Notes under the pieces: generated by a model
The model's database searches: none
Told to the model about the DNA's origin: nothing
What the model saw: the letters and a program-made list of their open reading frames with translations, nothing else
Position numbers and translations under genes: made by a program
Assembly (NCBI GenBank): GCA_964577395.1
Contig: CAZNYQ010000013.1
Span: 6,409-70,408, forward strand
Source: an uncultured Candidatus Saccharibacteria bacterium
GTDB lineage: Bacteria; Patescibacteriota; Minisyncoccia; JBAYJV01
Direction: 5' to 3'
Length of the DNA: 64,000 bases
Part shown: piece after piece, positions 1-64,000 of the stretch
How positions within the stretch are numbered: the first letter of the stretch is position 1
Layout: the number at the start of each line of letters is the position of its first letter

Positions 1-28
1 AAGTGAGTAATTTTTAGTTTATAAGACT

Positions 29-958
29 TTAAATTTTTCTTTCCAGGATCCTAAATCCTTCTATCAAAGCATCACAAAGAAATTCTTCTAAGGACAAGTA
101 ATTTTTTTTGAGTTGTGCTTTTTGAAGATAATTATTATAGAATTGTTTCCTTGTTTGTTTGATAATAGCAGGAGGTAAGTTTTTTTTCAAAAACATAGCT
201 TGCATAATTAATCTTCCTATCCGACCATTACCATCAGAAAAAGGATGAATTTGTTCAAAACAGCTATGCGTATTAGCAACTTGGAAAATAATGTTTTTAT
301 TAAAACTATTTATATCATCAACAAGCTTATTCATTAATTGAGGTATTTTTTGATAATTGGTAGTTGGCACATAAGTACCAACAATACGTACAGCATGCCT
401 ACGATAAGAACCAGCATCACTTTTTATACTATTCATTAAAATACTATGAAGTTTTAAAATTAATTTTTCATCAATAATTGCTGATTGCCTTAAGAGATAA
501 TTCAATAAGTAATGCCAAGCGGTTTGGTGGTTTTTAACCTCTAGTTGTTCGATAATATTTTTATTAGATAGAGCAATATTATCAAACAAGATGGCCTTAG
601 TCTCATTTTCATTTAGGGTACTGCCTTCTATTTTATTGGTGTGGTAAGTTAAAGAAAGTAAAAATTGGTCATAAATGTCAGGATTTTTTAAAATCTTTTT
701 TAAAATATGTTTATATTTTCTTTCTTTAGTAAAAATAATTTGTTTTTTTGCTTGCAAAGAATCTTCAGGGACTTTCTTCTGACCGCTTAATTTTAAGTAG
801 AGGTTATGGATTCTTTTTTCTGCTTCTTTTCGTGGTTTTGATTTCCCATTAATCCAACTATTTAGTGTAGCAAAAGATACGCTAAGTTGTTTAGCGATTT
901 TTTCTTGAGTGAAGCCAGAAAGAGCCTGTATTATTTTTAGTTTTTCAGAAATAGTCAT
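29..958 (-). CDS. Fic/DOC family protein with N-terminal XRE-type HTH
   Basis: Canonical Fic motif HPFSDGNGRIGR near the C-terminus. The N-terminus MTISEKLKIIQALSGFTQEKIAKQLSVSFATLNSWINGK resembles an XRE helix-turn-helix. Confidence 0.8.
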   Translation of the reverse strand: MTISEKLKIIQALSGFTQEKIAKQLSVSFATLNSWINGKSKPRKEAEKRIHNLYLKLSGQKKVPEDSLQAKKQIIFTKERKYKHILKKILKNPDIYDQFLLSLTYHTNKIEGSTLNENETKAILFDNIALSNKNIIEQLEVKNHQTAWHYLLNYLLRQSAIIDEKLILKLHSILMNSIKSDAGSYRRHAVRIVGTYVPTTNYQKIPQLMNKLVDDINSFNKNIIFQVANTHSCFEQIHPFSDGNGRIGRLIMQAMFLKKNLPPAIIKQTRKQFYNNYLQKAQLKKNYLSLEEFLCDALIEGFRILERKI

Positions 959-1385
959 ATATCTATTTTACAAAACTTTATATGACCTGTCAAATCCTGA
1001 AGCTTTATAAAGTTTTTAATAAAAGATAATCTCTTTATTGAATCTTAAAATTTTATTAAATTTGATTGTTAAAGTTAAATAATTTAAAAAAGCACAGACT
1101 GTAAAAGAGAACAAAAAATGATAGATTTCACAAATTACATGGCGAATTTAAGAATTGTTGCACTTATTATTTAAGGTCTAATCTAATTTTTATTTATAAA
1201 TTAAAGAAAAAAGCACAAATTATTCATTTTCTGTACGTTGAATTACATAATAATCTTTTTTGATAAAGATTAATATGAAAGTCATGAAGGTAACATAAAA
1301 ATGTTACTTTTTTTAATATGTTTCGTTGTAAAAAGTGAAGAAGAAATTTTTTCTTTAATTAATTAGCAAAACACTTTATAAAAAC

Positions 1386-1769
1386 ATGTTAAAAACATTA
1401 AGTATAGTTTTCATCTCTTTTCTTATTGTTATTGGTATTAGTTATGCTGCTCACCTAAAATTAGAAGAAGTTTCAGCAGAAGGTTTTCCTCAAAAAGAAA
1501 TTTCTACCAAGGATCAACTTAAGAATCTCTTTGCAGAAAAGTATGCCCGCGACCCTTCAATAATTAAGTTAATAGATATAGAGGAAACAAAAAATTATGT
1601 TACAGGTAATGTAAAAATAACAGAGAATCCTGGAAGCATAGGACATTTTCTCGCCATTAAAGAAGCAGGAGTTTGGCAATTAATTTTTGATGGTAATGGT
1701 AATTACAGTTGTGAAGCTATCGCAGTATATGATTTTTTGCCAGATAAGATAACAAATTCCTGCTATTAA
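1386..1769 (+). CDS. hypothetical small N-terminally membrane-anchored/secreted protein
   Basis: 127-aa ORF with a hydrophobic N-terminal segment. No recognisable motif. It follows a 430-bp AT-rich intergenic region. Confidence 0.4.
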   Translation: MLKTLSIVFISFLIVIGISYAAHLKLEEVSAEGFPQKEISTKDQLKNLFAEKYARDPSIIKLIDIEETKNYVTGNVKITENPGSIGHFLAIKEAGVWQLIFDGNGNYSCEAIAVYDFLPDKITNSCY

Positions 1770-1837
1770 AAAGTATTTTGTAAGTTTAAGCAATTTAGCT
1801 TAAAATAGATTAATATATAAGTTATAAAATTATAAGA

Positions 1838-2395
1838 ATGTCATTTACACAAGACAGTTTAGCGGTCAAAAAATGCCAAGAAGGAAACTTAGATCAATTT
1901 GCAGGCCTTTACGATAAATATCTAAGCAAAATATATAATTTTATCTACTATAAAACCTTTCATAAAGAAACCACAGAAGATCTTACTTCCAAAACATTTA
2001 TGAAAGCTTTGGAGAATATTGATAAATTTAATTCCAGTAAAGGTAAGTTTTCTTCTTGGCTTTATCGAATTGCTCGTAATTTAGTCATAGATTATTACAG
2101 AACAAAGAAGAATGTTGCCAACATTGATGACATTTATGATTTAATAGACGATACGAATATCTTAAAAAACTTGCAAGATAAAGAAAAACTTCAAGAAGCT
2201 AAAAAATTTCTTGAAAAACTTTCTGAAGAGCAGAAGGAAATTGTTATCATGAGAGTTTGGAACGAGATGTCATATAAAGAAATTGCAGAAATTACAGGTA
2301 AGAGCGAGGGAAATTGTAAGGTCATTTTTTCACGAGTTATGAGATCGATGAATAAAGAGATTGCACCATTAATCTTAATTATGTTAATTATATAA
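1838..2395 (+). CDS. RNA polymerase sigma-70 family ECF-type sigma factor
   Basis: Region-2-like segment WLYRIARNLVIDYYR and region-4-like segment EIVIMRVWNEMSYKEIAEITGKSEGNCKVIFSRVMRSM. Length of 185 aa is typical of sigma-24. Confidence 0.75.
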   Translation: MSFTQDSLAVKKCQEGNLDQFAGLYDKYLSKIYNFIYYKTFHKETTEDLTSKTFMKALENIDKFNSSKGKFSSWLYRIARNLVIDYYRTKKNVANIDDIYDLIDDTNILKNLQDKEKLQEAKKFLEKLSEEQKEIVIMRVWNEMSYKEIAEITGKSEGNCKVIFSRVMRSMNKEIAPLILIMLII

Positions 2396-2397
2396 AT

Positions 2398-3918
2398 ATG
2401 AAAAATTTAAAAGAAAAAATTAATATTATCTTAGAAGATCTTTACCAAATTGACAGTTCTTTTAAAAATTATGAAAAAGACCTACGTCAATTAATTAAGA
2501 ATTTACTTGAGCTAAAGCCACAAGCAGAGTTAGATGAAGAGTTTAGGCAAGAACTTAAAGCTAAAATCCTCAATAGAATAGAAGAGCTTAAAGCAAAAAA
2601 ACAGACAAATCGAACCTCTTTCTTATCGAAATTACATTTAATTAGATTACCAGCTTATGCAGCATTGGGTGTTAGTGTTATTATTTTAGCTCTTCTTGTG
2701 GGGACGGTTTATTATAAAGGGCAATCGCTCTTTGAGGGAGAAAAGATTAGTCTTATAAAAGGAATTAAAATTAATCCTCTATCAAATAATAGAGCTTTTG
2801 GCTCTTTAGAAGATAGTGACTCTCAAACATTAAAACAACAAGAAGAAGCTGCAGAAATGAATGCTCCTCAAGGATTAGGAACAGGACCGGGAAGTTTAGC
2901 TGATAAGCCGGTTGAGGTTGAAATTGCACCTTATAGGCCGATAGATTATAAGTATGTGTATGAAGGAGAGCTTAATTTAGATGGGGATTATGTGAAGGTA
3001 TTACAACGTTCGATTGAGAATAATCTAGGGAGCTTTAATAACATTATTAATCGTTTTAATCTAGGATTAATGGACCTTAATAAGTTTTCTGATATTAGCT
3101 TTAAGACAATTCGTTTAGAAGAAGATAGTGAAGCTGGGTATAATGTTTCTATCAATCTGGATCAGGGCATGATTTCAATTTATAAGAATTGGTCCAATTG
3201 GCCAACTGTACAAGAAAGTAGCGAAGTTATTAGTAAAGATATTTCTCAATCAAAGCCTGCTTTTAATTCTGGCAATATCCCTAATGATAGTACTTTAGTT
3301 GATATTGCTAACCATTTTTGTAAAAGATATAAGATTGATTTAACTCCTTATGGAGAGCCGGAAGTTTATCAAGAAAGAGAATTTTTGATTCAAAAAGAAG
3401 CTGAAGCAGAGAATTTTATTCTTGCCCCTAGTAATATAAGGCTTATTTATCCACTTCTTATTGGAGGAAAGAGAGTTTATACAACGAGTGGTGAAGTTTT
3501 TGGCTTAGATATTTCAATAGATATTGCCAAGAAGAAAGTTAGTGGATTATATAATCTAACAGTTCATCAATATAATGAGTCTAATTATGACATGGCTTCA
3601 GAAAAAGATGTGTTAAGTTATTTAGAAGAAGGAGCAACACAAGGTCATGTTTATTATAGAGACGATCAACGTAAAAAAGTAACAGTTAAATTAGAAGAAC
3701 CTACTATGGGTTATGTAAAATATTGGCAACATAGTAAAAATAGGGGAGAGATGCCACAAGAAATTCTTGTGCCAGCTTTAATATTCTCAATTCAAGAAAA
3801 ACCAGCAGATGCTGTCTATAATTTTCGAGATAAGATTGTTGTACCTCTTGCTAAAGATCTCATTGAAAATATTAACAGTAAACCAATACCTGTTCCTATG
3901 ATTGACATAGAGGAATAA
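2398..3918 (+). CDS. membrane-anchored protein, putative anti-sigma factor (large extracytoplasmic domain)
   Basis: Starts 3 nt after the sigma-factor stop. It has a ~90-aa cytoplasmic N-terminus, a single TM helix (AYAALGVSVIILALLVGTVYY) and a ~400-aa extracytoplasmic domain. This is the usual ECF sigma/anti-sigma arrangement, but no zinc-finger anti-sigma motif is visible. Confidence 0.4.
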   Translation: MKNLKEKINIILEDLYQIDSSFKNYEKDLRQLIKNLLELKPQAELDEEFRQELKAKILNRIEELKAKKQTNRTSFLSKLHLIRLPAYAALGVSVIILALLVGTVYYKGQSLFEGEKISLIKGIKINPLSNNRAFGSLEDSDSQTLKQQEEAAEMNAPQGLGTGPGSLADKPVEVEIAPYRPIDYKYVYEGELNLDGDYVKVLQRSIENNLGSFNNIINRFNLGLMDLNKFSDISFKTIRLEEDSEAGYNVSINLDQGMISIYKNWSNWPTVQESSEVISKDISQSKPAFNSGNIPNDSTLVDIANHFCKRYKIDLTPYGEPEVYQEREFLIQKEAEAENFILAPSNIRLIYPLLIGGKRVYTTSGEVFGLDISIDIAKKKVSGLYNLTVHQYNESNYDMASEKDVLSYLEEGATQGHVYYRDDQRKKVTVKLEEPTMGYVKYWQHSKNRGEMPQEILVPALIFSIQEKPADAVYNFRDKIVVPLAKDLIENINSKPIPVPMIDIEE

Positions 3919-3978
3919 TCTTGACTGAAGGTTGTTTTGATGGATATAATAAAATTATCTTAATTAAGAAGTTAAAAT

Positions 3979-4209
3979 ATGAAAAAAGAAATAGCTAAAT
4001 TGAACAGAGTAGCTGGTCAAATTAAGGGTTTGGCAAGGATGATTGAAGAAGAAAAGAATTGTGATAAAATCATTATTCAGTTTCAAGCCACTAAGGGTGC
4101 TTTGAATAGTATCTTTAGTAATTATCTTAACGATAATTTAACTGAATGCATGAGAGAGAATAAGCCAGAACAATTAAAAGAAATTATTAAGCAAATTAGT
4201 AAAAAATAG
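3979..4209 (+). CDS. CsoR/RcnR/FrmR-family (DUF156) small transcriptional repressor, two-Cys variant
   Basis: 76-aa ORF. LNRVAGQIKGLARMIEEEKNCDKIIIQFQATKGALNSIFSNYLNDNLTECM matches the CsoR-family helix pattern, with Cys in the x-C-x-D position and a second Cys. The His of the Cu-sensing C-H-C triad is replaced by Asn. Confidence 0.55.
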   Translation: MKKEIAKLNRVAGQIKGLARMIEEEKNCDKIIIQFQATKGALNSIFSNYLNDNLTECMRENKPEQLKEIIKQISKK

Positions 4210-4216
4210 CAAGATA

Positions 4217-4253
4217 AAAAAACAAAAAGTTAAAAACATCTTTTTGTTTTTTT
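4217..4253 (+). terminator. AU-rich hairpin plus T-tract, weak intrinsic terminator after the CsoR-like gene
   Basis: aaaaacaaaaag / ctttttgttttt inverted repeat followed by a run of T. Confidence 0.35.
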
Positions 4254-4309
4254 AATTAAAATTTAATTTTAATTAAAATGAAAACAGCTACTAGTATAAA
4301 AAACTAAAC

Positions 4310-4318
4310 TTATCCACA
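4310..4318 (+). promoter_or_regulatory. perfect DnaA box (TTATCCACA) in the nrdJ upstream region
   Basis: Exact 9-mer consensus lying ~130 nt upstream of the nrdJ start. DnaA control of nrd genes is established in E. coli. Identical boxes occur at 34737 and 47313. Confidence 0.4.
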
Positions 4319-4446
4319 GATTTTGGAGCTTTGACTATCTTTATCCTTAGAGTATGATAAGAAAATGATGCTCCCAAAACTTACTCTTGTTTTTTTGAGT
4401 AAGTCTTCATTTGTTAAGTAAGTAAAATATTAGTTAATAAGTTTTT

Positions 4447-6732
4447 ATGGGTAAGATTAAAAAAGTTAAAAAAAGAGATGGTCGTATAGTAAAATTCGAT
4501 CAAGTGAAAATTACCAATGCGATTTATAAAGCAATGCAAGTTAGTCAAGAAGGTGATTTGTCTAAACATCCTTACCGAGTTAGTGAAAAAGTTGTTAAAA
4601 TCTTGCAACAAAAACTAAAAGCTAAGGCTATTCCGGATATAGAAAAGATTCAAGATATTGTTGAAGAAGTTTTAATCTTAATGGATTTTTCTAAAACAGC
4701 CAAAGCTTATATTCTTTATCGTCAAGAGAGAGCTCGCATTAGAGAACAGAAAAAAATAATTCCTCGAGATGTTAAAAAATTAGTCCAAGAAAGTAAAAAA
4801 TATTTTAATGATCCTTTTAGAGAATTTATTTATTATCGAAGTTATTCTCGTTGGTTGGAAGACAAGGGTCGTCGGGAAACTTGGGTTGAGACGATTGATA
4901 GATACGTAAAATTTATGAGGGAAAAGCTGGGGGATAAGCTTAGTGAAAAGGAATATAAAGATATTAAAAAAGCAATTCTTTATCAAGAAGCTATGCCATC
5001 AATGCGGCTTATCTGGGCGGCTGGTAAGGCAGTTAAGGCAAGTAATGTTACTGCATATAATTGTTCCTATATCGCTCCCACTAAATTAACCGATTTTGCT
5101 GAGATGATGTATATCTTAATGTGTGGTGGAGGACTAGGTTTTTCGGTTGAGAGTCGTTTTGCTCAACAACTTCCTTTGATTAAATCGCAGACTGGTAAAA
5201 AATTGGCAACCTATGTTGTCAAGGACAGTAAAGAAGGTTGGGGCAATGCTTTAACAAAAGGATTAAAAACTTGGTATGGTGGCAAAGATATTGATTTTGA
5301 TTACTCACAGTTAAGACCTGCAGGTGCTAGACTTTACACAATGGGAGGCAGAAGTTCCGGCCCTGAACCCTTAAGAGCTTTATTTAATTTTGCAAGAAGC
5401 AAAATTCTAGCAAATCAAGGTAAGCGTTTACGTAATATTGATGTTCATGATATTATTTGTAAAATTGGTGAGCTTGTTGTGATGGGGGGTGTAAGGAGAA
5501 GCGCCCTAATATCATTATCTGATTTGGATGATGAAAAAGTTCGCAATGCAAAAACAGGTGAATTTTACATCAGCAATCCACAACGTTCTATGGCTAATAA
5601 TTCCGCTGTTTATAATAGAAAGCCGAGTAGCCAACAATTTTTAGAAGAATGGTTGGGACTTATGAAGAGCGGTTCAGGAGAGAGAGGTATTTTTAACAGA
5701 GGAAGTCTCAAAGACCAATTACCGGCAAGACGCTGGAAAAGCTTTAAAAAACATTGGGATGCTTCAGGCATTAATCCCTGTGGAGAAATTATTCTAAGGT
5801 CAAAATCATTTTGTAATTTAACTGAAGTAGTAGCACGTCCCCAAGATACCGAGAAAAAGCTTTTAGATAAAATTACTATTGCAACAATTTTAGGAACTTT
5901 TCAAGCAATGCTCACTGATTTTCATTACATTTCCAATGATTGGAAGAAAAATGGTGAAGAAGAAAGATTACTTGGTGTTTCTATTACCGGACAATGGGAT
6001 TGTCCGGTGGTGCGCAAGAAAGAAGTCTTAGCAAAACTTAAGGCAAAAGCTTTAAAAATTAATCGTAAGTATGCTAAGAGATTTAAAATCAAACCCTCTC
6101 TAGGTGTTACTTCTGTTAAGCCGTCAGGGACAGTATCTCAACTTGTGAATAGTTCTTCAGGCATGCATCCCCGTTATGCTAAATATTACATCAGGAGAGT
6201 GAGGGTTTCTGCAAACGATCCTTTATTCAAAATGTTAAAAGACCAAAAATTTCCTTATCATCCAGAAGTAGGCCAATCAGAAGAATCAGCTACTTCATAT
6301 GTGCTTGAATTCCCTTTAAGTTCTCCTAAGGATGCTATTACCCGCAATGATCTTAGTGCTATAGAGCAGTTAGAGCATTGGAAGAAGGTTAAAACAACTT
6401 ATACAGAACATAATCCTTCCCAAACTATTTTAGTAGGAGAAGGAGAATGGATAGAAGCAGCTGATTGGGTATATGATAATTGGAATATTGTTGGAGGATT
6501 GAGTTTTTTACCGCGTGATGATCATATATATAAATTACCTCCTTACGAGGAAATTAGTAAAGAAAAGTATGACGAATTAGTTTCTCAAATGCCAGATATT
6601 GATTTCTCTCAAATCATTGCCTATGAAAAAGATGATCAAACGACTGGTGCGAAGATGCCTGCTTGCGAAAGTCCTGTTTGCGAATTAAAACCTAGCCTAA
6701 AAGAGCCTAAAAATCAAAAATCAGAGGATTAA
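4447..6732 (+). CDS. nrdJ: class II adenosylcobalamin-dependent ribonucleotide reductase (monomeric RTPR-like) with N-terminal ATP-cone
   Basis: ATP-cone-like N-terminus KKRDGRIVKFDQVKITNAIYKA. Active-site NPCGEI...CNLTEV motif. C-terminal Cys pair CESPVCE with C-x4-C spacing, like the thioredoxin-reduced C-terminal pair of L. leichmannii RTPR. A cobalamin adenosyltransferase gene lies immediately downstream. Confidence 0.8.
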   Translation: MGKIKKVKKRDGRIVKFDQVKITNAIYKAMQVSQEGDLSKHPYRVSEKVVKILQQKLKAKAIPDIEKIQDIVEEVLILMDFSKTAKAYILYRQERARIREQKKIIPRDVKKLVQESKKYFNDPFREFIYYRSYSRWLEDKGRRETWVETIDRYVKFMREKLGDKLSEKEYKDIKKAILYQEAMPSMRLIWAAGKAVKASNVTAYNCSYIAPTKLTDFAEMMYILMCGGGLGFSVESRFAQQLPLIKSQTGKKLATYVVKDSKEGWGNALTKGLKTWYGGKDIDFDYSQLRPAGARLYTMGGRSSGPEPLRALFNFARSKILANQGKRLRNIDVHDIICKIGELVVMGGVRRSALISLSDLDDEKVRNAKTGEFYISNPQRSMANNSAVYNRKPSSQQFLEEWLGLMKSGSGERGIFNRGSLKDQLPARRWKSFKKHWDASGINPCGEIILRSKSFCNLTEVVARPQDTEKKLLDKITIATILGTFQAMLTDFHYISNDWKKNGEEERLLGVSITGQWDCPVVRKKEVLAKLKAKALKINRKYAKRFKIKPSLGVTSVKPSGTVSQLVNSSSGMHPRYAKYYIRRVRVSANDPLFKMLKDQKFPYHPEVGQSEESATSYVLEFPLSSPKDAITRNDLSAIEQLEHWKKVKTTYTEHNPSQTILVGEGEWIEAADWVYDNWNIVGGLSFLPRDDHIYKLPPYEEISKEKYDELVSQMPDIDFSQIIAYEKDDQTTGAKMPACESPVCELKPSLKEPKNQKSED

Positions 6733-6749
6733 TATATCATATATATAAC

Positions 6750-7295
6750 ATGATTTATGTTTTTACCGGTAATGGAAAAGGAAAAACATCTGCTGCTCTT
6801 GGTGCTGGATTAAGAATGATTGGAGCAGGTAAGAAAGTTTTTTTAGTGCAGTTTTTAAAAGCTAGTATTTCTTCAGAGAATTGGGCTATTAAAAAAATAG
6901 AGAATTTTGAGATTAGAAGCTTTGGGAGACAAGGCTTTTTTCTTCCTCAAAAAACAATTGAAAAATATCCCAAGCTTAAAGAAAAAGGGGTTAAATCTTT
7001 TGATAAGCAAGACATTAAGTTAGCCAAAGAAGCTCTAGCTTGTGCTAAAAAAAATAGCCATGATTATGATCTACTTATCCTAGATGAAGTTAATATAGCA
7101 ATTCATTTTAAGCTGATTCAGGTATCGGAGTTACTGAAATTTCTAGAGAGAACAAAAAAACATTGTCATATTATTTTAACAGGCAGGCAGTGCCCCCAAG
7201 AAATTATTGAAAAAGCTGACCTAGTAACTGATTTCCAGGAAGTGAAGCATTACTACCAAAAAAATATATCTGCCATTCGAGGTATTGATTTTTAA
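6750..7295 (+). CDS. cobO: cob(I)alamin/cob(I)yrinic acid a,c-diamide adenosyltransferase (CobO/BtuR family)
   Basis: VFTGNGKGKTSAALGAG P-loop, LILDEVN, TGRQCPQEIIEKADLVTDFQEVKHYY and AIRGIDF at the C-terminus all line up with E. coli BtuR. Confidence 0.85.
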   Translation: MIYVFTGNGKGKTSAALGAGLRMIGAGKKVFLVQFLKASISSENWAIKKIENFEIRSFGRQGFFLPQKTIEKYPKLKEKGVKSFDKQDIKLAKEALACAKKNSHDYDLLILDEVNIAIHFKLIQVSELLKFLERTKKHCHIILTGRQCPQEIIEKADLVTDFQEVKHYYQKNISAIRGIDF

Positions 7296-7311
7296 TTTTT
7301 AACTAAAATTT

Positions 7312-7761
7312 ATGTTCAAAAAAAAGACTCTTTTTCCTAGCTTGCTTCTTGTTTTACTGCTTCTAGTTTTAGGGTGGGTTATTATTGATAGAAATTATTC
7401 AAATGTTGAGAAAGAAGATGTTGAACAACCGGGCACGCAAGGGGAAGTTTCTACAGAAATTAGTTTAATTTTAAATTTTGGTAGTGAAGCAAAACTTCAA
7501 ACACAATCTATTAAAATAGAGAATGACTGGACAGCTTTTGATGCGCTTAAAAAAGCTTTAGAGAGATTAGACATTGAATTAGCTACCAAGAAATATGAAC
7601 AAGGTATTTTTATTGAAGCAATTGGAGAGAAAAAAAATGGTGATGATAATAAATATTGGCTTTATTATGTTAATGGTAAAATGCCTGAAGTAAGTTGCAG
7701 CAAACAATTTATTAAACCTGGAGATAAAATAGAATTTAAATTTCAGACTTCGCCTTATTAA
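7312..7761 (+). CDS. DUF4430-like secreted protein, candidate corrinoid-binding (transcobalamin-like) protein
   Basis: N-terminal TM/signal segment. C-terminal KYWLYYVNGKMPEVSCSKQFIKPGDKIEFKF resembles the DUF4430 signature found next to B12 genes in Firmicutes. The placement between cobO and a membrane protein supports this. Confidence 0.5.
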   Translation: MFKKKTLFPSLLLVLLLLVLGWVIIDRNYSNVEKEDVEQPGTQGEVSTEISLILNFGSEAKLQTQSIKIENDWTAFDALKKALERLDIELATKKYEQGIFIEAIGEKKNGDDNKYWLYYVNGKMPEVSCSKQFIKPGDKIEFKFQTSPY

Positions 7762-7764
7762 TTT

Positions 7765-8331
7765 ATGAATTTAAACTTTTTAAAACAGGAAAAAAATCTT
7801 AAAATTATCCTTAGTTTATTTGTTATATTAATTGGTCTAATTTTAAGGCTCTTGCCTCATCCCCCTAACTTTACTCCTATTGGTGCCTTAGCATTATTTA
7901 GTTTTACCTATCTTTCGAGAAAATCATTTTTTTTGCCTGTTGTAATATTATTAATCTCTGATTTTTTGATTGGTTTTTATGATATTAAACTTATGGTAGC
8001 TGTTTATATCAGTTTTTTAATATGTTCTTTGATAGGAATCTTTATTAGAAGAGATAAAAAATGGTCTACAATCTTAGAAAGTTCTCTCTTGGCAAGCTTT
8101 GTCTTCTTTTTAATAACTAATTTTGCTGTTTGGATGTTTACTCCTTGGTATGCACAGTCTTTTCAAGGTCTAATAACTTGCTATACCATGGCACTTCCCT
8201 TTTTAAGAAATACTCTTCTAGGTAATATTTTTTATACTGGCCTACTATTTGGAATCTATGAATTAGCTTTAAGCTTTATTAATAGCAAAGAATCACTATA
8301 CTGTTTTAACTCCAATTCTTTTAAGAGATAA
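7765..8331 (+). CDS. small polytopic membrane protein, possible ECF-type S-component-like substrate capture protein (corrinoid?)
   Basis: 188 aa with 5-6 predicted TM helices. LLPHPPNFTPIGALALFSF is reminiscent of the ECF S-component N-terminus. The function is inferred only from the B12 gene context. Confidence 0.35.
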   Translation: MNLNFLKQEKNLKIILSLFVILIGLILRLLPHPPNFTPIGALALFSFTYLSRKSFFLPVVILLISDFLIGFYDIKLMVAVYISFLICSLIGIFIRRDKKWSTILESSLLASFVFFLITNFAVWMFTPWYAQSFQGLITCYTMALPFLRNTLLGNIFYTGLLFGIYELALSFINSKESLYCFNSNSFKR

Positions 8332-8352
8332 GTTAGCACTTAAAAAAGAGAG

Positions 8353-8380
8353 TTGACACTATCCCCCTAGGGGGTATAAT
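8353..8380 (+). promoter_or_regulatory. sigma-70-type promoter of trxA with a perfect 12-bp palindrome in the spacer
   Basis: TTGACA (8353-8358), 16-nt spacer, TATAAT (8375-8380). The spacer contains CCCCCTAGGGGG (8363-8374), a striking GC palindrome in an AT-rich genome and a possible operator. Confidence 0.5.
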
Positions 8381-8419
8381 AGAATTTGTTTATTTTTTAA
8401 TTTATGTATAAAAATCAAT

Positions 8420-8749
8420 ATGGCAAACCCAGCTCAAGTTAACGCTGATAACTTTGACAAAGAAGTTCTTCAGTCACCAATCCCTGTATTAGTAGATTTT
8501 TGGGCGCCTTGGTGTGGACCTTGTCTTATGATGGCTCCTGTTCTTGATGAATTGTCAGAAGAACTAGAAGGCAAACTGAAAATTGCTAAACTTAACACAG
8601 AAACTCAGGAAAACCAGACTATAGCAATAAAATATCAAATTAGGAGTATTCCTAATATGAAACTATTTAAAGACGGCAAGGTCGTTAAAGAATTTGTTGG
8701 AGCAAGACCAAAGGATGATTTTAAAACTGAACTAGAAAAAGAACTGTAA
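8420..8749 (+). CDS. trxA: thioredoxin
   Basis: WCGPC active site, 109 aa, thioredoxin fold order. Confidence 0.9.
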   Translation: MANPAQVNADNFDKEVLQSPIPVLVDFWAPWCGPCLMMAPVLDELSEELEGKLKIAKLNTETQENQTIAIKYQIRSIPNMKLFKDGKVVKEFVGARPKDDFKTELEKEL

Positions 8750-8764
8750 TTATTTTTTTAAATT

Positions 8765-9997
8765 ATGAAAACGAGTATCTTTTCCAATATTATTAAAAGA
8801 TTGGAAGAAATTCAAAAGATAGAAAGTTTAGAAGATAAAGCTATTAAATTGCTTTCGTCTCCTAAAAAAATTAATTATAAAAAACTAACAGTAAAAAATC
8901 ATAAAATCCCAGCTTGGCGTATTGTGTTTAATGATGCTTTAGGTCCGGGCAAGGGAGGTATTAGATTTCATCCAGATGTCAGCGAAGATGAAGTAAAATC
9001 TCTATCATTCTGGATGATGATTAAAAATTCTTTAGCTGAGCTTCCCTATGGAGGAGCTAAGGGGGGTGTAAAATTTAATCCTAAAGAATTTTCCTTTCAA
9101 GAAATTGAAGAAATAAGCCGAGCATTTATTGATGCTTTTTATGAAAACCTTGGACAAGATAAGGATATTCCAGCCCCAGACGTTTATACAAATCCTCAAG
9201 TGATGGCTTGGATGCTTGATGAGTATGAAAAAATAACAAAACACCACGAGCCAGGTATGATAACTGGTAAACCTCTAGAATTAGGTGGTTGTCAATTAAG
9301 GGGAGATGCAACTGCTAGAGGAGGATTTATTATTGTTCAAGAAGTCATCAAAAAATTTAAATTAAATAAAAAAACTTTAAGAATAGCGATCCAGGGATTT
9401 GGAAACGCTGGATTTTACCTTTCTCAAATGCTAAGTCAGAATAATATTAAAATAGTTGCAGTTAGTGATAGTAAAGGCGGTATTTATAATGATAAAGGAT
9501 TGAATATTAATGAAGTAAGATCAACTAAAGATAAAGAAGGAAATGTTAGTAAATATCCAAAGGGAAAGCAGATCACCAATGAAAAATTACTTGAATTGCC
9601 AGTTGATATACTTATCTTAGCAGCGCTTGAAAATCAGATTACCGAAAGAAATGCAAATAATATTCAGGCTAAATATATTATAGAGATCGCCAATGGACCA
9701 ATTAATTATGAGGCGGATAAGTTATTATTTAAAAAACAAACAATTGTTATTCCTGATATTTTAGCTAATTCAGGTGGAGTAATTGGTAGCTATTTTGAAT
9801 GGGCTCAGAATAGAACAGGTCATGTATTAGATAAAGAATACCTAATAAAGCTCTTAGTTAAGAAAATGACTAATTCTTGGCATGATATGAACGAAGTTTA
9901 TGAAAATCAACACAGGAAAATTAATTTGAGAACTGCTGCTTACATCTTAGCTATTAGGAGAATTTTAGCGGCCGAGAAATTACGAGGTAATTTATAG
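8765..9997 (+). CDS. Glu/Leu/Phe/Val dehydrogenase family (glutamate dehydrogenase-like)
   Basis: PYGGAKGGVKF catalytic Lys motif and GFGNAGFY dinucleotide-binding motif. 410 aa. Confidence 0.85.
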   Translation: MKTSIFSNIIKRLEEIQKIESLEDKAIKLLSSPKKINYKKLTVKNHKIPAWRIVFNDALGPGKGGIRFHPDVSEDEVKSLSFWMMIKNSLAELPYGGAKGGVKFNPKEFSFQEIEEISRAFIDAFYENLGQDKDIPAPDVYTNPQVMAWMLDEYEKITKHHEPGMITGKPLELGGCQLRGDATARGGFIIVQEVIKKFKLNKKTLRIAIQGFGNAGFYLSQMLSQNNIKIVAVSDSKGGIYNDKGLNINEVRSTKDKEGNVSKYPKGKQITNEKLLELPVDILILAALENQITERNANNIQAKYIIEIANGPINYEADKLLFKKQTIVIPDILANSGGVIGSYFEWAQNRTGHVLDKEYLIKLLVKKMTNSWHDMNEVYENQHRKINLRTAAYILAIRRILAAEKLRGNL

Positions 9998-10085
9998 AAA
10001 GTTTTTAAAGTGAAAATTTTACTTATTATGAATGATAGCATGTAGAATTTTCACTTTTATTCATTAAACTAGTAAAAATTTAACT

Positions 10086-11027
10086 ATGCACAACATTGAA
10101 CAAGAATATCCTTTAGTTATTATAGGTACTGGTCCAGCTGGCTTAACGGCTTCAATTTATGCTTCTCGATATAAGATTAAACATTTATTAATTGGAGAAG
10201 TTTTAGGGGGGCTGGCCTTTGAAGCGCATAAAATCTGTAATTATCCTAGCGAACAAGAGATTAGAGGATCTCAATTAGTAAATAAAATAAAAGCTAATGC
10301 TGAAAATCTAGGGATGAATATATTAAATGATAAAGTTATTTCTATTACTAAGGAAGATAAGCATCAAGGATTCACAATTAACACACAGGGGAAAAAGAAT
10401 ATCTTAGCTCGTAATATTCTTTTAGCTACAGGCACTAAACATCGTAAATTAAATCTTCCTAGAGAAAAAGAATTTTTAGGTCATGGGATTTCTTATTGTG
10501 CTACATGTGATGCCATGTTTTATAGAGACAGAGAGGTAGTAGTTATTGGCGGAAGTGATAGCGCTAATACTGCTTCTTTATACTTAGCTGAAGTAGCAAA
10601 GAAAGTTTATCAAGTTTATCGTCGTGATAAACTTAGAGGAGACCCTACTTGGGTTAAACAAGTTATGGAAAATGAAAATATTGAGGTTATCTTTAATAAT
10701 CAAATAATAGCACTAGAAGGTAATAATGATTTAGAAAGTGTGGTTTTGGAAAAACCATATAGAGGTAACAATAAGTTAAATATTGATGGTTTCTTTATTG
10801 AAATTGGTACAGTGCCCCAGCAAGATATAATTAAAATATTAGCGCTAGCTACTGATAAAAAAGGCTACATTAAGATTAACGGAGAACAAAAGACCAGTCA
10901 GGCAAATATTTGGGCTGCCGGAGATATCACGAATGGATCAAATAATTTTCGCCAAATTATTACTGCTTGTAGTGAAGCAGCTATTGCCGTAGAAAATATT
11001 TTTACTACCCTGCAACGAGAAAAATAG
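10086..11027 (+). CDS. trxB: thioredoxin-disulfide reductase
   Basis: N-terminal GTGPAG FAD motif, redox-active CATCDA, second GGSDSA NADPH motif. 313 aa. Confidence 0.85.
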   Translation: MHNIEQEYPLVIIGTGPAGLTASIYASRYKIKHLLIGEVLGGLAFEAHKICNYPSEQEIRGSQLVNKIKANAENLGMNILNDKVISITKEDKHQGFTINTQGKKNILARNILLATGTKHRKLNLPREKEFLGHGISYCATCDAMFYRDREVVVIGGSDSANTASLYLAEVAKKVYQVYRRDKLRGDPTWVKQVMENENIEVIFNNQIIALEGNNDLESVVLEKPYRGNNKLNIDGFFIEIGTVPQQDIIKILALATDKKGYIKINGEQKTSQANIWAAGDITNGSNNFRQIITACSEAAIAVENIFTTLQREK

Positions 11028-11050
11028 AAAAAATAAAAAAAGATATTACT

Positions 11051-11080
11051 AAAAAAGCCCCTGAAATAGAGGGCTTTTTT
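11051..11080. terminator. bidirectional intrinsic terminator between trxB (+) and hup (-)
   Basis: aaaaaGCCCctgaaatagaGGGCttttt, a stem flanked by A- and T-tracts. Confidence 0.6.
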
Positions 11081-11132
11081 AGGTATGTTCCAAAGGAACA
11101 TTAAGAGGTTGTTTTTGACATTGAAACTGTTC

Positions 11133-11405
11133 TTATTTGACAGCTTCTTTAAGACCTTTACCAGCTTTAAATTTAGGAACAGTTGCAGCAGGAATTTGAA
11201 TAGTAGCACCAGTTTGTGGATTACGGCCGGTGCGAGCTTTTCTCTTGTAAGTTTTGAAGGTGCCAAAGCCTGTGAAAGTAATGCTATCACCTTGCTTAAG
11301 GGCACCAGTAATAGATTCTAAAATAGCATCAATGCATTTTTTTGTTTGGGTCTTAGGAAGACCGGCTTTAGCCGCAACTTTGTCAATAAGAGCTTGTTTA
11401 GTCAT
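11133..11405 (-). CDS. hup: DNA-binding protein HU
   Basis: MTKQALIDKVAAKAGL...GFGTFKTYKRKARTGRNPQTG matches the HU/IHF family arm. Confidence 0.9.
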   Translation of the reverse strand: MTKQALIDKVAAKAGLPKTQTKKCIDAILESITGALKQGDSITFTGFGTFKTYKRKARTGRNPQTGATIQIPAATVPKFKAGKGLKEAVK

Positions 11406-11467
11406 TTAGTTCACCCCCTTTCATAGGTTTCCTGACAAAGCCAGGAATGTTATAAATAATTAGTTAG

Positions 11468-12988
11468 TTATTTAGCGTATTCAATAGCACGTGTTTCCCG
11501 AATGACATTTACTTTAATTTCTCCGGGATAAGTCATGTTTTCTTCAATTTTATTAGCTATTTTTCGTGCCAATTTGTAAGCATCAAGATCGCTAATCTGT
11601 TCGGTGTCTACAAAAACACGAATTTCTCTGCCAGCTTGAATAGCGTAGGTCTTTTTCACGCCATCAAAGGTATTGCTGAGATTTTCTAATTCCTCTAAAC
11701 GTTTAATATAAGCTTCGTAATTTTCTCTTCTTACACCAGGACGAGATGCTGATAAAGCATCAGCTACTTGAACAAGACGTGATTCTAGGTTAACGAAAGG
11801 ATAATCTTCATGATGGGCGATTACAGCATCAATAACATCTTTATTAATATTGAATTTTTCAAGAATTTTTTTACCAATCTCAACATGTGAACCTTCAACT
11901 TCGTGACTGACTGCCTTGCCTATGTCGTGTAATAATCCTGCTTTTTTTGCAACAGTTACATCTCCACCAAGTTCTTCAGCTAGGATTGCAGCCATATGAG
12001 CAACTTCAAGAGAATGGCGTAATATATTTTGACCGAAGCTAGTTCTAAAATGGAGCATGCCAATCAAGTTAACTAGTTGAGGGTCAAATTCGGTAATACC
12101 TAATTCATAGACAGCATCTTCACCTAGTTGGTGGATTTTTTCAGAGAATTCTTTTTTAACTTTTTCCACCGTTTCTTCAATACGAGCTGGTTGAATGCGA
12201 CCGTCCATGATTAGTCTTTCAAGAACAACTTTTGCAATGTGGCGTCTGAGAGGATTAAAGGAAGATATAACAACCGCATCAGGCGTTTCATCAATAATTA
12301 ATTCTACTCCCGTAGCTTTTTGAAAAGCACGAATATTTCTACCCTCTTTTCCAATGATGCGTCCTTTGAGATCTTCATCCTTTAAGGTAACTGTGGTAGT
12401 GGTAAATTCTTCCGCTTGAGAAGCAGCAATTCTTTGCATTGCCTGAGCAATCATATCAGCAGCTTTATTGTTAATTTCTTCTTGCTTATTTTTCTCAAGT
12501 TTTTTAGTAAGATCTAATAGATCTTCCTGAGACTCTTTTTCAACAATTTTTAAGAGTCTTTCCCTTGCTTTTTTAGGTGTTAATTTAGCAGTTTCTTGAA
12601 GCTTTTTTTGAACGTTTTCCTGTAATTCTTTAACATTCTTTTGAATGTCTTTGATCTTAGTAACTTTTTCTAAGAGTTGTTTCTTTTGTTCTTCAACAGC
12701 AGTAATTTGTTTTTCAATTCTTTCTTCCCTTAAAACCAGTCTTTCTTCCTGCCTGTTGAGTTGTTGTTGTCTTTCTTTTTCTTCTTGCTTAGCTTTTTCT
12801 AGAGTATTCAAGGCTTTGTCTTTTGCCTTGAGAATTACTTGCTGAGCTTCATTTTTAGCATTTTTGATTAGTTCATTAGCGCGTTTTTCGCTAGAACCGA
12901 TTTTACGTTGAGCTATCCAATGACGGAATAAGTAACCTGCTAAAATTCCTAGCACAACCGTCATAACAATGAAATAGTAGCTTTCCAT
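11468..12988 (-). CDS. rny: ribonuclease Y
   Basis: N-terminal TM helix, coiled-coil, KH domain (GKEGRNIRAFQKATGVELII) and HD domain (HDIGK). 506 aa. Confidence 0.9.
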   Translation of the reverse strand: MESYYFIVMTVVLGILAGYLFRHWIAQRKIGSSEKRANELIKNAKNEAQQVILKAKDKALNTLEKAKQEEKERQQQLNRQEERLVLREERIEKQITAVEEQKKQLLEKVTKIKDIQKNVKELQENVQKKLQETAKLTPKKARERLLKIVEKESQEDLLDLTKKLEKNKQEEINNKAADMIAQAMQRIAASQAEEFTTTTVTLKDEDLKGRIIGKEGRNIRAFQKATGVELIIDETPDAVVISSFNPLRRHIAKVVLERLIMDGRIQPARIEETVEKVKKEFSEKIHQLGEDAVYELGITEFDPQLVNLIGMLHFRTSFGQNILRHSLEVAHMAAILAEELGGDVTVAKKAGLLHDIGKAVSHEVEGSHVEIGKKILEKFNINKDVIDAVIAHHEDYPFVNLESRLVQVADALSASRPGVRRENYEAYIKRLEELENLSNTFDGVKKTYAIQAGREIRVFVDTEQISDLDAYKLARKIANKIEENMTYPGEIKVNVIRETRAIEYAK

Positions 12989-13040
12989 GGATTTTTAAAT
13001 CGTATTTTTAACTAAACTACCTAAAATGTAAGAGAACTGC

Positions 13041-13625
13041 CTATGTTTTCTTTTGAATTATTTTATCGATCAAGCCGTATTTAATAGCCTCTTTAGCGGA
13101 TAAGTAAAAATCTCTATCTGTGTCTTTCTCAACTTTTTTTAGATTTTGTTTTGTATGGTGTGCTAAAATTTTATTGATCCTTTCTTTTGTATTAAGAATA
13201 TGTTGTGCTGAAATAGCAATATCAGAAGCTTGTCCTTTAACACCGCCCATTACTTGATGCAACATAGCTTCTGCATTTGGCAACATAAAACGTTTACCTT
13301 TTGTACCTGATGCTAAGAGTAAGGCGGCAGCTGAAGCAGCTAAGCCAGTGCAAATTGTTGCAATATCACACTTAACATACTGTAAGGTATCATAAATAGC
13401 CAAAGCAGAAGTAATCATGCCGCCCGGGCTATTAATATATAACTTAATATCTTTTTTAGCATCTTGACTTTCTAAAAAAAGAAGTTGAGCAATGACAATA
13501 TTGGCAACATTATCATCAATAGGTCCGCCAATGAAAATGATCCTTTCTTTTAAGAGGCGAGAATAAATGTCATAAGCTCTTTCTCCACGGCGTGTTTTTT
13601 CAATAACTGTAGGAATAAGATTCAT
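13041..13625 (-). CDS. clpP: ATP-dependent Clp protease proteolytic subunit
   Basis: [28 protein letters not shown] with the catalytic Ser, and MLHQVMGG with the catalytic His. Confidence 0.9.
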
Positions 13626-13648
13626 GGGATTGTAGTTTAGCTAAAAAT

Positions 13649-14932
13649 TTAAACACAAATATTTTTATCTAAAAGCCAATTGATAACTTTTTGATTAGTT
13701 AAGTATTGAAAAGTATAACTCCTCAAAGCGTCAAAGTCAATATCCTGCGGTGATTTTTGAAAATTCTCTGATTTTTTCAATCGTTCATTTATATGTTTTT
13801 GTACTTCTTCTTGTACCGGAAAGAGCTTCTCCTTTTTAGCGATCTCGTTAATTACAAAGGCTGACTCTAACTGTTCTTGGGCTTGTTTTTGGAAATTATT
13901 ATCAAGCTCTTTTTGAGTGATATTAATTTTTTTAAGATAACTTTCGGGATCAATTTTTTTGTCTTTTAATTGCTGTTTAAAATTATTGGCTATTCGCTCT
14001 TTCTCTTTTTCAATCAAAAACGGAGAAATAGCTATTTGACTATCTTGAATAATTTTTTTTAAGACTTCTTCTTGAGTTTTCTTTTGATTTGCTTGACGTT
14101 TTTCTTGCGCAAGACCTTTTTTCAAAGAATCTTTTAATTGCTTAAGGGTCTTAAAGTTACCTAGAGATTGGGCAAATTTATCATCCAATTTAGGTAATTC
14201 AACGGCTGAAACAGAGTTTATCTTTACTTTAAAATCAATTTTTTTGCCCTTAAATTCTTCCTGAGGCCATGTATTAGCAAAGTTAATAGAGAAAGATTTT
14301 TGATCTTTCTCTTTCATTCCAATAAGTTGTTTTTCAAAATCTTTATGTAATTTGCTTTCTCCTAATCTTAAAGGGTAATGTTGAGTAGATCCTTGAGGTA
14401 TTTTTTTATCTTTATGGTAAGCATCATAATCAATATCTAATTGATCTCCTTTTTTAGCAGTCCTGGAAACTGTTTTAAACTTAGCGCGTGATTGCTTAAG
14501 AAAATTTAACGCTTTTTCTATTTCTTGATTACTAACATTAATTTTTTCTTTTTTAATTTTTAGATCTGTGTATTTACCTAGGGATATATTAGGATAAGGA
14601 GTAATGAGAACTTCACATTTAAAACTATTACCTAAAGCAGAACTTAAAATTTTAATTTCTGGTCTAAGAGCAGGACGAAGTTCTTTTTCTTGCTGAAGAA
14701 CTTGTTTTAGAGCTTTTTGAGCTACAATTTGCTCATATGAAGCAAACAAACGATCGCTTGCATTTTTTTTAATAATATTTTCAGGAGCTTTGCCTTGTCG
14801 AAATCCTTTTTGATTGAAATTATTTTGGACATCTTTTAAGGCAGTTTTATATGCATCCTGACATTCTTGACTAGAAAGATTAACTTGAAATTTTATTTGG
14901 CCATTTGATTGAGTATCTTTTTTAATTTCCAT
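13649..14932 (-). CDS. tig: trigger factor
   Basis: 427-aa protein directly upstream of clpP, which is the conserved tig-clpP order. Its N-terminus is trigger-factor-like. Confidence 0.8.
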   Translation of the reverse strand: MEIKKDTQSNGQIKFQVNLSSQECQDAYKTALKDVQNNFNQKGFRQGKAPENIIKKNASDRLFASYEQIVAQKALKQVLQQEKELRPALRPEIKILSSALGNSFKCEVLITPYPNISLGKYTDLKIKKEKINVSNQEIEKALNFLKQSRAKFKTVSRTAKKGDQLDIDYDAYHKDKKIPQGSTQHYPLRLGESKLHKDFEKQLIGMKEKDQKSFSINFANTWPQEEFKGKKIDFKVKINSVSAVELPKLDDKFAQSLGNFKTLKQLKDSLKKGLAQEKRQANQKKTQEEVLKKIIQDSQIAISPFLIEKEKERIANNFKQQLKDKKIDPESYLKKINITQKELDNNFQKQAQEQLESAFVINEIAKKEKLFPVQEEVQKHINERLKKSENFQKSPQDIDFDALRSYTFQYLTNQKVINWLLDKNICV

Positions 14933-14934
14933 AA

Positions 14935-16896
14935 TTAGAGTAGGGGAGCAATAATAAGAGCAATAATTGACATCAATTTAATAAGAATATTAAGTGAAGG
15001 GCCGGAAGTGTCTTTAAAAGGATCTCCCACAGTATCTCCTACTACAGCTGCTTTATGTGTTTCTGATCCTTTGCCTCCCAGATTACCAGCTTCAATATAT
15101 TTTTTAGCATTATCCCAGCTGCCACCTGCATTAGCCATCATAACTGCTAAGAGAAAGCCAGTCATAACAGATCCCATCAAAAGTCCTCCTAAAGCTTCTG
15201 CTCCTAAAATATATCCTATTAAGATGGGGCTAATCATGGCTAAGAAAGATGGAAGAATCATTTGTTTTAGAGCTGAATTAGTAGAAATAGAGACGCATTT
15301 TTTATAGTCTGCCTTCGCCTTTCCTTCTGCTAGACCTTTAATTTCTTTAAACTGACGTCTTGCTTCACGAACAATACTAAAGGCACTTTTTCCGACAGCC
15401 CTTAAAGTAAAAGAGCAAAAAAGAAAAGGTAATAAAGCTCCTAACAAGAGGCCAATCATTACATTAGTTTGTAATAAATTTAGCATATCTAGACCTACTA
15501 GCTTAGCATAGCTAACCGTTAACACTAGAGCAGTTAGGGCAGCAGATCCAACAGCAAAACCTTTACCAATAGCAGCGGTAGTATTTCCTACGGCATCTAG
15601 AGCTTCGGTGCGACGCCTTACCTTTTTCCCCATATGAGCCATTTCGGCAATACCAGCGGCATTATCTGCAACAGGACCGTAGCTATCTGTTGCTAAAGTG
15701 ATACCTAGAGTAGAAAGCATGCCAACAGCTGCAATAGCAATGCCATAGAGACCAGCAAAGTAGGAAGATAATGTAATAGCAATAGCGACTACTAAAACTG
15801 GAATAAAAGTGCTTAACATTCCAGAAGAAAGTCCTTCAATAATATTAGTGGCTGGGCCTCCTTGAGAAGCTTTTGCAATATTTTGAGTAGGTTTAAAACG
15901 ATCGGACGTAAAGTATTCTGTGACAAGCCCAATAGTTAGACCCGAGAAAAGACCGATTATGATGGGCCAAAGATAGTTAAGGCCCATGTCAAAATACCCA
16001 ACAAGGAAGTAGCTTAAGACAATAGTAATAAACGCAGCGCTGAATATTCCAATATTGAGAATTTTATGAGGCTTGCCTTTCTTAAGTATGCTAATAATTA
16101 GGTATCCTATAATACTAGCGATAATACCTATACTGGCTATCAGGAGAGGAAAAACTACTGCCTTAGGAACTGTTATCAAAAGAGTTGTCCCCAAAACCAT
16201 TGCAGCAATGATTGAATCAACGTAACTTTCAAAAAGATCAGCTCCCATACCGGCAACATCACCCACATTATCACCCACATTGTCTGCGATAACAGCGGGA
16301 TTACGAGGGTCATCCTCAGGAATACTTTTTTCAATCTTGCCTACTAAATCAGCACCCACGTCAGCGCTTTTTGTATAGATACCGCCGCCGACTCTAGCAA
16401 AAAGAGCAATAGAAGAAGCACCAAATCCAAAACCATAGATTATTTGAGGATCCTTAAAAATAAGATATAAAACAGTAACTCCCAGAAGACCTAAGCTAAC
16501 AACGCTTAGACCCATAATAGTCCCAGAACTCAAGGCAATTTTTAATGCTTTATTAAGACTACTTTTGGCCGCCCAAGCAGTTCTAACGTTACCTCGAGTA
16601 GCAATATGCATTCCTAAATTGCCAGCTGCTGCAGACAAGAAAGCACCAGCAAGAAAAGCAAGTGTTACCTGATAACTAATATTACTTAGGAATGTCAGAA
16701 TAAGAGCAACTAAAATTACAAAAACAGCCATAATTTTATATTCTTGCTTTAGAAAAGCTAAGGAACCTTCATGAATAGCATGAGCTATTTCTTTAACTTC
16801 TTTTTTTCCACTTGGCTGTTTAATTATTTGAATAATAAGTCCTGTAACAAAAACTAGTGCGATAATACTAGTAAATAATGGAGCATAGCTAGACAT
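14935..16896 (-). CDS. hppA: membrane-bound H+(or Na+)-translocating pyrophosphatase
   Basis: [17 protein letters not shown] and [21 protein letters not shown] motifs. 653 aa, polytopic. Confidence 0.9.
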
Positions 16897-16912
16897 ATTT
16901 AAAAAACACAGA

Positions 16913-18082
16913 TTATTTTTTACTCTTCTTTTTAGAAGAAGCTTTGTTTTGCTCTACTTTTTTCTTTGATGTTTTTTTTGATTTTTCTTTTGGCTCTTGT
17001 TTGGTTTTTTCTTCTTGTTTTTCGTTTGTTGTAACATCAATTTTCCAACCAGTTAATTTAGCAGCTAATCTAACATTTTGACCTTCTTTTCCGATAGCAA
17101 GAGATAACTGGTCTGATGCGACAATAACCGTTGCTTCTTTATTCTTTTCATTGAGTTTGACATCTAAAACTTTAGCGGGAGACAGAGCATTAGAAATAAA
17201 TTTATTTGTATCACTTGACCAGAGAACAATATCAATGTTTTCTCCGTTTAATTCATTAATAACAGCTGATATCCTTGTTCCTTGTTGGCCTACGCATGCA
17301 CCAATAGGATCAATACCTTCTTCTTCCGAGGTAACGGCAATTTTTGATCTTTTACCAGCTTCACGAGCAATAGCTTTAATTTCGACATCATTATTAGTGA
17401 TTTCTGGAACCTCTAATTCAAGTAATTTAAATAAAAATTCCACTCTTTTACGTGATAAGAATATAACAGGACCACGACTTTCTTCCCTAACACTTAAGAG
17501 TAATACTCTAAGTCTTTGACCGGAGTTGTAATGCTCGTTAGGAATTTGCTCTTGAGGCGGTAAAATACCATTTGTTCTGCCAATATCAAGGAATATAGTT
17601 CCTTTTTCTTGTCTTTGGACAATTCCACTAATAGCTTCACCTTCTTTTTCTTTATATTCACTGAAAGTTAAATCTCTCTCAACCTCTTTAATTTTTTGAA
17701 TAATAACTTGTTTAGCAGTTTGAGTAGCAATTCTACCGTAATTATCTTTGTTTTTTAATAAAGAAATTTTAATGATATCTCCGACTTTAGCTGTCTTTTT
17801 TTTCTTCTTAGCATCTTCTAGCATGACTTGTTTTTTAGGATTGAACTTTTTCTCTTCTTCTTCAAGAGTTTTTTCGTCTACGACGGTTAATTCTTGCCAT
17901 ATTTTCGATTTACCGGTCTCAGGATCAAGAGTTGCTTTTACCTTACATCCCTGCAGATCATTTTCTTTTTTATAAGCAGCAGCAATAGCAAACTCAACTG
18001 TTTCTTGAATGCGGTCTTTAGGAATATTTTTTTCAGCAGCTAATTGTTCAACTGCCATAAGAAATTGTTTAATATCAAACAT
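16913..18082 (-). CDS. nusA: transcription termination/antitermination factor NusA (with Lys-rich C-terminal tail)
   Basis: NusA N-terminal domain, then S1 and tandem KH domains (GACVGQQGTRISAVINELNGENIDIV). Confidence 0.85.
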   Translation of the reverse strand: MFDIKQFLMAVEQLAAEKNIPKDRIQETVEFAIAAAYKKENDLQGCKVKATLDPETGKSKIWQELTVVDEKTLEEEEKKFNPKKQVMLEDAKKKKKTAKVGDIIKISLLKNKDNYGRIATQTAKQVIIQKIKEVERDLTFSEYKEKEGEAISGIVQRQEKGTIFLDIGRTNGILPPQEQIPNEHYNSGQRLRVLLLSVREESRGPVIFLSRKRVEFLFKLLELEVPEITNNDVEIKAIAREAGKRSKIAVTSEEEGIDPIGACVGQQGTRISAVINELNGENIDIVLWSSDTNKFISNALSPAKVLDVKLNEKNKEATVIVASDQLSLAIGKEGQNVRLAAKLTGWKIDVTTNEKQEEKTKQEPKEKSKKTSKKKVEQNKASSKKKSKK

Positions 18083-18282
18083 GTTTTATATATATAATAA
18101 AAAAAATTATTGTTTTTCAAATATTAAGTATAACAAGAATAAAAGGTCTGTCAATGCAATCAATGCTTTTAGAAGAGCAATTTTCTTTGTTAATTTTTAA
18201 CTAGTAAATTTAGAAATTATTTTTTTTAAAGCTAACTTAAGTTTTATCTATTTTGATAATTTTTAAGTATATTTTTTACAAA

Positions 18283-19890
18283 CTAAAACCCCATGATAAC
18301 GCCACTGGCAATATTTTCAGCATGATCAGAAACTCTTTCTAGGTTAGAAATAATTTCTAAATATATGGGGCCTGCTTCTGATTGACAACGTTCTTTTCTT
18401 AATCTTTTATAATGGTTTTTCTTCATTTTATCTTCTAACTGATTAACCTGTTTTTCTAAAGCTAAAGTTCTTTGAGCTATTTTTGGGTTGTTCTTTTCTA
18501 AGGATTTTATAGCACTGGAGAAAGAATCAAAAGCTTTGGAAAATATGATTTCTAGATCTTTTTTAGCCGAAACTGAAAAAGCTATTTTATGTTTTGATTT
18601 AAATTCTGCTATTTCTGCCAGATTATTGGCATGGTCAGCTACCCTTTCAATATCAGTTATACCATGAAGGAGAGTAGTTAGTTTTTCAGATCCTTTTTGA
18701 GAAATAGCTTGAGTAGAGATTTTCGCCAGGTAGTTATCTAAAAGATGATGAAGTTCATCTACGCTTGCTTCTTTTTCTTTAACTACATGAATTAAATTTT
18801 TATTTCCGTTAAAAATTGTTTTTTGTGACTCTACTAACATTTCTTTAGTAATCTGAGCCATACGTAAAACTTCTTTTTGAGCTTGTAATATTGCTAAATT
18901 AGGAATATTAAGGATCTTATCATCCAAAAATTTAATTCCTCTTTCAATTTTTACTATTTTACCGGGGATGATTTTTTGAACTAAGTTTTTTAAAGGTTTA
19001 GTTAAAGGAATAGCAGTTAAAGTAACAATAACGTTAAAGATCGTATGAGCGTTAGCAATTTGACGTCCTAAATCATTGCTAGTTAAGTCAACAATACGGC
19101 TAAATGGTAGAAGGAAAAGAGCAAAAATTGCTACTCCTGAAATATTAACAGTTAATTGAGCAGCCGAGAGTCTCTTAGCTGATTTACAAGATTTAAGAGA
19201 GGCAAAAAAACCAGTAATACAAGTACCAATATTAGCTCCCAGCATTAAAGCGATAGCTGCTGGAAGAGTAATAACACCTTCTATTCCCATGGCAATGATT
19301 AGACCAATGGTAGCGGAGCTTGATTGAACGATCGAGGTAAAAAAAGCGCCAGCTAAAATACCAAGAATAGCAGTTTGGCCAAAACTCCTCAACATATTAA
19401 TAAGAAAAGGTATGTCTTTAAGAGCTTTGGTTCCTTGAGACATTGTTTGGATTCCTAAAAATAAAATACCAAAACCTAGAATGATTTGTCCTACATACTG
19501 AATTTTCCTATTTTTAAAAAAGAACAATAATAAACAACCCAAAGCAATTAAAGGAAAATAGTAAAGACCAATTTTAAAAGCTACTACTTGAGCAGTGACC
19601 GTAGTGCCAATTTCTGCTCCCAGCATGACACCTATAGATTGTTCTAAATTCAGCAAACCGGCGTTTAAGAGACCGATTAAAGTTATTACTGTAATACTAG
19701 AGCTTTGGATTATTGCGGTTGTTAAAGCTCCTAAACCGGCTCCTCTCAGCGGATTTTTAGTTAATTTTTTAAGGATATCTCGAAGTTTTCTGAAAAAAAC
19801 TTTTTTGAATCCAGTACTTAAAATAAATAAACCATATAAAAACAGAGCCAGTCCTCCTAAGATGTTAAAAATGATTAGAGTCGTATCCAT
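18283..19890 (-). CDS. Na+/phosphate cotransporter family protein with C-terminal PhoU-like domain
   Basis: Polytopic N-terminal half with duplicated NaPi-II-like segments (QSSSITV / QSSSATIG). C-terminal half is helical and PhoU-like. Confidence 0.8.
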   Translation of the reverse strand: MDTTLIIFNILGGLALFLYGLFILSTGFKKVFFRKLRDILKKLTKNPLRGAGLGALTTAIIQSSSITVITLIGLLNAGLLNLEQSIGVMLGAEIGTTVTAQVVAFKIGLYYFPLIALGCLLLFFFKNRKIQYVGQIILGFGILFLGIQTMSQGTKALKDIPFLINMLRSFGQTAILGILAGAFFTSIVQSSSATIGLIIAMGIEGVITLPAAIALMLGANIGTCITGFFASLKSCKSAKRLSAAQLTVNISGVAIFALFLLPFSRIVDLTSNDLGRQIANAHTIFNVIVTLTAIPLTKPLKNLVQKIIPGKIVKIERGIKFLDDKILNIPNLAILQAQKEVLRMAQITKEMLVESQKTIFNGNKNLIHVVKEKEASVDELHHLLDNYLAKISTQAISQKGSEKLTTLLHGITDIERVADHANNLAEIAEFKSKHKIAFSVSAKKDLEIIFSKAFDSFSSAIKSLEKNNPKIAQRTLALEKQVNQLEDKMKKNHYKRLRKERCQSEAGPIYLEIISNLERVSDHAENIASGVIMGF

Positions 19891-19952
19891 AAAAAAAAGA
19901 GAGTAAAACTTTATATTAATTATTTCTCAGGCACGGGTTTATATACCTTAAG

Positions 19953-20026
19953 TGGGCGCTAGAGGATTCGAACCTCTGACCTTGTGAATGTAAGTCACAC
20001 GCTCTAACCAACTGAGCTAAGCGCCC
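19953..20026 (-). tRNA. tRNA-Val (anticodon UAC)
   Basis: The reverse complement folds as a cloverleaf: acceptor GGGCGCT/AGCGCCC, anticodon stem TGTGA/TCACA with loop CTTACAT, T-arm AGAGG-TTCGAAT-CCTCT. Confidence 0.85.
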
Positions 20027-20129
20027 TAACTTTTATCAATTTATCATCTTCAGTTGCAAAATTCAAGATTTAACTGTATTTAGAAAAATTTTTTGTTAAA
20101 ATAGAATAATAACTTTTAATTTTATACAT

Positions 20130-21095
20130 ATGTTTGATGTTATAACAATTGGTACTGCTACCCAAGATGTTTTTTTACAATCGAATCATTTCAAAATTAG
20201 GAAGGATCTTAATTTTCCTTCAGGTAAGTCAATAGCTTTTGAAGCAGGAGCTAAAACAGAAATTAAGAATTTAATCCTTGAAACAGGTGGAGGAGCTACT
20301 AATAGTGCTGTTACCTTTGCTAGGTTAGGATTAAGAACAGCAAGTTGTTTTAGAGTAGGGCATGATAAGAGAGGGCAAGATATTACTAAACAGCTTAAAA
20401 AAGAAGGTGTAAGCAAAAAATTTATCCAGAAAAGTGTAGATGAAGACACAAGCCTATCTATAGTTTTCCTGGCCATGGGAGGAGAAAGAAATATTTTTGT
20501 CTACAGGGGAGCCTTGCTTAAAGAAGATTTTCTTCATCTATCTAAATTAAAAACAAAGTGGTTTTATGTTTCATCTGTAGGAGGTAATATTAAATTACTT
20601 GAAAAAGTTGCTCAGTTTGCTAAGAGAAAAAATATTCATCTTGCTCTTAATCCAGGCAGCGAGGAACTTAATTTAGGAAGAAAGAAGTTATTAAAGATCT
20701 TTAATCAAACTGATATTCTAATTTTAAATAGAAATGAAGCATCAAAATTAATGAATATATCATATAATTTTCAGAAGACGATCTTTAGGAAAGCATGTGG
20801 CATTACACCTGGTATAGAAGTAATCACAGACGGAAAAGATGGTGCTTATGTAGCAGAAGAGAACAGAGGATATAGGATCGGTATTTATGACTGGCCTTTG
20901 ATTGACAGATTAGGGGCAGGGGATGCTTTTGGATCTGGATTTGTAGGTGGGTACATTAAATATGGCAGTATAGAAAAAGCTCTTCAGTACGCTGCTGCTA
21001 ATGCCTCTTCGGTAGTTGGGAAAATTGGTGCTAAAGAAGGTATTATTAAAGAATTTCCTGCAAAACCACTGCCTGTAAAGATAGTTACGTTTTAA
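20130..21095 (+). CDS. PfkB-family carbohydrate/nucleoside kinase (ribokinase-like)
   Basis: C-terminal GAGDAFGSGFVGGY anion-hole motif. 321 aa. Confidence 0.75.
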   Translation: MFDVITIGTATQDVFLQSNHFKIRKDLNFPSGKSIAFEAGAKTEIKNLILETGGGATNSAVTFARLGLRTASCFRVGHDKRGQDITKQLKKEGVSKKFIQKSVDEDTSLSIVFLAMGGERNIFVYRGALLKEDFLHLSKLKTKWFYVSSVGGNIKLLEKVAQFAKRKNIHLALNPGSEELNLGRKKLLKIFNQTDILILNRNEASKLMNISYNFQKTIFRKACGITPGIEVITDGKDGAYVAEENRGYRIGIYDWPLIDRLGAGDAFGSGFVGGYIKYGSIEKALQYAAANASSVVGKIGAKEGIIKEFPAKPLPVKIVTF

Positions 21096-21105
21096 TTGAG
21101 CGATT

Positions 21106-21141
21106 AAAAAAACTTTCTGCAAAGCTCACAGAAAGTTTTTT
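21106..21141. terminator. bidirectional intrinsic terminator between convergent genes
   Basis: aaaaaactttctg-caaagctca-cagaaagtttttt, a 9-bp stem with A- and T-tracts. Confidence 0.55.
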
Positions 21142-21149
21142 AATATATT

Positions 21150-21434
21150 TTATTGAATAAAGTCGATTTCTTTTTGAGACAGACAGTAATTTAGACAATG
21201 AGATTGTTGAGGAAAGTCTCTGTCTTCTTCAGTAAACTTAGTATCGTACCCCCATGGTCTATACTCCCAAAGTTCACTGTTTTTATTGTAATAACAAGCT
21301 CTATAACATTCTCGCGTAAAGTCTTTATGATAACTTAATTTAATAAGCACCATGGCTATTAAAGTACTTATTACAATAATAAGAACGCCGACTAAAATTC
21401 CTAAGAGAATTTTTTTATTACTCATTTTTAACAA
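21150..21434 (-). CDS. hypothetical small membrane-anchored Cys-rich protein
   Basis: 94 aa, N-terminal TM helix, 6 Cys in the C-terminal part. No recognisable motif. Confidence 0.35.
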   Translation of the reverse strand: MLKMSNKKILLGILVGVLIIVISTLIAMVLIKLSYHKDFTRECYRACYYNKNSELWEYRPWGYDTKFTEEDRDFPQQSHCLNYCLSQKEIDFIQ

Positions 21435-21455
21435 TTAATAAATGAGATTAAAAAC

Positions 21456-22436
21456 TTATTCACAAGTTGCGTCACTAGTAGTTTCTGTATTTTCTAGAAT
21501 TTCATTACAAGCTTCGGGAGCTTCCTTAAAAGCGCTACATAAAGCTTCTTGATAAGCAGCAGCAGATCGTTCTCCATCATAAATTATATCATTAATAACT
21601 AAAGTTGGGGAACCTGTTACAATAGCTTTTTCTTTATTATTATGTGATGCGGGATTTTGGACAAGATATTCTTTATTAGTAAGAGAAACTTCTTTTTCTA
21701 GGATGTCTAATGCTTCTTCTTCTTGGCATTGCTTAACTTGATCTATATCGAGATCTAATTCTTGAGCAACAGCTTCCCATTTTTCATCAGCATTTTCACT
21801 AGTTGTTTCTTCATTCATTTTAAGAACGAAATCCCATAATTTTTCAGGTTGATATTTTTGAACACAAAGTTCTCTAATACCTTGATTAACCTCCTGAATA
21901 CCATGCATAGAGCAATATTTGTTTTCCTCATCAAAACAATAATCAGGATATCCTGAGGCATAATTGTCGTAGAAAACATAATGAAGTTCAATATCGCTTT
22001 TTTCGCCCAAAAGACTAACAACTGGTGCCATAATATCCTCAGCTTGGTTTCCAAAAGGACAATAAGCCATAACGAACAAGTCAACAGAAGGTTTAACTTG
22101 TTTAGTAATTGCTTTTGGTTCCGGAGGAGTGAGATCTACTACCTGAGGGAAAAGATATTCTCCATCTAAAGTTGCATAGGATTCGTATTCTTGCCCCATA
22201 ACATCCAATGTTAATTTATATAAAGATCCTTCTTTAATGATTTCTTTAACGGAAACCTCATCAGAACTGCCAATATCTTTAGCTATAATATCGACAATTT
22301 TTTTACTGAGATCTTCTTTAGTAATAGTAGGAAAACCGCCTGCTTGGTAAAAATTTTGATAAATAATTACAGCCAACAGAGCTAAAATAATTCCTCCTAA
22401 ATAGAGAGCTAGTGAATTCTTATTTTTTTTAGCCAT
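21456..22436 (-). CDS. membrane-anchored DsbA-like thioredoxin-fold protein (degenerate active site)
   Basis: N-terminal TM helix. AYCPFGNQ sits where DsbA has CxxC, and C-terminal GSPTLVINDIIY resembles the DsbA GTPTfvvNG motif. The second Cys of the CxxC is absent. Confidence 0.45.
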   Translation of the reverse strand: MAKKNKNSLALYLGGIILALLAVIIYQNFYQAGGFPTITKEDLSKKIVDIIAKDIGSSDEVSVKEIIKEGSLYKLTLDVMGQEYESYATLDGEYLFPQVVDLTPPEPKAITKQVKPSVDLFVMAYCPFGNQAEDIMAPVVSLLGEKSDIELHYVFYDNYASGYPDYCFDEENKYCSMHGIQEVNQGIRELCVQKYQPEKLWDFVLKMNEETTSENADEKWEAVAQELDLDIDQVKQCQEEEALDILEKEVSLTNKEYLVQNPASHNNKEKAIVTGSPTLVINDIIYDGERSAAAYQEALCSAFKEAPEACNEILENTETTSDATCE

Positions 22437-22489
22437 AAGATTATATATAATTTACAATTAAGATTCCTCCCGCAATAATTATACGAGAG

Positions 22490-22574
22490 TGCCCAGGACA
22501 GGACTTGAACCTGCACGCTCATGAAGAGCCATGGCCCTCAACCATGCGCGTATACCAAATTCCGCCACCTGGGC
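22490..22574 (-). tRNA. tRNA-Leu (anticodon GAG), long variable arm
   Basis: Acceptor GCCCAGG/CCTGGGC, anticodon stem CATGG/CCATG with loop TTGAGGG, variable-arm stem GCTC/GAGC, T-arm CAGG-TTCAAGT-CCTG. Confidence 0.85.
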
Positions 22575-22578
22575 ATTT

Positions 22579-22968
22579 TTATTTCTTTTTTTTAGAATTT
22601 TTTTTATTGTTAATTTGCGTGAATTTTAACTTACGTTGAATTTCTCTATCTGTTTTATGACGTACCCAATATATCTTTGATTTCGATATCTTAGTAGCTC
22701 TTTTTAGAACTTCTATCTTCTTGATAGTGGGGGAGTGCAAGGAAAAGATTTTTTCTGTTCCGATACCAGCTATCTTAGTTCTTACTGTAAAAGTAGCGCC
22801 AATTTCTGAGCCATGCTTTTTGGCAATTACTAAACCTTCAAAAGGCTGAATACGTTTTTTTCCGCCTTCTTCAATTTCTTGGTGAACTTTTACAATATCA
22901 CCGACTCTGAAATCAGTTAAATCTGACTTTTTATATTTTTCTAAAAATTGTATTATATCTTTTGACAT
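22579..22968 (-). CDS. rplS: 50S ribosomal protein L19 (with Lys-rich C-terminal tail)
   Basis: DFRVGDIVKVHQEIEEGGKKRIQPFEGLVIAKKHGS and the L19 signature region. Confidence 0.9.
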   Translation of the reverse strand: MSKDIIQFLEKYKKSDLTDFRVGDIVKVHQEIEEGGKKRIQPFEGLVIAKKHGSEIGATFTVRTKIAGIGTEKIFSLHSPTIKKIEVLKRATKISKSKIYWVRHKTDREIQRKLKFTQINNKKNSKKKK

Positions 22969-23678
22969 TTTCTTAATTTGGATAAAAAGTTTTTTAAATC
23001 TTGAGGGAGAGGAGAATAAAATTCATAATAACGGTTCTTGAACTTAAATGCAAGTTTTTCTGCATGAAGGAATGTCCTTGTAAGGTTAGTTTCTTGTTTT
23101 GACTTGATCTTGTAAATCGGATCTCCTACTAGGGGGTAGTTAATAGAAAAGAATTGTGATCTAATTTGATGAGTTCTGCCTGTCTTGATTTGCACCTCAA
23201 GTAATGTGTAGTCATATTCTTTTATATCTTTATATCTTTGTACAACCTTATAATATGTTTTAGCTTCTTTAGTTTTAACGCTGTTCTTAGGTCTTGGCAG
23301 AGTAATTCTTTTACGAGGATCTTTATTAGATCTAGCTATATATGTTTTAAAGCTACCCTTGTCCTGCTTAATTCTTCCAAAGACAAGTGCTTTATATATC
23401 TTTTTAATTTTTCTTTTTTTAAAAAGTTCTTTAAATTTTATAAAAGCAACTTGTTTTTTAACAATAATCAACAATCCTGACGTATCTCTATCGAGTCTAT
23501 GGACTATTCCTGGCCTTAAAGTATTTTCTCCAACATCCTTAATAAATGGATATCTTTTCAATAATTCATCAATTAAACTAATTTCTTTTTTGTTTGTATT
23601 GCTTGGATGAACTAAGATTTTTGCAGGCTTGTTTAATATAACAAAATCTTCGTTTTCAAAGATAATATCGAGGAGCAT
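22953..23678 (-). CDS. RluA-family pseudouridine synthase
   Basis: Catalytic HRLDRDTSGLLIIVK motif. Confidence 0.85.
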   Translation of the reverse strand: MLLDIIFENEDFVILNKPAKILVHPSNTNKKEISLIDELLKRYPFIKDVGENTLRPGIVHRLDRDTSGLLIIVKKQVAFIKFKELFKKRKIKKIYKALVFGRIKQDKGSFKTYIARSNKDPRKRITLPRPKNSVKTKEAKTYYKVVQRYKDIKEYDYTLLEVQIKTGRTHQIRSQFFSINYPLVGDPIYKIKSKQETNLTRTFLHAEKLAFKFKNRYYEFYSPLPQDLKNFLSKLRKCQKI

Positions 23679-23785
23679 GACAACTTTGAGTTAAATTTTA
23701 ACTTTTTCTAAGTGAAGACAGCTAAATTTAAACTAGAAACTTTAATTTATATTTAATTTTTTTGAAACTTATAAACCAAGATCTT

Positions 23786-23860
23786 TGGGCATACCTGGAC
23801 TTGAACCAGGGACCTCGACTTTATAAGAGTCGCGCTCTGACCAACTGAGCTATATGCCCC
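23786..23860 (-). tRNA. tRNA, Ile-like body with anticodon UAU (tRNA-Ile(UAU) candidate)
   Basis: Reverse complement GGGGCATATAGCTCAGTTGGTCAGAGCGCGACTCTTATAAAGTCGAGGTCCCTGGTTCAAGTCCAGGTATGCCCA. Anticodon stem CGACT/AGTCG, loop CTTATAA, anticodon TAT. The body resembles tRNA-Ile. Confidence 0.7.
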
Positions 23861-23931
23861 TAGTAAAAATAATACTAATAATCAGTTAACTTGAATTATG
23901 TAATTTTTTAAAACGAATAATCTAAACAATA

Positions 23932-24005
23932 TGGGCTCGACAGGACTTGAACCTGTGACCTTCTCAATGTCACTGAGACGCTCTAGCCGACTGAGCTACG
24001 AGCCC
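23932..24005 (-). tRNA. tRNA-Val (anticodon GAC)
   Basis: Acceptor GGGCTCG/CGAGCCC, anticodon stem TCTCA/TGAGA with loop GTGACAT, canonical T-arm. Confidence 0.85.
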
Positions 24006-24012
24006 ATAATTA

Positions 24013-24086
24013 TGCCCCTGGCACGATTTGAACGTGCAACCTAAGCGTTAGGAGTGCTTCGCTCTATCCATTTGAGCTACAGGGGC
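24013..24086 (-). tRNA. tRNA-Arg (anticodon CCU)
   Basis: Acceptor GCCCCTG/CAGGGGC, anticodon loop CTCCTAA. The 5' 26 nt are identical to the tRNA-Arg(UCU) at 28108. Confidence 0.8.
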
Positions 24087-24111
24087 TTTACGAGATAAGT
24101 TTATTGACTTG

Positions 24112-24750
24112 CTAAGGCTTTAATAAGATTAGCTCTGTTTTTTCTTCATTTTTCTTTGTAGTAGTTTTTTTAAATTTGAACTTACTATGAATCTCATTAT
24201 TCTCCTTTTGCCCCATTTCTTTTATAAAATTCTGAGCATTATTTAGTTGAAAGGAATATTGTTTATTGACTTGATAGAACATTGGTATAACTATCTTTGG
24301 TTCTATTTGATGAACTAATTCGACTGCATTATCAGCAGAGAGAACAACATTACCGCCGATGGGAACTATTAGAATATCAGGGCTATTAAGATCTTCTAAT
24401 ATTTTTTCAACAGATGCTTTTTGTTTTACCATACCGAGATGGACTATTTTATAACCATCCCAGTCTAGTGAAAATATATTATTTCTTTTTCGCTCAGGTC
24501 CAATCGAAGAAATTATCTTAACAATAATATTACTTGCCTCATATTCACCTGGATATTGGAAACTATATAAGCTTTTGTCTAAAGTTTTTGAGTCATATTT
24601 TAAAAACGATGAACTTAGAAGACAAATATTTGCTTCAGATATATTTGTACTTTTAATACCGTATTCTTTTGATGATAAAGGGTCAATTATAACAGTTTTT
24701 TTATTATGTTTGAGAATAAAATAAGATAACCCTCGCCATTTAATAGTCAT
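24112..24750 (-). CDS. putative metal-dependent hydrolase of the metallo-beta-lactamase fold (UPF0173-like)
   Basis: IKWRGLSYFILKHNKKTVIIDP and DILIVPIGGNVVLSADNA...KIVIPMFY resemble the UPF0173 / MBL-fold pattern. Confidence 0.5.
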   Translation of the reverse strand: MTIKWRGLSYFILKHNKKTVIIDPLSSKEYGIKSTNISEANICLLSSSFLKYDSKTLDKSLYSFQYPGEYEASNIIVKIISSIGPERKRNNIFSLDWDGYKIVHLGMVKQKASVEKILEDLNSPDILIVPIGGNVVLSADNAVELVHQIEPKIVIPMFYQVNKQYSFQLNNAQNFIKEMGQKENNEIHSKFKFKKTTTKKNEEKTELILLKP

Positions 24751-24880
24751 GATATAAAATATTTTACAACGAAAAGACCTCTTTTCTGAAAGAAAAGATT
24801 TCTATTTATTATATTGTAATTATTTTAAAAAGCAAGGACTGTGATTCATTTTGAGAAATTTGATAAAAAACATCCGAAAA

Positions 24881-24908
24881 CTTGAAAAACATAAATTTTT
24901 CATTATAA
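24881..24908 (+). promoter_or_regulatory. sigma-70-like promoter upstream of rpsA
   Basis: TTGAAA, 16-nt spacer, TATAAT. It lies ~80 nt before the rpsA start. Confidence 0.4.
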
Positions 24909-24989
24909 TGAAAAAACTATGTAATCATACTTATAAAATGTATATTATAATTATGGCGACATAGTTATTGAAAGGAGATATTTCTTTGC

Positions 24990-26204
24990 ATGAATAATAA
25001 AAAAATAAAAGCTTCTACAAAAAAGAAAATAACTGATCAGCCAAATCAAGAAAATTTTTCTTTTATTAAGAAGGGTGAAATTGTTGAAGCAAGAGTTGTG
25101 AGCAAGGGGCGTAAAATTATTTATTTTGATCTTGGTCCTTATGGTTTAGGTATTTGTTATAAAAGCGAATTCTTTGATTTACCGCAAGACATGAAAGAAA
25201 TTCAAGAAGATAAACCTTCTTTGACTAAAGTTCTTAATCCGGAAAATCGCGATGGGTACGTTGAATTATCCTTAAGAAGAGCAGCAGAGGAAAAAAGTTG
25301 GGATTATATTCAGCATAAGATGGAGAGTGGTGAAGATATTACAGTAAGAGTCACAGGAGCTAATAGAGGTGGTTTACTAACTAGAGTAAGAAGTATTGAT
25401 GCATTTCTGCCAGCTTCTCAACTTTCTAAAGGTAATTATCCTGATTTTGGAGGAGATAAAGACAAAATCCTTAAAGAATTAAAGAATTTTATAGGTAAAG
25501 ATTTAAAAGTTAGAATTGTTGATATAGAAAAAGATGAAAAAAAACTTATTTTATCAGAAAGAGCAGACGAGATTGAAGAAATAAAAGAAAAGGTTCAAAA
25601 ATATGAAGTTGGAGATACTATTGAAGGTAAAATTTGTGGTATAGTTGATTATGGAGCATTTGTAGAATTTGGTAAGGGACTTGAAGGACTAGTTCATATT
25701 TCAGAAATTGATTGGCAATTAATTGATGATCCCCGCGATTATCTTAGTGTGGGAGACAAGATTAAAGCTAAAATTATTCGTCTTAAAGGCGATCAAGTTT
25801 CTTTGTCTGTTAAAGCCCTTAAGCGTGATCCCTGGCTTGACGTAAAAAAGAAATATAAAAGAGGTGATATCGTTAAAGCAGTAGTTGCAAAGATGAGTCC
25901 TCATGGAGTTTTTGTAAAATTAGACGAAAAAATTCAAGGATTAGTTCCAATTTCTAAAGTTCCCAGAAAAGGAAACACGCCTCTATTCGAAGAAGGTAAG
26001 GCATATAAATTTAAGATTTTTTCTTTGAATGTTTTAAGACATCGTATGGCTCTTGTACCAGCAAGAAATGAAGAAGTTAAGCCAGAGAAAAAGCAATCAA
26101 AGAATACTCATTCTGAAAAGAACACAACAAAAGTTCAAAAAGATAACAAGGCTATAAAAAAAACAGGCAAAAACTTAAAGAAAAACGGTTCTAAAGAAAA
26201 ATAG
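24990..26204 (+). CDS. rpsA: 30S ribosomal protein S1-like (four S1 domains, Lys-rich C-terminal tail)
   Basis: Repeated S1 OB-fold segments, for example GDTIEGKICGIVDYGAFVEFGKGLEGLVHISEI. Confidence 0.75.
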   Translation: MNNKKIKASTKKKITDQPNQENFSFIKKGEIVEARVVSKGRKIIYFDLGPYGLGICYKSEFFDLPQDMKEIQEDKPSLTKVLNPENRDGYVELSLRRAAEEKSWDYIQHKMESGEDITVRVTGANRGGLLTRVRSIDAFLPASQLSKGNYPDFGGDKDKILKELKNFIGKDLKVRIVDIEKDEKKLILSERADEIEEIKEKVQKYEVGDTIEGKICGIVDYGAFVEFGKGLEGLVHISEIDWQLIDDPRDYLSVGDKIKAKIIRLKGDQVSLSVKALKRDPWLDVKKKYKRGDIVKAVVAKMSPHGVFVKLDEKIQGLVPISKVPRKGNTPLFEEGKAYKFKIFSLNVLRHRMALVPARNEEVKPEKKQSKNTHSEKNTTKVQKDNKAIKKTGKNLKKNGSKEK

Positions 26205-26241
26205 AAAACTGCTTAAGAAATAATTAACAATATATATTATT

Positions 26242-28101
26242 ATGAAAATTTGGCTAAAAAATTTTTTATTTATTTTATTTGCCTTAATTTTAATTTCAAG
26301 CTTATTTAGTTTATCTGAGCAAGATTACTTTAAAGAAATTGAAAAAGTTTCTCTTACTACCGTTGTTGAACAAATTAAGCAAGATCAAATAGAAAAAATT
26401 AATATCCAAGGCAATAAACTTGAAATAGAACTTACTGATGGAACACAAGAAGAAGCTAGCAAAGAAACAAACACTTCCCTTACTAATACTTTAAAGAATT
26501 TTGGTGTTTCAGAAAAAGATTTACAGGGCGTTGATATAACCGAGGAACAACCGAGCGATTTGTTAGTTTTTATGACCAATGTTCTGCCTATCTTATTGCC
26601 AATTCTCTTAATAGGATTTTTTATTTGGTTTATGCTGAAGCAAGCCAAAAGAGGGCAGTCACAGGTATTTACTTTTGGAAGCTCAAAAGCTAGATTATTT
26701 CATGGTCGTAAAGACAAAAAAGATGTGAGTTTTGATGAGGTTGGAGGATTGAAAGAAGTAAAAACAGAGTTAAATGAATTAGTAGATTTTCTAAAAAAGC
26801 CGAAGAAATTTTTGAAAATGGGGGCCAAAATACCTCGTGGTGTTCTTCTAGTAGGTCCGCCGGGTAGTGGAAAAACTTTAGTAGCACGAGCGGTTGCCAA
26901 TGAAGCAGGCGTGCCTTTCTTTACTATCTCGGGCTCTGAATTTGTCGAAATGTTTGTTGGAGTGGGAGCAGCTCGAGTAAGAGATACCTTTAAAATTGCT
27001 AAAAAACAGTCTCCTGCCATTCTTTTTATAGATGAATTGGATGCTATCGGAAGACATCGAGGAGCTGGCCTGGGAGGTGGTCATGATGAGAGAGAACAAA
27101 CATTGAATCAAATTTTAGTTGAAATGGATGGTTTTGACAAACAGACAAATGTTATTGTAATGGCTGCTACTAATCGACCTGATATTTTAGACCCGGCTCT
27201 TTTAAGACCGGGACGTTTTGACAGGAGAATAGTATTAGAAAATCCTGATATTCAAAGTAGGGAAAAAATATTGTCAATTCATGCAAAGGATAAGCCTCTT
27301 GCAAAGGGCGTTCAGCTGAAAATAGTAGCAGAAAGAACACCTGGTTTTTCAGGCGCTGACTTAGAAAATCTTTTAAATGAAGCTGCTATTTTAGCTGCGC
27401 GTAATAATAAGAAGACCATTAATCAGAATGATCTATTTGATTCTATTGAAAAAGTATTACTGGGTCCTGCGAGAGAAAGTAGAATTTTATCTAAAAAAGA
27501 GAAAAAAATATCTGCTTACCATGAAGCAGGACATGCTTTAGTGGCCGCTAAATTACCTAACACCGACCCAATTCATAAAATATCCATTGTTTCTCGAGGT
27601 ATGGCGGGAGGATACACCCTAAAACTTCCCACAGAAGATAAAAATTTTCACGCTAAATCTGAATTTATTTCAGACCTCTCAGTTCTCTTAGGTGGGTATA
27701 CGGCTGAAAAATTGATTTTTAAAGAAGTTACTACCGGTGCTTCAAGTGATTTACAGCGAGCAACTGATCTAGCAAGAAGCTTAATCACTAGATATGGTAT
27801 GAGTGAGAGCTTAGGACCAGTTACTTTTGGAAAAAGACAAGAGCTTGTTTTTCTTGGGAAAGAAATTCATGAAGATCGTAACTATTCTGAAGAAATAGCT
27901 GCTAAAATTGATGAAGAAATAAGTAATTTTATTCAAGAAGCATATAATAAGGCAGAAAAAGTTTTAAAGAATAACAAAAAGCTTTTAGAAAAAATCGCTC
28001 AACGACTTATTAAAAAAGAAAGCATTGAAAGAGAAGAATTTGAAGAGCTCATTGGTCGTAAGAAAAAGATAATTAGCAGGAAGGCTAAGGGCAAGAAGTA
28101 A
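26242..28101 (+). CDS. ftsH: ATP-dependent zinc metalloprotease FtsH
   Basis: N-terminal TM helices, Walker A GPPGSGKT, Walker B ILFIDELD, second region of homology, zinc motif HEAGHAL. Confidence 0.9.
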
Positions 28102-28107
28102 TATATT

Positions 28108-28181
28108 GCCCCTGTAGCTCAAATGGATAGAGCAACTCCCTTCTAAGGAGTAGGTTGCACGTTCGAGTCGTGCCAGGGGCG
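28108..28181 (+). tRNA. tRNA-Arg (anticodon UCU)
   Basis: GCCCCTGTAGCTCAAATGGATAGAGC...; anticodon stem ACTCC/GGAGT, loop CTTCTAA. Confidence 0.85.
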
Positions 28182-28189
28182 TTTCAAAA

Positions 28190-28262
28190 GGGTGCGTAGC
28201 TCAATCGGTAGAGCAGGGGCCTCTTAAGCCCAAGGTTGGGGGTTCGATTCCCTTCGCACCCA
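28190..28262 (+). tRNA. tRNA-Lys (anticodon CUU)
   Basis: GGGTGCGTAGCTCAATCGGTAGAGC...; anticodon loop CTCTTAA; T-arm GGGGG-TTCGATT-CCCTT. Confidence 0.85.
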
Positions 28263-28288
28263 TAGAATATATAGTATATATGTATCAA

Positions 28289-28321
28289 AAAAGATTTATG
28301 GATAACATAAATCTTTTTTAT
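28289..28321. terminator. bidirectional hairpin terminator between the tRNA pair (+) and the xer-like recombinase (-)
   Basis: aaaaaagatttat-ggataac-ataaatctttttt. Confidence 0.5.
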
Positions 28322-28329
28322 TAAAAAAA

Positions 28330-29274
28330 TTATTTCTTTTTATGATGATATTGTTCGTGAATTTTTTTTAGATTTTGATCAGTAATGTGAGTATAAATTT
28401 GAGTAGTAGATACATTAGCGTGTCCTAAAAGAGCCTGAACAGAGCGGAGGTCAGCACCTCCCGCTAAAAGATCTGTTGCGAACGAGTGTCTTAATGTATG
28501 TGGAGTAATTTTTTTAGTAATGCCAGCAGCTGTTGACCATTTTCTAACGATTCTTTGGATCGATCTCGGAGTAAGTCGGAGGTTATCGCTACCTCCTATT
28601 TTTTTAATTCTAACGAATAATGCCAAGTCAACATCTTTGCGTTTATTAAGATATGTTTTTAAGGCAGCCTTAGCATTATCTGATAAAAATACTACCCTTA
28701 CTTTTCCGCCCTTGCCTTTAATGCTTAATTCGCAAGTTTCAAAGTTAATTTTCTCTCTATCTAATTTACATAATTCAGATACTCGCAAGCCTGTGCTAAA
28801 AAGCATTTCTAAAATTGCTTTGTCCCTTAAACAGCTTAAATCAGTTTTTTTGCTCTTAAGAGGTGCTTTTAATAATCTTTCGATCTCTTGACTATTAAGT
28901 ATCTCAATTTCTTTCTCTGTTTTTTTAGCAAGTTCAATTTTATCTGGTGATAGACTTTTAATATCTTGTTTAATTAAATAGCGCAGAAAGTTTCTTAGTG
29001 CAATTAAATGATAATTTTGGGTAACACGCTTTAAAGTATTATTATTTAGACGATTAAGATAGAGACGATATTGCCTAATAAGTTCTTGGTCTATTTCTTG
29101 AGGATTTTTAATATTTGCCCAGGTTAAAAAACGTTCTAAATAACGCTTATAATTCTCAAGAGTTTTTTTGCTAGCTCCTTTTTCAATTTCTAAATATTCA
29201 AAATATCTCTGCGCTATATTTCTAATGGGGGGTTTGGTATTTTGTTGATTCATAATAATTTTATTATACGACAT
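28330..29274 (-). CDS. tyrosine site-specific recombinase XerC/XerD-like
   Basis: C-terminal catalytic region HTLRHSFATDLLAGGADLRSVQALLGHANVSTTQIYTHI and an N-terminal SAM-like domain. 314 aa. Confidence 0.85.
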   Translation of the reverse strand: MSYNKIIMNQQNTKPPIRNIAQRYFEYLEIEKGASKKTLENYKRYLERFLTWANIKNPQEIDQELIRQYRLYLNRLNNNTLKRVTQNYHLIALRNFLRYLIKQDIKSLSPDKIELAKKTEKEIEILNSQEIERLLKAPLKSKKTDLSCLRDKAILEMLFSTGLRVSELCKLDREKINFETCELSIKGKGGKVRVVFLSDNAKAALKTYLNKRKDVDLALFVRIKKIGGSDNLRLTPRSIQRIVRKWSTAAGITKKITPHTLRHSFATDLLAGGADLRSVQALLGHANVSTTQIYTHITDQNLKKIHEQYHHKKK

Positions 29275-29377
29275 AATTTTTTAGTAGACAATAGTTTCTC
29301 TTGTTTTTTAAATAAAATGTGCTATCCTAATGTGTACAGGAATTTTATTCCTTATGTTTAATGTTTATTTAAAGATT

Positions 29378-29644
29378 ATGTTAACTTCAAATAAAAAGAT
29401 CAAACTTATTGAGAAATTTCAAGATCATAAAAAAGATACTGGATCTTCTCAAGTTCAGGTGGCTCTTCTAACTGAGAAAATTAAAGAGCTAACCCAACAT
29501 CTTAGGAAGCATCCTAAAGATAATCATTCTAGGAGAGGACTTTTAAAAATTGTAGCGAAGCGTAAAAAATTATTAGATTATCTTAAATATCATTCAGAGA
29601 AAGAGTATAAAAAAGTATCAGAAAACCTAGGTCTCAAAAAATAA
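29378..29644 (+). CDS. rpsO: 30S ribosomal protein S15
   Basis: GSSQVQVALLTEKIKELTQHLRKHPKDNHSRRGLLKIVAKRKKLLDYLK. The ORF track starts at 29330, but the in-frame ATG at 29378 gives the canonical ~88-aa S15. Confidence 0.85.
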   Translation: MLTSNKKIKLIEKFQDHKKDTGSSQVQVALLTEKIKELTQHLRKHPKDNHSRRGLLKIVAKRKKLLDYLKYHSEKEYKKVSENLGLKK

Positions 29645-29666
29645 TTTTTTAATATTTTTTTTAATA

Positions 29667-30206
29667 ATGATTGAACTCCCATTTACAAAGCGTTTACAGC
29701 ACCATGATCAAAGGGTGGCTGTTTTTATTGATGTTCAAAACATGTATCATTCAGCTAAACACCTCTTTAAAGCTCGGGTTAATTTTAAAGAAGTTTTAAA
29801 GGAAAGTGTTTCGGGAAGGCGTCTAGTCAGAGCAATTGGTTATGTGGTAAGAAGTGAAGGTGAGGAAGAAAAATCTTTTTTTGAAGCTCTTGTAAAACTT
29901 GGAATTGAATTAAAGTCTAAAGAACTCCAAGTTTTTTATGGAGGATTAAAAAAGGCTGACTGGGATGTTGGGATAGCCCTAGATGCAGCGAATTTAGCTG
30001 ACAGTGTTGATGTCATAGTTCTAGTTTCGGGAGACGGTGATTTTATTCCTTTGATTGAATATTTAGACAATCGCGGCAAGATTGTTGAAGTCGTAGCTTT
30101 TGCAAAAAGTGCTTCTAGTAAATTACAACAGAAAGCTCATAGTTTTGTAGATTTGGGAGCTGATTCTAGACGTTTTATCTTAAAAAGTAGATCTAATAGA
30201 CATTAA
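29667..30206 (+). CDS. NYN-domain (LabA-like) predicted ribonuclease
   Basis: VAVFIDVQNMYHSAK ... DVIVLVSGDGDFIPLIEYL matches the NYN/LabA acidic-residue pattern. It sits between rpsO and pnp. Confidence 0.65.
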   Translation: MIELPFTKRLQHHDQRVAVFIDVQNMYHSAKHLFKARVNFKEVLKESVSGRRLVRAIGYVVRSEGEEEKSFFEALVKLGIELKSKELQVFYGGLKKADWDVGIALDAANLADSVDVIVLVSGDGDFIPLIEYLDNRGKIVEVVAFAKSASSKLQQKAHSFVDLGADSRRFILKSRSNRH

Positions 30207-30313
30207 AAGTATACATTAATTTATTTGTTATTTTTAAGAAGGTTGGTCTGTAAATAAATAGATTAGTCCTTACTAGTCTAAAATTTGCAGGCGATCCTTC
30301 AAAATTTATTTAT

Positions 30314-32512
30314 ATGGAAACAAAAAAATTCGAGAGCAAGTTAGGAGATAAAAAAATTATTATTGAACAAGGACTTGTTCCTCAGGCTGACGCAGCCTTA
30401 AAAATTACTTATGGAGAAACAGTGGTCTTAGTTACTGCTGTTATGGATAATAATGTTAGAGAAGGAGCTGACTTTCTTCCTTTGAGTGTAGAGTACAGAG
30501 AAAAATATTATGCAGCAGGTAGAATAAAAGGTTCCCGTTTTATTAAAAGAGAAGGACGTCCTAGTGATGAAGCTACTTTAACAGGTAGAGTTATTGATAG
30601 AATTATTCGCCCACGCTTTAATCAAAAGTTGCGTAATGAAATTCAAGTAGTTGCAACCGTTTTGTCTTTTGACGGAATTAATGATCCCGATGTTCCTGCT
30701 GTTATTGGCGCTTCTTTAGCCTTAAGCACCTCAAGAATTCCCTGGAATGGTCCTATGGCTGCTGTTAGGATAGCCAAAGATTTTCAGGGCAATTTTTTAA
30801 TTAACCCTGCTTATGAGCAAAAAGAAGCAAGTACATTAGATATTATTCTTGCTAGTGATGGAGAGCTAGTGAATATGATAGAGCTTGGTTCTCCGGGTGC
30901 TGAACATAAAGAGATTATGGAAGCTATTCATATTGGAAGGCAGGTTATTCAAGATAATATTAAATTTCAAAAGGATATCATTGAAAAGTTGAAAACTAAA
31001 AAAACTGAGGTCGATATTTTCAAACTTGAGGATACGATAACTAAAAAAGCCCATGAATATCTAGACAAAGAATTATCTAGCGTTTTAATAGATCATCAAG
31101 ATAAGATTAGATTTAAAGAAGACTTGAACAAAGTCCATGAAGGATACTTCGATATTTTTTCTCACGCATTAGAAAAAACTAACGAACCCTTTAGATTAAA
31201 GGATGCTTTAGAAATTTTCTTTGAAGACAAGGTTGATTATTTAGTACATGAAAATATTCTTAACAAAGGTAAGAGGCCCGACAATAGGAAGATGGATGAA
31301 GTTCGAAAGTTAGATTGTCAGGTAGGTCTTTTGCCACGACCTCATGGTTCAGGATTATTTGCCAGAGGTCTAACACATGTTCTATCCGTTGTAACTTTAG
31401 CAGGACCTGGTGAAGAACAATTGCTTGATGAAATGGAAAAAACGGGCAATAAAAGATTTATGCATCACTATAATTTTCCTCCTTACAGCGTAGGAGAGAC
31501 AGGATATTTTCGTGGTCCGGGAAGAAGGGAGATAGGCCATGGAGCGTTGGCAGAAAAAGCTTTGAGTCCTATGATCCCAGATAGTGAAAAATTTCCTTAT
31601 ACTATTAGGATTGTAAGTGAAGTTCTATCTTCTAATGGTTCTTCTTCAATGGCATCGGTTTGCGGTTCTACGCTAGCTTTACTTGATGCAGGTGTACCTA
31701 TCAAAAATTTGGTTTCAGGTATTGCAATGGGGCTAGTAAGTAACGAAAAGAAATACAAAATTCTTACAGACATTCAAGGGCCAGAAGATCATTATGGAGA
31801 TATGGATTTAAAGGTTGCAGGAACCGAGCAAAAAGTGACAGCCATGCAAATGGATGTTAAAATAGAGGGGGTAACCGAAGAAATCTTAGAAAAAGCTCTT
31901 GAACAAGCTCAAAAAGCTAGAAAAGAAATTCTAGTTGCTATGAAAAGGATTATTAGCGAGCCCCGCAAGAATCTTTCTCCCTATGCGCCAATTATAGAAA
32001 GCTTAATAGTGAAAAAAGATCAAATAGGAGGTATTATAGGTGGAGGAGGAAAGACTATTAATGGTATAATAGAAAAAACAAACACTTTAATTGATATTAA
32101 AGATGATGGTCATGTATATATTAGCGGAGAGAAAAAGGAAGATGTCCAAAGGGCCCTAAGAATTATTAATGATTTAGTGAAGGAATTTAAAGCAGAGGAA
32201 ATTGTAACAGGAGAAGTAAGTCGTATTTTAGATTTCGGAGCTTTTGTTAAGCTAACTGAGAATCATGAAGGATTAATTCATATATCTAAATTAGCTCCTC
32301 AGCATGTTAATAAAGTAACTGACATAGTTAAGGAGGGCGATAAAGTAAAAGTAAAAGTTATCAACATTGATGATTTAGGTAGAATTAATTTAAAATTATT
32401 AGAGAATCATATTCAGCCCATAAAACAAGAAAAAACTTCTCGTCAGAATGATAAAAATCATTTCGCAAGAAAAAGTTATTATTACAAGGATAAATCTAAA
32501 AAGAAATTTTAA
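30314..32512 (+). CDS. pnp: polyribonucleotide nucleotidyltransferase (PNPase)
   Basis: Two RNase PH domains, a KH domain (GGIIGGGGKTINGI) and an S1 domain (GEVSRILDFGAFVKL). 732 aa. Confidence 0.9.
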   Translation: METKKFESKLGDKKIIIEQGLVPQADAALKITYGETVVLVTAVMDNNVREGADFLPLSVEYREKYYAAGRIKGSRFIKREGRPSDEATLTGRVIDRIIRPRFNQKLRNEIQVVATVLSFDGINDPDVPAVIGASLALSTSRIPWNGPMAAVRIAKDFQGNFLINPAYEQKEASTLDIILASDGELVNMIELGSPGAEHKEIMEAIHIGRQVIQDNIKFQKDIIEKLKTKKTEVDIFKLEDTITKKAHEYLDKELSSVLIDHQDKIRFKEDLNKVHEGYFDIFSHALEKTNEPFRLKDALEIFFEDKVDYLVHENILNKGKRPDNRKMDEVRKLDCQVGLLPRPHGSGLFARGLTHVLSVVTLAGPGEEQLLDEMEKTGNKRFMHHYNFPPYSVGETGYFRGPGRREIGHGALAEKALSPMIPDSEKFPYTIRIVSEVLSSNGSSSMASVCGSTLALLDAGVPIKNLVSGIAMGLVSNEKKYKILTDIQGPEDHYGDMDLKVAGTEQKVTAMQMDVKIEGVTEEILEKALEQAQKARKEILVAMKRIISEPRKNLSPYAPIIESLIVKKDQIGGIIGGGGKTINGIIEKTNTLIDIKDDGHVYISGEKKEDVQRALRIINDLVKEFKAEEIVTGEVSRILDFGAFVKLTENHEGLIHISKLAPQHVNKVTDIVKEGDKVKVKVINIDDLGRINLKLLENHIQPIKQEKTSRQNDKNHFARKSYYYKDKSKKKF

Positions 32513-32534
32513 AAGTATTTAATTTATATTTAAC

Positions 32535-34694
32535 ATGGAGGGAAAATCCTCAGCAGATAATAATAAAAAATTACCTAGCTTGTCCCCACAAGACGTTAAG
32601 CAAGCTGCTAATGATGTTCAAAAATCTTTGGAAGAAGGAATGATTATGACATCTTCCGATAGCTCAGCTACACGTCAGGGTATTCCTAATAATCCTGCGA
32701 ACTCTGATTCAAAAGGTCGCATAGAAAGTTTTACTAAGAATCAAAAAGACGAGAAAAAAATAACACAAAGTAATAAAAAAGATCTAGTACAAGAAGATCA
32801 AAGAATAAAAGAAAATGAAGTTCTAAAAGACAAGCAGAATAAAAAATTACAACAGGAAAGTTTAATATCTAGAGAAAAAGCAACTGATGATATTGTAAAG
32901 AAAAACATAGATGGTGATTACCATATTAGGACAATGCAGCATGATATTGATGAGTCAAAAGGCAAAGAGGTGTCAGTGGTTAATATTAGTAGGCAGAGCA
33001 TTGAAGAGCACGGTCAAATAAAGGATAGCTTAAACCAAGCTGATTTTGAACAACAAGGAACAGCAGGTAACGAAATGGACAGAAAGGAAAACTTATCTCA
33101 AGAGGGAAAGATTGGTGATGTGGGGAGGAAGAAAACCCACAAAAAGCAAAATTCTTTCCTTGATAACATAAAAAATATTATTAATAAGAGCCATCGAAGC
33201 TCACGAAAAATGACAAGAAGAAAGTTTAATTTTATTATAGCTTTCTTCATTTTTATTTTTATAGTTGGTATAGGGTATTATTTATACTCAAGTGGATCCC
33301 TATCCTCCCTTTCTGGCATAGGGAAATCTTTTAAAAGTTTAATTGGCTGGAGAGATGAAGATCAACAGGGTACGATAGAAGTCGCAACTAGCTCTGTGGA
33401 TACCACAGACGCTACTACTACATCTGATTATTCTGATTTACCAGTGACTCCGACTAGTACCGCTAGTACGAGCACAACAGTTTCGATAGATGAAAGTAAG
33501 GTTGTTTTAACACCAGCTTTCTTTAAACCTGACCAAACTAAAATTTTAGCTTTAAATAACTTAAATAATCTTTTTGAGGTACTCCAAGAAGAATCTTTAG
33601 TTGATATTGAAGATAATACTTTCAAGAGAATAGGAGTTATAGCACAAGATAATTTAGGAAGTTTCAGCCTTGCGAAAGCATGGGAGATACTTAAATCTCT
33701 AGCTCAAGGAGAAAACAATCATTATACAGAACTTATTAGTGGCGAGATAATTGATAATTGGGGGCTAGCTATGCCTGGTAATGTATATCGACAAATTTCA
33801 GAAAAATATAATCTTTTCTTATTTGGACAACCAATTCATAGTGGCAGTAGAGCCGTATTAATTTTTAAAATTAAAGATACGATAGAGTTGCAAGAGAGAA
33901 TATCATTATGGGAAATTACTATGTTATCTGATCTAAAAAAGTTGTTTTTAGGAAATGAATATGGAGAAGCTGCAACAGAATTATTTCAAGATAATATTTA
34001 TAAAGATGTTCATATACGTTATCTTAATTTGCCTCAATCTAATATCGCTCTTGATTACGCAATAATTCCTGATTTTAATTATTTTATCTTATCAACTTCA
34101 CGTGAGTCTACTTGGAGAACAATTGATAAAATTATCGAGGCTGAGGGACCCGTTGAAAAGCAAAACCAAAAAGCTCAAGAAAAAGGAGAATTATATTTAA
34201 ATGAAGATATTGGATTTCAATTATATTATCCAGAGGAAAAAATCATTACAGAAGAAAGGAATCAAGAAGAAGGAGTCTTGTTCTCATTATTAGATAGTCA
34301 ATGTGATGTAACAAATGATCCAGAATGCCCTATATTTATGTGGATTACATCAATCTATTCAGCGCAGGAACATAATAATCTAACAGAAATTACTTTAAAA
34401 GAGCTTATTAAAGAAGAATTTGGGTTAGAGGAATTTCGAGAGTTTAATGTGGACTTTGAGCAAAGTGCTCAAACAAATTACGTTGATGTAATTGAAGATT
34501 TTATTATAAATGATGATATAACAGGTTATTTTTTACATAATTGGGTTCAATCAATAGGAGAATGTCATTATTTTGCTAAAAGTGGGAGCAGAACTTTAGA
34601 TATTATACGCTCAGGGCCAGATTTAGATAAAAGTAATTGTAAGAATGATGAATTATTTAATCAAATTCTAGAAACAGTAAAATTCAACGATTAA
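32535..34694 (+). CDS. hypothetical bitopic membrane protein (disordered cytoplasmic N-terminus, single TM, ~460-aa extracytoplasmic domain)
   Basis: N-terminal 230 aa are K/E/D/Q-rich and low-complexity. One TM helix (FIIAFFIFIFIVGIGYYLY), then a Thr/Ser-rich linker and a large domain with no recognisable motif. Confidence 0.5.
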   Translation: MEGKSSADNNKKLPSLSPQDVKQAANDVQKSLEEGMIMTSSDSSATRQGIPNNPANSDSKGRIESFTKNQKDEKKITQSNKKDLVQEDQRIKENEVLKDKQNKKLQQESLISREKATDDIVKKNIDGDYHIRTMQHDIDESKGKEVSVVNISRQSIEEHGQIKDSLNQADFEQQGTAGNEMDRKENLSQEGKIGDVGRKKTHKKQNSFLDNIKNIINKSHRSSRKMTRRKFNFIIAFFIFIFIVGIGYYLYSSGSLSSLSGIGKSFKSLIGWRDEDQQGTIEVATSSVDTTDATTTSDYSDLPVTPTSTASTSTTVSIDESKVVLTPAFFKPDQTKILALNNLNNLFEVLQEESLVDIEDNTFKRIGVIAQDNLGSFSLAKAWEILKSLAQGENNHYTELISGEIIDNWGLAMPGNVYRQISEKYNLFLFGQPIHSGSRAVLIFKIKDTIELQERISLWEITMLSDLKKLFLGNEYGEAATELFQDNIYKDVHIRYLNLPQSNIALDYAIIPDFNYFILSTSRESTWRTIDKIIEAEGPVEKQNQKAQEKGELYLNEDIGFQLYYPEEKIITEERNQEEGVLFSLLDSQCDVTNDPECPIFMWITSIYSAQEHNNLTEITLKELIKEEFGLEEFREFNVDFEQSAQTNYVDVIEDFIINDDITGYFLHNWVQSIGECHYFAKSGSRTLDIIRSGPDLDKSNCKNDELFNQILETVKFND

Positions 34695-34736
34695 TTTATA
34701 GTTAATTTTTAACTATAAAATTTTTTTCTTAAAAAC

Positions 34737-34745
34737 TTATCCACA
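34737..34745 (+). promoter_or_regulatory. perfect DnaA box (TTATCCACA)
   Basis: Exact consensus 9-mer in the intergenic region just after a hairpin at 34695-34720. Confidence 0.35.
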
Positions 34746-34887
34746 GTTTTTATAAAAAAATCCAATAGAGTTTAGTAATTTTTAAGCTCTTTTTTTAATA
34801 TAAATTACTACAAACCTTTATTATAAAGTATTTCTACGAAAAATATATATAATTATATATTTTATTCAAAATTTATTTGTCTGAATC

Positions 34888-35135
34888 TTGCAAGCTAAAA
34901 AATAGCATGATATAATAATATTGCTGGTGAAAATTTAACTGTTATAAGTACCTTTATACAATATAAACCGGTAAAAATTAAACTGAGATTAAGGTTAGTA
35001 AGTTCTTTAGGCCTTAAATTAAACTTTCCCTGCTCTTGGTTTAATTAAGAATAAGCAGTGCTCTTTTCGAGGGTACTGCCTAAGAGGGCGACCCCAAAAA
35101 GTCTTAACAACATTGGGGCATCCGCCCTCTTTTTT
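34888..35135 (+). ncRNA. candidate small non-coding RNA (~210 nt) with its own promoter and a strong GC-rich terminator; class not identified
   Basis: TTGCAA (34888-34893), 17-nt spacer, TATAAT (34911-34916). No ORF follows. A ~100-nt GC-enriched stretch ends in a long hairpin GAGGGCGACCCCAA...TTGGGGCATCCGCCCTC plus TTTTTT (35084-35135), ~95 nt before the next gene. Confidence 0.3.
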
Positions 35136-35229
35136 ATATTGAATAATAACTTGTTTTTTATAAAAAAAAAGATTAAAATTAAAGTAAGATTAAATATTTT
35201 CAATTTTTTAATTAAAAAATATATTTATT

Positions 35230-35733
35230 ATGCCTAAAAGAATAATTAAGAAAATAGAAGCAATAACTGCCAAAAAGGGCAAAAAGGATAAGAATAAAAA
35301 CAGTAAGAGAAAAAAAAATGGGAAAAAGAAGGGAATAAAGATTCAAGCAAGACTTGGCAATATTAAAAAACAAGCTTATTTAATAAAGCAAGAGCGTCTG
35401 CTTAAAAAAAGAAAGAAGAATGCAGAGAAACAATTAAGTAATTTTGCTCGAGAGAGAAAATCAGTAAAAGGCGATTATAAATCACGTTTTCCTATATTTG
35501 GGCGAGGAAAAGATGAAGATGCTCAAGAGGTTACCCACTATGAATCTCGCTTGATTAGAGAACATCAACTGGAGATGGAGATAGAAAAAATTCAGAAAGC
35601 TTTAGATAGAATAAAAAATAACAAATATGGTATTTGTGAGAGTTGTGGTAGGGAAATTAGCAGAAAAAGATTAAAAATTTATCCTGAAGCAACTTATTGC
35701 ATGAAGTGCAAAAATAAACTAGGAAAACAATAA
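35230..35733 (+). CDS. DksA/TraR-family C4-type zinc-finger protein with Lys-rich N-terminal extension
   Basis: C-terminal CESCGREISRKRLKIYPEATYCMKC, a four-Cys DksA/TraR finger. The N-terminal 60 aa are K/R-rich. Confidence 0.6.
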   Translation: MPKRIIKKIEAITAKKGKKDKNKNSKRKKNGKKKGIKIQARLGNIKKQAYLIKQERLLKKRKKNAEKQLSNFARERKSVKGDYKSRFPIFGRGKDEDAQEVTHYESRLIREHQLEMEIEKIQKALDRIKNNKYGICESCGREISRKRLKIYPEATYCMKCKNKLGKQ

Positions 35734-35804
35734 ACATGGAACAATGCAGTATAAATTATAAACCTTAGCAGCTAAAAGCAGCTAAGGTTTTTGATTAAAC
35801 TAAT

Positions 35805-36809
35805 ATGATTATCCAAGATCCTCTTGATAAAGCTATCGTTACTACATTAAATTATGCTGATTTTAAATTATGGCCATTGACTGCCTGGGAAGTTTTTTGT
35901 TATTTAATAAATCCGGCACGTACTAGTAAAGTAAAGCTTACTTGTATTAATTTTTATCAGGTTAAAAAGAGATTAAAAAAATTAGATGAAAAGGGAATTG
36001 TATCTGCCTTTCAAGGCTTTTATGCTCTTCATAATACTTCATCAGTTATTTTATTAAAAAAAAGAGTAACAAGACGTAAACAAAAAGACAAGTTAACTGA
36101 CATGAAAATAAAAAAAGCTAAAAAAAGGACTTATTGGCTGAGATTTTTTCCGTTTATTAGGGGAATTTTTCTAAGCGGTTCTTTGGTTTTTGGATGGGCT
36201 AATCAAAAAAGCGATATTGATCTTCTTATTATTGTTAAAAGAAAACGTCTTTGGACGACTCGTTTTTTATTGAGCATCATCTTAATCTTCTTGGGATTAA
36301 AGCGTTCTCAATATAAGGTTAAAGATCGTTTATGTCTTAATCATTTTATTACCGATGATCATTGCAAGATTCCTCTTTATAGTATTTATAATGGTAATAC
36401 ATATGCTAGAATTGTACCTTTAATTATATATCGTAAAACTTTAGAAATTTTTCTACGAAGCAATCAATGGATCAAAAAATACCTTTTCTTTGGATTTAGC
36501 CATTATTATAGAGACTTGAGAAGTAAGAATTTTTTTTATTATCATATTATTTTACAAAGATTTTTCGAAGCGATTTTTGAATTATTAGGTGGATTTATGG
36601 TAGAAAAATTGCTTAAGATTTTACAAATAAGGAGAATAAAAAAAGATCCCCTAACATATAAGAGGGGAGGGAGGGTTGTGGCTAACAATATGCAAATTGA
36701 ATTCCATCCTGACTCACCAGAACTAAAAACGATTCATTTTTATAATAAGAATTTAGCTAGGCTAAATTTGTTTTCCTTTAAAAGAGAACAAAACTCGGGG
36801 CTCTCTTGA
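35805..36809 (+). CDS. hypothetical protein with Pol-beta-type nucleotidyltransferase motif
   Basis: GSLVFGWANQKSDIDLLII matches the GS-x(9-13)-DxD nucleotidyltransferase signature. Confidence 0.45.
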   Translation: MIIQDPLDKAIVTTLNYADFKLWPLTAWEVFCYLINPARTSKVKLTCINFYQVKKRLKKLDEKGIVSAFQGFYALHNTSSVILLKKRVTRRKQKDKLTDMKIKKAKKRTYWLRFFPFIRGIFLSGSLVFGWANQKSDIDLLIIVKRKRLWTTRFLLSIILIFLGLKRSQYKVKDRLCLNHFITDDHCKIPLYSIYNGNTYARIVPLIIYRKTLEIFLRSNQWIKKYLFFGFSHYYRDLRSKNFFYYHIILQRFFEAIFELLGGFMVEKLLKILQIRRIKKDPLTYKRGGRVVANNMQIEFHPDSPELKTIHFYNKNLARLNLFSFKREQNSGLS

Positions 36810-37946
36810 GGTATTCTTGCGATAAATTTTTTCAACAGCACGAACAATTTTTATCCACGAATATTCATTAGTAACTTTTTGTTTTAGTAAAGTTACTTTT
36901 TTTTGCAGCTTTTTGTGAGGTAGATTTAGGATAGAACTAAGTTGGTGAGATAAGTCATTTAAACTTTTATTTTTAAATGTAAAGGTATTTTTACCAACAA
37001 TTTCAAGATTAGCAGGAATATTACTAACTAAAGTTGGGACTTCATAATTGAGTGCTTCTAGTAAAGCAAAAGATAAACCTTCCGAACTCGAAGGTTGAAC
37101 AAATAGATAGGCATTTCTGAAAAGAAGCTCTAAAGCTCTACCGTTTTGTTGACCGGTGAATATAATATTTTTATCATTTTTAGCAAGTTTTTTTAATTCT
37201 TTTTTATAATTATCGGTAAAAGCACTATCTCCAACAATGACTAATTTCCTTTGTTTTCTAATTGATTGACTTAAGCTTTGGTGAGCTTGGATAAGCAGAT
37301 GAATATTTTTATGTCTTACAAGGCGAGATACTGTAATAATGTATTGTTTGGGTTTTAGATTCCACCAACTAAGACTTTGTTTCTGAGCTTTTGATATATC
37401 AGTGTTTTTGTAAATTTCCACTCCATTTGGAATATAGTTAGCCGAATGATTATAAGTTTCTTTTACATATTTTTTTAATTGTTTTGAAACCACGATTAAA
37501 TCATGAGAAAAGAGAACAGAAAACTTTTCACCAAGTTTTAGAAATTTACGTGCTAACCAGGACCACTTTTGATGATAATAATCCTGACAATGGAATGTAG
37601 AGATAACTTTTATGCTTGGCTTTAAAAGACGAGGAAGCCAAGAAAAAAGAGCGGGACCAATACCATGATAATGAATGATGTCTAAATCCTTAATCAGAAG
37701 ACTGGCATGTAAAGTAGCCACAAAAGTGTGAAAAGCTGTCTCTAAATTTTTACTGTGGATTGTTGGTAAACTGATTAGCTTAACGCCTTTATATTCTTTT
37801 AAATTTTTATTAGTGTAATTAGCTCTTGTATACACAAAGACTTGGTGTTTTTGATTTACTAGGTTTAGAGCCAATGCTTCAACATGACGTTCAATACCGC
37901 CAGTCTTTGTTGGAATTCCTTTTTGTCCGATCATTGCTATTTTCAT
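36762..37946 (-). CDS. glycosyltransferase family 4 (GT-B fold)
   Basis: C-terminal EGLSFALLEALNYEVPTLVSN is the E-x7-E GT4 motif. 394 aa. Confidence 0.8.
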   Translation of the reverse strand: MKIAMIGQKGIPTKTGGIERHVEALALNLVNQKHQVFVYTRANYTNKNLKEYKGVKLISLPTIHSKNLETAFHTFVATLHASLLIKDLDIIHYHGIGPALFSWLPRLLKPSIKVISTFHCQDYYHQKWSWLARKFLKLGEKFSVLFSHDLIVVSKQLKKYVKETYNHSANYIPNGVEIYKNTDISKAQKQSLSWWNLKPKQYIITVSRLVRHKNIHLLIQAHQSLSQSIRKQRKLVIVGDSAFTDNYKKELKKLAKNDKNIIFTGQQNGRALELLFRNAYLFVQPSSSEGLSFALLEALNYEVPTLVSNIPANLEIVGKNTFTFKNKSLNDLSHQLSSILNLPHKKLQKKVTLLKQKVTNEYSWIKIVRAVEKIYRKNTSREPRVLFSFKGKQI

Positions 37947-39187
37947 ATTTTTTGATTGTTTTTAATAGCTTGATTATATATTTTCATTAATCCTTGATAA
38001 TGTTTTTCGGGAGAAAAATCTCTCTCTATCATTAAACGGGCTTCTAGCCCCATATTTCTTAAAAGACAAGGATTGTTATGCAATTGGTTGATTTTCTGTA
38101 TTAATTCTTGACTATTGCCTGATTGAAAGAGCAAACCTGTTTTTCCTGATTTAACCAATTCGGGCAAACCGCCTATCCTTGATGCAATAACTGGTTTTCC
38201 CAAGGCGTAACTTTCTAAGACGGCAAAAGGCGCGTTTTCAAACCATACAGATGGGACAATTACTAAGGCAGCTTTTTTAATAGTTGTTTTCAATTTATCA
38301 CCATATTGCGGCTTAAGCAAATAAACATTATTTAATTGTTGCTTTTGAATTATTGCCGCAAGTTTTTCTCTTTCTTCTCCTGACCCTACTATTTTGAAAT
38401 TGATGTTAGGCAAGGCTTTCGCAGCTTCTAGTAAAATTTTAACATCTTTTTGAGGATGAAGTCTACCAAAGTAGAGAACATATTTACCTGGCTTAATTTG
38501 AGGATCAAATTCTTTTAGATTGATAAAAGGTTTAAGATAAATTATCTTTTCTGGGTTAAAGCCGTTTTCTATATATTTATTTCTTAAAAATTGGGAGGGA
38601 GATATAAAATAGTCAACATTTTTAATATAAATTTTGCTCCATTTTTCAAAATACATCTTACAAACCATTAAAAAGCTAGCCGCAGTTGAATTTTTAATAC
38701 ATTTATGTTTTATGGCTTTCCAATATTTTCCACGAGAACAATCTTCGTGAGATTTTCCCTGAAAAAACATACTATAATTGGGAGATATAAGATGATAGTC
38801 GTGTAAAGTTTGTACGATAGGGACGCCGTGTTTTTTAATAGTTGGCAGGATAGAGGGGGTTAGGTGATGATATATATTATGAATGTGTGCTATATCTGGC
38901 TTTTCGTCTTGGAGCAATTGATTAATTTTTCTTTTTGCTTCCCTAGAATAAATGAATTTTAAAGCTTTTTTCAAAGACTTAAGAGAAAAAGAAATTTTTT
39001 CAAAATCTTGTTTTTTAATAAAATATGAGCTATAAACAGAAGAGAGGGCGTCTTCGTCTTGCATTGAAAAAATTTGAATTTGATGCTGATTCTTTTGAAG
39101 AAGATTTATAAGAGATAACAAATATCTACCTGTTCCACCAGACTTACCTTTATTATGATAAAATTTATTAATCTGAAGAATTTTCAT
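37943..39187 (-). CDS. glycosyltransferase family 4 (GT-B fold)
   Basis: ENAPFAVLESYALGKPVIASRIGGLPELV. Its stop overlaps the downstream GT4 start by 4 nt, indicating translational coupling. Confidence 0.8.
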   Translation of the reverse strand: MKILQINKFYHNKGKSGGTGRYLLSLINLLQKNQHQIQIFSMQDEDALSSVYSSYFIKKQDFEKISFSLKSLKKALKFIYSREAKRKINQLLQDEKPDIAHIHNIYHHLTPSILPTIKKHGVPIVQTLHDYHLISPNYSMFFQGKSHEDCSRGKYWKAIKHKCIKNSTAASFLMVCKMYFEKWSKIYIKNVDYFISPSQFLRNKYIENGFNPEKIIYLKPFINLKEFDPQIKPGKYVLYFGRLHPQKDVKILLEAAKALPNINFKIVGSGEEREKLAAIIQKQQLNNVYLLKPQYGDKLKTTIKKAALVIVPSVWFENAPFAVLESYALGKPVIASRIGGLPELVKSGKTGLLFQSGNSQELIQKINQLHNNPCLLRNMGLEARLMIERDFSPEKHYQGLMKIYNQAIKNNQKI

Positions 39188-39195
39188 ACAATTTT

Positions 39196-40533
39196 GTGCC
39201 TAAAAGTCAGTTAAATTTTAAATACTTAAGTTTCTTGGGAGGGTTATTATTAGTTTTTGGACTAATAGTTTTTACTAATTTACCTTTCTTAAAGAGTATA
39301 GTTTTAATAAGCTTTTTTCTTACAACAGTTCTTCTTTTTTTAAAGCCCCTCGGAGGGCTTTTTTTACTTCTTTTTTTAAGGCCTGCTATTGATAGAGTGG
39401 GGACAGGAGAATTTTTAAAAATAGGTAATTTATCTTTAAACTATAATGCTATTTTAGGTCTTATTACTCTTTTCTGGGGGAGTGTTATGATTTTTAAATA
39501 TCGCCATCAATTTCGAAAAATTCCCTCTAAGGTTTGGATTGTCACTTTTCTTGTTATAAGTTTATTAAGTCTTATTTTTGCCCCTGGCTTTCAAATTGGC
39601 CTAGAAGAGCTTGTAAGAATTAGCAGTATTTTCATTCTTTATGCAGTAGCCTTTCTTTTGATAAATTCCAGAAAGCAGTTTAAAAAACTTTTAACTGTTT
39701 TTCTCACTTCTGCTTTCTTGCCAGTATTTTCTGCTTTACGGCAATATCTGACAGATCAAGGAGAAGTAGTCTATGGTGAGTTTTTTAAACGTTTTTTTGG
39801 AACCTTCTTTCATCCCAATAGCTTAGCTTTCTTTTTAGTGTTTTTAATAGCCCTTTTATTATTCTCGGCCAAACAGCAAAGAGAAAAGTCACCAGCGCAA
39901 TTTTTTTATTTAATATTGAGTTTATTAACTTTTCTAGTTTTGCTAGGGACTTATACTCGAGGAGCTTGGTTAGGAGCTTTAATTATTTTTATCGCTTTCA
40001 GTATTTATGGCTTTAAAAGATTTACTCTTGGTTTCGCATTAATTATTTTTTTGTTTTATTTAATAATTCCCACCCTTCAAGAACGTATTAATGATATTAT
40101 AAGACTAGAACCTTTTAGTTCATTAATGTGGCGTTTTCGGCTTTGGCAAGATATGTTACCGCAATTTCTAAGTAATCCTTTGTTTGGTCATGGACTTATG
40201 TCTTTTCGCTATTTATCAGAGAATTTACAAGGCCTACGAACTTTGCCTGCTCCCGAAGCTCATAATGATTATTTAAGGCTAGCTATAGAAGTAGGTATCA
40301 TTGGTATGTTGGGGTACTTACTAATTTATTTAAGATTAGTTATCTTTTATCTCAAGAAATATCTTAAGACCAAAGATAGCTTCTTAAAAGATATTGCTTT
40401 TGTGTCTTTGTTATTGTTATTTACTTTTATGATAATGGCATTAGGAGACAATATCTTAAGAGGCACGGCTACGCAATGGGCATTGTTTAGTTTTCTTGGA
40501 GCTACCACGTCTTTGTTTATAAAACATAAGTAG
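39196..40533 (+). CDS. O-antigen ligase / Wzy_C family polytopic membrane protein
   Basis: About 10 TM helices, YTRGAWLGALIIF, and the periplasmic-loop motif PEAHNDYLRLAIEVGIIG (H-N-x-Y-L ... G-x-x-G). Confidence 0.7.
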   Translation: MPKSQLNFKYLSFLGGLLLVFGLIVFTNLPFLKSIVLISFFLTTVLLFLKPLGGLFLLLFLRPAIDRVGTGEFLKIGNLSLNYNAILGLITLFWGSVMIFKYRHQFRKIPSKVWIVTFLVISLLSLIFAPGFQIGLEELVRISSIFILYAVAFLLINSRKQFKKLLTVFLTSAFLPVFSALRQYLTDQGEVVYGEFFKRFFGTFFHPNSLAFFLVFLIALLLFSAKQQREKSPAQFFYLILSLLTFLVLLGTYTRGAWLGALIIFIAFSIYGFKRFTLGFALIIFLFYLIIPTLQERINDIIRLEPFSSLMWRFRLWQDMLPQFLSNPLFGHGLMSFRYLSENLQGLRTLPAPEAHNDYLRLAIEVGIIGMLGYLLIYLRLVIFYLKKYLKTKDSFLKDIAFVSLLLLFTFMIMALGDNILRGTATQWALFSFLGATTSLFIKHK

Positions 40534-40559
40534 CTTGCTCAAGAGAAAAAGGAAGACAG

Positions 40560-40600
40560 GAAGAGGACAGCTCCTCCTCCTGCCTTTTTATTGTGATCTC
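40560..40600. terminator. bidirectional GC-rich hairpin terminator between convergent genes
   Basis: CAGGAAGAGGA-cagc-TCCTCCTCCTG followed by TTTTT. Confidence 0.55.
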
Positions 40601-41201
40601 AGTCTTTCGACCAAAAATTAACGTAAAATTCACCAGCTCCGTAGCTATCTCCTCTTGCATATTCATCGCATCGCTTTATTTCCGACGGGATGAAGTAGAT
40701 GATCTCGCCATGAGGAGTAATAATAAAGATATTTCCCTCAAGGATGCCTTTGTTCAGCGGAATTCCGTGGATAATGATATATTTATCAACTGTTTCATCA
40801 TCCAGATCCCATTCTGCCCAGTAATGTTCGTTGTGGGGCATCCATTCTGTCTCTTCGATTTCTCGGTCATGGTTTAAATCCCATCCCCATCCTGTAACGT
40901 CTGAACCAAAGTAGATGTTCCAGACACCGAACTGAACGCAGGATTGAGTGATAACATTTTCCCAGACTGTGCAACAACCATTCTCGTCCTTGCCATTCCA
41001 TCCTTGCTTAAGTTCAAGGAAAATGTCAACCGCAGAAGCTCTTCCTTGATCATTCCAAGCTGTTACTTCTATTTTCGTGATAGCACCAAGCCATTCATCG
41101 TCAGTTTGGCAACTAAAGCAATCTTGAGCTTGAGAGAAAGCACTCAAGCTTAAAATGCTAACAACTGACATCACTACCATTAACGTAAAGAACTTTTTCA
41201 T
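40599..41201 (-). CDS. secreted Cys-rich hypothetical protein encoded in a GC-rich (~43-45%) compositional island
   Basis: Signal peptide MKKFFTLMVVMSVVSILSLSAFSQA, 9 Cys, Trp/Asp/Glu-rich. Its codon usage is visibly GC-richer than every neighbour. Confidence 0.5.
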   Translation of the reverse strand: MKKFFTLMVVMSVVSILSLSAFSQAQDCFSCQTDDEWLGAITKIEVTAWNDQGRASAVDIFLELKQGWNGKDENGCCTVWENVITQSCVQFGVWNIYFGSDVTGWGWDLNHDREIEETEWMPHNEHYWAEWDLDDETVDKYIIIHGIPLNKGILEGNIFIITPHGEIIYFIPSEIKRCDEYARGDSYGAGEFYVNFWSKD

Positions 41202-41280
41202 AGTTCTCCTCCTTTTTATTTTGTCTGGCCAATAATTTGACCGCTAAACAAAAGAAATATTCTTTTGCTTAGCGCTCCTA

Positions 41281-42036
41281 TTATTGGAGCGTAGGGAGAT
41301 TTGAAGGAGCGCTTACTTTTTTAATAAAAGGTTGCTCGCTCTTGTAATTTTTCTTGCTAAGATATTTTTTTTGCTTTCCTTTTTTTTGTTTAATTTGAGC
41401 TGTTTCTTTTTCTGCAAAGCTGATTTTTTTATCGGGAAAAGCAACAACTAATCCAATACTTGCTAATAATCCTATAATAAAACCAATGAAAGTATTAAGT
41501 AAAGCATTAGGTTTAACAAATTTTTCACTTACAACAGGATTACCTAAAGAAACGATATCAAGTTGCTCTTCACTACCTAAAAAAGTGGGGTAGTTTTTTT
41601 GAACATTCCGTTTAATTGATTGGCTGATTTCTAAAACTTGTCTTTGATCAGTATGGAAAGCAGATATTTTCAAAATACCAGTATTAGCTAATGTTTCAAC
41701 TTCCACTAATTTACGCCATTTTTTTAATTGGTCTTCTATATTTTCTCCAAAGTATTCATTTTGAATACTTGGATTATAATTAGCTACTTCAGAGAAGAAA
41801 GCAGGCGAAGTGATAATTTGCTTTAAGGTATATGCAAGCTGCTCTGATCCCTTAATAGCAGTATAGGCATCTAAATTAGTGCGTTGTTTTTGAACAATTA
41901 AGAGTTCATTGGTAGCTCTATAATAATGGGGAAGAAAGAAGTTAATATACAACCCGATAGTTCCAGCAATGATTGTTATAATCACAATTGCTTCCCATTT
42001 ATTTTTTAAACTTTTCAAGAAATTTTTATAGTTCAT
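41281..42036 (-). CDS. Wzz-like polysaccharide co-polymerase (chain-length determinant) family protein
   Basis: N-terminal TM (AIVIITIIAGTIGLYINFF), a ~170-aa periplasmic segment, a C-terminal TM (FIGFIIGLLASIGLVVAF) and a basic tail. This is the PCP-1 topology. Confidence 0.6.
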   Translation of the reverse strand: MNYKNFLKSLKNKWEAIVIITIIAGTIGLYINFFLPHYYRATNELLIVQKQRTNLDAYTAIKGSEQLAYTLKQIITSPAFFSEVANYNPSIQNEYFGENIEDQLKKWRKLVEVETLANTGILKISAFHTDQRQVLEISQSIKRNVQKNYPTFLGSEEQLDIVSLGNPVVSEKFVKPNALLNTFIGFIIGLLASIGLVVAFPDKKISFAEKETAQIKQKKGKQKKYLSKKNYKSEQPFIKKVSAPSNLPTLQ

Positions 42037-42177
42037 AAGTTTATTTTTAATTTTCCTTATACTAGCATAAAGTTATTATCTTGTCAAGCTTTTAAGAGGT
42101 AAATTAGTATTAAGGTAAAAATATCTCTTTTCAAATATCTTGACAAGTTTATAAAATGCGTTAAGATGAAATTAGAT

Positions 42178-42204
42178 TTAGCAGACTCAACATGAGAGTG
42201 CTAA
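42178..42204 (+). promoter_or_regulatory. CIRCE-like HrcA operator upstream of groES
   Basis: TTAGCAGACTC-aacatga-GAGTGCTAA versus the consensus TTAGCACTC-N9-GAGTGCTAA. The right half is perfect and the left half has a 2-nt insertion. A TTGACA -35 element lies at 42141-42146. Confidence 0.6.
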
Positions 42205-42232
42205 TTATTTTAATCTGTGTTAAAAAACTTTT

Positions 42233-42523
42233 ATGAATATCAAACCTTTATCAGACCGAGTTTTAATTGAGCCTATTGCCCAAGAAGACAAAACAAAAAC
42301 TGGTATTGTTTTACCAGACACTGCTGAAAAAGAAAGACCGGAGCAGGGTAAAATTGTTGCCGTTGGTCCAGGCAAACTTCTTGAAAATGGTAAAAGACAA
42401 ACCATCGATGTTAAAAAAGGCAATAAAGTAATTTTCTCTAAATTTGGACCCTCTGAAATTAAAATTGATGGTAAGGAATATTTAATTGCTCGAACTGATG
42501 ATATTCTTGCAATTATTGGATAA
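42233..42523 (+). CDS. groES: co-chaperonin GroES
   Basis: IKPLSDRVLIEPIAQEDKTKTGIVLPDTA...GKIVAVGPGK, 96 aa. Confidence 0.9.
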   Translation: MNIKPLSDRVLIEPIAQEDKTKTGIVLPDTAEKERPEQGKIVAVGPGKLLENGKRQTIDVKKGNKVIFSKFGPSEIKIDGKEYLIARTDDILAIIG

Positions 42524-42549
42524 TATTAATTTGTAATCTATATATATAA

Positions 42550-44199
<1,650 letters not shown>

Positions 44200-44216
44200 A
44201 AACAGCCCAATAAAAA

Positions 44217-44247
44217 TAAAAAGCAGGAGAATTTTCTCCTGCTTTTT
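44217..44247. terminator. bidirectional intrinsic terminator after groEL
   Basis: aaaaGCAGGAGAAttttcTCCTGCtttt. Confidence 0.7.
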
Positions 44248-44272
44248 AGTGTTTTTAAACTATTTTTAACTT

Positions 44273-47254
44273 TTAAGGGACGTTAATATTTTTAGTGACT
44301 TTTTGGGTAACTGTTGGCCAGTGAAAGTTTAAAATATCAATATTTAGAATGAAACGGCATTTAGCATAAACTGATTTGGATCCGCCACTTGAAAATGTAT
44401 GATTTAAACCGCCTGGCTTTGATGCTGGATAGAGGGACTCTTTCTCTGAGCCATCCTTCCAATCAATTTTATTACTAGTAGGCATATCTAATCTTAATTT
44501 TGTTCCTCGATAAGCGATCGGGCCGATTTTAAAATAAATACCTTTGATAATTGGTTCTCCTAAAATACTGATATATATATTAGGAACACTACAGATGCCT
44601 ATAGAAGCAGGTTTAATATTCTCATCATATATCTTTACAGTATGAGGGGATGAATCTACGGCTTGAGCGTTAAGATTTCCCACACTACAATCTTCCCAAT
44701 TATTGCCATTTAATAAAGTACATACAGCTGATACGAGATCGGTAGGACAAGCAAAATTACCGCTTATATCAACCTCAATAACCAACTTCTTAATAATATT
44801 CATTAAATCAAGATGAATAATATCTTGAGCTAGATGCTGGTTTACGACAATTTTAAAGAAACGATGCAATATATCGTAGCGAATACCTGTTAATTTTTCT
44901 CCTTTCTTAGCTGCGAATTCAATAATTAGTTCTTCAACCCTATCTAAAGCATAGCTTTGTAATTCCTCAAAAGAAATATTTTTGGTTTCACTTAAAAATC
45001 TTGCAAAACTAGCTATTTCTGCTACTAATTCCGGATCTATACCTAAAGTTTCTTGTATGTAGGGAGCTAAAACATCTTGAACAATTCTTGTTATTATTTG
45101 TTTTCCACGAGAGATCAGGTAGGATTCAAAAGAGCTAATAAACTGATTTACATCAAACTCTAGAAAGATATTTAGGTCTTTGCCTTGCGCATTAATAGTA
45201 TAGTTGATGAAGTCTAGAACATATTTTGCTAATTCTGGACTGATTTTAAAATTTTCCTCTAAAACAGTTGTGATTTTAACGCTTAGAAAGTCAACCGCTT
45301 CTTCGATGAATTGTTGGCTATCAACATCTATGTCAATTCCTGCCTCGTCGAGCAGAATACTAATGCCATGACTTTCAATCTCAATAGATAGGTCTGATAT
45401 GTCGTAACCTTTGTCAAAAAGAAGAAATTTAATAAACTGAATTGTTTTTTCGATAATTCTGCTGTCAACTGCTTTTTGCACGAGCTCGCCGTCTATTTCT
45501 ACATCTATTTCTATGATGTCTAATAATTTATTAGCTGTTTGAGCTGCAAGGTCATAAGCGACGCTCCTTATAATGTCAAGGCCTTTTTGAAGAGTAATCC
45601 CGTGAGCTTGAACGTAGCTTTTCCAAAGTTCTTCTAGGCTAGATTTATTTTTTTGAATAATTTCTTGCAAACTTAGTCCTTTATTCTGGATCAAGAATTT
45701 TATAAAATTCTTGATATCATTTATTTGTTGATCATTTAAATTATATTCATCCTTAAGCTTTTGTATCTCTGTGGCAGCAAGAGAAGTCAGGGCTTCAATA
45801 ATTTGCTGTTGACTCGCTTCGCTCTCAAGATTTAATCCAGCTGATATTAAGTTTATTAATTTTTGAGCTTTTAGGATTTTTTTAATTAAAGGCGAGGAAT
45901 GTTGCTTGACATAACCATTCCACAATAGGTCAAACCATGCTTCTACATCAGAAGAGTCAGGGAGAGAGCCTCTTTCTATGCCTTGTTCGGCAAGAAAAGC
46001 AATAAAATTACCAATTTCTTGAGCTGTCCCTGTCTCAATATTAAGTTCAATTGCAAATTTTATAATAAATTCTTTAATAACTTGGGGAGCGACTTCTTTA
46101 ATTCCGTTAATGCCTGCGTTAACAAATTTATCAATGTTATCAGTAAAAAATTCGGGATCATTAATAGCTTGAATTGGATCTATTCCTTGAGATTGAAGCC
46201 AAAAATAAAAGTCAGCTAGAGCTTGCATATTTTTAGCTATATCTTCTCCAAAAAGGCCCACTATGACTTCACCGGTAAATTCTTCTGCAAAACCAGCGAG
46301 AAGATTACTTAACATTGAAGCAGTAATATTACACAAATCCCAACGTAAAGCATCTTTTTGTTCTTCACTCTCTGGAGCTTTTTTCCATCCTTCTTTTTCA
46401 GTACAAATATATTGAGGATCTGTAGGGTTATAATCACTTGGAGCTATATCTTCATGTACATTACCGCATTGCCATTCATAGTAGCCAGCATTATTTTTCT
46501 GACAGGTGGCTTCATCATAATAGCGACAATAAATTCCTTCTTCTTTTTCAATGACACGGGCTTCATCGCATGTATCTGAAGGCGCTCCTTGAGATAAGTA
46601 ACAATTAAAAGAGCTATCAACGTTTATTAAATCTTCTAAAAGATTATCAAAACTAATAATTGGTTCTGTGATATGGCAATCACTCTCAACTTTTACCCAA
46701 TAACCCTTAAAAGCTTCAAGATTTGCCCTAGGAGAAGTGAGATGATAATCATTACCAGAAGCTTCAAATAACCAATCAATTTTTAAATTACAGTTTCCCT
46801 TCAATTGTGCCCAGTTATAATTAGCGGTAGAGGCTATTAAATTCCATCCCGCTTCCAATTCTGTACTAAAGCCTCCTTCAGGAGGCATCTCTGCTTCACC
46901 CGAAGACCCAACCTCTAATTCACAATCATTAATTACCCTTACCCAGTAAGCTTTTAATGGTTTTAGAGCATCTCCGGCTTTACGATATTTATATAAATTA
47001 GGACTCCATTCCCAAGGACCTGAATCAATTTCACAGCCAGCTAGATATTCTGAACTTAATATTTCATCAGATACAGAGATGAGATTCCATCCCTTTTTAA
47101 GAGATACATTGCCCTGAGGAGCAAGCTCCATTTCTATTCCAGCTTGAGCTTTCTTAGGACTTAAAAAAGATCCTAAATAGACAAAACCAGTTTGCGTTAA
47201 AGTAAATGTTATAAGGACTATTGTAATTATTGTTTTTTTAAAAAACTTCTTCAT
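44273..47254 (-). CDS. very large (993 aa) signal-anchored surface protein with internal repeats, function unknown
   Basis: Signal/TM MKKFFKKTIITIVLITFTLT...AQA. Two tandem ~65-aa N-terminal repeats (GWNLIS...LKPLKAYWVRVINDCE / GWNLIA...LEAFKGYWVKVESDCH). The helical middle region carries recurring F-x-x-FL-x-x-KG-x-x-(F/L)-(E/Q)-E-(L/I) units. Confidence 0.6.
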   Translation of the reverse strand: MKKFFKKTIITIVLITFTLTQTGFVYLGSFLSPKKAQAGIEMELAPQGNVSLKKGWNLISVSDEILSSEYLAGCEIDSGPWEWSPNLYKYRKAGDALKPLKAYWVRVINDCELEVGSSGEAEMPPEGGFSTELEAGWNLIASTANYNWAQLKGNCNLKIDWLFEASGNDYHLTSPRANLEAFKGYWVKVESDCHITEPIISFDNLLEDLINVDSSFNCYLSQGAPSDTCDEARVIEKEEGIYCRYYDEATCQKNNAGYYEWQCGNVHEDIAPSDYNPTDPQYICTEKEGWKKAPESEEQKDALRWDLCNITASMLSNLLAGFAEEFTGEVIVGLFGEDIAKNMQALADFYFWLQSQGIDPIQAINDPEFFTDNIDKFVNAGINGIKEVAPQVIKEFIIKFAIELNIETGTAQEIGNFIAFLAEQGIERGSLPDSSDVEAWFDLLWNGYVKQHSSPLIKKILKAQKLINLISAGLNLESEASQQQIIEALTSLAATEIQKLKDEYNLNDQQINDIKNFIKFLIQNKGLSLQEIIQKNKSSLEELWKSYVQAHGITLQKGLDIIRSVAYDLAAQTANKLLDIIEIDVEIDGELVQKAVDSRIIEKTIQFIKFLLFDKGYDISDLSIEIESHGISILLDEAGIDIDVDSQQFIEEAVDFLSVKITTVLEENFKISPELAKYVLDFINYTINAQGKDLNIFLEFDVNQFISSFESYLISRGKQIITRIVQDVLAPYIQETLGIDPELVAEIASFARFLSETKNISFEELQSYALDRVEELIIEFAAKKGEKLTGIRYDILHRFFKIVVNQHLAQDIIHLDLMNIIKKLVIEVDISGNFACPTDLVSAVCTLLNGNNWEDCSVGNLNAQAVDSSPHTVKIYDENIKPASIGICSVPNIYISILGEPIIKGIYFKIGPIAYRGTKLRLDMPTSNKIDWKDGSEKESLYPASKPGGLNHTFSSGGSKSVYAKCRFILNIDILNFHWPTVTQKVTKNINVP

Positions 47255-47312
47255 AATAGTATAATAATTATTAATTAATATTTTATTATATCACTAAAGT
47301 GTTTATGTTAAT

Positions 47313-47321
47313 TGTGGATAA
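47313..47321 (-). promoter_or_regulatory. perfect DnaA box (TGTGGATAA = TTATCCACA on the minus strand), 7 nt upstream of the rsmA start
   Basis: Exact 9-mer. It is the third perfect box in the window and, like the others, is intergenic. Confidence 0.35.
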
Positions 47322-47327
47322 CAATAG

Positions 47328-48164
47328 ATGAGAAAACGATATATTCAAGAAATTTTAAATAGGTACGATAAAAGACCTATAAAAAGCATGGGGCAAAATT
47401 TTCTTCTTTCACAGAATGCTCTAAGTGAAATTTTAACTTTAGCAGATATAAAAACAAATGATGTGGTCGTAGAGATTGGGGCGGGAACAGGTGTTTTAAC
47501 AAAACAATTAGCTAAACTATCGGAACGAATTATAGCTATTGAAAAAGACGAAAAATTAACTTTAATACTGAAAGACCATTTTCACAATTTTGATAATGTT
47601 AAAATTGTCCAGGGGGATATCAGAAAAATAATTTCTTTCCAAAAAAATGACATACTAGACAATATTTCACGTTATAAAGTAATTGCTAATTTACCATATT
47701 ATCTAAGTAGTTTTGTAATAAGAAAATTTTTAGAAAGGAAGAATAAACCTGATTTAATAGTATTAATGCTTCAGAAGGAGTTAGTTGATAGAATTTGTGC
47801 TATTCCTGGCGCAATGAGTCTTTTATCTATTATGGTGCAATTGTATGCTACACCGCAAAAAGGATCGATCGTGAAGAAGAATAATTTTTATCCTAAACCT
47901 AAGGTAGATTCGCGCATTCTTTTAATTAAAAATATTAAACAAAAAATTAATTTTGACACTGAAACTTTTTTTAAAATCGTGAAAATAGCTTTTTCTTGTA
48001 AAAGAAAGAAATTAATTAATAATTTAGATAAAAACTTATTGATTAAACGTGATATTTTGATAGATATATTAAAAAAGATGGAGGTTGATGAGAATATTCG
48101 AGCCCAGGAGCTGTCAATCGAGCAATGGAAAGAGTTATATTCTCTTTTAAGAAAGTATTTATAA
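47328..48164 (+). CDS. rsmA: 16S rRNA (adenine1518/1519-N6)-dimethyltransferase RsmA/KsgA
   Basis: GQNFLLSQN, then the SAM motif VVEIGAGTGVLT, then the NLPY motif ANLPYYLSS. Confidence 0.85.
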   Translation: MRKRYIQEILNRYDKRPIKSMGQNFLLSQNALSEILTLADIKTNDVVVEIGAGTGVLTKQLAKLSERIIAIEKDEKLTLILKDHFHNFDNVKIVQGDIRKIISFQKNDILDNISRYKVIANLPYYLSSFVIRKFLERKNKPDLIVLMLQKELVDRICAIPGAMSLLSIMVQLYATPQKGSIVKKNNFYPKPKVDSRILLIKNIKQKINFDTETFFKIVKIAFSCKRKKLINNLDKNLLIKRDILIDILKKMEVDENIRAQELSIEQWKELYSLLRKYL

Positions 48165-48228
48165 AATAAGCACTTATCCCCAATTTTAACAGTTTAAATT
48201 AGGGTTTTTTTTGTTATAATAAAAAGCA

Positions 48229-49080
48229 ATGAAACGGAAAATTCTCTTCCTAATTTTTATTGTTGGAGGCGCTTTGTTATTAACGAATTTTTATTATTTA
48301 TCAAAGAATGATCAAGGTGCTTCTTTGCAAGATATTCAAAATTCCAATAATGAGACTGGTTTTATTTATTCTTTTTATAAAGATGATGATCTAGATGATT
48401 TATCAAATGCAAAAGAGAAAATTTATGGTTCTTTATACAATAAATCCGATACTGATAGTGATGGTTATTTAGATGGAGAAGAAGTTATGAATGGGTATGA
48501 TCCCATCAAAGCAGGTTCATATAAGTTAAGGGATCGCGATTATTTAAGTTTAAGCATTCAATATTTTATGTGGATGAGAGAAGTGAAAAATATAGATGAT
48601 CCTCAAATAAAGGAACGGTCTTTGGATGAATTTTTCAAACAAAATCCTCAATTTATGAAATTAGAAGAGATCAATGAACAAGAAATCTATCTTATTTCAG
48701 AAGATGATAAAGAAACCGTGGCACGGTATTTATCAGCTATAGAAAAAGTCGGGATACCAGAAGGTGTGGCAAGCTATCAGGAAATAGCTAGTAATTATAG
48801 CGAAGAAAGCAAAGAGCTCTTAAATGATATCCTAGATAAGCTTGAGCTTTCTTATCTAGATTTTCAAGCCATTGAGACGCCTTTATGCGCTAAGAAGATT
48901 CAAAAGAATTATTTAACGATTCTTAAAGAATTTTCAAGCTATTTTCAAGATCTCCAGTATTACCAAGAAGATCCTGTTCAGATTAATCTTAATACTTTGA
49001 AGGCTTCACAGCTTATTGATTTAGCTGAAGAAGCAGAGCGTTTAAAATTAGAATTATATAATAATTACGATATTAGATAA
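48229..49080 (+). CDS. hypothetical N-terminally anchored protein with Ca-binding-like DxDxDG motif
   Basis: N-terminal TM. DTDSDGYLDGEEVMNGYDP resembles thrombospondin-type-3 / dockerin-like calcium loops. It is the first gene of a long co-directional cluster. Confidence 0.45.
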   Translation: MKRKILFLIFIVGGALLLTNFYYLSKNDQGASLQDIQNSNNETGFIYSFYKDDDLDDLSNAKEKIYGSLYNKSDTDSDGYLDGEEVMNGYDPIKAGSYKLRDRDYLSLSIQYFMWMREVKNIDDPQIKERSLDEFFKQNPQFMKLEEINEQEIYLISEDDKETVARYLSAIEKVGIPEGVASYQEIASNYSEESKELLNDILDKLELSYLDFQAIETPLCAKKIQKNYLTILKEFSSYFQDLQYYQEDPVQINLNTLKASQLIDLAEEAERLKLELYNNYDIR

Positions 49081-49081
49081 T

Positions 49082-49786
49082 ATGTCTCGTGTTAAAAAAT
49101 ATATTTTGGGTTTATTGATTCTTGTCATTATTTTTGTAATTTCAGTTGTTGTTTTTGTAGAAAGAGATCAAGAAGGTAAGCTTAAATTTTCTCTTACAGG
49201 CAGCCAAACTAATATTATTTCAGATAATTTTAATGAGGTTATTCAACAAGAACTTACCCTAGATGATATAAATTGGTCTGATGCATATAATAAAGTGCTT
49301 AAACAGAAATATTCTAAAGATAACTTAAATCAAAAAGAGATTGAAATTTCTAGCGGTGCCTCTAAAATTTCTGAAGAAGAAGCTGAGATGGATGAAGATA
49401 ATAAAGAAATAATTTTTCAAAAGTTCGTTAATTATTTAAATAATTCAGAGACAAAACTTGATGAAAATAAGAATCCCTTTCAATTAGCTTTAAATTACCG
49501 AGACGAGGGAAGACCAGAGAAAATTGATGGTTTAATATCTTTTTATGATTCAAAGGTCACTAGTCTTGAGAAAGTAACGCCTCCAGAAGAAGTTTTAGGA
49601 TATCACTTGGTCAAATTAAGACTTTTAAGAGAAATTAAGCTTGCAGTCAGTAAAATTAAAACTTCTTCTCAGGAAATGCCCCTTAAAGAAGTTTTATCCG
49701 AAGAGGAGATTAATTATTTGGCGAGACTTGATTTAATTTTAAAACAATATTTAGTATATTTTTTCCATGACAGAACAAAGGCTTAA
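49082..49786 (+). CDS. hypothetical N-terminally anchored protein
   Basis: Start lies 2 nt after the upstream stop. One N-terminal TM helix and no recognisable motif. Confidence 0.4.
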   Translation: MSRVKKYILGLLILVIIFVISVVVFVERDQEGKLKFSLTGSQTNIISDNFNEVIQQELTLDDINWSDAYNKVLKQKYSKDNLNQKEIEISSGASKISEEEAEMDEDNKEIIFQKFVNYLNNSETKLDENKNPFQLALNYRDEGRPEKIDGLISFYDSKVTSLEKVTPPEEVLGYHLVKLRLLREIKLAVSKIKTSSQEMPLKEVLSEEEINYLARLDLILKQYLVYFFHDRTKA

Positions 49787-52571
49787 AAGAAAACAAAATA
49801 TATTAAGATTAATCTTGGGATTAGTTATTATTTCTACCTTTTTGGTGGGCAGTTTTGTAAGAAGTGTTATAGCGGTAAATATCACGGGCAGTACTGTTGT
49901 TAATGAGCATTTTGATAGTAGTATTCCTGGGTATGATATTTGTAAGGAGTTGAGGCATTTAACGGAACCACAAGAAGATCCAACCTTAAGTCCTCCTCGT
50001 GAAGTTTTTAAGTATACAGTAAGCTCATCAGAAGATGATAGCGGAGGGGTCATAGGTGGAGGTGATACAGATTCAGTTGTAACGCAAGAAGGCAGCATTT
50101 TTCAAAAATGGTTTCTTGATGCATGTGTAATGGATGGATATCTTACAGAAGTAAGACATGTTGCCACAATTCATAATTTTGATGTAAGAAACTCTGATAT
50201 TTTTCAAAGCCAAATGGGGAATAATGAAGGCACTCTCGGAGAGTTGTTTGAAATAGCTCTTATGGAGGTTACTAAAAATAAAACATGGATGACAGAAGGT
50301 GCTGGTAGTTTGAGGAATTTAAGTCTTAAAGATTTTCTATTAGAACTTACACACGAGGAAACAATGCAGGTTGAAAAAGATAAAGAATGGATGGAAGAGG
50401 ATATCAGTAGCTTAGAAAAATCAAGTATGAAAGATTTTCTATTAGAGCTTACTCATGAGAGTACAATGGAGGCAACAGAAGGATATGATGATGACAAAAA
50501 CGAAGAATTAACCAAGGCTAGCATTAAAGATTTTCTTTTATATGTTAAGGATTCGAACGAACAGTTTATGACAGATCTTATGCAAGCTTTATCAGAGAAA
50601 GAAAAACTTCATATAAGATCCTTAAAAGAATACGAATTGGCTAAGATAGAAAAGGCAAGAGAAGATGTTAATAAATTAACTTATGAAGTTTACAATGAGC
50701 TCAAGGAAGAGCCTCTTGTTTATAATAATAATGGAGTAACAGGTGACATAGTACGCTCTCTAGGACTGAGGGTAGTGGAAGAAGAAAGCAGTAGTTGTCC
50801 TTTTGGGGTAATAATAAAGAATAGCTCTGGAGAAGAAGAATGTGTAATTATCAAAAGAGAAGGAAGGGTAATTCAGAATGTAGATGATTATATCTATGAA
50901 GAAGCTATTCAAAAAGCCCGTGATTTTGTTATGTGTTTCTTGGCTCCTTGGAGACATTTTCCTATAGGAGAAGATTATTATTTTGCTGCATCTTTTGAAG
51001 AATTTAAGAGTGTGCAAGATCATAATGATAAACTTAGGGACGGGACGTCGCCAGATTATATATGGACGGGAGATCCTGTTTGTGGAGAAGAAGCCACAGC
51101 CGAGATTAGGAATAATGCTTGTAATACGGAATGCGGAGATGACTCAACAAGAATAGATAAATGGAAATCAAGTAATTATGGAGAAATTAATGATTGTCGC
51201 GAATGCATTCGCGAAGAGTTGGATAACAAATGCGATACAGAATATATTTGCGAAAAAGCACGGGAAGAAGCAGGAGATCGCCCCGATATGTTTAGTGATG
51301 ATTTTGAGGATTATCTTAAGAAGCTTTGTCCTAGCGATCAGATAAAAGAACAGATTAAAAGAGATTTATTATTTGATATGGCTCGCAAATACAAATTTTT
51401 ATATAATGCACCTCCAGAAAATTGGTACTATAATTCTGGAGCTTCTGGTAACGCCAATGATAAAACCAAATGTGCTCTCATATTAGCCAATTTAGGCTAT
51501 GATGTTGATGGTATTGTAGAAGAAGAAATTGGTAATCCTCTTAGGAGCAATATGATTAAAAAATATGCAGAATATCAAGAAGATGTCTGGAGAACGGAAT
51601 TGCCCATTTCAGTTGCCTACCGTCCAGATGTGAGTAATAAAGATTATAACAAGCAAAACGCCGCTTTGACCTCTAGTACTGGAGAAGGAGTGAAGTCTTT
51701 TGCTCAAAATCTTGTAGATGAGATTATTAGCGATTATGAAAGTCTTCGTACCGCTGAATATATAGCAGGCGAAGGTATTAGGTCGGAAAAATATTTAATA
51801 GGTTTTCCTGCTTATGATGATGTAGGTGACGCATTAGGGGTATACTTTATAGATACTGAAAATATTATCTCACCGGCAATTTTCTTAAAAGACAAAATTG
51901 CAGCAGCTACTCAAGCGCAATTTGACCTAGCTCAAAATGCTTGGAAACAAAAGCCTGAAGGGATTGGCGTCGGAGAGCTAGGTTGTCCCGACCCCCACAT
52001 TGGCGAGATGGATAAATCAGACTTTAGCGATAAAAAACCATATACTGCCCTAGAGAATAAATGTACGAACGAAGAATTGGAACATGGTTGGTATTTAGTT
52101 GAAATTTCAGATCCCGGCACTCCTGAAGATGAGAAAGAATATGAATGTCGCTGGCCACAGTATAACGACATTACATGTGAGGTTTTTGGCTATATTACTA
52201 CAGAAGCTATCACCGATGAATTACCTAAGGAATTACCAGCACCTTGGGAAGATATTAATGAATATATGGAGGTGCCGGAGGAATATGTAACTTGGTTTGA
52301 AGGTGATGTCAATGGTGTATCAGGAGAGCAATTGGGGCTTAAAAAAGCACCTCCAGCATTTGATATTCCTGAATATGGCACGCAATACCCTGATTTAACA
52401 GCTGACGATATTTATCCAAATATTTATCAAGAAGCTTATGGAAAAGATCAATCCCTTTCAATGCCTAATAGTGATAAATATTATATTAATAAATGGTATA
52501 AGAATATCACCCAGCTTTACGAAAAGCCGATGTCTGAAATTCTAAGAACTTGGTTTAAAGAGAACCCTTAA
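49767..52571 (+). CDS. large (934 aa) N-terminally anchored extracytoplasmic protein with 3x tandem ~37-aa repeat and a Cys-rich segment
   Basis: Overlaps the upstream ORF by 20 nt. Contains the (S/M)(L/M)KDFLLELTHE(E/S)TM repeat three times and a Cys-rich block CGEEATAEIRNNACNTECGDD...CRECIREELDNKCDTEYIC. Confidence 0.5.
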   Translation: MTEQRLKRKQNILRLILGLVIISTFLVGSFVRSVIAVNITGSTVVNEHFDSSIPGYDICKELRHLTEPQEDPTLSPPREVFKYTVSSSEDDSGGVIGGGDTDSVVTQEGSIFQKWFLDACVMDGYLTEVRHVATIHNFDVRNSDIFQSQMGNNEGTLGELFEIALMEVTKNKTWMTEGAGSLRNLSLKDFLLELTHEETMQVEKDKEWMEEDISSLEKSSMKDFLLELTHESTMEATEGYDDDKNEELTKASIKDFLLYVKDSNEQFMTDLMQALSEKEKLHIRSLKEYELAKIEKAREDVNKLTYEVYNELKEEPLVYNNNGVTGDIVRSLGLRVVEEESSSCPFGVIIKNSSGEEECVIIKREGRVIQNVDDYIYEEAIQKARDFVMCFLAPWRHFPIGEDYYFAASFEEFKSVQDHNDKLRDGTSPDYIWTGDPVCGEEATAEIRNNACNTECGDDSTRIDKWKSSNYGEINDCRECIREELDNKCDTEYICEKAREEAGDRPDMFSDDFEDYLKKLCPSDQIKEQIKRDLLFDMARKYKFLYNAPPENWYYNSGASGNANDKTKCALILANLGYDVDGIVEEEIGNPLRSNMIKKYAEYQEDVWRTELPISVAYRPDVSNKDYNKQNAALTSSTGEGVKSFAQNLVDEIISDYESLRTAEYIAGEGIRSEKYLIGFPAYDDVGDALGVYFIDTENIISPAIFLKDKIAAATQAQFDLAQNAWKQKPEGIGVGELGCPDPHIGEMDKSDFSDKKPYTALENKCTNEELEHGWYLVEISDPGTPEDEKEYECRWPQYNDITCEVFGYITTEAITDELPKELPAPWEDINEYMEVPEEYVTWFEGDVNGVSGEQLGLKKAPPAFDIPEYGTQYPDLTADDIYPNIYQEAYGKDQSLSMPNSDKYYINKWYKNITQLYEKPMSEILRTWFKENP
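50317..50560 (+). repeat. in-frame tandem repeat (3 copies, ~111 nt unit) inside the 49767-52571 ORF
   Basis: Nucleotide-level copies aaagattttctattagaacttacacacgaggaaacaatg, aaagattttctattagagcttactcatgagagtacaatg, and aaagattttcttttatatgttaaggattcg (degenerate). Confidence 0.5.
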
Positions 52572-52623
52572 TTTATTTTTAAAATATTGTTACCGAGAAA
52601 TTTTACAATACCTCATATTTTTA

Positions 52624-55600
52624 ATGTTTTTAAAATTAAAAAAATTTAAGTTTAATAAACAATGGTTGCCTTTCATTGCTTTAATATTGTCCTTTATATT
52701 TTTAATTTTTCCTAGAGGAGCTGCTCATGCAGGAGCAGGGGGATGGTTTGCTAGTCTTTTTTTAAGTCTATTAGGATTAATCCTGTATGTGCTAGCGGTG
52801 GCTTCTACTTTTATTCTTGGTATTGGTAGTAAGCTGTTGTCTTTTGTTATGACAACAACCTTTAATGAAGATCTTTTTATTGAAGCGCCTTTTGTTAAAG
52901 TAGCTTGGTCATTTACACGAGATTTCGCCAATTTATTTTTTATTCTTTGGCTTGTCATTATTGCCTTAGCTACAATTGTAGATGTAAAAGGTTATAGCGC
53001 TAAAAAATTATTGGTAAAACTTATTGTAGTAGCTTTATTAGTAAATTTCAGTTTAGTTTTGTGCTGTTTCATGCTAGATATTGCTCAAGGTGCGATGGGG
53101 TTCTTAACGCAATCAGTAATTGTAATTAAAGGAGAACCATTTTCACTGGCTGATGGACTATCTTATTCCTTTCGCCAGTCAGAACTTTTTGGTGCTCATC
53201 TGCCGTCAGGATCAAGCTTCTTTTTAGGAAATTTAGATTCCAGCATATCTACTGTAATGCATAATTTATTAGTGCTTGCTTTTTCTCTTATAGCAGCTTA
53301 TGTTTTTTTAATTTTATCAATTATGCTATTAGTTAGAGTTGTGGCGTTGTGGTTATTACTTATATTTGCTCCCTTAGCATGGACTTTCGGTATCATGCCT
53401 TTTGCTAAAAAAGCCTGGACAGAATGGATTAGTAAATTTTTTCAATGGGCATTCTACGGAGTAATAGTAGCTTTTTTAATGTATCTAGCTGCTATGGCAG
53501 TTTGGGCAATCCAAGAAGCTGAAGGATGGAGCGATAATTTAAATCAAGGAAGCGAGATGATGGGTAGTTTTGGTACGCAGGTTTCTTTTATAGAAAATTT
53601 TACCAGCATTTTAAGTTTTATAGTTGTAATTGTTCTTTTGCTAATGGCAAAAGGTGTTGGTATGTCAGCTGCTAAAAGCGGAGGAGATATGGTTACGAAT
53701 ATGGTGGCAGGTTATGTAGGAGGAAAAGCAGCCACTTGGGGGAAGAAACCAGTTCGCTATGCTAAAGATAAAGCACGAGATGTTAAGACAAGAACCAAAG
53801 GTGCTGTTGGTCGGAGCGTAATGCATGGGGGTGATATTCCGATTATAGGAAAAACAGTTAGAAGAGCAGGCACAAAATGGGCACTAGAAGATAAGCAGGA
53901 TAGATCACAGAAAGTGGGGAGATTTAGCGATTATTCTCAATTAAGCGATCAAGAACTTAAAGATATTAGCTCGAATATGGTAGGGCAAAAAGCTCAACAA
54001 GAAGAAATTGCTCAAGTTGCAAAATTAATGACTGATAGAAATCTTGTATATAATATAAGCGATGAAAAAGAGCTTAAGACGCTTCTTGATTCCCTGAAAA
54101 AGTTTGGAAATGATAGTGATGTTAAGAAATTTGAAGAAAAAAGACCAGATGCTATTCAAGCCAAAGGTCTTACGGTTCATGATATTATCGAAAGGCAACG
54201 CACGGGCCAGCCACTAGGAAGCGTTACGCTTCAAGAGGCTCGTCAATTACAAGAAAGAAGGCAAGAAGCTATTCAAAGAGCAATTAAAAATAACGAAGCT
54301 CAAAATTGGACGGAAGACTTTATCAGGAATAGTCTCTCTTCTGATCTTGTTGATGTTTTTGCGCAAGATAAAAATGGCGTAAAAATGATTAGTAAAGCAG
54401 CCGAAGATTGGGGCAGTGGAGTCAAAGAGTCTTTCTTAGAAAAAGTGATGGCGAATTTCTCAGATGATTTTGACGGAAATGATGCGGAAAGGAATTTAGC
54501 TGCTCGTAATTTTTATGGAAAATTAGGAGGGAATTATTATAAAGCTTATCATAGCGACGAGAAGGGCCGAATTGTTACTGATCCTAATTTTGTCAATAAC
54601 AATGTAAGGCAGACAGAGCTATTAGAAGCAATAGCAAAAATTAGCAGTACGAAAGATTGGGAAAAATTAGATGATAGTGACGAAAATCTTAAGCTTATCG
54701 CTCGACACATACAAAGTTCTCAAATCAACAATGCTGGACGTAATTTAGATAGCTATACTAAAGCTAAAATATATGATGAATTAAGGAAACAACGTCATGA
54801 TTCTTCTCTTGACCCAAGCGAACAAAAAGATCGCACAGAAGTTTATAAAACAATGACGTACAACGATACTTGGCCCGGCTCAATTACTGGAGATAGACTT
54901 GAGAAATTAAGAAAGCGCAAAGAAGAACGAGATAAGGAAAAGAAAGAAATGGATAAAATGCACGGAGAAGCTCTGCAAATGAACAAAGAATATGACAAGG
55001 AGCAACAAGAAAAACAACAAAAAGAAAGGGAAGAAATGAATAAGCTGCATGGAGAGGCAATAGAAGAAGACAGGTTGCGCGGAAAAGAGAAGGAAGCAAA
55101 AACAATAGAAGAAAGAGACAAAAAACAAAGAGAAGAAAAAGAAAAGGAGCGCCTAGAATTAGAAAAACAACGATTAGAGATGGAAAAGGAAAGACTTGAA
55201 ATGGAAAAGAAGAGATACAACAAAAAAGATAATGAGAAGGACAACGATGATGGTGATAACAATGGAGGGTTTTCTCAAAAAAAACCAACTCCTCCTCCTA
55301 GCACAGATTCAGGAGGAACGCAACGAACTCAATCGTCTGACAACAAACAGGATTATAATATTCGCGCTGATAGTGTTAATATTCAACCAAAAAGCACTCT
55401 TGACAACGGAAACACAAAAAATGTTAATTTAAATCAAAAAAATATCTCAATTAGCGAAGGAGAAAATGCTCCAAACCAAACAGTTGACCTAAGAGGAGAA
55501 AAAAAATCTCGCATAATAACACCAGAACCTCGTGGACATATTAAATTTTCCGAAGGTTCTGGGTGGACACCTCAACAGAAAAAAGATTTTGAAGAAAAGA

Positions 55601-56085
55601 GACAGCGCAAACATCAAGAAGCAATGGCTAAAAAACGAAAAACTAAATTAGGTAGCCAGAGCTTAAATAGGTTTAACGCTGGAGGGGTAAGCAATAATTC
55701 TCCCGAGCAAGCTTATCTACAAGGACAATACACTAGTCCCAAGGTATTAGGAGATAGCAAAACTATTCATATTGATGAAATCCCAGAGAAAAGTAAAATA
55801 TCTCAAGAAGGAGAGCAGAACATAACGGATAATAACTTAATGGAAATTACGCGTGTTCAGGCTCAGAGTGGTAAAATAAAAGAAGCAGTTAAGGGAGCTA
55901 AAAAAATACAAGATAGTGAGAAAAGAGGATATGCTTTATGGAATATTGCTGCCACTCAAGCGCAAAAGGGTAATTTTTCCGAGGCTCTTCGTATAGCACG
56001 TCAAATCGATCATGATAAAATCCGTAATTTAGCGATAAATGATTTAGAGTATTCGAAAGAAAGGGCACCGGAATCATATAGTTAA
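52624..56085 (+). CDS. VirB6/TrbL-like polytopic membrane protein with ~750-aa charged coiled-coil/low-complexity C-terminal extension (T4SS-like locus component)
   Basis: Signal/TM followed by ~8 TM helices in the first 350 aa, so a VirB6-like topology rather than sequence identity. The tail is K/E/R/D/Q-rich, with heptad-like runs KEKERLELEKQRLEMEKERLEMEKKRY, and ends in a Ser/Thr/Asn-rich region. Confidence 0.45.
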   Translation: MFLKLKKFKFNKQWLPFIALILSFIFLIFPRGAAHAGAGGWFASLFLSLLGLILYVLAVASTFILGIGSKLLSFVMTTTFNEDLFIEAPFVKVAWSFTRDFANLFFILWLVIIALATIVDVKGYSAKKLLVKLIVVALLVNFSLVLCCFMLDIAQGAMGFLTQSVIVIKGEPFSLADGLSYSFRQSELFGAHLPSGSSFFLGNLDSSISTVMHNLLVLAFSLIAAYVFLILSIMLLVRVVALWLLLIFAPLAWTFGIMPFAKKAWTEWISKFFQWAFYGVIVAFLMYLAAMAVWAIQEAEGWSDNLNQGSEMMGSFGTQVSFIENFTSILSFIVVIVLLLMAKGVGMSAAKSGGDMVTNMVAGYVGGKAATWGKKPVRYAKDKARDVKTRTKGAVGRSVMHGGDIPIIGKTVRRAGTKWALEDKQDRSQKVGRFSDYSQLSDQELKDISSNMVGQKAQQEEIAQVAKLMTDRNLVYNISDEKELKTLLDSLKKFGNDSDVKKFEEKRPDAIQAKGLTVHDIIERQRTGQPLGSVTLQEARQLQERRQEAIQRAIKNNEAQNWTEDFIRNSLSSDLVDVFAQDKNGVKMISKAAEDWGSGVKESFLEKVMANFSDDFDGNDAERNLAARNFYGKLGGNYYKAYHSDEKGRIVTDPNFVNNNVRQTELLEAIAKISSTKDWEKLDDSDENLKLIARHIQSSQINNAGRNLDSYTKAKIYDELRKQRHDSSLDPSEQKDRTEVYKTMTYNDTWPGSITGDRLEKLRKRKEERDKEKKEMDKMHGEALQMNKEYDKEQQEKQQKEREEMNKLHGEAIEEDRLRGKEKEAKTIEERDKKQREEKEKERLELEKQRLEMEKERLEMEKKRYNKKDNEKDNDDGDNNGGFSQKKPTPPPSTDSGGTQRTQSSDNKQDYNIRADSVNIQPKSTLDNGNTKNVNLNQKNISISEGENAPNQTVDLRGEKKSRIITPEPRGHIKFSEGSGWTPQQKKDFEEKRQRKHQEAMAKKRKTKLGSQSLNRFNAGGVSNNSPEQAYLQGQYTSPKVLGDSKTIHIDEIPEKSKISQEGEQNITDNNLMEITRVQAQSGKIKEAVKGAKKIQDSEKRGYALWNIAATQAQKGNFSEALRIARQIDHDKIRNLAINDLEYSKERAPESYS

Positions 56086-56113
56086 TTAAGTAATAAAATT
56101 TATATTTATCCTC

Positions 56114-56977
56114 ATGCATCAGCAATTTGATGAAAAATTTGAACAGTTACCTCCGTATATTAAAGAATGGATGGCCGAAGAATCACCTCATCTAAATGAA
56201 GAGGTTGCAAAAGAGCACAATTTGAGTCTAGAAGAGGTTGAGAAAATGAAGAAAATTGTTGTTCATACAATACTGGGATTTTTTAATTTAAATGATTTTT
56301 TGTCTCATTTAAAAGATAGTTTTCCCAAACTTACAGAAGAAGAAATCAAAAAATTAGCTCTTGACATTGTTATTAAACGTTTCTATCCAATCAGAGACTA
56401 TCTTAAGGACGTTGATGGTCTCATTAAAAATTTAGGAGGTTCGTTGCCTGAGAATAAAGAGTTTTATAAAAAAGAATTTGAAGAAAAAAATCCACAAATT
56501 GTTGTCACCCAAGAGGAGAAAAAATCATCTCAAGGTAGTCAAGACATTGTTTATATAGGAATTGGTAGTTTGCTCAATAAACAAGAGATTAAAGATCAAT
56601 TTATTACCTCTAAAAAGATAACTGTAAACGATTCAGGAGAAGAAGTAGGTGGCACATTAAATAACTGGATAGCTGATTATAAAAGAGAGAAGGGAGAACC
56701 TCCACATTCAAGTTTAGAACGTCAAGTATATCTTTCGCAAGCTATGAATCCTAAAAAATTAGATAATTCAGAACGAATTATTCTAGGAGAAATTTTAAAA
56801 GCTTACGATCAAGGGACGGAACTACCCATTTCAAAAGAAAGTAGTAAAATTATTTTGAGTGAAGTTTTTCATAAAGGTAACCTTACACAGAAGATAGGCT
56901 TTCAAAATAATAAAGATGAAAACAGAGTAGAAAAGGACAATAAGCCAAATTCTACAATTGATTTACGTAATTCTTAA
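56114..56977 (+). CDS. hypothetical soluble protein in T4SS-like locus
   Basis: 287 aa, acidic and lysine-rich, no TM and no recognisable motif. It is tightly packed between the VirB6-like and PrgI-like genes. Confidence 0.4.
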   Translation: MHQQFDEKFEQLPPYIKEWMAEESPHLNEEVAKEHNLSLEEVEKMKKIVVHTILGFFNLNDFLSHLKDSFPKLTEEEIKKLALDIVIKRFYPIRDYLKDVDGLIKNLGGSLPENKEFYKKEFEEKNPQIVVTQEEKKSSQGSQDIVYIGIGSLLNKQEIKDQFITSKKITVNDSGEEVGGTLNNWIADYKREKGEPPHSSLERQVYLSQAMNPKKLDNSERIILGEILKAYDQGTELPISKESSKIILSEVFHKGNLTQKIGFQNNKDENRVEKDNKPNSTIDLRNS

Positions 56978-56980
56978 ACT

Positions 56981-57391
56981 ATGAGATATCAATTACCTCA
57001 ATTTATTGAAATGGAAGATAAGCTTATAGGACCGCTTACATTAAGGCAGTTCTTATATTTAATTGCTGTGCCGATAATTTGTTATCTTCTGCATTTTTTT
57101 GTTCGCTTGCCGTATGTTATCATGGTAGGAGTTATATTTTTTCCCATAGCTTTATTGCTTGCTTTTTATAGAATTAACGGTAGACCTTTTACTCATGCTT
57201 TTTTGGGATTGTTAAGATTCGTTAAGAAACCTCAAATGTATGTTTGGGAGAGGAGCATGCATAGAGTAAGTCAAGAAGAAGGTGTAGAAAAAACAACTGA
57301 CGATGAAAAGCAAAAAAATTCTGTGGAAAATAAGAAAAAGAAGAAAGACTTTAAAAAATTAGCCCAAGCCCTTGATCAAGGTAATACTTAA
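56981..57391 (+). CDS. PrgI-family / VirB3-like small membrane protein
   Basis: MRYQLPQFIEMEDKLIGPLTLRQFLYLIAVPIICYLL... followed by a second TM helix. This matches the PrgI pattern of Gram-positive T4SS, and it is encoded immediately before the VirB4 genes, as PrgI is before PrgJ. Confidence 0.5.
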   Translation: MRYQLPQFIEMEDKLIGPLTLRQFLYLIAVPIICYLLHFFVRLPYVIMVGVIFFPIALLLAFYRINGRPFTHAFLGLLRFVKKPQMYVWERSMHRVSQEEGVEKTTDDEKQKNSVENKKKKKDFKKLAQALDQGNT

Positions 57392-57411
57392 AATACTTGT
57401 TTTAAAATATA

Positions 57412-58062
57412 ATGGCTTTTAATCCATCACAAAAACTTGTTCCCATCAAAGAAATACGAGAAGGAGTTGTCATTTTGAAAAGCGGTGCCTTAAGGGCAGT
57501 GCTTTTAGTGTCGAGCATTAATTTTTCTCTTAAGTCCAATGAAGAACAGGAGGCAATCATTGCAAAATTTCAAGGATTTCTTAACTCTCTTGATTATCCT
57601 ATTCAGACAATTATTCAATCCCGTAAACTTAAAATAGATAAATATCTAGCCAGTATAAAAGAATTAGAAAAATCTCAAGAGAACGAACTTTTACGGGTTC
57701 AAACGTCTGAATATCATAATTTTATTAAAGAGCTTGTTGCTTCAGCCAATATTATGAATAAGAGCTTCTATGTTGTTATTTCTTACTCCCTAGGAGAAGG
57801 TTCTCAAAAGAAGGGTTTTCTCGGTATGGTTAAAGATGTTGCAGGTAGCTCTAGTCAAGTTAGTCAAAAACGTTTTAAACAACTTAAAGCTCAATTGTGG
57901 CAAAGAGTTGATCATGCAGCTGCTAGCTTATCAAGCATGGGAATTAGAGTGGTCCCTCTTAATACGCAAGAATTAATCGAACTTTATTATGAGCTCTATA
58001 ATCCGGGAGCTGACAATAAAAGAGATTTATCAGCGCCCGAAGAGATGGGGTTAAAAAATTAA
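57412..58062 (+). CDS. VirB4/TrbE/ConE-family N-terminal domain encoded as a separate ORF (split VirB4)
   Basis: LVPIKEIREGVVILKSGALRAVLLVSSINFSLKSNEEQEAIIAKFQGFLNSL resembles the characteristic VirB4 N-terminus. The ORF ends 5 nt before the ATPase ORF, which is in a different frame. Confidence 0.55.
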   Translation: MAFNPSQKLVPIKEIREGVVILKSGALRAVLLVSSINFSLKSNEEQEAIIAKFQGFLNSLDYPIQTIIQSRKLKIDKYLASIKELEKSQENELLRVQTSEYHNFIKELVASANIMNKSFYVVISYSLGEGSQKKGFLGMVKDVAGSSSQVSQKRFKQLKAQLWQRVDHAAASLSSMGIRVVPLNTQELIELYYELYNPGADNKRDLSAPEEMGLKN

Positions 58063-58067
58063 TTTTT

Positions 58068-60071
58068 ATGTCAGATCAATCTAAAAAACAAAAAGCATCA
58101 GTCCATAGTCAAGAAGATAATAACCATAATTCAGATAAAAAATTTATAGTTATTGAAACTATGCCTAAGGACCTAAAGGATGAAAAACAGGATACGACTA
58201 GTAAGAATAAGAATAACAAGAGGCAAGTCAACCATAAAGAAATTATTAAAAAAATTAAAAATACTAACAAGAAAAAGAAGCAAAAAAAAGGTTTTCTTAA
58301 TAATCTCTTAGGTGGAGGCAAGGAAAAAACATCTTATGAGAAAGGAGTTGCTACCTTAAAAGACTTATTAGCACCTTCAGCTCTTAAAATAGAATCTCAA
58401 TATCTTCAACTAGGCGATAAATACTTAAGGACTATTTTTGTCTTAAATTATCCTAGATATCTTCATAGTGCGTGGCTATCTTCCATTATTAATTTAGATA
58501 GAGTTTTTGATATTTCTATTTTTGTTCACCCAGTTGAAAGCTCAACTATCTTAAAAAATCTTCAAAAGAAACTAGCTCGTGTTCAAGCTCAAATTACAGA
58601 TCGAGAAGAACAGGGAAGAGTTCGTGACCCGAAGCTCGAAACTGCCTATAACGATATTGAAGATTTAAGAGATCGTTTGCAAACTGGACAAGAGAAGTTC
58701 TTTCAGGCAGGTGTATATTTAACAATTTACGCAGACAGCTTAAAAGACCTGGATGAGGGGGTTGCCGAGATTAGGAATATTTTAGAATCTCAATTAATCT
58801 ATGCTAAACCTGCTCTGTTTATCCAAGAAGACGGTCTTCATTCAACTTTTCCTTATGCTCAGGACAAACTTCAAGTTTTAACGAGCATGAATACGCAACC
58901 CTTATCGACTATTTTTCCTTTCGTTTCCTCGGATCTTAGCTCTAATAAAGGTATTCTATATGGGGTAAATAGGCATAATAATAGTTTAATTCTTTTTGAT
59001 AGATTTAATTTAGAAAATGCCAATATGGTAATTTTTGGAGTATCAGGAGCTGGTAAAAGTTACGCTGTTAAACTAGAGGTTCTTAGGCAGCTTATGACAG
59101 GGACTGATGTATTAATTATTGACCCCGAAAATGAATATCAGTATTTAGCAGAAGCAGTTGGAGGTACTTTTGTTAAAATATCATTAAGTTCACCATACCA
59201 TATTAATCCCTTTGACGTGCCCGAACCGGCTGAAAATGAAGATCTGGGTAGCATCCTAAGATCGCATTTTGGCACTATCACAGGTATGTTAAAAATGCTT
59301 TTAGGTAATTTATCAGCAGAAGAAGAGGCTATTTTAGATAAAGCAGTAATAGAAACATATGCTTCTAGAGATATTACCCCTGACAATGATTTTATGAAAA
59401 AAGATATCACGCCTCCTAAAATGCAGGACTTGCAAGAAGTTTTAGAAGGCATGGAGGGAGCTAAAAGCTTAGCGATTAAGCTGGAAAAATATACAAAAGG
59501 TACTTTCTCTGAATTTTTAAATAATTATACTAATATTGATATTAAAAAAGGATTAATGGTTTTTAATATTCGAGATGTGGAGGAGGAATTAAGGCCAGTA
59601 GCGATGTATGTAATTTTAAATTATATTTGGCGTTTAGTGCGGTCTAAATTAAAAAAGAGACTTTTAATAGTTGATGAAGCTTGGTGGATGATGCGTCATA
59701 AAGCAGGTGCGGAGTTTTTGTTTAGTATGGCTAAAAGAGCCCGTAAATATTATTTAGGATTAACAACTATTACTCAAGACGTAGCCGATTTTGCTAACTC
59801 AGAATATGGTAAACCAATTATAACCAACTCATCTCTTCAATTGCTCTTAAAACAATCTCCTGCCACTATTCAGGAAGTAGCTCGCATTTTTAACCTAACT
59901 CAAGAAGAAAAATATTTATTGCTAGAAGGAGAAGTAGGCGAAGGTCTTTTTTTCGCAGGACTTAAACATGTTGCTATTAAAATAGTAGCTTCTTACAGTG
60001 AGGATCAAGTAATTACCTCTGACCCAAAGCAACTTTTAGAGATTGAAGAAGCTAAGAAAAAACTTGGTTAA
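58068..60071 (+). CDS. VirB4/TrbE/ConE-family type IV secretion ATPase (central and C-terminal ATPase domains), with Lys/Asn-rich N-terminal linker
   Basis: Central region YLRTIFVLNYPRYLHSAWLSSIINLD is like the VirB4 middle domain. Walker A is FGVSGAGKSY and Walker B is LLIVDEAWWMM; DEAW is characteristic of VirB4. Confidence 0.8.
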   Translation: MSDQSKKQKASVHSQEDNNHNSDKKFIVIETMPKDLKDEKQDTTSKNKNNKRQVNHKEIIKKIKNTNKKKKQKKGFLNNLLGGGKEKTSYEKGVATLKDLLAPSALKIESQYLQLGDKYLRTIFVLNYPRYLHSAWLSSIINLDRVFDISIFVHPVESSTILKNLQKKLARVQAQITDREEQGRVRDPKLETAYNDIEDLRDRLQTGQEKFFQAGVYLTIYADSLKDLDEGVAEIRNILESQLIYAKPALFIQEDGLHSTFPYAQDKLQVLTSMNTQPLSTIFPFVSSDLSSNKGILYGVNRHNNSLILFDRFNLENANMVIFGVSGAGKSYAVKLEVLRQLMTGTDVLIIDPENEYQYLAEAVGGTFVKISLSSPYHINPFDVPEPAENEDLGSILRSHFGTITGMLKMLLGNLSAEEEAILDKAVIETYASRDITPDNDFMKKDITPPKMQDLQEVLEGMEGAKSLAIKLEKYTKGTFSEFLNNYTNIDIKKGLMVFNIRDVEEELRPVAMYVILNYIWRLVRSKLKKRLLIVDEAWWMMRHKAGAEFLFSMAKRARKYYLGLTTITQDVADFANSEYGKPIITNSSLQLLLKQSPATIQEVARIFNLTQEEKYLLLEGEVGEGLFFAGLKHVAIKIVASYSEDQVITSDPKQLLEIEEAKKKLG

Positions 60072-60090
60072 TATGTATCGTTAAACTTTT

Positions 60091-60414
60091 ATGAGTGTTA
60101 ACTCTCAAGGGCAATCAGCAGAGAATGAATATATAAGAAAAAGCAGATTAGATAGAGTTAGGCGCATAGCTATGAACAAAAAAGCTAAAAAGGAAGCAAT
60201 GCGTCAAGGAGCCAAAGAAAAACTTAAAAAACAAGCTAAGAAGAAAGCTGCCTCAGTAGCCTTAAAAAAGATTTTTATTGCGATTGCGCCTTACTTGTTC
60301 ATACTGATTATTGCTTTTATTGCTTTTGCTGGTTTGATATATTATGTTTGTGAGGGCGGAGGTCTTGTAGCGTCAATTCTACGTCTTACGTCCCTTGGTA
60401 ATGTATGTCCTTGA
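60091..60414 (+). CDS. hypothetical small bitopic membrane protein with Lys-rich N-terminus (T4SS-like locus)
   Basis: 107 aa with one TM helix (IFIAIAPYLFILIIAFIAFAGLIYYV). No recognisable motif. Confidence 0.4.
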   Translation: MSVNSQGQSAENEYIRKSRLDRVRRIAMNKKAKKEAMRQGAKEKLKKQAKKKAASVALKKIFIAIAPYLFILIIAFIAFAGLIYYVCEGGGLVASILRLTSLGNVCP

Positions 60415-60429
60415 TTATATATATAAAAT

Positions 60430-61203
60430 ATGTTTAATTTTTTGAAAATTCAAAGATTAGCTATACTTACTTTAGTTTTTTTAATAATTTCTTTTTCCTT
60501 TTCTACCATTTTTATTGCTCTAGCTGGAGATAGTTCAGCTGGGCCTGGTGAGTTTGATGAAAAGGAAAGAGAGCCCTTTGAATACAAATTGATGGTTCCT
60601 CTGCCCACAGCAAGCGGAACTGTGGCAACAACAACAGGCATTGTTGATTATATCAAAACTCTTTATCTTTTTGGCATGGGTATTGCAGGCATCCTTGCGA
60701 TGGCAATGATTATTGTTGGAGGTTTTCAATGGATGGGTGGAGGTAGTATTACATCAACAAGAGCTGCTAAATCTCGAGTTTCCAATGCTGTTCTAGGTCT
60801 AGTTTTATTATTAGCAGCTTATTTAATCTTAAACACTATAAATCCTGCCTTAGTTAATTTAAAAGAACCCTATATTTATTTTATAGAGTGGTACAGAGAT
60901 TTCCCTGATGATGGGAATACTGGAACAGGTGGAACAGGTGGAGGAGGTGGATCAGATCCATGTGATGATATGGATTCTTGTTCTGAGTATAATTTTTATA
61001 TTGATTGCGTGAATGATATTTGTTCGTTAGGATGTACTATCAGTGAATGTGATATTTTAGATAGTAGTGATACATTTGGATGTGTTCAGAAAAACATTAC
61101 TAGTTGTAGTGATTATATGTTTTCAATATCTTGCCAGACTGATCCTTGTGGTGTTGGCGGGTGTAGTTATGATACTAACACAAAAACTTGTGCTAATAAT
61201 TAA
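60430..61203 (+). CDS. VirB2/TrbC-like two-helix 'pilin-like' membrane protein with Cys-rich C-terminal domain
   Basis: Signal peptide ending at a candidate ALA|GDS cleavage site. Two hydrophobic helices (LYLFGMGIAGILAMAMIIVGGF and AVLGLVLLLAAYLILNTI) separated by a short basic loop, which is the T4SS pilin topology. Then a Gly-rich linker TGTGGTGGGGGS and a ~90-aa domain with 14 Cys. Confidence 0.4.
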   Translation: MFNFLKIQRLAILTLVFLIISFSFSTIFIALAGDSSAGPGEFDEKEREPFEYKLMVPLPTASGTVATTTGIVDYIKTLYLFGMGIAGILAMAMIIVGGFQWMGGGSITSTRAAKSRVSNAVLGLVLLLAAYLILNTINPALVNLKEPYIYFIEWYRDFPDDGNTGTGGTGGGGGSDPCDDMDSCSEYNFYIDCVNDICSLGCTISECDILDSSDTFGCVQKNITSCSDYMFSISCQTDPCGVGGCSYDTNTKTCANN

Positions 61204-61482
61204 AATATATTATTTTTTATAAAGAGGTAACTTAATTTTTGTGAGTACCTAATAATAATTTATTTATATATAATTTAGTTAATAACTAAGAAAACTTTAC
61301 AAAACTTAATGGCATCAATCGAGTGAATAGAGAAGGAGTTATCGATTATTTCTAGTTGATGATTAGTATATTTTTTAGTTAATGGTTGCCAGAAAAACAT
61401 TATTATAGATTAACGATTTGATTAATGATTTATAAAAATTAATTTTTCTTCTTATAAAATTTTATTCTTTAATATTATCAAA

Positions 61483-62709
61483 ATGAAACTTAATTTTCGC
61501 AAATTATTAATAATAGGAATCATAATATTAGGTATTGTTGTGCTTATTTTAGGCGTATGGATTCTTTTTTTTGGAGGCGAGAAAGATGGTCAAGAAAATA
61601 AGCCAATAGACATGGAAAACAGTAATTTAGAGAACGAAAGCAACGCTAGTGAGTTTAATCAATTAGAATCAGATATTCAAAGTCAAACTAAGGCAGATGA
61701 ATTTAATCAAAAGATTGAAGAAATAAAATTATCGGAAAAGGTAAGCATTTTATCAGATAGGCCAGTCATTGGAATTACTTTAAATAAAACAGGGGATAGA
61801 GTGGTCTATTATGATAGAGATACAGGTCAGGTTTTTCGTATTAGTTTTGACGGCAAGGTATGGGAAAGAGTTTCTGACATAGAAAATGATAACATTCAGA
61901 GCGTTCAATGGTCTCTAGATGGCAGCAAGTCAATTGTTAAAAATCAAAAAGGAGACACAATAGATACTTATATATATGATAGTCAAAATGGCCAAATATA
62001 TGACTTAAATGACAAGATTGGATCAATCGTTTTTTCGCCTGATGGAAGAAGAATACTTTATCATTTTTGGGATAGTTATAATAAGAGCAATATTGCAATT
62101 GCTAATTATGATGGCAGTAATTGGGAAGAACTTTTTAAAAGTAGTATGACAGGATTAAAACTTTATTGGCCTAAGCTTGATACGGTGGCTTTCCTATCGC
62201 CAGGAGGTGACTTTTATGGTGCTGATTTATATTTTACTAAGCTAGACTCACCTTATCAGTTAGATAAAATTTTAGATGATAAGTTTAATTTACGAGTTAA
62301 TTGGGCTCCTAGCGGAATAAGGTTATTGTATAGCTATAAGACAAAAAAAGAGAGTAGTCGTAGAAGGTTTTATTTAAGAGATTATGATAAAAAAACTGAT
62401 ACGTCTCTATCTTTCAATGCTTTACCTGAAAATTGTGTCTGGAACAAAGATGAAACTTCTCTATACTGCGCTGAAAAGACAACTAATTTTACTGATATTA
62501 TTCCCAATGATTATCAAAAAAAGCTATCTTTAGAAAGTGATAGCTTTTGGAAAATTGATTTTCAAGCTCAAGAATTTCAAGAAATATATATTCCTGAAAA
62601 GGAAGAAGAAAAGGTTTATAACATAGGAGAATTAATTGTTTCAGATAATGAAGACTATTTATTCTTTATCAATAAACTGGACGGGAAACTTTACAGCTTG
62701 AGAATTTAA
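61483..62709 (+). CDS. N-terminally anchored TolB-like beta-propeller (PD40-repeat) protein
   Basis: N-terminal TM. Recurring SxDG motifs (WSLDGSKSIV, FSPDGRRILYHF, WAPSGIRLLYSY) are typical of TolB / PD40 blades. Confidence 0.5.
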   Translation: MKLNFRKLLIIGIIILGIVVLILGVWILFFGGEKDGQENKPIDMENSNLENESNASEFNQLESDIQSQTKADEFNQKIEEIKLSEKVSILSDRPVIGITLNKTGDRVVYYDRDTGQVFRISFDGKVWERVSDIENDNIQSVQWSLDGSKSIVKNQKGDTIDTYIYDSQNGQIYDLNDKIGSIVFSPDGRRILYHFWDSYNKSNIAIANYDGSNWEELFKSSMTGLKLYWPKLDTVAFLSPGGDFYGADLYFTKLDSPYQLDKILDDKFNLRVNWAPSGIRLLYSYKTKKESSRRRFYLRDYDKKTDTSLSFNALPENCVWNKDETSLYCAEKTTNFTDIIPNDYQKKLSLESDSFWKIDFQAQEFQEIYIPEKEEEKVYNIGELIVSDNEDYLFFINKLDGKLYSLRI

Positions 62710-63870
62710 AATTGCTAAACCAATTATTAACCAGAAAATTATGCTTAAATCGTTTTTCCAGTAAAGAGTATCAACCAATCCGTGTATTAAGGTATAAGTC
62801 ATAAGTGAGAAAAGAAGCAAGCTAAAAGAAGCTTCTTTTTTATTTTGTCGAATGGTTCTTATGGTTTTTGTAAAAAACCGTTCTAAAATTACGAGAAAGC
62901 CAATAAAACCCACCAAGCCTGCCTGAAGCCAAAAAGCTAAAAAGATATTATGAGGTTGAGGAACAGCCCATTCTAAGTAGGATGGGTAAAATTCTTGATA
63001 ACTCAGGTAATGTATTTGAAAAGTACCTGGCCCAATACCTCCTATCCAATGGTCTTTTAATATATGGAGGGCAGAGCGCCATATTATTAACCTTGAATGT
63101 AGGCTGGATCTTTCGCTTGTTAAAATATTTTGAAATTTAGGATGGCAAAAGCCTATAATTAAAATTATTACAAAAATTAATAAAGCCAAACATATTTTTT
63201 TAATATTTTTTTTATCGATTAGAATTATCAAACTGCTTAGAAAAATACCAAGCCAAGCTCCATATGAAAAAGTAAAAAACAGCGTGACAGAAATTATTAA
63301 CAAAACAAAAGACCAAAGAAATTTCTTATTTCTTTTTTTGGGGGTTGTTAAAAGATTAAAAGCTATCAACCAGCAGGGAGCTAAATACATAGCTAAGTGA
63401 TTGGGGTGGAGGTAGAAACTACCAAGGCGATTATCATAGGTTAAAATACCTAGAAGGAGATAAAAAATACCTACTAGCGCCACTATAAAACCTGACCAAC
63501 AAAGAGCTCTTAAGAGCTGTTTTATTTTTGGCTTGGTGGTTAAGAGAATTATAAGAAAAAGTATAGGTATTAAAAACCAGCTTTTTAAAATACCTAAACT
63601 CTTTAAAATATTTTGCGACGTAAAACTTGTATAAGTTACTCCTATTAATAATAAAAAAATTCCTAGCAAAACAAGTAATTTTTGCTTTAAAACACTTTTA
63701 ATGTATTTTTTTACACTATAGATATAAAATAACCACCATAAAAAGGTTATTAAAATGAACATTTCTAAAAGATTAAAAGAAAAAATATCTACTTTAAATT
63801 TAATCAAATAGGTAGGTAGAAAAAAAATAATATAGCTTAAGGGATGGATATTTTTAAAATATTTTGACAT
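62659..63870 (-). CDS. O-antigen ligase-like (Wzy_C family) polytopic membrane protein
   Basis: About 10 TM helices. The loop motif QPHNIFLAFWLQAGLVGFIGF matches the H-N-x-(F/Y)-L ... G-x-x-G ligase motif. This is the second such protein in the window. Confidence 0.55.
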   Translation of the reverse strand: MSKYFKNIHPLSYIIFFLPTYLIKFKVDIFSFNLLEMFILITFLWWLFYIYSVKKYIKSVLKQKLLVLLGIFLLLIGVTYTSFTSQNILKSLGILKSWFLIPILFLIILLTTKPKIKQLLRALCWSGFIVALVGIFYLLLGILTYDNRLGSFYLHPNHLAMYLAPCWLIAFNLLTTPKKRNKKFLWSFVLLIISVTLFFTFSYGAWLGIFLSSLIILIDKKNIKKICLALLIFVIILIIGFCHPKFQNILTSERSSLHSRLIIWRSALHILKDHWIGGIGPGTFQIHYLSYQEFYPSYLEWAVPQPHNIFLAFWLQAGLVGFIGFLVILERFFTKTIRTIRQNKKEASFSLLLFSLMTYTLIHGLVDTLYWKNDLSIIFWLIIGLAILNSQAVKFPVQFIDKE

Positions 63871-64000
63871 TTATATTTATTCTAAATGAGCTTTTTTTTG
63901 GAGAAAAGCTATTTTTTGTCTTAATAAAGGGCAGTTAGTTAAATTAGGGTCTTGCCTTAGAAGGTTTTGAGCTTCTTTTTTAGCCATTTGGATTAATTCA

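What the first reader, a model, noticed from the sequence alone, without database searches (positions are those of the whole stretch)
57412..60071. VirB4-family ATPase split into two ORFs joined by a Lys/Asn-rich low-complexity linker
The canonical VirB4 N-terminal domain is a separate 216-aa ORF. It ends 5 nt before a 667-aa ORF in a different frame, and that ORF begins with ~90 aa of K/N/Q-rich low-complexity sequence before the conserved middle and ATPase domains. This is either a genuine domain fission, which would affect how VirB3/VirB4 assemble, or a frameshift. A frameshift could be real (a pseudogene) or a sequencing error.
Basis: seen in the sequence. Interest (0 to 1): 0.55.

Follow-up and report, generated by a model that had tools for sequence, protein, structure and literature searches.

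The report
Two-gene VirB4 ATPase (TrsD-like plus ATPase)
The "split" secretion-system ATPase is a real two-gene arrangement (a TrsD-like N-terminal piece plus a shortened VirB4 ATPase) that is conserved across ultra-small Patescibacteria and some Gram-positive plasmids and is already in the literature, so it is neither a frameshift nor a new discovery.

Summary
ORF1 is 57412..58062 (216 aa). A 5-nt gap follows, then ORF2 at 58068..60071 (667 aa) in another frame. ORF2's first ~95 residues are K/N/Q-rich and predicted to be disordered.

It is not a frameshift, pseudogene or read error. The same 216-aa protein was assembled on 12 contigs from at least 3 metagenomes. Of 116 non-redundant related loci, 115 are split, with spacers of very different length and all three relative frames. 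ORF1 homologues (>4,000) are stand-alone proteins of 210-247 aa, and ORF2 homologues are 587-676 aa.

ORF1 and ORF2 map without overlap onto a naturally fused 851-910 aa form in a Berkelbacteria-like clade. That fused clade is nested among split forms, so the fusion is secondary. ORF2 starts where residue ~223 of a full-length enterococcal VirB4 lies. Staphylococcal TrsD/TrsE and Geobacillus and Clostridium plasmids have the same layout.

This TrsD-plus-VirB4 pairing in Patescibacteria was published in 2025 (PMC12102498). Two points go modestly beyond that paper: the collinearity evidence that TrsD is the detached N-terminal module of VirB4, and a subclade-specific tail with a conserved FxVIETMP motif ahead of the low-complexity stretch.

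Verdict: already known, low interest.

The parts
52624..56085 (+). VirB6/TrbL-like polytopic membrane protein (1153 aa) with a long charged C-terminal region
   Evidence: Precomputed Pfam hit PF19590 TrbL_3 on the identical gene in L001. My own Pfam scan found nothing.
56114..56977 (+). 287-aa protein of unknown family inside the T4SS cluster
   Evidence: No Pfam hit. The same gene is present in all three copies of the locus.
56981..57391 (+). PrgI / VirB3-like small membrane protein (136 aa)
   Evidence: PF12666 PrgI, E 3.6e-8, 34.3 bits against a cutoff of 27. A PrgI gene lies directly upstream of the TrsD-like gene in related loci.
57412..58062 (+). ORF1: TrsD-like / 'TraC-like' protein (216 aa), the detached N-terminal module of VirB4
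   Evidence: NCBIfam hits to the N-terminal region of VirB4 models and to the TrsD/TraD family. PF26593 TraC-like. More than 4,000 homologues, and the top 120 are all stand-alone proteins of 210-247 aa. Aligns to positions 5-219 of the fused-clade profile at E 3.5e-56. The top 14 Foldseek PDB hits are all R388 TrwK/VirB4.
58053..58070 (+). Junction: A6 run, stop TAA (58060-62), TTTTT spacer, ORF2 ATG (58068-70)
   Evidence: ORF2's frame is open from 58020, so a -1 slip would be possible on paper. The junction is not conserved in relatives.
58068..60071 (+). ORF2: VirB4-family ATPase lacking the first ~220 residues of full-length VirB4 (667 aa)
   Evidence: NF045971 conju_CD1110, 382 bits against a cutoff of 325, model positions 104-733. 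PF19044, PF12846, PF01935 and PF03135. PDB 4AG5 VirB4 C-terminal domain at E 2e-43. Foldseek to TrwK at E 4e-23 over ~565 columns. Residue 96 aligns to residue 223 of the pTEF2 VirB4.
58068..58352 (+). Subclade-specific disordered K/N/Q-rich N-terminal tail of ORF2 (residues 1-95)
   Evidence: Composition and shuffle test. pLDDT <50 for residues 1-103. Only the 12 closest homologues have an 85-105 aa tail; the median in the family is 31 aa.
58143..58166 (+). Conserved FIVIETMP motif (ORF2 residues 26-33) within the tail
   Evidence: F[ILMV]VIETMP is present in all 12 subclade proteins and in no other of the 360 proteins fetched. Third-codon-position differences with a conserved peptide are visible in the DNA of relatives.
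59037..59060 (+). Walker A motif GVSGAGKS (residues 324-331)
   Evidence: G327, G329, K330 and S331 are invariant in 49 homologues.
59661..59678 (+). Walker B motif LLIVDE (residues 532-537)
   Evidence: D536 and E537 are invariant.
60091..60414 (+). 107-aa basic protein with one hydrophobic segment, part of the cluster
   Evidence: translation. No significant family hit.
60430..61203 (+). T4SS pilin-like (VirB2-like) protein with a Gly-rich linker and a Cys-rich C-terminal extension (257 aa)
   Evidence: PF18895 T4SS_pilin, E 8.7e-7, 29.4 bits against a cutoff of 26.6.

Best explanation
This is the chromosomal type IV secretion system of a Patescibacteria (CPR) bacterium. In it, the VirB4 motor ATPase is encoded as two separate, co-transcribed genes. 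ORF1 is a TrsD-like / 'TraC-like' protein that corresponds to the first ~200-220 residues of a full-length VirB4. ORF2 carries the rest of the N-terminal domain plus the Walker A/B ATPase domain. Three things are shown here. The split is ancient and conserved. The two pieces are exactly collinear and non-overlapping with a naturally fused homologue. ORF2 lacks any copy of the ORF1 module. One step is inferred: the two proteins assemble in trans to rebuild the VirB4 N-terminal domain, which in solved systems holds VirB3 and anchors the hexameric motor at the membrane. Here the PrgI/VirB3 gene lies immediately upstream. The 5-nt spacing suggests coupled translation, giving roughly 1:1 output. 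The K/N/Q-rich stretch is a disordered N-terminal tail of ORF2 that exists only in a small subclade. It has a conserved FxVIETMP motif at its tip, and I speculate that this motif is a docking element.
For: 1. The split is reproducible. The exact 216-aa ORF1 occurs on 12 contigs from at least 3 JGI samples, each followed by the same 667-aa ORF2.
2. The split is conserved. Of 116 non-redundant related loci from metagenomes and GTDB genomes, 115 are split. The distance from the ORF1 stop to the conserved ATPase core ranges from 50 to 1456 nt, and the relative frames are 45/39/31.
3. Homologue lengths fit two genes. The top 120 ORF1 homologues are 210-247 aa and the top 120 ORF2 homologues are 587-676 aa.
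4. The pieces are complementary. The ORF1 profile aligns to positions 5-219 of the fused-clade profile (E 3.5e-56) and the ORF2 profile to positions 291-876 (E 3e-243). The ORF1 and ORF2 profiles show no similarity to each other (E 0.42). ORF2 residue 96 equals residue 223 of the 796-aa pTEF2 VirB4 and residue ~34 of S. aureus TrsE.
5. Structure agrees. The ORF1 model's top 14 PDB hits are all TrwK/VirB4. The ORF2 model matches TrwK over ~565 columns and 4AG5 at TM 0.85 normalised to the target.
6. The same PrgI - TrsD-like - ATPase order occurs in S. aureus pV030-8 (annotated trsD), Geobacillus pGspE55-1 and C. botulinum pCBG.
7. The fused clade is monophyletic (100/100 bootstraps) and nested inside split forms. 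Its sister group was checked and is split.
8. Literature: TrsD is described as a remote homologue of the VirB4 N-terminus, as the most abundant T4SS component in Patescibacteria, as mostly adjacent to virB4, and as essential in Ca. S. epibionticum ML1 (PMC12102498).
Against: There is no direct evidence here that ORF1 and ORF2 bind each other, and a multimer prediction could not be run. The sequence link to the staphylococcal TrsD prototype is weak: NCBIfam gives 30.7 bits against a cutoff of 200, and hhalign gives E 0.0043 with probability 8%. The Foldseek support for ORF1 against TrwK is marginal (E 9e-3, TM 0.44, model pLDDT 74), and target coordinates were not returned. The ORF1 profile did not align to the N-terminus of a single enterococcal VirB4 sequence. 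Reads could not be inspected.
Confidence: 0.85

Rival explanations
1. A single virB4 gene was broken by a frameshift. This would be either a sequencing or assembly error in the A6/T5 homopolymers or a recent pseudogenisation.
For: The junction lies in homopolymer runs, and ORF2's frame is open 16 codons upstream of its ATG. A 1-nt change would therefore fuse the ORFs.
Against: Identical split proteins were recovered from at least 3 independent samples on 12 contigs. 115 of 116 related loci are split, with unrelated junctions and all three frames. ORF2 has its own ATG and a conserved N-terminal motif. Both genes are strongly conserved, and the Walker motifs are intact.
Confidence: 0.02
2. Programmed -1 ribosomal frameshifting on A_AAA_AAT (58053-58059) produces some full-length fused VirB4 alongside the separate ORF1 product.
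For: A slippery-like heptamer sits in the correct phase just before the ORF1 stop. The -1 frame is ORF2's frame, with no stop before the ATG.
Against: The feature is not conserved even in the nearest relatives (65-70% identity). Their gaps are 1, 12, 45 and 96 nt, some starts are GTG, and the frames differ. Across the family all three relative frames are about equally common. A-runs are expected by chance at 33% GC. No downstream stimulatory structure was sought.
Confidence: 0.02
3. ORF1 is an independent accessory paralogue, a duplicated VirB4 N-terminal domain with its own role, rather than the missing piece of ORF2.
For: [quoted passage not shown] TrsD homologues in Gracilibacteria are reported not to be adjacent to virB4.
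Against: ORF2 and its homologues contain no region similar to ORF1. They begin exactly where the ORF1-like module ends in full-length and fused VirB4 proteins. A whole clade carries the two pieces as one polypeptide in the same order.
Confidence: 0.08

Closest known systems
TrsD-TrsE (TraD-TraE) pair of staphylococcal pGO1/pSK41-type conjugative plasmids (MPF_FATA, pGO1 subclass)
   Same: The gene order is the same: a small membrane protein, then a ~220-aa TrsD, then a ~670-aa VirB4-like ATPase with a short gap. In pV030-8, trsD is 227 aa, the gap is 20 nt and the ATPase is 670 aa. The ATPase starts at the same boundary: ORF2 residue 99 equals TrsE residue 34. ORF1 hits the NCBIfam TrsD/TraD model end to end (residues 12-197 against positions 21-200 of 201, E 2.5e-7).
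   Different: The window's system is chromosomal and sits among housekeeping genes, not on a plasmid. Sequence similarity is very low: ORF2 is 25% identical to TrsE, and ORF1 scores 30.7 bits against a family cutoff of 200. The window's cluster also has a VirB2-like pilin. ORF2 carries an extra ~70-aa tail.
Patescibacteria T4SS as described by Quinonero-Coronel et al. 2025 (PMC12102498)
   Same: The component set matches: VirB4, TrsD, PrgI/VirB3, VirB6-like and VirB2-like pilin. TrsD is adjacent to virB4 and the location is chromosomal.
   Different: There is no essential difference; the window is one more example. The paper does not mention the Berkelbacteria-type fused form, the exact boundary complementarity, or the FxVIETMP tail of this subclade. 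I searched only the main text for these terms.
Full-length monoderm VirB4 (CD1110 family, e.g. PrgJ-like protein of E. faecalis pTEF2, 796 aa)
   Same: ORF2 residues 96-631 align to residues 223-772 (27% identity, E 9e-50). PrgI lies upstream in both.
   Different: There, the N-terminal ~220 residues are part of the same polypeptide. Here they are a separate gene.
TrwK/VirB4 of plasmid R388 (cryo-EM 7O41, 8RTB, 8RTD)
   Same: The fold matches for both pieces: ORF1 over ~190 columns and ORF2 over ~565 columns of the same chains. The ORF2-family profile position 130 aligns to TrwK residue 300.
   Different: TrwK is a single chain in a diderm system, with 12-16% identity to the window's proteins. 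From my own knowledge, and not tested here, the TrwK N-terminal domain is the part that contacts TrwM/VirB3 and the VirB8 tails.

Membership tests
VirB4/TraC-family T4SS ATPase (ORF2) | P-loop ATPase domain with Walker A and Walker B motifs, homologous to the solved VirB4 C-terminal domain | tested here: met
   GVSGAGKS at residues 324-331 and LLIVDE at 532-537. 4AG5 at E 2.2e-43. Foldseek TM 0.85 normalised to the target.
VirB4/TraC-family T4SS ATPase (ORF2) | Score above the curated cutoff of a VirB4 family model | tested here: met
   NF045971 conju_CD1110, 382.1 bits against a cutoff of 325. PF19044, 96.9 against 25.8. PF03135, 27.6 against 21.
VirB4/TraC-family T4SS ATPase (ORF2) | Complete N-terminal domain on the same polypeptide | tested here: not met
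   ORF2's folded part starts at the equivalent of residue ~223 of a 796-aa VirB4. The match to the CD1110 model starts at position 104. The missing part is ORF1.
VirB4/TraC-family T4SS ATPase (ORF2) | Genomic association with other T4SS parts (VirB3/PrgI, VirB6, pilin) | tested here: met
   PrgI at 56981..57391, TrbL_3-like at 52624..56085 and T4SS_pilin at 60430..61203.
TrsD/TraD family (NCBIfam NF041427) (ORF1) | Score above the curated family cutoff | tested here: not met
   30.7 bits against a cutoff of 200, although E is 2.5e-7 and the alignment is end to end. hhalign to S. aureus TrsD gives E 0.0043, probability 8%, 180 collinear columns. ORF1 is a remote homologue, not a member by NCBI's criterion.
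TrsD/TraD family (NCBIfam NF041427) (ORF1) | A protein of about 200-230 aa encoded immediately upstream of an N-terminally short VirB4-like ATPase and downstream of a small membrane protein | tested here: met
   The window compared with pV030-8 trsD.
Pfam PF26593 'TraC-like' (ORF1) | Significant match to the Pfam model | tested here: met
   A precomputed PF26593 hit is listed for the identical protein P0001 and for all 120 top homologues. The local Pfam copy did not report this model and gave only a sub-threshold PF11130 hit.
Patescibacteria T4SS (PMC12102498) | VirB4 with adjacent TrsD and PrgI, plus VirB6-like and VirB2-like genes, in a patescibacterial chromosome | tested here: met
   Gene content. 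The closest homologues are all Patescibacteria MAGs. Housekeeping neighbours are shown.
Programmed -1 ribosomal frameshift site | A slippery heptamer in phase that is conserved among relatives | tested here: not met
   The heptamer A_AAA_AAT is present, but the junctions of relatives differ in spacing and frame.
Programmed -1 ribosomal frameshift site | A downstream stimulatory RNA structure | not tested
   I did not pursue this after conservation failed.

The most novel reading that the evidence does not exclude
In this subclade, the ATPase subunit has acquired a ~70-aa extra N-terminal tail made of a conserved FxVIETMP strand-like motif followed by a hypervariable K/N/E-rich disordered spacer. 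Other lineages have analogous tails, such as MDRIVFRDNKGP followed by P/T-rich spacers of 80-250 aa. The tail could be a flexible tether whose tip docks by strand addition onto the TrsD-like protein or PrgI, as a non-covalent substitute for the lost peptide bond of a split VirB4. A still more exotic reading is -1 frameshifting at 58053-58059 making a fused protein. That is not strictly excluded for this genome, but I put it at about 2%.
Probability: 0.2. Interest if true: 0.4.

Novelty: already known. Interest (0 to 1): 0.2.

Why it matters
VirB4 is the one universal motor of type IV secretion systems. In Patescibacteria the T4SS, including the TrsD homologue, is reported to be essential for the epibiotic lifestyle (PMC12102498). 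Knowing that TrsD is the detached N-terminal module of VirB4, rather than an unknown accessory protein, gives a concrete and testable role to a protein for which that paper says no function has been assigned. It also warns annotators not to flag these loci as frameshifted pseudogenes or to merge the genes. For the window itself the result is reassuringly ordinary: the locus is intact and typical.

Tried and rejected
1. Sequence search of the PDB with the ORF1 profile found no VirB4, only chance hits at E >= 0.06. The link needed a fold comparison.
2. hhalign of the ORF1 profile against the single pTEF2 VirB4 sequence gave nothing at the N-terminus. The NCBIfam family models and the fused-clade profile were needed instead.
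3. pSK41 accession AF051917 is not in the plasmid collection. I used pV030-8 instead.
4. I considered the -1 frameshift idea and rejected it because the junction is not conserved.
5. P0307 and P0311 (578 and 582 aa, Berkelbacteria) at first looked like split relatives at 84% and 71% identity to the fused form. For P0307, the ORF listing on L142 showed a mis-called start inside one 868-aa ORF. P0311 was not checked.
6. The first tree script timed out. In the second, the Kimura correction gave a numerical warning, so I repeated it with Poisson distances and got the same topology.
8. A complex prediction of ORF1 plus ORF2 could not be run, because the tool takes single chains and only window or database sequences. 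The fused natural homologue served as a sequence-level surrogate.
Full report
**The observation**

The coordinates and description hold.
- ORF1 is 57412..58062 (216 aa) and ends with TAA at 58060-62.
- Five T residues follow, and ORF2 (58068..60071, 667 aa) starts in the -1 frame relative to ORF1.
- ORF2 residues 1-95 are 25% Lys, 12% Asn and 6% Gln. K+N+Q is 43%, against 16% in the rest of the protein.
- None of 20,000 shuffles of these 285 nt stayed open, so the stretch is coding.
- AlphaFold2 with a 49-sequence alignment gives pLDDT <50 and no secondary structure for residues 1-103. The folded protein begins at about residue 104.

**What the two ORFs are**

ORF2 is a VirB4-family ATPase.
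- It scores 382 bits on the NCBIfam CD1110 VirB4-like model (cutoff 325). It also matches Pfam P-loop_TraG, AAA_10, DUF87 and CagE_TrbE_VirB.
- It matches the crystal structure of the Thermoanaerobacter VirB4 C-terminal domain at E 2e-43.
- Its Walker A (GVSGAGKS, 324-331) and Walker B (LLIVDE, 532-537) motifs are intact and invariant among homologues.

ORF1 corresponds to the N-terminal end of VirB4.
- It hits the N-terminal region of two VirB4 family models (CD1110 positions 2-140; Mycoplasma VirB4 positions 104-234).
- It also hits, end to end, the NCBIfam TrsD/TraD family (E 2.5e-7, though far below the family cutoff).
- The public annotation of the identical protein carries Pfam PF26593 'TraC-like'.
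- Its AlphaFold2 model (pLDDT 74) finds R388 TrwK/VirB4 chains as its top 14 PDB matches (probability up to 0.99, E 9e-3, TM 0.44).

The neighbours complete a type IV secretion cluster.
- A PrgI/VirB3-like gene lies immediately upstream (56981..57391).
- A TrbL_3/VirB6-like gene is at 52624..56085.
- A VirB2-like pilin is at 60430..61203.

The wider window holds rsmA, groEL, pnp, ftsH and seven tRNA genes. This is therefore a chromosome, not a plasmid.

**Frameshift or real split?**

It is a real split.
- The exact 216-aa protein is on 12 contigs from at least three different metagenome samples. In the three copies of the locus shown, the same ORF2 follows.
- ORF1 has more than 4,000 homologues. 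The best 120, down to 48% identity, are all stand-alone proteins of 210-247 aa from Patescibacteria.
- The best 120 ORF2 homologues are all 587-676 aa.
- I fetched 130 related loci (50 from metagenomes, 80 from GTDB species genomes) and located both halves with tblastn. After removing redundancy, 115 of 116 loci are split.
- The distance from the ORF1-like stop to the conserved start of the ATPase core ranges from 50 to 1456 nt.
- The relative reading frames are spread 45/39/31 over the three possibilities. A broken single gene would not look like this.
- Even the closest relatives (65-70% identity) have unrelated junctions: gaps of 1, 12, 45 and 96 nt, and some GTG starts.
- This also removes the one exotic idea the junction invites. 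A_AAA_AAT just before the stop could allow a -1 slip into ORF2's frame, which is open from 58020, but nothing about it is conserved.

**Are the halves really two parts of one protein?**

Yes.
- One of the fetched loci (L053) encodes a single 871-aa protein. Residues 13-221 match ORF1 (40% identity) and residues 269-863 match ORF2 residues 73-659 (51% identity). A ~47-aa low-complexity linker lies between them.
- Searching with that protein showed it is not a one-off. At least 66 sequence clusters of 851-910 aa, named Berkelbacteria or Saccharimonadales where named at all, have PF26593 and the ATPase domains in one chain.
- Profile-profile comparison is unambiguous. The ORF1 family aligns to positions 5-219 of the fused profile (E 3.5e-56). 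The ORF2 family aligns to positions 291-876 (E 3e-243). The ORF1 and ORF2 families have no similarity to each other (E 0.42).
- So ORF1 is not a spare duplicate. It is the piece ORF2 lacks.
- The same boundary is seen against characterised proteins. ORF2 residue 96 aligns with residue 223 of the 796-aa VirB4 of E. faecalis pTEF2, and ORF2 residue 99 with residue 34 of the S. aureus TrsE-type ATPase.
- Distance trees of the ATPase region (570 columns, 100 bootstraps, two distance corrections) put the fused clade as a monophyletic group (100/100). It is nested within split Patescibacteria. Two members of its sister group were checked and are truly split.
- In those trees the Bacillota outgroups with the two-gene layout (Geobacillus, C. 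botulinum, S. aureus) branch outside Patescibacteria. So does an Embleya ATPase whose upstream gene is a different family.
- The split is therefore the older state here, and the fusion is secondary.
- One apparent 'split' Berkelbacteria protein (P0307) proved to be a mis-called start inside an 868-aa ORF.

**Is it known?**

Yes.
- S. aureus pV030-8 shows a hypothetical small protein, then trsD (227 aa), a 20-nt gap, and a 670-aa DUF87 ATPase.
- Geobacillus pGspE55-1 and C. botulinum pCBG show PrgI, then a 318- or 257-aa protein (the latter annotated 'TraC family'), then a 636- or 620-aa ATPase.
- Quinonero-Coronel et al. [quoted passage not shown]
- They find it to be the most abundant T4SS component in Patescibacteria: 2,272 homologues, 1,664 of them next to virB4.
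- They report it as essential in Ca. [quoted passage not shown]
- The window is one more instance of this arrangement.

**The 'linker'**

It does not join anything. It is the N-terminal tail of ORF2.
- Across 120 homologues, the tail before the conserved LKDLLAPSAL anchor has a median length of 31 aa. Only the 12 closest relatives (75-79% identity) have 85-105 aa.
- In those 12, the tail has three parts. First comes a strictly conserved F[ILMV]VIETMP motif near the N-terminus, found in none of the other 348 proteins fetched. Then comes a hypervariable charged/polar stretch. Last is the ancestral N-terminus, KKGFLxxLLGG...YEKGVxTLKDLLAPSALK.
- Third-position differences with a conserved peptide are visible in the relatives' DNA, so the motif is translated and under selection.
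- Other lineages with unusually long ATPase subunits (665-835 aa) show the same design with different sequences. Examples are MDRIVFRDNKGP or MDKRITL followed by 80-250 aa of Pro/Thr/Glu/Val-rich spacer.
- A short docking motif on a flexible tether is an attractive reading, but it is untested.

**Mechanism**

- Shown: two conserved adjacent genes that together equal one VirB4.
- Inferred: they assemble in trans. ORF1 would complete the N-terminal domain that, in the R388 structures, sits at the membrane face of the VirB4 hexamer with VirB3. The statement about R388 contacts comes from my knowledge of those structures and was not tested here.
- Inferred: the 5-nt spacing favours coupled translation.
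- Speculative: the tail acts as a tether.

**Verdict**

The 'frameshift' reading is refuted and the 'fission' reading is supported, but the fission is ancient, widespread, named and published. Interest is low. The collinearity evidence, the secondary-fusion clade and the subclade-specific FxVIETMP tail are small additions, not discoveries.

Noticed in passing
L010 4649-4745 and L011 3921-4010 (relatives at 67% identity): The spacer between the TrsD-like gene and the ATPase gene contains a ~95-nt tandem duplicate of the 3' end of the TrsD-like gene (...AATCCCGA..CCAGAAGAAATGGGATTTAAAGAATAT TAA repeated). This looks like a recent local duplication at the junction.
   Followed up: no
L142 2131-4737 (Candidatus Berkelbacteria GCA_001774395.1, MEZX01000002.1): The public gene call (578 aa, P0307) starts 870 nt too late. 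The ORF is a continuous 868-aa fused TrsD-VirB4, which leaves a false ~1-kb 'intergenic' gap in the annotation. P0311 (582 aa) may be the same artefact.
   Followed up: partly
L066, L075, L080, L113 (MDRIVFRDNKGP...); L088, L135 (MDKRITL...); L124: Several other patescibacterial lineages have ATPase subunits of 665-835 aa. Their N-termini carry a short conserved hydrophobic motif followed by 80-250 aa of Pro/Thr/Glu/Val-rich low-complexity sequence. This is the same design as the window's FIVIETMP + K/N-rich tail, but with unrelated sequence.
   Followed up: partly
window 52624-56085 (+): The 1153-aa VirB6/TrbL_3-like protein has a very long hydrophilic C-terminal half. It includes a highly charged K/E/R-rich repeat-like segment (...KEREEMNKLHGEA..., ...LELEKQRLEMEKERLEMEKKR...) and an Asn/Gln/Ser-rich stretch. 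It has no Pfam match in my scan.
   Followed up: no
window 60430-61203 (+): The T4SS pilin-like protein carries, after the pilin domain, a Gly-rich linker (GTGGTGGGGGS) and a ~85-aa Cys-rich C-terminal extension with 15 cysteines. That is unusual for a VirB2-like pilin.
   Followed up: no
window 23786-23859 (-): ARAGORN calls a tRNA-Ile with anticodon TAT (UAU) in a cluster with tRNA-Val(GAC) and tRNA-Arg(CCT). This is an uncommon way of reading AUA in bacteria.
   Followed up: no
L141 (Embleya sp. plasmid NZ_CP108778.1, 275765-282498): The closest plasmid-borne relative of ORF2 (36% identity) is in an actinomycete linear plasmid. There a 349-aa 'PrgI family' protein and a 165-aa 'XF1762 family' protein precede the 643-aa ATPase, in place of a TrsD-like gene.
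   Followed up: no
window 57412-58062, C-terminal tail of ORF1 (residues ~205-216): The last residues of the TrsD-like proteins carry a conserved acidic-hydrophobic motif. It reads (S/T)(A/T)PEEMGL in the subclade and E(E/K)L(D/E/N)L in more distant homologues. It lies beyond the folded core (pLDDT <50) and could be a partner-binding peptide.
   Followed up: no

Follow-up and report, generated by a model that had tools for sequence, protein, structure and literature searches.

The window, i.e. the whole stretch of 64 kb of DNA analysed here (32.6% G+C), contains a tightly spaced operon of type IV secretion system (T4SS) genes, which encode, in this order, a VirB6-like protein, a 287-aa protein, PrgI, TrsD, VirB4, a 107-aa protein and, at the last position, the pilin:

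52624..56085, + strand: polytopic membrane protein of 1153 aa, VirB6/TrbL-like, with a long charged C-terminal extension (precomputed match to PF19590, TrbL_3)
Between the 1153-aa protein and PrgI: 287-aa protein, no family match
56981..57391, + strand: PrgI (VirB3-like), 136 aa (PF12666, 34.3 bits, gathering score 27)
57412..58062, + strand: TrsD/TraC-like protein of 216 aa resembling the N-terminal domain of VirB4 (NF045975, NF041427 TrsD, PF26593)
58068..60071, + strand: VirB4-like ATPase, 667 aa (PF19044, 1.3e-27; PF03135, 3.3e-6)
60091..60414, + strand: 107-aa protein, N-terminus rich in Lys, a single hydrophobic stretch, no family match
60430..61203, + strand: complete ORF of 257 aa plus stop codon, a T4SS_pilin core fused to a Cys-rich tail

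Since hmmscan gave no family for the 1153-aa protein, its designation as VirB6/TrbL-like is weaker than those of the other genes. The same gene order is found in four further genomes (L006, L089, L090 and L092), and in all syntenic loci examined the genes of VirB4 and the pilin are separated by that of the fast-evolving 107-aa protein (35–58% identity). Neither a relaxase nor a coupling protein was noticed among the genes of the locus, and a scan of positions 59900–61600 for promoters and terminators gave counts not above those of shuffled sequence. The operon represents the published chromosomal T4SS of Patescibacteria. According to Quinonero-Coronel et al. 2025 (PMC12102498), VirB2-like pilins are present in 1,948 assemblies and lie near virB4 in 1,135. 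For Ca. Southlakia epibionticum, T4SS genes and a pilin array were shown to be essential by Wang et al. 2023 (PMC10633639), and three papers (PMC12102498, PMC10633639, PMC12857230) describe a Patescibacteria T4SS with VirB2-like pilins which one cultured species requires for its epibiotic growth.

The protein encoded by the last gene is identical to a 257-aa ORF (P0001) found on 12 metagenome contigs, the JGI records ML8_ and MLSed_ among them. It can be divided into the following segments:

60430..60525, + strand: signal-peptide-like leader, aa 1–32, composed of MFNFLKIQR, a hydrophobic stretch and the junction ALA/G (hydropathy and the −3/−1 Ala rule, by inspection)
60526..60639, + strand: acidic mature N-terminal segment, aa 33–70, with an MVPLPT motif that is invariant in the homologue alignment
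60631..60840, + strand: match to PF18895 (T4SS_pilin), aa 68–137, covering helix 1, the basic loop and helix 2
60859..60957, + strand: conserved post-helix segment LKEPYIYFIEWYRDFPDD, followed by the Gly-rich linker (homologue alignment, segment composition)
60958..61053, + strand: Cys module 1, aa 177–208, six Cys, degenerate copy (module alignment)
61078..61200, + strand: Cys module 2, aa 217–257, six Cys, canonical pattern C..ITSCsdY..C.tDPCGV.GC......C (module alignment, exhaustive HMMER search)

The leader is characterized by K6 and R9, a long hydrophobic stretch and the tripeptide A-L-A directly in front of G33; AxA or a similar sequence occurs at the same position in the aligned homologues. 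Within the mature N-terminal segment, a β-hairpin is predicted at residues 51–69 (strands in the AF2 model). By inspection of the hydropathy, helix 1 comprises residues 71–102 and helix 2 residues 118–143, and the loop connecting them (residues 103–117, GGGSITSTRAAKSRV) contains three Lys/Arg and not a single Asp/Glu. In the AF2 model of the full protein, calculated with 24 homologues and of modest overall quality (pLDDT 66), a helical hairpin is formed by residues 71–102 and 107–137. Nine out of the 15 residues of the linker (162–176) are Gly, and the segment of residues 144–174 is probably flexible, because the pLDDT drops below 50 there. The linker leads into the C-terminal domain (residues 177–257), as had been stated in the first-pass annotation.

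PF18895 aligns to the core over profile positions 2–71 of 71 with 29.4 bits, compared to a gathering score of 26.6. Both the layout of this family (leader, two hydrophobic helices and short basic loop, with topology and cleavage assigned by inspection) and its genomic context (a pilin gene beside VirB4, PrgI/VirB3 and VirB6-like genes) are found at the locus. PF04956 (TrbC/VirB2) gave no match to the 257-aa protein at E ≤ 0.1, and a relative (P0041) reaches 21.2 bits with this profile (E = 3.3e-4), which is below the gathering score of 27.9. A profile built from 19 cores retrieved no pilin among PDB sequences at E ≤ 10, and a Foldseek search of the PDB with the full model (pLDDT 66) returned generic helical hairpins at E > 1 and no solved VirB2 or TraA pilin. 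The term pilin rests on PF18895, topology and gene neighbourhood, which together designate the protein a putative VirB2-like pilin (PF18895) of the chromosomal T4SS of Patescibacteria. This agrees with the VirB2/TrbC-like topology of signal-like leader, helix, basic loop and helix proposed in the first-pass annotation, for which PF18895 above its gathering score and the AF2 hairpin speak. Likewise, the peptide strings quoted there are correct, and inspection and AF2 give a helical hairpin in place of the polytopic transporter that had been named as an alternative. Assignment to the type IV pilus (T4P) pilins was considered and rejected: the 32-aa leader ends in ALA and lacks a G/F..E motif, two further hydrophobic helices are present, and a class III signal peptide is absent.

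The tail (residues 177–257) contains 12 Cys, at positions 178, 184, 193, 198, 202, 207, 218, 226, 235, 240, 245 and 254. A Cys-rich domain had been described here with 14 Cys; the domain stands, while the count has to be lowered to 12. Five, eight, four, three and four residues separate the first six Cys, ten residues follow, and the remaining six are spaced by seven, eight, four, four and eight residues, which gives rise to two modules of six Cys each. With Cys constituting 0.77% of the residues in 46 long ORFs of the window, the binomial probability of at least 12 Cys in 80 residues is 1.6e-12, and the Cys richness of the tail can thus not be attributed to chance; the 257-aa pilin is also the most Cys-rich ORF in the window. 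The tail is acidic, with 13 Asp/Glu opposed to two Lys/Arg. From 24 modules of 25 close homologues, the consensus C-x(2-15)-[IV]xxC-x-[DEQ]-Y-x(n)-C-xx[DN]PCGV-x(2-3)-C-x(5-10)-C was derived; none of its six Cys columns varies, and one Tyr is almost invariant. The number of Cys in the tail is even in all 25 close homologues, ranging from 6 to 26, and the core contains none or one, a pattern which fits disulfide-bonded extracellular modules. Modelled on its own with 11 homologous tails, the tail yields an AF2 model of short helices and a terminal β-hairpin (pLDDT 81.8, pTM 0.65).

The composition of the tail, high in Cys and acidic, would also suit a metal-binding or redox domain of the metallothionein type that is not disulfide-knotted. 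Moreover, no Dsb, MdbA or VKOR gene was recognised in the window, where a thioredoxin motif of the cytoplasmic type and further CxxC proteins are all that is found; the lack of a Dsb-type gene could be taken in the same direction, although it carries little weight in a stretch of 64 kb. A metallothionein-like domain was nevertheless rejected, since the tail has no CC or CxC clusters (spacings 3–10), contains Tyr and Phe, including the near-invariant Tyr of the module, and has no Pfam metallothionein match at E ≤ 10. Together with the even Cys numbers across the subfamily, the predicted extracellular location and the compact, confident AF2 fold obtained with no metal, this makes metal binding extremely unlikely. 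CPR genomes have been reported to be enriched in an MdbA-like oxidoreductase and VKOR (bioRxiv 10.1101/335083), which supports a capacity for disulfide bonding.

Searches for known relatives of the tail included Pfam, in which three tails gave no match even at E ≤ 10, and PDB sequences, which yielded chance matches only. Foldseek comparison of the tail model with the PDB and BFVD revealed nothing at E ≤ 0.001. The top matches, none of them significant, were plexin A1 and semaphorins 2a and 2b (E 1.9–9.4 over 33–36 columns). A PSI domain (PF01437) was therefore considered, which like the tail is a small extracellular Cys-knotted module, but differs from it in Cys spacing. Aligned by hhalign with an approximate PSI sequence of integrin beta-3, the module profile reached a probability of 0.9%. 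Owing to this value, the missing Pfam match at E ≤ 10 and the lack of a significant Foldseek match, the tail was not filed as a PSI domain. It is a separate Cys-rich domain for which no known family or fold and no PDB sequence gave a match, and the EGF-like or metallothionein-like family that had been contemplated earlier did not emerge from these searches.

The 6-Cys module of the tail is rare. Neither a second pilin core nor a second tail was found in the six frames of the 64-kb window, and an exhaustive HMMER search of 1.84 billion cluster representatives with the module profile (cut-off E ≤ 0.001) returned only 17 proteins. These comprise tailed pilins and about ten non-pilin proteins with two to six tandem modules; in ten non-pilin module proteins scanned, no other Pfam domain reached its gathering score. 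A profile search of 5.8 billion proteins with the module alignment was less informative: it gave no match, as the word index let through just 23 candidates. One of the non-pilin proteins (P0044) shares its operon with an NlpC/P60 protein of 600 aa and lies on a contig that also carries an archaeal replication factor A (E = 4e-61), and on account of this contig the 6-Cys module is regarded as present outside Patescibacteria as well. The DPCGV 6-Cys module is thus a rare, unannotated extracellular repeat.

The tail as such is by no means restricted. Scanning GTDB with the core motifs alone as patterns identified 448 relatives, and the best 80 of these 448 loci provided 90 pilin-core ORFs; the titles of these 80 genome matches refer to Patescibacteria lineages or are obviously automatic labels. 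Among the 90 ORFs from the best 80 of 448 loci, 77 have a C-terminal tail of at least 40 aa, and in 68 such a tail also contains at least four Cys. Tail length over all 90 ORFs has a median of 213 aa and a maximum of 497 aa, and in the same sample 59 out of 70 tails with at least four Cys contain an even number of them. With 77 of 90 ORFs from the best 80 of 448 loci being tailed, the tailed pilin represents the usual form in the family. Distant relatives bear other C-terminal domains, for instance NlpC/P60, which follows the pilin core in P0037, and in ten long-tailed relatives Pfam recognised PF18895 alone. Within the tailed-pilin family, it is the DPCGV module that is the restricted feature and not the tail.

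Comparison of the homologues revealed a constant core and a variable tail. In 30 pairs among the 25 close homologues the cores are 90–100% identical and the tails 14–48%, with the exception of one wholly identical pair. Between L089 and L090, protein identity amounts to 90.5% for VirB4, 89.2% for the downstream gene, 93.3% for the pilin core and 36.2% for the pilin tail, and the nucleotide profile of the two loci dips at two places only, the tail and the 5' part of the gene of the 107-aa protein. Tails of other loci share 15–19% identity with the tail of the window, which makes them effectively unalignable, whereas the least conserved neighbour genes still retain 35–49%. No other part of the locus evolves as fast as the tail.

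The same arrangement can be observed within single loci. L006, a syntenic locus on a 768-kb contig, has two tandem pilin genes which are perfectly identical over about 394 nt; this block begins at the mature N-terminus and ends at the first Cys codon, and similarity breaks off sharply at both of its edges. In four out of ten multi-pilin loci the core proteins of the paralogs are 100% identical, combined with tails of 22–42% identity, and in two more of the ten the cores are 86–89% identical. In L006, L055 and L066 the DNA is almost perfectly identical, which suggests that recombination or gene conversion took place recently. In L047, 29 nucleotide differences over the core region of 407 nt leave the core protein unchanged, which shows purifying selection. 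Two sources of variation were examined in the window and rejected. There is no silent copy of core or tail that could serve as a cassette, and blastn with a word size of 7 detected only chance matches of up to 30 nt to the tail DNA. A diversity-generating retroelement target was likewise dismissed, as no template repeat is present in the window and the tails vary also in length and module number.

Fast divergence of the tail could also reflect weak constraint or phage pressure and not host recognition. Pili are common phage receptors, and the tail might be an exposed target of phages or other antagonists, a variable shield that serves evasion and not binding. The restriction of hypervariability to the exposed tail and the swapping of tails on constant cores are both consistent with such a role. 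Against it, the scaffold of the module (six Cys, Tyr and DPCGV) is conserved, and reuse of the module in other secreted proteins, one of them archaeal, suggests a functional fold over a decoy; evasion and binding are, moreover, mutually compatible. Evasion as the role of the tail is considered decidedly improbable.

The first-pass annotation had called this combination of pilin and Cys-rich domain an architecture not described before. In the accessible text of PMC12102498, PMC10633639 and PMC12857230 neither C-terminal tails nor cysteines on these pilins are mentioned, and in an incomplete coverage of the literature, which provides absence of evidence only, no other papers on such pilin tails were found. 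To this extent the statement holds; that the architecture would be unusual does not, given the high proportion of tailed ORFs reported above. New relative to the literature searched is that T4SS pilins of Patescibacteria mostly carry unannotated, Cys-rich C-terminal ectodomains which change rapidly, and that the cores bearing them are kept constant, even in tandem paralogs.

Alongside the observed core family and operon context, the two-module Cys pattern with its conservation and the variable tail on a constant core, a mechanism can be proposed for the protein. The pilin would be exported via Sec, and its leader would be cleaved after Ala32. The two hydrophobic helices would enter the membrane as a hairpin whose basic loop faces the cytoplasm, as suggested by the charge distribution and the topology of VirB2; by the positive-inside rule and VirB2 topology, this orientation would place both mature termini outside the cell. 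The C-terminal 81 residues would then be tethered outside the membrane by the flexible Gly-rich linker and may fold into two small disulfide-held modules of six Cys, for which the even, invariant Cys and the confident AF2 model argue. The machine formed by VirB4, VirB6 and PrgI would handle the conserved core, which may either be polymerised into a filament or be held at the machine, and either fate would leave the tail on the outer surface of every subunit. In F-like pili, both termini of the pilin face the outside of the filament. An outward placement of the tail is proposed for this reason, and with both termini pointing outward any filament of the 257-aa pilin would be a decorated shaft, with a tail on every subunit and no tip. 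The tail is exchanged on the constant core between strains as well as between tandem paralogs, and as the variable, exchanged part it would most likely be the specificity-determining contact surface toward the host or another external partner. Judged from sequence, the chain as a whole, a Sec-exported T4SS pilin with a disulfide-stabilised, swappable host-contact tail, is given a little better than an even chance.

A tail displayed many times over, as proposed above, differs from the 'tip domain' of the first-pass annotation. The latter does not follow from the locus, because the sole pilin gene of locus and window, in combination with VirB2 topology, would put the tail outside on every subunit. 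A single adhesive tip could be obtained if a bare major pilin encoded elsewhere formed the shaft and the tailed protein were a minor pilin which caps or primes it. Tail-less subunits do exist, with about 10 out of 90 related ORFs from the best 80 of 448 loci being bare pilins of 120–137 aa, and the view of the genome spans 64 kb. Yet no other pilin-core ORF is present in the T4SS locus, the window or the 7 kb that follow it, and in syntenic genomes this site is occupied by one or two pilins, all of which are tailed. A role as minor pilin is accordingly regarded as improbable.

The main rival of the pilin reading concerns the fate of the core. The VirB2-like hairpin may be a two-helix membrane anchor or T4SS docking module that does not polymerise, and the Cys-rich tail would then act as an adhesin bound to the cell or as a structural component of its envelope. 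The very large tails of the relatives found in the best 80 of 448 loci (median and maximum given above) are in line with an anchor, and tails of 200–500 aa are hard to fit on tightly packed subunits of the VirB2 type, which speaks against a decorated filament. The NlpC/P60 enzyme domain that follows the same core in P0037 is more easily reconciled with a protein anchored in the membrane than with a packed pilus. In addition, pili are normally absent from T4SSs of the Gram-positive type, as stated in PMC12102498, and neither profile searches nor Foldseek detected similarity to solved pilins. Opposed to this are the fixed position of the pilin gene at the end of the T4SS operon and the paralogs of L047, whose cores, 100% identical despite synonymous changes, suggest a demanding interaction such as co-assembly. 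The anchor is on balance somewhat unlikely.

Returning to the tailed pilin, a more far-reaching version would combine several of its elements: the tails would be exchangeable cassettes for host recognition, and the identity of the cores would be kept by purifying selection together with gene conversion. Taken jointly, this is possible but doubtful. If it were true, subunits with different tails would co-assemble and tails would swap by homologous recombination; the repertoire of tails would set which host cells an epibiont attaches to; and the 6-Cys module would have moved between CPR bacteria and an archaeon. Such a spread of the module to an archaeon would point to an adhesion toolkit common to ultra-small symbionts.

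If most of these pilins display, on a constant core, an outer domain that is variable and stabilised by disulfides, this domain would be the obvious candidate for contact with the host, and tails engaged in host contact would offer a concrete, testable handle on the host range of epibionts. Irrespective of this, caution is advised in treating such proteins as simple small VirB2 pilins when the pilus of Patescibacteria is modelled.

With regard to known systems, PilE of Neisseria follows the same logic, as it combines a constant polymerisation core with a disulfide-bonded, hypervariable and exposed C-terminal part. PilE varies by recombination between pilE and pilS on conserved sequence. Fold and machinery of the two proteins are unrelated, and the pilin of the window does not have a class III signal peptide. 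Moreover, PilE draws on the silent cassettes of pilS, none of which has a counterpart in the window; the variants observed here are expressed paralogs or alleles.

TrbC, VirB2 and TraA (PF04956), the pilins of T-pilus and F-pilus, resemble the pilin of the window in their long leader, two hydrophobic helices and short basic loop, and their genes are also found beside VirB3, VirB4 and VirB6. In contrast, these classical pilins stop just past helix 2 or are cyclised, and have neither an extra domain nor a Cys-rich region.

The closest counterparts are the VirB2-like pilins of Patescibacteria (PMC10633639, PMC12102498), which belong to the same PF18895 core family, the same chromosomal operon (VirB6-like, PrgI, TrsD, VirB4) and the same bacterial group. 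In the available portions of these papers the proteins are treated as small pilins, and their arrays diverge along the whole length (mean identity 25%, maximum 54%), whereas the window has a single gene with a tail of two 6-Cys modules and its relatives combine constant cores with swapped tails. Several pilin variants per T4SS locus, as found among these relatives, are also known from the VirB2 paralog arrays of Bartonella and Anaplasma, which are thought to serve variation of the exposed surface (cited in PMC12102498). It is the pilin itself that varies in Bartonella and Anaplasma, whereas in the relatives from Patescibacteria the core stays constant and the appended domain varies.

The interval between VirB4 and the pilin gene of the window is filled by one small gene:

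60091–60414, protein of 107 aa, Lys-rich at its N-terminus and with a single hydrophobic stretch.

Its position between VirB4 and the pilin is constant across the syntenic loci, and its product is fast-evolving (35–58% identity) and matches no family. The 107-aa protein may represent an undescribed component of the T4SS or a partner of the pilin.

At the opposite end, the operon opens with a VirB6-like gene of the 'extended VirB6' type and is preceded by two large Cys-cluster proteins:

44273–47254 (−), 993-aa protein with an N-terminal hydrophobic leader and local Cys clusters (16 Cys).
49767–52571 (+), 934-aa protein with an N-terminal hydrophobic leader and local Cys clusters (18 Cys).
52624–56085, VirB6-like protein (1153 aa) whose C-terminus is extended by a long stretch rich in Lys and Glu.

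Searches of Pfam and NCBIfam returned nothing above threshold for either the 934-aa or the 993-aa protein, and the same position just upstream of the T4SS operon is also occupied by a large ORF in L006 and L092, two loci of other genomes. The VirB6-like protein is assigned to TrbL_3 by a precomputed Pfam match; hmmscan against the 2025 Pfam assigned it to no family. Elsewhere in the window lies a further Cys-containing protein:

21456–22436 (−), 325-aa protein with 8 Cys that matches the thioredoxin-like domain VSR_TRX at 35 bits (gathering score 27) and lacks a CxxC motif.

One of the syntenic loci, L089, carries an insertion immediately 3' of the variable tail of the pilin:

L089, 7490–7950, GIY-YIG ORF (94 aa) and 59-aa ORF.

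Both ORFs are missing at the corresponding site of L090, L006, L092 and the window. That an endonuclease of the homing type adjoins the recombining tail segment may be more than coincidence.

Tailed pilins occur also as orphans outside of the T4SS locus, since one member of the subfamily of the window pilin is remote from any T4SS genes:

L007, 10001–10729, tailed pilin P0013, adjoining genes of a Zip transporter and an Fe-hydrogenase.

The 6-Cys module of the tail is likewise found in proteins that lack the pilin core, including one encoded together with an NlpC/P60 protein amid small unknown genes of the same operon:

L091, 2409–4217, P0044, 602 aa, with at least 6 copies of the module.
L091, 6891–8693, NlpC/P60 protein of 600 aa.

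Because the contig of P0044 also carries an archaeal replication factor A, the module is common to CPR bacteria and an archaeon. Several other carriers without pilin core (P0048, P0052, P0054 and P0055) start with a short basic stretch followed by Gly/Ala and a hydrophobic helix, e.g. MKKGQLEDTIISLALV; judged by sequence, these N-termini resemble class III (type IV prepilin-like) signal peptides.

Conversely, some T4SS_pilin cores are joined to enzyme-like C-terminal domains. In P0037 (375 aa) the core is fused to NlpC/P60 and Amidase_5, and another four such fusions, P0028, P0029, P0030 and P0041, share a conserved H-x-H...D-like C-terminal domain for which no Pfam match was found. Such tails may fill the VirB1 role, that of a cell-wall hydrolase, which the 2025 survey of Patescibacteria T4SSs (PMC12102498) found to be missing from most genomes.
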